A DNA stretch of 38,013 nucleotides from Perkinsus olseni (Eukaryota), in assembly GCA_013115125.1 (NCBI GenBank), contig JABANN010000336.1, positions 1 to 38,013 on the forward strand, given 5' to 3'. This document shows positions 1 through 38,013 of the stretch, in pieces. The translations under genes were made by a program, and so were the position numbers. The notes under the pieces were generated by a model. That model saw only the letters and a list, made by a program, of their open reading frames with translations, was not told where the DNA came from and did no database searches. Each line of letters starts with the position of its first letter. The first letter of the stretch is position 1.

Positions 1-75
1 TTTATAATCATTATTAGATTTATATACAATATAGTATTATTAGTAATAAGGTAATATAATATATAAATACCTAGC

Positions 76-124
76 ATTTGCTATTATATATAATTAAATA
101 TAATATAAGTTAACTATAGCAAAT
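76..124. repeat. Short inverted repeat (hairpin)
   Basis: ATTTGCTAT 76-84 / ATAGCAAAT 116-124. Confidence 0.65.
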
Positions 125-2702
125 ACATATAATAATAATATTGAGGATATATACTCATTTATAGATATCTTATAAGTATTAGTATACCTAAATATAATAA
201 TTAGTAATATTATGTAATACCAAAGATTAAATATATATTATTATTTAATAACTAACTAGATATAAATATTTATTAGGATATAACTATATAGATTTAATGT
301 AATATATATTATAATATCTGGTAAATATGTTAGTAATAGTGAGATAAATAATAACTAACTATTAATTATTAGTATAATATTAGATGATATATATATTAGT
401 TAATACAATATAGTTTATAATATAATAAGGTGTTAATAAATAAGGGGTATTAATTACTATATAATAATATATATATCTATTACTAATTAGTACTATATTA
501 TATTAGTGGGCATTGATAAAATAGACTATATTTACTAATAATATTAATAATATATTTATAAGGGTATTTATCTCCATATTAATATAGTATAATAATAAAT
601 GATATTAAATAAAATAAGAATATATAGAAATATTATATATGATTAATTATAAATAGCTTATGATACTGTATTTATTATATTAATAGATAATGTATATAAT
701 CATATAATACTATATATCAATAATAATTAAAGGCCTATATATATATTTATATTGTTATATTATAAGGATTATAAATTTATATAGTTAATATAATAGTAAT
801 TAGGTATAAATATATGTAGTATAGGTATTATTAATATAGATAAATATATACTTATAATATTAATTACAATAACTATATACCAATATAATATAATATTAAG
901 ATTAACCTCACTAGATATATTAGTAATAACTAGATAGAGATATTAATATTATAATTAGTAATATACATACCCATAGATTAACATAAACTAGATATAACTA
1001 GATTTATATACCTAATAATATTATATTTAAATATATACTTTATCTTATAATATACCTCCATAGATATATACATAGATATACTCCATATTAAATATATTTA
1101 TACATAGATTACTAATTTATATATTATACCCCATAGATTTAGATAGCCATGGCACTATTATATTAAATATTACCTTAGATATTATTACTATGTATTATTA
1201 TTGCTATTTAGTATATCTATAGAGTATATATTGTATTATATTAACTAATAATCTATGGAGTTAATAATATCATTAGTATCTATAATATAGGGTATATGTG
1301 GTAAATAGAATATATAATAATAGTTATAATAGTATTAAATAGTATATTACATTATATTATACCACATTATATATTTCCTGGTTTTATCTTAGTATTACCT
1401 ATCTATAATATTATAATATAAACTATATAATACCATATTAGACTATATAAATATAATATAATCTTAGATCTATAGTATAGGGTTTATTAGATAATATGAA
1501 TATTATAAGATATCTTAATTATTAATATAGATATTTAATAGGATAATAGAAATTATATGAAATAAACTAGATAAAATAATAGGTATAATAATATTATATG
1601 AATATAAACTATAGATATTATTAAGAATATTAATAGATCTATTAATAACTAGATTAACATAATATCTACTACTAACTATATTAATTATACTATGGAGGGT
1701 ATTATTTATCATTATATTGTATTTATTAATAGTAAATATAGTAATAACCTTAGCCATGGGGTATAAAATATAATAATAATATGTATTTATATAATATTGT
1801 AAATTATTGGTATATAATATATATATTAGTAATTCTATATCAATATTTATAGGTTTAGTATGTATTAACTAATAGTATGGTATTCTAATATATATATATT
1901 AATAGGTAAATATGGATATAAGTATAAATATTATTAATATGATAATACCTTGTCCATTGATAAATATTATATAATGTATTATTTCATAGTATAGTTTATA
2001 TTATTAAGATATCCTAAATATGTATTTATCCCTATTAATATATAATATAATGTATTATAATTATTAGTAATATCCTATTATAAATAAGTATATATATATT
2101 TAATATGTTAATCTAGTGTGTATAATAGTCTATATAAATCTAGAGGGATAAAACCTACTATATTAATCTATTTATACCTAACCTTAGCATTAGTTTATTA
2201 TTTATTATATATCTATTTATATTCATTATTATACATTATTAGATATGGAGTTTATTAACATATAATTATATAATTATAAATAATAATATAAGGTCATATA
2301 GTTATTTATATCTTAATATATAGTTATCCACAATATCATATAAGTATATATTTTATATTATATTATTTAATACTAGTTTAAAGATTAGAAGATAATATCA
2401 TACAATATATTTATTATTATTAAATACTATACTTTATATATATAATTATACCAATAAGGATATATACCTATAATTACTATTAGTTATAATATAGTATTAT
2501 TATATATAGGTTTATTAATATTATATCTTAGATTTATATATAGTTTATCTTAATTATTAATACCTAATACCTATAATTATAATATATAATAATCTATATA
2601 TATGATATTAAGTAAAATAATATATATTAAGATCCTATATTAAATCAGCTATATTATATAGTTATTATTTATTATATTAATAGTATCATAAACTACATAG
2701 AT

Positions 2703-2747
2703 ATGCATGGCTAACCATAAAGATATATTATAAATAAAGCCATGCAT
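2703..2747. repeat. Short inverted repeat (hairpin)
   Basis: ATGCATGGCT 2703-2712 / AGCCATGCAT 2738-2747. Confidence 0.9.
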
Positions 2748-2902
2748 TAATATTGTATATTTAGTATATATATTACTATGTTATGGTATTTTATGATAAT
2801 ATAGCCTATATATATATAAATCTGTCAATCAATAATCTTATGATAAATATATAGTAATATAGGATAACATATATTATATTAATAATAACTAAATATACCA
2901 TT

Positions 2903-2958
2903 CAGTGCCCACCTGATACCACATATTATAGTATTTAATATCTATTATTAGGGCACTG
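2903..2958. repeat. Short inverted repeat (hairpin)
   Basis: CAGTGCCC 2903-2910 / GGGCACTG 2951-2958. Confidence 0.88.
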
Positions 2959-5900
2959 TAAATATACATTTATATCTCCATTGATAATATTATTATAATA
3001 TAGTGTTTACTATAATAATGGATATATATACCTAAATATTTATACTATTAATAATTCACTATACCTTAAGATATATATTAATACAGATATATTATAGGCT
3101 ATTATTAGTGATTTATACCTATATTTACCTATTTATAATATATTTATTATACCATATTTATACATATTACCTTTATTTATATATTAATAGAGCCCCATAT
3201 AATACAATATAAGATAATTAATTTAATATAAACTTGGGGGCACTTTATCCATATTTATAGATATTATTGTGATTTAATTAACATATTTTATCATAATCTA
3301 TATTCCATAATATATATTTTATAGGTAATACTATATAGATAATAGATATATTTACCTTTATATAATACATAGATTAACTATTTATCAATAATAATATATT
3401 AATAATGTAATGTGGAGCTATAATTCCTATAGTATATATTATATATACAGGGCCAGATATCAATATATTATTATCTAGTTGGGTATCTCAGGTAATATTA
3501 TAGGTTTAGGTTTATTTATAAGTATATAGGTATATAGAGGTATTTATTTAATAATATACAATTAATAGTCTATTTTACTATAATTAAGTTTATATATAAA
3601 TATAGTAATATTATTAATTTATTTAATTATAACTAATTTATTGTTAGTCTATCTTATATATACATAATATATATCTCTTTATATTAATAATATATAAATT
3701 TATGTATAATAATATCCCTATAAATCTAGTTATTAATAAAGGATAAAGATATCTTAAAGTAATATAATATTATAGTTATTAATAAGGAATAATAGTAGTT
3801 AGATATAAATCTATGTATTAATATTACTAAAGATCATATATTATTAAGATTGCTATCATATCCTTATATAAATATATATATATTCCTATTATAGATAAAG
3901 AGTATATTAAAGTATATATTAAGTATTATTTTTATCATTATCTTATATTAGTAATATCTCCATAGTTATTGATACCTATAGTCATAAATATATAATACTT
4001 ATTAGTATATTAATAATAGTTATATACCTATATACGGTATATACATATATATTATATTATTAAGATAGGAATATATTTATAAAGTAAACTACACTCCATA
4101 TATATTATTAAATCATGGTATTAAGTATAGTAATAAGTATAAATAACCATATATATAGTATAATAATATTTAAATTACTAGTTGCCTATATATAATTATT
4201 ACCTAAATATATACCCATATAATGCTATAATATACTAATATGATAAAAATATAGTATTGTAATATCTTAATTCTATATGTATAGTGATAAATATAATATG
4301 TTAGAAATAGACTATGGAGATATAGTTATTAAATCTATATATTATAATCTATTATATATATGTTATTAGTATACCTATAAGTATATATATTATTAGTTAA
4401 CTATAGATATATACTATTAATATTTACTAATGCCATGGTATACATATATATAAAGTAATATAATAATCTATGGCTATTTAATATTATAAGAATAATATCA
4501 GGTATAAATTAATAAAATATATCACTATCTAATAATAAATAATATTATCAATATCTCCATAGTAATAGAATAATATATAAGTCAATGGAGAAATAAATAG
4601 TATTTTATCATGATAGATTTATAGAGTATTAAGGTATTTATATTAATCTATACTATAATATATATTAAGGTATTATAATAATGGATAAACTATATTAAAT
4701 ATATATATCTCTGGCTAGTATTAATTATAACTAGTATTATATGTAATAATATATATGTATTACTTTATCATATTAATATAATGATATATTAGATATACTA
4801 TTAAGATATTATATATAATGATGGATATAGAGTATAAAGATAGATATAAACCTATAGAGTATATGCCATTCTGTAATCATTATTAGGTACTATAGTATAC
4901 ATATTTATAAAGATATTGTTATTATATTATATATAGTTAGATAAAAGAGAGTATATAAATATTAATACTAGCCCTATGGAGATATAAATATAATATTGAT
5001 TAATAAGGATATATAATAATAAGTGATAAAATATAATATCATTAATATAATATATGGTATATTAGGTATTATATATATATAGTAAATTTATCTAATAGAT
5101 TAAAATATGCCTTAATACACTACCTGGATATATATAATATATCAATAAAGGTAGTGTTAGAATATAATATATATTTAATTATTAATACATAGATTACCTT
5201 ATACTAATCTTTACTATCCTTTATTATAATAATCTATATTAATGAGGTATCCAATATTATTAGTATATTAGATATTTATATAAATACATAGGATAATATA
5301 CTGTATAATGATAGATTACTATAATATTAATACTTGGTAATAAATATACTATATTATCTCCTTAATATTCTATATAATAATTTACATTACATTTATTCAT
5401 ATTAAACTATTAAAATACCATATAAATATATTTATTAATCATTAATATTATACTATTTATATATATCTAATAATTAGTGACATTATTATCAATAGGATAT
5501 TACATATTAAATACCAAAGATATTACATAATTATATGATATCAATATAACAATATGAATAATAATATAAGGATATTTATAATATATATAAGTTTATATTT
5601 ATACCTTTATAGTATATTATCCTATTAATAATATATATATAATTATTACATTGATAAATACCTTATTAATAATAGTTAGATAAACTACTTATATATATAA
5701 ATAATCATTAGTATATCTATTAATAATGTAATAATAGTAATATTTATAATAAATATCCATAGTTTATCTCTATAGATAATTATAAGTATATAGTTAGATA
5801 TTTATACCCTATGGATTAGTATATAATATATATTATTATATTACGATATTAATATACGATTATTATTATATTAGATTTACCATACTATATTATATATATT

Positions 5901-6312
5901 GTAATGATATCTAAACTAATGACATATAATATAAATATGAGACTATAATCTATGGTAAAGTATAGTATATATTAACAATAAAGATATTATATATAACAAT
6001 ACCAATATCTCATCTATTTATTATAACTTAATAGACTATATAGTAATAAATAAACCTATATAAATATCTACATATTCATTATATTTACATTAATTTACTA
6101 TATATTTATTTACATATAAAATATCATACTATTATTTCTATATTATATTTACTATTTTATATAAATTTATATACCATATTTTATACTAATTATTATTTAT
6201 AATCATATATTACATATTAATTCATATTTATCTATATAATTCATAACATTATATCTATATATACCATATTAAAGATAATATAAAGTATATAAATATATAT
6301 ATAATTTATCAT

Positions 6313-6371
6313 GTACCAGCACTATTATTATTTATTAGTATATATATATTATATTAAATATGTGCTGGTAC
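6313..6371. repeat. Short inverted repeat (hairpin)
   Basis: GTACCAGCAC 6313-6322 / GTGCTGGTAC 6362-6371. Confidence 0.92.
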
Positions 6372-7778
6372 TATACCTTATGATATTATATAATATGATA
6401 CCTAGTTAATCAATAATATTACCATGGTTATTATACCCTTATAATAGATATTATCAATAGTGATATTATTATATAATACTCCATGGGGTTATAATCCATA
6501 GTGTAATCTATCATATTTATAATGGTATATTAATATTAGGTATAATAACATCATATATATATTTAATTACTATTATATATACTTAATCATGATAATATTA
6601 TATAATAGATTATGTATTATCCTGGTATATATATCAATATTAATATAATAATTATATATGGTTAGTAAAATAATAGATATATTTAGGTTATAATATTATG
6701 TAGTTTACTATAGTTTATTAGATATATAATTAGTTAATATTATTACTATTACCTTATATTATATATTATAGTAATTAATGATATTATATTAGTTTATATT
6801 AATATTATAATTATAAGGACATAGTATTATTTATATATAAATCTATCACTAAACCAATAATATACTATTAATATTCCTTATATATATATAAATCTAGATA
6901 GACTATTTATAAACCTAGTTAGTATAATATCTTTATTAATATATATTGATAGAGTATAGTTAGTTATATATAAATAAGGTATCTTATAAATATATCTTTA
7001 TTAATAGAGGTTAATATAAATAGTATTTAGTATATTATAATCTATAGTTAGTCATCTTAGGATATATATAAAGAGATATTATTGATAGTAATATATAAAT
7101 CTAGTATGTCTATTAATATTGTATAAATATAGGAATAGGGCCCTATATTATATAGTTATGGTATTATATACTGGTATATAGGTTTATAATGTGGCATCAT
7201 AATATAATATTATAAAGGATATAATGTATTATTATTATAAGGTAAATATATACCATAAAATAGACTATAGTTAATATTATTAATGGGATATAAATATATA
7301 TTATTAACTTTATATTGGTTTATTTATATTAATCACTAATAACCATTACTATATTATATGTATTAATATGGATTATATCTAGAATTACTAATATCTAATA
7401 TTATTATAATATAAACACTAATATATAAATAAGATGTTATACTATTATATGAAATCACTATTAAATATATATACTATTATATGGGTATTGATATGTTAGA
7501 TAGATTATATTAATATATGTTACCTTATTATTTATTATATATTACTAATATATACTATAATTTACTATTATATTTACTATATATTTAATCATATCCTTAT
7601 TTATATGGCTATATTATCACTATAGAGTATAATTATTTAATCTAATCTATGTATTTATATTATTACCTTTATGGGATATTATATTAATTTATTATTGTAT
7701 ATATACTAATTATAATATTAGAATACCATATCATACTGTTAATATTAAAGGGCCATAAAGATATTATATTTATTATTA

Positions 7779-7822
7779 GCCATTGCCATATTTATATTAT
7801 ATTATTTATTAAGGGCAATGGC
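7779..7822. repeat. Short inverted repeat (hairpin)
   Basis: GCCATTGCC 7779-7787 / GGCAATGGC 7814-7822. Confidence 0.9.
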
Positions 7823-8395
7823 ATTATTATGATAATATATACTATTATATGATAATATAGGGTATATATTAGTGATTAGATTAATATTGATAATCCTACA
7901 TATTATATTATAAAGTTATGATAATAAATACCTATTTATATAAATATATTAATAACTAATAAATCATAAATATAAACTATTATTATATAGGTATATGGAG
8001 TGTATTTATTATATAATTATCTATGGAGATAATGTGCCTTTGTAAGTTATTTAAGTATATTTACTATATTATATGAGTATTAATTATATGTATAACTAGT
8101 ATTATGTATATATTAAACTAAGATATATTTATTCATATCTATATAATAGGTTATAATTACTAATATGTTATTTATATATTGTACTATACTATAATATTTA
8201 TATATATATGATAATATTATACTATGGTTTAGTTTTATATATATCATAATTCAATCTATTTTCTGTGTGTATTCATATTATTGATTAGTATATTTATAGT
8301 ATTAATAGTAGAATTATTATATATAGTCATTATTTATATATGTATTAACCCAGCTATAGCCTATAAATATAATTATTCCTATCTAAGGTATTATT

Positions 8396-8459
8396 CACCA
8401 TCACCAGTAATTAATATTTATTATAGTATTGTATATAGTTATATATATAGGTGATGGTG
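8396..8459. repeat. Short inverted repeat (hairpin)
   Basis: CACCATCACC 8396-8405 / GGTGATGGTG 8450-8459. Confidence 0.92.
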
Positions 8460-10360
8460 TTAATGGGGCATATATTATTTAATAGTATATAATATCTGTA
8501 TTGGGTATAATCCACTATATATAATATAAATATAACAGTATGGTGCCTTAATCTTAGATATATATTTATATTTAAAATAATAGGTTTATTTATACCTAGG
8601 TAATATATATCTTAGTATTATTATAATGATGTTAATATATATTAATTTAATATAGATAAATACAGTATTATATACTATTTCTATCATATTATCACTACAT
8701 ATGTATTTATTAAAATAATATCTTATAGTACTAAATTCCTATATTCACTTTATTATATAATTATAACTATATCTATGTATATCTATTGTATATAATATTA
8801 TATATAGTATTATTAGATAAATATATCATTAAATACCCTATAATCTATGGAGATTATAATTATATATAGAGTATCTTAATAAATAGTATATACTAACTAT
8901 AATAATATCCTATATATTTATATATGTAATTATACATAATAGATTTATTAGTAAACTATATCTCCATTGGGTATTTATTATATTATATTATAAATATTAA
9001 TAAGGATTATATAGTTAGATACAGGTGATATTATATTATAAATATATTAAATTATCTTATAAATACATATATATTACCTTTATATTATAAATATCTACAT
9101 TATATATATTATTACCATATTATACCTATATAGTATTCTATTAAATATATCTATATCTAACTTTACTATATTTTATTATATATTATTAACTATTTATTAA
9201 TCTATAGAATACTAGGTCATTATAAATATACCTGATATTAGAGATATTATATAGTTTACTTATATATCTCATTATTATATCGATAAGAATAATATCAAGG
9301 ATTAATGATTAATAGAATACTTATAAATCTATATAGTATCTTATTATAATATAACCTTATAAATAATCATTATTAATATTGTATATAAATCATAATATTA
9401 TAATTATAATAATAAGTAATTATATAATATATCATTTATAATATACCTTAATAGATAGTACTATAATATAATTACTATAATATAATATATAGTGGAGATG
9501 AATAATAAGTATATATATGTTAATATAATAATTTATCTATTAGGCCTTATTGTAATTATATATATATATGAAATATAATAATATAATATAGGAATATATA
9601 TAAATATCTATTATAAAGGGCCATAAGGATATATTTATTATTTATATCTCCAAGGTACTATATTATTAAATATACTAGTAATTATACCATATTATATCTT
9701 AGTATACAATATCTATATATAATAAACTAAATATGTATAATATAATAAAATATAGAATAATATAGTCATTAACATACTAATATAATAAATAAATAATATA
9801 GTATTTTATGTTTAATTAATAAATAGTTTATAGTGGATTTAATAATATATTGAATATAATATATAATGCTGGCCTATGAAATATAATATAGTAATATAAC
9901 TAACCATATATCAATATAAAATATACATAAGTTTATATACACTTAATATTAATACCTATTAATAGGATATAGTTAATATAATATAGACATTACAATATAA
10001 TATACTATGTATTATCTATAGGGTATATATCTAGTTAGTATATATCTATGGAGATTAAGTATATATTTATATATACATAGTTATTATATATTATACCATA
10101 TAGTGATTATTAATATAGTTTATACTCTATATCTTTATTTATATTATAACTATCCATAGTTATTATTATATATATTTATACTAATAAGGTATTAACTAAT
10201 AGTAATATTATATGTTATTTTAGTCTATGGCGATATATATTTTATAATATAAATTAAAGGTATCAATAGCATTAGATATATAAATTTAATATAAATTATT
10301 TAATTAAGTCTATATAATATTAACACACTGCTAGATAATCTAATAATAATGATACCTTAT

Positions 10361-10406
10361 TAGGGCACTTTATTATAATTTAATATATATATTTATTGGT
10401 GCCCTA
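10361..10406. repeat. Short inverted repeat (hairpin)
   Basis: TAGGGCAC 10361-10368 / GTGCCCTA 10399-10406. Confidence 0.87.
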
Positions 10407-10417
10407 GATATATTATA

Positions 10418-10464
10418 TAGGCCTACATGTATCTGTATTCATATATTATAATTAGGTAGGCCTA
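10418..10464. repeat. Short inverted repeat (hairpin)
   Basis: TAGGCCTAC 10418-10426 / GTAGGCCTA 10456-10464. Confidence 0.82.
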
Positions 10465-10517
10465 TTACCAGGGACTATATATATTTAATAGTACTATAAT
10501 TATATAAATCTATATAT

Positions 10518-10583
10518 ATTGTATCTGGTTATATTTAATTAGTAATTATAGTTTATTATATATTTAGTAATACCAGATACAAT
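10518..10583. repeat. Short inverted repeat (hairpin)
   Basis: ATTGTATCTGGT 10518-10529 / ACCAGATACAAT 10572-10583. Confidence 0.9.
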
Positions 10584-10635
10584 TAATAATATATATTGTA
10601 ATAGTATATGATCATTAATATAATATTAGTTATGT

Positions 10636-10687
10636 ACACCAGCCATTAATTAAATTATTATATTATACTATATATATAGGCTGGTGT
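10636..10687. repeat. Short inverted repeat (hairpin)
   Basis: ACACCAGCC 10636-10644 / GGCTGGTGT 10679-10687. Confidence 0.9.
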
Positions 10688-12209
10688 TTATTAGAATATA
10701 TATGATAAAATATAATATAAATAATTACTAATGGTATACCTAATATATATCAATAACATATAATATCGGGATGTATAATAGATCTTATAATAATATTAAT
10801 CCCTGGAGAGTATAATAATAAGTATATATATATGTAATTATTACTTTAATCTATAGTTAATATTATAATATTATGATAAGTTTATATTAAAATACATACA
10901 TTAATAATATATCTAATTCTATAGTAATATATAATATTATGTAATACTAACTATTTATTAGTAATAACCTCTCCATAGTATACTATATAGTAATAAATAT
11001 AATATCATAGTAAATATCATATATTAATTTCTATGGCATCTAATATAATATATAGTAATATAGGTATATAATCATAATAATATTAATATGGTTAGAGATA
11101 GATAAATGATATATTATTGACATTATTGATATATGATTCTATACCACACCATTATATATACCATACTGATATTCAATATTATAATATATCCTATCTTTAT
11201 ACTCACTACTAATACATATATATACACCTAATAATATATACTTATTTAGTTAGTTAATATTTATACTCTATTATGATAATAAATCTATGGTGCCTTAATA
11301 ATACCTTATAATATAATAAAAGAAAATATATAGTAAATTATAAATATAGAATTATTAAATAGAAATTAATATGTTATAAATATTAGATAGATTAAAGTAT
11401 TAATATATAATATTTATGGTATAACTAACTAGATAGAGGGTATATATTAAGATAAATATATTATATATTAGTATAATATTAACTATGTTATAAATACCTA
11501 TAATTAAGTATATAGTCTATATTATAATATTAATAATACTAGTATATACCCCATGGAGATAACTATAATATTAGGTAATATAAAGTAATAAATCTATTAA
11601 TAGTCTCCATAGGTTTATAAATATATCATAATTTAACACAATATAGATATAATGTAATAATAGGTATAAGATTTATTAATATAATTATATAAAATACCAC
11701 TAATAATATAATACTCACTATTTATATATTTATACATAGATTTAACTCTATAGAGTATATAATAATGTAATTAATATTATGTATTAATAATATAGGATAT
11801 ATATATATTTAGTATTTATACATAGTAATAATATTATACCATAGTTATATATACTCTATTTATAGTAATAATAGTATTTATAATATATTCCTTTATACTA
11901 TGGATATTAATCTATATTATATTAGAATAAGTATTACTATTTAATTATATATATAATTACTAGGATTATTATTAGTTTAATATATAAATATATTATTATA
12001 TAGAGATAAATATAAGTATTAGACTATATTAAATATATATTCATCTGTATGGTATAATATTACCTATACTATGTATTACCTTTATTTAATATACTAATAT
12101 ATATAATACTAATAAGTAATAGTTAAGATATACAATAATATAATAATATAGACATTAGTAATATATTTATATATACTTTAATATACTATAATCATATATA
12201 TATAATAAT

Positions 12210-12250
12210 GCCCTCTGTTAACTAATATATTATAAATAAATACAGAGGGC
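12210..12250. repeat. Short inverted repeat (hairpin)
   Basis: GCCCTCTGT 12210-12218 / ACAGAGGGC 12242-12250. Confidence 0.9.
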
Positions 12251-15200
12251 TATAAGATCCTAAATATACTAATATCCTATATATGATATTGTATTATACC
12301 CTAGATATTAGATAGTATTAATTATCATATATTACTATTATATATAGAATGGAGATAAAGATAACCAATATTATTATAGATAGTGTATAAATAGTATTAA
12401 TTATATATATAATAGTTAGTAATCTTAAATATGTTATTGCATGGGTATATAAGTTAATATATTATTTAAACCACTATTTATAGGTATATTACTAACTGAT
12501 TAATATAATATGTATATACATTATTATAGGTATTCATTATCAATATATTTACTATTATACATATTATACACTATAATATATATTAAATATGATATTAATA
12601 TAACAATAGTGGTTTTAATCTAATATATTCATATAAATACTGTTATCTAATATATTAATATCCAATATAATGTTATATAGTATTATTTAATATAGATATA
12701 TAACCCTAATTATAATAATATAAAATATAGATATTAAATAGATAGTTATAGAAATAATGATATATAAGATTATTATGAATAGAAATAATATATTATGGAA
12801 ATATATGGAAATAGTGATAAATATTAATATGGTATCATATATAAGGTAAAATATTACTATTATTATTATGAGGTAACATATATGATTATCCGTAGATTAT
12901 GATATTAAATACCGTATTAATGTATTATTAGTTATTTTATTAATATTTAGATTATATTATACCAACTAGATATCTAAATACCATATATAATTACTAATAT
13001 TACCTTTTAACTAACCAGAGATAAAGTCTATTAATAGCCTATATATATATATAAAGTTAATAATACTATCTAATAATAATATTAAAGGTAATACTAGTTA
13101 GTAATCTATAGTTAATAAATATTAATATGATGAGATATAAATACCTTATATTTACTATAATATATCTATTTATAATATATCTAGTTATTAATTATATATA
13201 AACTATATACTATAATAATGCCACCAATAAATATATATATTAAATTATAAACCAGGATTACTATAAATAAATATAGCATAAATTATAATCCCTTCTACCT
13301 TATATAATATTACTAATTACTTCCTCCTTTAATTATAAATATAATCTTAATCTTAATTATATAATATTGTTAATAATATATATAACTTTATTATTATATT
13401 AATATAATCTTATAATTTTATAAATTAATATCATCAGAATATAATGTTCATATTATATACCTTAGTGGTGTTACCATCCTTAAATATAAGTACTTGTAAC
13501 TTACTTAAAATATATTATTATTTATTATCTGGATAGACTATTATATTCATGTTATATTAGGTTATCATAATCTAGGTATTATATCTATATTAGGGTATTC
13601 TATTATTATACGTTATATACCCTGCATACATTAAATATAGATTATAAAGGTTATAAAGATATCATATTGCAGGATATAGATTATTATATTATACGTATTA
13701 TGTAATTTATGATTAGTTTTTATCCTAACTATTTAATAATAGTTTTATTTAATATTGATTTATTTATCTATTAGTATATTTATTATTATACATATATAGA
13801 TTATCATATATTATTTTATACTATTTATTATGATTATCATCATTTTTATTTATATAATATTTATTTAATTTATTAATCATAGTATCTTTAATATTTACTA
13901 ATGATTTTAAATATAAATTATGGTAATATGCATATATTTTATATATAATTAATATTAGGTATACTAATACATAGATTTATACCTGTATTTAGTTATTAAG
14001 AATATAATATAATATACTATAAATAAATATATATAACCAAATACCATATCTCCATTTTATTATAATTATATATATATTAGTTCTATGTATTATATCTAGT
14101 TATAGAGTATCTTAATATCATTATAATCATTAATATTTATACTATTAACTATTAATATATTATAGTAAATAATCATTATATTATACTTTATATTACTAAG
14201 GTATCATTTATATATATTAAACTCACTATTAAATAGTAATAGAATATCATAGTTAGATACCTCTCTATATTATATTAACTATGGTATACCATAAGGATAA
14301 GAATAATATCTATTACTTATTAATCTATCTAGTATAATATAAATATAGGGTTTATAATGATATTAATAGAATTTAATATGTTATGTTTACTATGTATTAT
14401 ATGAATATAGAGAATATATAAAGATATAATTATATAATGGTGTACTATATTTAATAATATAATCTATAGGGTATACTAACTAATATAAGGTATTGATAGG
14501 GTATAATTTTATCACTATAGATCTATATTGCCTTTTATCTCCATACTATATTATAATGTTTATTAATCTCCATAGATAAAAGAGACTATTAATATAGTAA
14601 TAATATATATTATCAATCTATGATTGTGGAGATATTATATAATTAATATTAAATCTTAGCCCTTAATATAGTAAATATTGATATTTGGATTAATAAATAC
14701 TATGGTAATATCATAAAATATAATAAGTTAAGATATTCTATATATACCTATTATTATAAATACCCTATATGTTTATATTAGTATACCAATATCATAAATA
14801 TGTTATAAAATACTATCTAGTAAGTATTAGTTAAAATGGTTAATATATACACTATTATATATACCCTTATAGATCTAAATATAAACATAATTATCTGTAT
14901 TCTAATAAACCCTATATATATATTAATAATCCCTATCTAGTTAGTATACTATTACTTATAAATATATGTATATTAGTTATAATAATATAAGGTATTAACT
15001 ATAGTATTAATATTATAATTACCTCTATTTATATACCATATTAAGATATCTTTATTAATATATATATATTATATTAAACTAACAATATTATATATCTAAG
15101 ATTTATATATATATTCTATAATATAGGCCTTAGATTACATATTATAATATCATTAATCTTATAGATCTCAATATATACCTATATACTATATTATGGGTTT

Positions 15201-16319
15201 ATATCTAACTAGTAATATTTAATATATAGATTTAGTATGGTGTATTGTTATTAGATCTACTATATGGTATTAACTATGGAATAAACAATAGAAATAAATA
15301 ATGTTATATATATATCCATATAGGTTATTTATATATAATTATATTATTAAGTATATTATTAAAAGAAGGTATTTATAAATCTATCTTATCGATTAATATA
15401 TATTTATAGGGTTAATATTTATAGTACTATTTTATTATTTATATATACTGGCTATATAGATATTACTATAATATACTAGTTAGATTTATATAATATTACC
15501 TTATATATAGATTAAGCCTATATTAATATATTAATACCATATCTATGGAGATTATAATATAAAGTAATGAATACCAATACAGATATAAATATATTATATT
15601 AGCCATATTGTTATATATTCATTATTAGTTATATAGTTTAATAGCGTTATTAGTAATATATATACTTGCCATGGCTATAGTTAATATCAATATAATAATA
15701 CATTAAATAAAGATATAATTATAATATAAATAGTAAACAAACACCATAAAAATAATACCTAACTATTACTATTTATAAATACCTATATATTATATTTAGA
15801 TGATCATATCGTTATAATATTAATAGATAATCTTATCATGATAAATACTATATAATCAATACTATATACTATATAATACCATAATCTTAGGATATAATAC
15901 CCCTTGGTGATTATATACCCATAAATATATAGTTAATATTTATATATTTTACTATTAATTATCAACATAATAACCTATTATAATATATATCATAATATAA
16001 ATATGAGGTAATATACTCTATCTAATACTATATATAATATTAGAGGATATAATATAATAATGGCCTATAAATACCTATATGATACCTAATACTATATATC
16101 TAGTTATTATATATATTAAATATTAATGATATAGTTATAATTATTATATTTGTATTAGCAAGGCATTTATCTCTATAGACTATAAATAATATGTACTTAT
16201 AATAATATGATGGATACTATAGTTTAAATTATAATAAAATATATAAATTAGTATAAATTAAGATAATATAATCCATAGTGTATTATTAAATATAGTCTAT
16301 AATATCATAATCCATAGTA

Positions 16320-16375
16320 TAGTACCACAATATATTATAAAATAAAATAAATATCTAAATTAACATGTGGCACTA
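16320..16375. repeat. Imperfect short inverted repeat
   Basis: TAGTACCACA 16320-16329 / TGTGGCACTA 16366-16375, one mismatch. Confidence 0.7.
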
Positions 16376-16780
16376 TTACATTATATATTAATATCTATCC
16401 CTAAGGTATATTATAATTATATATAAATATTATATTATCACTATTACTATATATAGAGGACATATACTATCTTATATTAATAATCTATACTATATCTTTA
16501 TCTATATTTTAATGGTATTAATTTATATGATTGATAATAATAATAATCATATTAATTCTAATCTTTATACTATTTATTACCTTTTTATCTTATTATTATA
16601 TTATGGTCTATATGGCTATGGCTATGGAGGAGGTATAATTAATAATATATGATATAAACCTATAATTATAAACTATATATATATTTTAGACCTTAGACAT
16701 ATATTATATTATATCATATAAACCAGAACTACATATACTAATATATTTATAGGTTTATATACCCTTCATTATATTATTAT

Positions 16781-16837
16781 ATAGTGGGCATTATATCACT
16801 AATACTATTATATATAAATATAGACTATGCCCACTAT
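16781..16837. repeat. Short inverted repeat (hairpin)
   Basis: ATAGTGGGCAT 16781-16791 / ATGCCCACTAT 16827-16837. Confidence 0.92.
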
Positions 16838-16981
16838 CACATATTAATATTATATATATTATTCCTTATTATTAAGATATCATATAATATACCATACTAT
16901 TAATATCAATTAGGTATACTATTAATTAATTATATATGATTATAACTATAGATATAATATTTAGTAGATTATTAATATGGA

Positions 16982-17028
16982 GATAGCCAACATAGTATTA
17001 TTATTATTAAATTTAAGGGTTGGCTATC
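16982..17028. repeat. Short inverted repeat (hairpin)
   Basis: GATAGCCAAC 16982-16991 / GTTGGCTATC 17019-17028. Confidence 0.92.
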
Positions 17029-17285
17029 ATATATATATTAGATTAATATTAAAATACAATACTTTATCTCTAAACTAATAATATAACTAATATATACATA
17101 GATATATAAATATAAGGATATATATAATGTATTAATAAACTATCTAATATTTATTGTATAATATATACTATGATGCCATTATTTATTATTAATGTTATAT
17201 ATATTAAAGGCCTATATACCAATATCTTATATTATAATACTAGTGTTTAGATTATATTAATTCTGGATATTATTATATTGTATTT

Positions 17286-17337
17286 ATGACCCCATTAATG
17301 TATATTTATTTTATTATATTATTTAATATGGGGTCAT
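17286..17337. repeat. Short inverted repeat (hairpin)
   Basis: ATGACCCCAT 17286-17295 / ATGGGGTCAT 17328-17337. Confidence 0.92.
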
Positions 17338-17591
17338 TGATATTATATATATTAAGATCCTATAAATATGATTACATTGTTATAATATTAGTCATATATA
17401 TATTAGTTATCTATAGATCATAAATAGTATATCATAGATTATTAATGATTTATTGGATATTATTAATTAATTATATATAGTTTAGTGCACTGTTAATATA
17501 TTATATAAATAATATATGGTTGATCCCTAAAGCCTATAATATCATATTTATAAATATGATCAATAATGACTATAATATATTAATATCTCCA

Positions 17592-17641
17592 AGGCCCTAT
17601 TATATTTATATAGATAATTAGTATTAATAAGTTAAGGGCCT
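17592..17641. repeat. Short inverted repeat (hairpin)
   Basis: AGGCCCT 17592-17598 / AGGGCCT 17635-17641. Confidence 0.8.
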
Positions 17642-17683
17642 CTATATAATATTAAGTATTAATACACTATTTATAAAGGTAAG

Positions 17684-17727
17684 AGGCCCTATATATCCCT
17701 ATAGATAGATTATATACTGGAGGGCCT
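17684..17727. repeat. Short inverted repeat (hairpin)
   Basis: AGGCCCT 17684-17690 / AGGGCCT 17721-17727. Confidence 0.8.
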
Positions 17728-20152
17728 TAATCCATATACTATATTATATAATTATATATATAATTATCTTTACTTAATATATATTAATACTTTATACCAT
17801 ATATAATAATATAATTACTTTATGGCATTATTTGTTATTTATATCTCCATAGTGTAACTATTAATTATTATATGTATAAATAACATTAGATAAATATAGT
17901 ATTAATCCTTATAAATAGGTATACTAACTAGATAATGTTAATAATATATAGTAATTTACATATAATATGCCATTAATAACATGTATATATAAATATAATA
18001 AAGGATATATCATAATTACTATATCATAATAATATATACTAAATATCCTAGATACAATATAATATCTTATAATATACCCCATGGTATTAATATAATATAA
18101 ATACAGTATTAAGATATACATGATATTAGTGATATTATGTTTTATTTTATGATATAAGGTTATTTTTATTCATCGGAATATATTATATATATACTTTGTT
18201 GTGTTATATATTAATATTATTATATAGAATTTATTTACTTATAATTTTCTTATATAATTTTATAGTATTTTTATTATTTATATATACTTATATTTTATCT
18301 TTGGAGATATAAGGTAATATTTATATAGTGATAATATACTGTATTTATATATATAACTAGACTATATACCCTTATACTATGTATTAATATATAACAATAA
18401 GATCCTTAATAATGGCCCTATAAGTTAATACCTATCTATATTAATGATTACTATGGAGATAAATATATATGATTATATTAATATTACTATTATTAGTATA
18501 TTAACCTATAGATATTTATATAAATATCTCTAAATGCCATATTAATAATTATATATATTAATACGATACCTATATAACGTTATATTAATAGATAACTAAT
18601 AAACCAACATAATATAGTAATATTATCAATAGGGCATCATATAAATAGTGATAGTGTAATAGCTCCTAACCTAATATATATTAATATATACTATTTCTAT
18701 ATTATACCACTATATGATATTCTTTATTAAATTACTAATTATCATATATATACTATATTGTTATATAAGTTATAATATTAATCTATGATATTATAATAGT
18801 ATATTGATATATGGTATTTTAATCTATTATTATACTATATTATAGGCATTATATAATATTTATATCCTGTATATTATATTAGATTATGATAGCCTTTATA
18901 TTATTAATAATGAATAGAATACCTAGATTATATAATATTATCTTTTATTAATACATTAATTTAATATTATTCTATAAATATCTATAATAACAATATAATA
19001 TATAGGGAACTGTATAAAAATAATACCATATCTAATATCCATATAAACCTAGTATTAATAGCCAATGCCTTATTATATATAAATTAAATATAACTAATAT
19101 TATAGGGTACCTTATGTCATAACACTGTGTTTAAATATCTATTAATTTATATTATTAGTAATCATAATATTAGGTATCTATGGGGTATATATATATGTAT
19201 GGCATATTATGTTAATCTATAATATTAGATATAAACTAATTATTATTACTATTAATATCATGATATTATTATATTTATATCTTAGGTATAATAACTAACT
19301 ATTTAATGTTAACTATGGATATATGGGATAAATATATAATATTTATATATAATTTACTATATTATTTAATATAATATGTATATGTATAATATTAGGACTA
19401 TATGGTTATATATTAGGTATTTGATACTATATATATAATATTTCATGGTATAGGACCCTCCCTTATTATTATAATATAGTATATTTATATTATTAATGTA
19501 TTTATTAAAGTGTATATTATAATTATTACTAACTAGATATAATACTAACTACATTATATAATATAATAATTAGATTAACTTAATATAATATCATATGTAT
19601 AATAATGGTTTATATACTAATATATATACTGTTATCTATTGGTTATATTAATAGTATATGGTATAGTATCTAGATCTATTAGTAATATATGTATATGTAA
19701 TTATATATAGGTTTAGATGATTAATATATTATAATATAGTTAATTCCTATATGATGGCCATAAAGTAATATATTAGATCTTAGGTTAACATATAGTAATC
19801 TATAATATTATATGACTATTTATAAATATATACTTATTCTTATATAAATATTATTATAATATCTTCATTAATAGTATTATTTCCTTATAATATTAGGTAT
19901 AGTAATAAAATATATCATATATGGTTATATTTATGTATAATATGTTATTATAATATAATTAATAAACCTACTTATATTTATATAATATAATGATAAGTAA
20001 TAGTATATTATTAATGAAGTAACCATATTAACATATATTATATATTATATCAATGATGGATTATTATATTATAAACTAATGCCTATATTAATATGTCCTT
20101 TAATAGTATATATAATATAATAATATATAGTGTGTATTTATTGATAATAATA

Positions 20153-20207
20153 GTGTGGTGTACAGATAAGAATATATATAGTAAATTTAATAATAATTAC
20201 ACCACAC
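20153..20207. repeat. Short inverted repeat (hairpin)
   Basis: GTGTGGTGTA 20153-20162 / TACACCACAC 20198-20207. Confidence 0.92.
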
Positions 20208-20380
20208 ATAATATATATATCTTGTTAGATTTACTATGTAATATAGTATACTAAGATAATATATAATATATAATAACAATAAATATATTAATAACATGAT
20301 AATATTACTAATAATTACATATTAATACCTTATATTACCTTATTTATTAGTATACCTTATATTAATATAAATAGGATATT

Positions 20381-20435
20381 ATGCTGGCTATAATGTATTA
20401 ATTATATATATATTTCTATTGATATTAGCCAGCAT
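20381..20435. repeat. Short inverted repeat (hairpin)
   Basis: ATGCTGGCTA 20381-20390 / TAGCCAGCAT 20426-20435. Confidence 0.92.
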
Positions 20436-20789
20436 TAACTATCTCCATAGAATAGAGTATAATATTATATATTTATAGTATCCCAATATTACCTTATTAT
20501 ATTTATATTAACTTATTTTATTATAAATAGCCCCTTAAATATATATCTGGTGGGATAAAATAGTAAATACTGGTATATTAAATTATGTTAATATTATATA
20601 CTATAAAGTAAATAATAATAATAGTTCCATAGATATCTCTAATATAGCATTATATACTATTAATATATTGTATACCGATAGATACTAATATAATTAAATA
20701 TATACTATTAAATACCTAGTAATATAGATAACTATAAATAATATAATAATATAGTAATAAATACATTAATAAATATATAATATTAGGTA

Positions 20790-20840
20790 ATACCAGCACC
20801 ATATGTTATGATATTATTTATATGGTATTAGTGCTGGTAT
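20790..20840. repeat. Short inverted repeat (hairpin)
   Basis: ATACCAGCAC 20790-20799 / GTGCTGGTAT 20831-20840. Confidence 0.92.
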
Positions 20841-21789
20841 ATAGGATTAATATATAATAAAGAGCTGGTCTATAATATACTTATACATAATATAGTCCTT
20901 AGAGATCAATATACTAATAATAATATTATAGATTTATAGGTAATTCCATGTAATAATATAATACTACCTGTAATAAATAATAAAATACTATAGTATAAAT
21001 ATTTATAATAATGGCTATGATATAATAATATGTTGATATAAACTGTATTAAATCTATTAATATTAACCTAACATATCTTAGATTATTAATATCCTTAATA
21101 TATATTTATATAATATTATAATAGATTATCAATAATACATATATTTATATATAAATGAATATTATAAAGAGAGGTAATAATAATATATTTATACTAATAA
21201 TAGAGGTTTAACTATACATTATTTCTAGATACTATTAATATTTATTAAGATATAGTATGGATATATAGATATTATTATAAGATATATATAACTATGAATA
21301 TTAATAATGAAATATATAAATAGATTATAAATATAATAATGTTGATATTAATAGATATTTAATAAATAGAAATATAGTGATAAATAGCCTGTGTATTGAT
21401 AAATAAGAAATATAAATAATAAAATATAATAAAGAATTAGATAGAAATATATATTAATAAATGATAATATACTTATTGGTAATATTAAGGGTATAAGATA
21501 GAATATATAATATCATCCATAATATAGTATAAGGTTAATATATTAGTAGTTTATCTTTATATTTATAGTATTAATTCTATTATATATTTAGTTCATGTAT
21601 TTCTATGGTTATAAAATAGTGTATTAGTAGTTTATAATTTATTATATATTATATAAATATATAGTTAATTACTATATTATAGACCTTATAAATATATATT
21701 AGTTAATAATCTATGTAGTGTAGTTATATCTTTATTAATCTATTTAGTATTATACCTATTATATATCTATCCTTAATATTATATTATTA

Positions 21790-21837
21790 GCTGTGTGTAT
21801 TTATTTATTATATATATATTTATTATTAACACACAGC
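21790..21837. repeat. Short inverted repeat (hairpin)
   Basis: GCTGTGTGT 21790-21798 / ACACACAGC 21829-21837. Confidence 0.9.
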
Positions 21838-22126
21838 ATATATATATTATTATTACTAACTGTATTTATATAGATATTATCTCCATGGTATTATTACCTT
21901 ATATATTATCTATTAATAACTAGTATTATACCTTTATATAATAATGATTAAGATATACTTTATACTAACCAGATTTATATAGATAGTTTATTAATATTTA
22001 TACTCTCCATAGTATATTATTATTACATTGATAACCTATTATTCCATATTATATTTATTAATATAATCTATAATAAACATGGGTATATACTATATTATAA
22101 TATAGATATAATAATATTGATAAATA

Positions 22127-22186
22127 ACTGGGTATCTAATAACTAAATATATACTAATATTATAAATAAATATAAAGATACCCAGT
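22127..22186. repeat. Short inverted repeat (hairpin)
   Basis: ACTGGGTATCT 22127-22137 / AGATACCCAGT 22176-22186. Confidence 0.92.
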
Positions 22187-22742
22187 AAATATATAAATTA
22201 ATATACATATAAGTAGGGATACATTATAATATATAAAGATTAATAATTATTATAAAATATACTAAAGTAATAGATTAGATATTAGATTATATATAAATTA
22301 ACTTATATTATAAACCAGTATATTAGGATATAGTTTTAATTAGATAATTTAATAGAATACTGATAACAATAAATATATTATAATCAATGGGATAATATTA
22401 CTATACATATATTTACCTAATAATTATATATATTAATAAAATAGAGATATCTCCATAGTATATAATATAGTAATTTATATTACCAAAGCCCATATATATA
22501 TATTATATTAAGATAAGGTAGTATTATATATAAAGTTATTATTATTATTATGGGGTGTGATTACTAAATATATATAATACTAACTATATAATTATATGAT
22601 TACTAACTATTATATATAATATCCTTTATTAATTAGTAATATAATAGATTAAATATTAATAGATTATAGATTATTACCTGTATGAGGGTATATTTAAGAC
22701 ATCTATATATTAATAATCACTATAATATGTTAGTAATTAGGA

Positions 22743-22801
22743 ACAAAGCCACTAACTATTTATATTTATTAGTATTACTATTTATTATATTGTGGCTTTG
22801 T
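22743..22801. repeat. Short inverted repeat (hairpin)
   Basis: ACAAAGCCAC 22743-22752 / GTGGCTTTGT 22792-22801. Confidence 0.92.
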
Positions 22802-23063
22802 ATATATAAATCTATATTATTAGATATTAATACCTTTATATTTATTACATAGTAATAGTTAATATATTATTATATATATATTATTATTATTATAGTAGTA
22901 GATAAAACACTGTCAGTTATGATTATATTTAATATTGATATTAAGGTTAATGATGGATCTAAATTATTATTATCTAATAATATAAATATGATACCATATA
23001 TAGATTTAATAGTAAATATTAGTAATAAAATAAACTATGAATAAATATAGTCTAACTAGATAA

Positions 23064-23111
23064 AAGACCCTGTTAATATTTATTATATATATTATTGTAA
23101 TACAGGGTCTT
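23064..23111. repeat. Short inverted repeat (hairpin)
   Basis: AAGACCCTGT 23064-23073 / ACAGGGTCTT 23102-23111. Confidence 0.92.
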
Positions 23112-23468
23112 AATAATAGGTATACTATGGATATGGTAAATTACTAATATATTAAAATCATGATTATAGCATATATAATATTAGATAAATTTATGAATAT
23201 ATTAAATAGAATTAATAGATGATAAATATTAGTTATAATAATAGGTACTTAATATAGTTTATAAATAAAGAATAATAATGAATATATATAAGAAATATTA
23301 TTATAGTGATATAAATATAGTATGAATATATGGTATAAATAAATAGTATATTATTATATATTATATTAACCTCTTTATCTATAATATTATAGTTATTATA
23401 TATATATACTTATACCTAATATATTATTATATAGTAATACATAGATAAAGTATAGATATATTTCCTTG

Positions 23469-23512
23469 GCAATGGGCTTATTTTATTATAATATATATTT
23501 ATTGCCCATTGC
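23469..23512. repeat. Short inverted repeat (hairpin)
   Basis: GCAATGGGC 23469-23477 / GCCCATTGC 23504-23512. Confidence 0.9.
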
Positions 23513-23941
23513 ATATTATTAATATTATATATACCTCTATAGATATAAGATATACTATTATATAAATATCACTAATATATGGTATCCATCAATAAATACA
23601 TTAATATGTACTATTAGTGGCTATTGATTAAATATACATTTACCTCTATATATTATCCCTTTATTATACCAATAATGATTACTAATATACACTAATTTAT
23701 ATACTATCAATATCTAATAGTATGGTATATTTATTATTTTATAGCATGCCTATCATTATTATTAAGATATTATTAATATGTAAATATATTATATAGAGGT
23801 AATATCACTATAAGGTAATAATATATATTATGAATACTGAAAATATAATATTAAATAATAATATCTAAGTATATAAATATAATGGTAATATAATAATACA
23901 TATTAATAATATAAGGATTCTTATCTAGTTAGTTTAATATA

Positions 23942-23993
23942 ATGCCCAGTTTAACAATAATAAAATAATTAATATAAATATAGTACTGGGCAT
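23942..23993. repeat. Short inverted repeat (hairpin)
   Basis: ATGCCCAGT 23942-23950 / ACTGGGCAT 23985-23993. Confidence 0.9.
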
Positions 23994-24534
23994 ATAAAGG
24001 ATCTTATAATAATTATAATAATAGAAGTATATAAATAATATATGTATATGTAGGTAATACTAGATATTTATATTATATTCTAAACCTAAGTATATTATCA
24101 TCTAGTCTATCTTATTATTTATTATAATATGGTTTATGATCTTAATAATATTATATATAATTATATAGAGTACTAAATATCAGGTATATGGATATATAAT
24201 ATTAAGAATCAGTATATAATATAGAATAAATAGTAATTTAATAGATATTTTAATATAGTAATTTATGATAATATAATATGTATATCTAGATAGATTATAA
24301 TAGTATATATATAATAAGGATATATTTAATATAAACTATAATATAGATATTAGTAAATTATAAATAGATAAAATCACTAGTAAAATAATGATAAATATAA
24401 AATGAATAAATTAAAAGTATCTAAATTAAAATATGATAAATTAAATTATATGAAATAAATATTACTAATAATATATATTATGATAATATAAATAGTATAG
24501 ATTAATAACATGAAATTATATATATTATGATGAT

Positions 24535-24600
24535 ACCTTAGATCTGGTGTACTAATACAATATAATATTATTAATAAATATAACACCAGATTAGTAAGGT
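24535..24600. repeat. Short inverted repeat (hairpin) with outer extension
   Basis: ATCTGGTGT 24542-24550 / ACACCAGAT 24583-24591; outer ACCTTA 24535-24540 / TAAGGT 24595-24600. Confidence 0.88.
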
Positions 24601-27600
24601 AATATGATATATATTATAATGTAATACCATTGATTCATATATTATCTTAGTCTCCAGTGTCTATTATTCATATATATGCCATGGGTTAATAAAGTATCTT
24701 ATAATTATATATATCTATTTAGTACTATATGGAGTATAATATTATAATTATTAATAACTAATAGTATATATTTATATATATATAGATTAATAAGATATCC
24801 TTATATTTATACCCTCTAGATCTATATTTATATTATATGTCATTATCTATTAAATACCTTATATTATATGTTATATTAATACCTAGTAATATTTATATAT
24901 TTATATATAGTTTTATTATAATTTATAGTAATGGGGCCTTAATAAATATAAATAATATTGTATCTAAACCATTATTAAATAATATTGATATGTTATAATA
25001 AGGATATATGATATACTAATACATGATATTATATTATATTAATAATACATATTAAACTATAGATATTAGGTATTTATAGTAATAATTATACTAACTATTA
25101 TTATTAGTATTATTAGTAAATAAGTATATATAATTATAAGTATTAATATAGAGTATATATATATATAAATAAGACTATGGAGAGGTATATACTAAATAGA
25201 TATAATTACTATTTATAATGTATTTATTAATGATTATTACACTCTATAGATATATATCATTATATTTATTAATGGTTATTCTATATATATTATTACTGGT
25301 ATATGGATCTAGTGATATTATAGTCTAACTAATATTACCATGACATTATATTATTTATTAATAGATTACCTATATATGTATTTATCACTAATATATATTA
25401 TACTAGATAGAGGGTATATAAATATACTATAATAATTATAAATAGAATATAATAATAGAATTACCTATAGAAATATATAGTTATATCATGGAATAATAGA
25501 TAAATATGGTGTATAGTAATATCTAATGATAATAGATAATAGTAAATCTAATAATAGAATATTTATAAAGAATAATATTAATGATAAACTACAGATATTT
25601 ATATGTCTAAACCTACTATTAAATATATATATTTATGATATTTAATTTATATGTAATCTTATAGTATATTTTAATTAATATAGTATAGAGAATAATAACT
25701 ATAGAAATATTATAAATATGAATATAATGTAGATAATCTATAGATAGTATGAATATAAATATAGTAATATAAGATATATTAAATAGAAATAAAGGTAATA
25801 TAAAATAAAAGATATGTATAAATAAAATAAAGATAATATTAAAAGTTTATTAATGAAATATAATATGGTATAATAGGGCCTTTATATATAATTACTATAT
25901 ATTAACTATGTATTAATAATATCATTTATCACTATATAGATAATATAAGATAGTAGATATTAGGTATTTATATATATATAAAGGTAAATATTATAATATA
26001 TATTATTAAGGTATCTAACTAGTATTATTATCTCCATAGTATTACCTATATCTTAGATTACTAACTATATATTTAATCATATAAATAAGGATATAATACA
26101 TAATAGTAGTTTATATAATATATTATTAATACTGGGTATATATAAATCTATAGATAATTAATAGTCTAGTTAGTTAAAGGAATATTATATTACTAATAAT
26201 ACTTATATTTATATCTAGTTAATTATTAATATATCTTAATATTTAGTAATCTATATATAATAGTATAGAGTTAATTATAATATTATCCTTATTAGATAGT
26301 TAGTTCTATATTATACCTAGTATTAATATTATCTATCTTTAAAGGGGGCCTTAGTAATATACTAATAATTAGATATCAATAAATACATATTATTCTATTT
26401 AATATATATATAACTATGTATTATATAATAGGAATATTAACTATATCTATGGAGATAAATAGGGATATTATATATAGACTATAATATAATTAATACTAGA
26501 TATACATTTATTAGTAATATAATTATATTAAATATATATTGATGATAATAACTATAATAATGGAGACCTTAGACTATTATATATATTTATATATACAATA
26601 TTAGATTAATAGTAAATTATAGGTATTTATTTAATTAACTTATTATATAATTATATATAGATCTAGAATATAATAGTAAATATGATAAATTATGGATATA
26701 TAATAGAATTAATAGATATTGTTATTTTATGAATATTAAATTATATGATATAATAATTAGTATGGTATATTAATATGAAATTATATAGAATATCTATGAT
26801 AATAAGTAGTAAATAAAGTTATAATTAGATATTGTAGAAATTAATATAATGTAATAATAAAAGAAATAAAACTATAGATATTTAATATAATAAATAATAT
26901 TATGACTATATAAAATAGATATCTATAAATACAGGTATAAAATAATATAGATATATATGTAATATGAAATATTAATAAGAAATAGTATTAATTTAATAGA
27001 TAGTTTTAATAATATATGAATATACTATTTTAACTATAGGTTGTGAGTAGAGCTATTAATCATATAAATAAATATGTATTATTGCATGCCTATATCTATA
27101 TATAGCACCAAGGCCATTGTTATACTATTATTACTTATATTTATATTATATATTTTACTATATATATTCATAGGTATACTATCTTAATATTAATTTAATA
27201 CTATATCTATATGCCTATATTATAATAATACTGGTTATGTATATGGATATTAGGTACTTTATCTAGGCATTAACTTATATTATACTCTATATCATATATG
27301 GTATTAATATTATATTGTTATATACTATATAGATTTATACAATACCTTAATATAATAACTAGATAAACCTATATATATACTTATTTAATATGTATTGGTA
27401 TTATGTAATAATATAGTAATATGATAGATAAAGAGATTACTAATAAATATATGTCCTTATTATATAATATTTAGTTATACCATATTGTTATATCATATTA
27501 ATATAGATTTATAATTAGATAGTTAATATATAAATAATAGAGTATATCTAGAGGGTATAAATAGTATATATATCTAAATATTACCTATACATAATTATGG

Positions 27601-28468
27601 CATTAAATATATATGGAGATATTATTAAGGATATATTATATACATTATGATAGATTATATTAACATAAAATATATATTAGATAATTATTAATGTTGGTAG
27701 GTCACCTTTTATATAATTATATACCTCTAAATATATATATATATTAGATTATTAATATCACTATTTATAATATTATAAGTTAGGTATTAATATTAAGTAT
27801 ATAATAATACTATAAATATTAATATCTATGGGTAATAATAAAGATATAATATATAAATACATACTCTATAGTATATTACTAATATTATAAGTATTAATAT
27901 AATACATAGTATATAGATTAAGATAAACTATAGTATATATTAAATAAAGTATTATGGATTGATATATTATCATATTGATAGTCTATAATTATATATATAT
28001 ATAATAATATGTATTAATTAATAATATAATCTAAGATAATATATATATTTATGACATTAATATTATAGGCATGTTATACCAGGATAACTATATATAATCC
28101 CTTTTACCATGATAATATAATATGGCTTATCCTATCCTTATTAATAGATAGTATGGTATATTGTATTATAAAATTATTATATTATTAATGGTTTATAAAG
28201 ACATATTACTTATTTATATATATAGTCTCCATAGATAAAGGTATATAATTATAATTATCTAGTTAGTATCTGGTGAGTATAATATATTTATAGGATATAG
28301 TAATTATATATATATTATATATTATAAAGGTAATAGTAAATATAATGATTAATATACTAATTAGACATATATAATCTAATATACATATTTTTATTATTAA
28401 TAGTAATATTTATATTATACCTAGGATTAATGGTTATATGGTTATAAGTTAATATATATTTATAATAA

Positions 28469-28511
28469 TAGCAGCACATTAAATATAATAATAATAGTAC
28501 TAGTGCTGCTA
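28469..28511. repeat. Short inverted repeat (hairpin)
   Basis: TAGCAGCAC 28469-28477 / GTGCTGCTA 28503-28511. Confidence 0.9.
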
Positions 28512-28576
28512 AATAATATATATTTAATATCAGTATAACTATATAAATCTATAAAGTATTATTAATAATATATTAT

Positions 28577-28632
28577 TAGAGGGCATATTCTATATAAATA
28601 AATAATTATAATTACCTTAACTATGCCCTCTA
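28577..28632. repeat. Short inverted repeat (hairpin)
   Basis: TAGAGGGCATA 28577-28587 / TATGCCCTCTA 28622-28632. Confidence 0.92.
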
Positions 28633-29138
28633 TATTTATATTTAATATTATAATATGATATATTACTAATGAGGGCATTATATTAATTATGATAGATTAC
28701 TACAAATATATACTTATAAATAGGTTATCATTATATTATATATTAACATATAGTATTGGTTATAATATTTCATATAAACTATATATATATAGTAATAATA
28801 ATAGTATATATAACCATAATATTACAATGATATCTATATACTTATAACAATACCATGATAAATTAATATAATAGTATATAACCATAAATATATATTACTA
28901 TGAGATATCCTTATTTTATTATATAGATCTAAACCATAGTATATTAATAACCAATAAACCTATAGAATAATATAATATTAGTGATATCCCTCTTATTATA
29001 TGGTATATATATAAATATATGATTAGTTATACATTATTATGGCATTATCATTATATAGTAAACCTAATATACTAATTTATATAGAATCCTGCATTTATAC
29101 TATGGTAATATATATTATATTTTATCAATACTGGCCAT

Positions 29139-29435
29139 ATGACTATAAATATAAATAATAAAATATATGGTTTAAATATGAATAATTATATTAAAAATAG
29201 ATATAGAATTTATGATATTCCATTATTAAAATATGATGAGATATTCAGATTTAATAATTATAAAGAATACATGAACTATACTATAATAGATTCAATAAAT
29301 AAACATATAAATTATATAAAAGATAGAGGACAAAGAAGAAATCATATACAAATTACTAATAACTATTTACAAAAAGAATATATTTATAGAAAATATATTA
29401 AAGCTTATGAATTATTTATTAGAAATATTAAATAA
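29139..29435 (+). CDS. Unassigned 98-aa ORF; possible highly divergent ribosomal protein (weak uS13-like motifs)
   Basis: Longest ORF in the track; ATG start; third positions mostly A/T; Arg only as AGA; no Cys; same strand as cob; contains none of the background hairpins or the CTATGGAG word. Confidence 0.45.
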   Translation: MTININNKIYGLNMNNYIKNRYRIYDIPLLKYDEIFRFNNYKEYMNYTIIDSINKHINYIKDRGQRRNHIQITNNYLQKEYIYRKYIKAYELFIRNIK

Positions 29436-30114
29436 ATTATATTATAATAATAAAACATATAGTAAATAATATATTAGTATAACATATATAACATAATATT
29501 AAAAATATAATAATAAATCATACATTATAATAGTTAAATTCATAAATATAATAAAATGTATAATAAAATAAAATATAAAATATTAATCATAATGACGGGA
29601 TACATAAGATTATATATATTTTTAATTAAATATAAAATAATATATGATATCATTTGATTATATTAAAGATTATATTATATAAAATTATTATAAATCATTA
29701 TGGATACTATATTATAAAATATGGATTATTATTACCTTAGGATTAACATATCATATTAATAGAGCCATATCAATAGAATAACATATAAATATAATAACAT
29801 AATATCAGTAATATCCACTATCTTAATATATATATATAGTAATACCTAACCTATTAATATTAATATAATTAGACTATTAATAGATAATAAATAATAATAT
29901 AAAATAATATATAGTGATATAATATAATAGATAACATTAAATATATAATATAATACAAGTTATAGTAAATATTAATCTTATATTAGACAATTATATATCA
30001 ATACAAACTATAATATAGATAATTAATAATAGTGAAATATATATAATTGATTAATAATATAATAATTGATAATATTAAATATAAAGTAATAGTACATATA
30101 AATAGAGAATATAG

Positions 30115-38013: not shown

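Follow-up and report, generated by a model that had tools for sequence, protein, structure and literature searches.

Organization of the Locus

The window analyzed here is a stretch of 38,013 bases of Perkinsus olseni DNA (14–18% G+C), in which an rRNA fragment, an open reading frame of 98 codons (called orf98 below), and cob all lie on the forward strand, with orf98 between the other two (Table 1). An earlier, sequence-only reading of this DNA had singled out the open frame as 98 stop-free codons from an ATG, and its coordinates and content are correct: the ATG is at 29,139, the TAA stop is at 29,433-29,435, and none of TAA, TAG, and TGA occurs within the 98 codons. Taken from stop to stop, the same frame has 108 codons and is open from 29,109. 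The fragment upstream of it, on the same strand, was placed by fitting the published P. atlanticus sequence of "RNA1" by eye (Gornik et al., 2022; PMC9550989); 31 nt separate its end from the ATG, the open frame begins directly after it, and its core (29,080-29,107) is single-copy in the window (one match when up to three mismatches are allowed).

Table 1. Features of the orf98 region (window coordinates).
Feature	Position	Strand	Basis
rRNA fragment "RNA1" (Gornik et al., 2022)	29,072-29,107	+	by-eye fit of the P. atlanticus row, Supplementary Figure S14 of PMC9550989
In-frame open extension 5′ of the ATG, 10 codons, back to the preceding stop	29,109-29,138	+	stop-to-stop ORF 29,109-29,435
orf98: ATG, 98 sense codons, TAA	29,139-29,435	+	sequence and ORF list
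GAG, the sole orf98 codon unused by cob in the window	29,238-29,240	+	codon comparison
AT-rich tandem arrays, periods 9-30, from the ORF end into the spacer towards cob	29,423-29,701		Tandem Repeats Finder
cob, nine segments, with seven AGGY/TAGGY join sites and one TAAC join site	30,115-31,191	+	Pfam Cytochrome_B, Cytochrom_B_N_2, and Cytochrom_B_C matches; three-frame translation

The region had also been described as lacking the repeats of the surrounding background. This holds for 29,168-29,422, where Tandem Repeats Finder reports no array, but the AT-rich arrays that start at 29,423 overlap the last codons of orf98. Self-comparison of the orf98 region by blastn returned only AT-rich, low-complexity matches of 65–75% identity, and tblastn found no paralogue of orf98 in the window (the next best match has an E-value of 1.3). 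With permissive settings, blastn covers 92% of the window with low-identity, AT-rich self-similarity.

Mitochondrial Character of the Window

We scanned the window with Pfam under genetic code 4. It has 160 stop-to-stop ORFs of 40 codons or more, and 150 of these were covered (the other ten have exactly 40 codons). Three ORFs matched cytochrome b, at 30,302-30,550 (E-value 6e-18), 30,578-30,817 (6e-5 and 4.5e-4), and 30,765-31,031 (1.1e-11); besides these, the scan gave two sub-threshold chance matches (MARCHF6_C, E-value 0.0084; DUF515, E-value 0.001) and no match to COX1 in any of the 150 ORFs. For cox3, we looked for a five-residue context motif, which occurred in the window at three unrelated places. 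Reading cob from end to end takes eight shifts: the four- or five-base sites start at 30,196, 30,239, 30,319, 30,521, 30,552, 30,583, and 30,776, and the TAAC site is at 31,032. The frameshift and amino-acid contexts agree with those in Supplementary Figures S10–S13 of PMC9550989. Within the segments, leucine is encoded only by TTA, valine only by GTA, and lysine only by AAA, and tryptophan is encoded five times by TGA and twice by TGG.

In Supplementary Figure S3 of PMC9550989, the rows for P. atlanticus and P. olseni have exactly the 100 bases that precede cob in the window; those for P. chesapeaki and P. marinus are unlike them and, in the cob alignment, depart from the window just 5′ of about position 30,124. 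Judged from its sequence, then, the window is part of a Perkinsus mitochondrial genome of the P. atlanticus/P. olseni type, with cob present and cox1 and cox3 not detected. No tRNA gene was found in the 38,013 bases, nor any Rfam match at the gathering score. A scan for sigma-70 promoters, which is irrelevant for this organelle, gave 34 sites, not above shuffled sequence (26.3 ± 4.6). Two trinucleotides are unusually common in the background, TAG (2.5–2.8% of trinucleotides) and CTA (3.0%).

Length of the Open Reading Frame

Stop triplets make up 10.5–10.8% of the trinucleotides of the window, and orf98 is one of just two ORFs (table 11) that reach 80 amino acids. To put a figure on the length we used Markov models of the window of orders 1, 2, 3, and 5, with 200 simulations each: an ORF of 108 codons or more appeared in a simulated 38 kb with a probability of 0.135, 0.03, 0.09, and 0.08, respectively, and one of 98 codons or more with a probability of 0.155–0.325. 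Nor is orf98 the longest open frame; the longest in the window, with 117 codons from stop to stop, lies at 1,515-1,868 on the reverse strand. Since simulated ORFs of at least 108 codons arise in 3–13.5% of the runs, and since a second, longer ORF exists in the window itself, length alone is no proof of a gene; by itself the length of orf98 is only marginal and not significant. The 117-codon frame encodes a hydrophobic product abundant in isoleucine, leucine, and tyrosine, has no Pfam match, and has 13 of its 117 codons outside the set used by cob, which is like the background; it looks like a chance ORF.

Codon Vocabulary of orf98

According to the published model (PMC9550989), Perkinsus mitochondria decode a restricted set of codons, and unused codons stall the ribosome and lead to frameshifts. 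Codon vocabulary is therefore a sharp test of translatability. We took the reference vocabulary from the cob gene of the window alone (349 codons in nine segments, each checked to be free of stops), because neither cox1 nor cox3 was found in the window; the results below are to be read with this single reference gene in mind, and with the fact that the test was picked after the ORF had been seen. The cob vocabulary consists of 31 different codons. orf98 has 23 different codons in use, and only one of the 98, a GAG, is outside the 31-codon set, leaving 97 inside it; the ten-codon upstream extension adds one more codon foreign to cob (GGC), so that the 108-codon frame has two in total. The sequence-only reading had called the codon usage cob-like, and these counts bear it out.

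Among the non-stop background trinucleotides of the window, 87.1% are inside the cob set and 12.9% outside; against this background, the binomial probability of at most one outside codon in 98 is 2.1e-5. Leaving out one segment of cob at a time places 7 of its own 349 codons (2.0%) outside the set. The window's other long ORFs lack such a vocabulary (13 of 117, 13 of 109, and 9 of 104 codons outside). The effect is also specific to one frame: over the 294 bases of orf98, outside codons number 1, 11, and 9 in the three forward frames and 13, 11, and 9 in the three reverse frames, and the probability that at most one of the 21 outside trinucleotides of the forward strand falls in the orf98 frame is 0.0023. 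Because the other five frames of the very same bases have 9–13 outside codons, local composition does not explain the vocabulary of orf98.

Shuffled sequence had been proposed as a check on the frame, and the answer differs between length, for which the simulations above give no more than a marginal result, and vocabulary. Among 20,000 dinucleotide-preserving shuffles of orf98, none remained open and none had at most one outside codon in 98 (the mean was 8.9% outside). Elsewhere in the window, none of 70,056 stretches of 98 codons (six frames, overlapping, outside 29,000-31,400) had at most one outside codon, the minimum being two, in 30 of the stretches; among GC-matched stretches the count was likewise zero (of 31,268). 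A cob-trained scan of the whole window (windows of 50 codons, in which no more than one codon was a stop or absent from cob and no fewer than 18 bases were G or C) returned five loci, four of them in cob, i.e., in the training data, and the fifth at 29,262-29,411, inside orf98. When the 63 ORFs of at least 50 codons were ranked by log-likelihood of cob codons versus background, orf98 came fourth, and the rest of the top six were pieces of cob. Adherence to the restricted codon set of Perkinsus mitochondrial genes, with cob as reference, is therefore seen in orf98 and nowhere else in the window outside cob.

These results bear on the plainest alternative, namely that orf98 is a stretch of the AT-rich spacer between RNA1 and cob that has never been coding, is not translated, and is open by chance. 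In such DNA, length alone does not make a frame like this a rarity, and the 117-codon ORF on the reverse strand, with its background-like codons, is an example from the same window; it also fits with chance that orf98 has no homologue or recognizable fold (see below) and that the comparison of four species revealed no fourth conserved gene (PMC9550989). What chance does not readily produce is the vocabulary, with one outside codon in frame against 9–13 in each other frame, and reached by no shuffle and by no stretch elsewhere. With the frame-specific vocabulary added, chance is a poor explanation of orf98, and we consider it unlikely, though with a weight that is not to be neglected.

Two further features of the codons deserve mention. 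Neither TGT nor TGC occurs in frame in orf98, which is weakly informative, TGT accounting for only 0.8% of the background trinucleotides. Moreover, the cob set is approximately the set of AT-richest codons for each amino acid, so that coding sequences of any very AT-rich genome would mostly conform to it; the test therefore shows "coding" and not "still functional here". In the spacer between orf98 and cob, a 42-codon open frame (29,538-29,663, forward strand) has 1 of its 42 codons outside the cob set; this is within chance, as, by our own estimate, the 160 ORFs examined should contain about three of this kind.

Predicted Product and Search for Relatives

The predicted product of orf98 has a mass of 12.4 kDa, a pI of 9.77, and a GRAVY of −0.85, with 18 lysines and arginines against 8 aspartates and glutamates (26 charged residues in 98), so the description "hydrophilic and basic" given from the sequence alone is accurate. 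Isoleucine, asparagine, tyrosine, lysine, and arginine are abundant, tyrosine and phenylalanine together account for 17 of the 98 residues, and cysteine, tryptophan, and valine are absent. AlphaFold2, run on the single sequence, gave a weak model (pLDDT 68, pTM 0.29) with one long helix at residues 28–97 and a pLDDT below 50 for residues 1–27; Foldseek found no match to this model in the PDB at E ≤ 10, a result to be read with the weakness of the model. In the ESM Atlas, the recognition value for orf98 is 1545, under the value of 2300 that is reached by 91% of proteins of known families, and the Atlas offered no usable match.

Sequence searches gave the same picture, and orf98 resembles no known family. 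We found no homologue by PHMMER at E ≤ 0.001 among 1,835,955,588 representative proteins, a search in which similarity to COX1, COX3, and COB was also absent, and none at E ≤ 1 in a word-indexed protein search covering lengths of 53–172 amino acids. In the JGI metagenomes, a protein pattern gave 377 matches, none of them confirmed, and a degenerate DNA pattern gave no match. Against Pfam, orf98 has no match to a mobile-element family or any other at E ≤ 10. The published comparison of four Perkinsus mitochondrial genomes reported conservation for cob, cox1, and cox3 alone, with no other coding sequence apparent (Gornik et al., 2022; PMC9550989), and our literature searches turned up no report of an extra ORF.

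Another reading is a coding relic, a former lineage-specific mitochondrial gene, or an inserted AT-rich coding sequence, that has lost its expression or function. A coding history can be read from the codon vocabulary, but present use cannot, and, the cob set being what it is, coding DNA of foreign, AT-rich origin fits as well. The mitochondrial genomes of Perkinsus are, in addition, reported to be highly rearranged, with much species-unique sequence and intergenic sequence that is barely shared, and no conservation of orf98 was reported across the four species (PMC9550989). Against a relic, the frame is fully open from ATG to TAA in DNA where every ninth or tenth trinucleotide is a stop, and 99% compliance with the vocabulary has been kept; any loss of function would therefore have to be recent. 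Nor do the searches point to a source, as no Pfam family (mobile elements included) and no protein (COX1, COX3, and COB included) resembles it. A relic is, in our view, rather improbable.

Structured RNA and uS13 (rps13) as Alternative Readings

A structured RNA or a fragment of rRNA that has escaped annotation, with the ORF incidental to it, is very improbable. The ORF does abut RNA1, and the sets of rRNA fragments of Perkinsus are described as incomplete in PMC9550989. However, Rfam gave nothing above noise in 27,500-31,800 (three matches, all to miRNA families, with E-values of 0.61–8), the predicted fold of the orf98 RNA is no more stable than those of shuffled sequences (z = −0.26; 35 of 100 shuffles were equally stable), and a frame-specific codon vocabulary is not expected from an RNA gene.

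Ciliate mtDNA retains rps13, and the sequence-only reading had seen a weak uS13 (rps13)-like pattern in orf98, which would make it a highly diverged mitochondrial rps13 (uS13m) kept in the mtDNA. The resemblance to uS13/rps13 (PF00416) consists of small size, basicity, and a short stretch containing RGQ: hhalign places HINYIKDRGQRR on the "HR.GLPVRGQ.T" segment of S13 with 33% identity over 12 columns. This alignment has a match probability of 0.25% and an E-value of 0.25, and it covers only residues 56–67, so that the conserved C-terminal basic motif (GLPVRGQ.T) is not found in register with the rest of the S13 domain. The by-eye alignment to E. coli S13 of the sequence-only reading was not reproduced as given. 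The check by profile search that had been suggested turned out negative throughout. Pfam (PF00416 included) and NCBIfam gave no family at E ≤ 10. Because the filters of HMMER hide weak matches, we built our own profile from the S13 genes of 10 bacterial genomes and searched with the filters off; orf98 scored −0.2 bits, a score equaled or exceeded by 64.75% of 2000 shuffles of its residues, whereas ten true S13 proteins scored 194–213 bits. A PHMMER search of orf98 against all PDB chains returned, at E ≤ 10, two unrelated matches (E-values 0.88 and 1.7), neither of them ribosomal and thus no S13 chain among them, and the Foldseek search described above, with its weak model, found no fold match.

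Another suggested check was a search for a nuclear uS13m. One is listed for P. marinus, a congener and not the species of the window, as Pmar_PMAR006975/C5KJY5 (S4 Table of PMC13623125), and the complexome data show the protein in mitochondrial replicate 1 (three gel slices next to each other) but neither in replicate 2 nor in whole-cell samples (S5 Table of PMC13623125); a copy in the mtDNA would thus not be needed there. With the profile, pairwise, and PDB searches all negative and a nuclear uS13m present in P. marinus, we rejected uS13 as the identity of orf98, for which the chance is next to nil; since these tests failed, identity as a ribosomal protein is not supported.

A Candidate Orphan Mitochondrial Gene

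The sequence-only reading had proposed an additional mitochondrial protein gene with uS13 as its possible identity; the identity is lost, and the extra gene stands as a candidate, the suggestion being strengthened by an independent, frame-specific coding signal of cob type. The reading that we favor is that orf98 is a genuine orphan mitochondrial coding sequence, translated still or until recently, for a small, basic, helical protein, and we would put its chances at about even. We infer that the vocabulary of orf98 reflects selection for translation, now or in the recent past. Under the published frameshift model, orf98, which is written almost wholly in codons that this mitochondrion demonstrably translates, could be decoded from its ATG through to its TAA with no frameshift. 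Its product would be a basic, soluble, and largely helical protein (12.4 kDa, pI 9.8), rich in tyrosine, asparagine, isoleucine, lysine, and arginine.

How orf98 compares with the known genes of Perkinsus mtDNA (PMC9550989) is instructive in both directions. It lies in the same genome as cob and on the same strand, and shares its vocabulary in 97 of 98 codons; like cob, cox1, and cox3, it is without cysteine codons (all Perkinsus mitochondrial genes are reported to lack them; PMC9550989), and it ends in TAA, as reported for cox3. It differs in encoding a hydrophilic product (GRAVY −0.85, against +0.81 for the product of cob), in requiring no frameshift site, in having no TGA codon, where the known genes read TGA as tryptophan, and in starting with ATG, which the known genes do not have at their 5′-ends (PMC9550989); the last two are differences and not exclusions. 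Unlike the three known genes, it belongs to no known family and has not been reported as conserved among the four species. The absence of a homologue, the absence of conservation in the published four-species comparison, the divergence of P. chesapeaki and P. marinus just 5′ of cob, the weak structure model and low ESM Atlas value, and an ATG start, which the known genes lack, all count against a live gene, and if orf98 is one, it is probably restricted to its lineage.

Lineage-specific orphan ORFs are familiar from other mitochondrial genomes, such as the unassigned "ymf" ORFs of ciliate mtDNA and the ORFans of bivalve mtDNA. orf98 is like them in being short, fast-evolving, compositionally biased, and free of homologues, in standing beside a conserved set of genes, and in being recognized only by its openness and codon statistics; as a candidate, it would be the first of this kind in the mtDNA of a myzozoan. 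A second point of comparison is the mitoribosome of Toxoplasma, which, as described in PMC13623125, contains short, nuclear-encoded peptides rich in aromatic and charged residues. The composition of orf98 is similar (17 Tyr + Phe and 26 charged residues in 98), a likeness that 86% A+T would give to any ORF, and the context is shared as well, in that both belong to mitochondria with fragmented rRNA and orf98 adjoins an rRNA fragment. The Toxoplasma peptides are, however, encoded in the nucleus, and no sequence similarity of orf98 to any PDB chain was found. That the product of orf98 binds RNA, or the mitoribosome with its fragmented rRNA, is speculative.

According to PMC9550989 and PMC13623125, only COB, COX1, and COX3 are encoded by the mtDNAs of myzozoans (apicomplexans, dinoflagellates, chrompodellids, and Perkinsus), and two later papers on P. 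marinus, PMC13623125 being one, give three mitochondrial proteins. A tentative extension of the favored reading, possible but on the doubtful side, is that orf98 encodes a fourth translated mitochondrion-encoded protein of a myzozoan, small and basic, which the frameshifting mitoribosome of Perkinsus would make from a gene that adjoins an rRNA fragment, maybe an RNA- or mitoribosome-associated peptide specific to P. olseni/P. atlanticus. If this were true, even a lineage-specific ORF would be an exception to the rule of three proteins only for myzozoan mtDNA; new genes could then arise or persist in the expanded spacers of Perkinsus mtDNA, and orf98 would offer a soluble, frameshift-free reporter of translation in a mitochondrion that skips unused codons. 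Should tests of RNA and protein prove negative, orf98 would instead be a useful cautionary case of coding-like relics in the AT-rich DNA of organelles. The codon-vocabulary scan, which in 38 kb picks out cob and orf98 alone, is a simple way to search the remaining spacers of the 41–95 kb mitochondrial genomes of Perkinsus for overlooked genes.

Sequencing Contigs over the Region

We also aligned contigs of four sequencing runs to 28,300-31,600 at 80% likeness: X7 (guessed to be RNA, organism A), X10 (organism B), X12 (organism C), and X13 (guessed to be RNA, organism D). Contigs of this kind show neither transcript ends nor strand. None of the four runs has a contig that spans orf98 itself (29,139-29,435), where there are short pieces only, at low depth from X12; this missing cover has no bearing on expression or conservation. 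The contigs of X10 contain a fraction of 0.38 of the words sampled from 27,500-32,500, yet only pieces of 21–64 nt align within 28,300-31,600, and no contig of that run falls on cob or orf98; the shared sequence must lie in the outer flanks, or some contigs were filtered out. A contig of X13 covers cob at 30,132-31,133, and a 33-nt contig piece of the same run equals 29,079-29,111 without a mismatch, over RNA1. One X7 contig of 1483 nt equals 29,572-31,053 exactly, starting about 540 nt 5′ of the first conserved codon of cob and ending inside the last cob segment, and a second covers 31,197-31,600 and beyond; the X7 contigs could be precursor transcripts or DNA.
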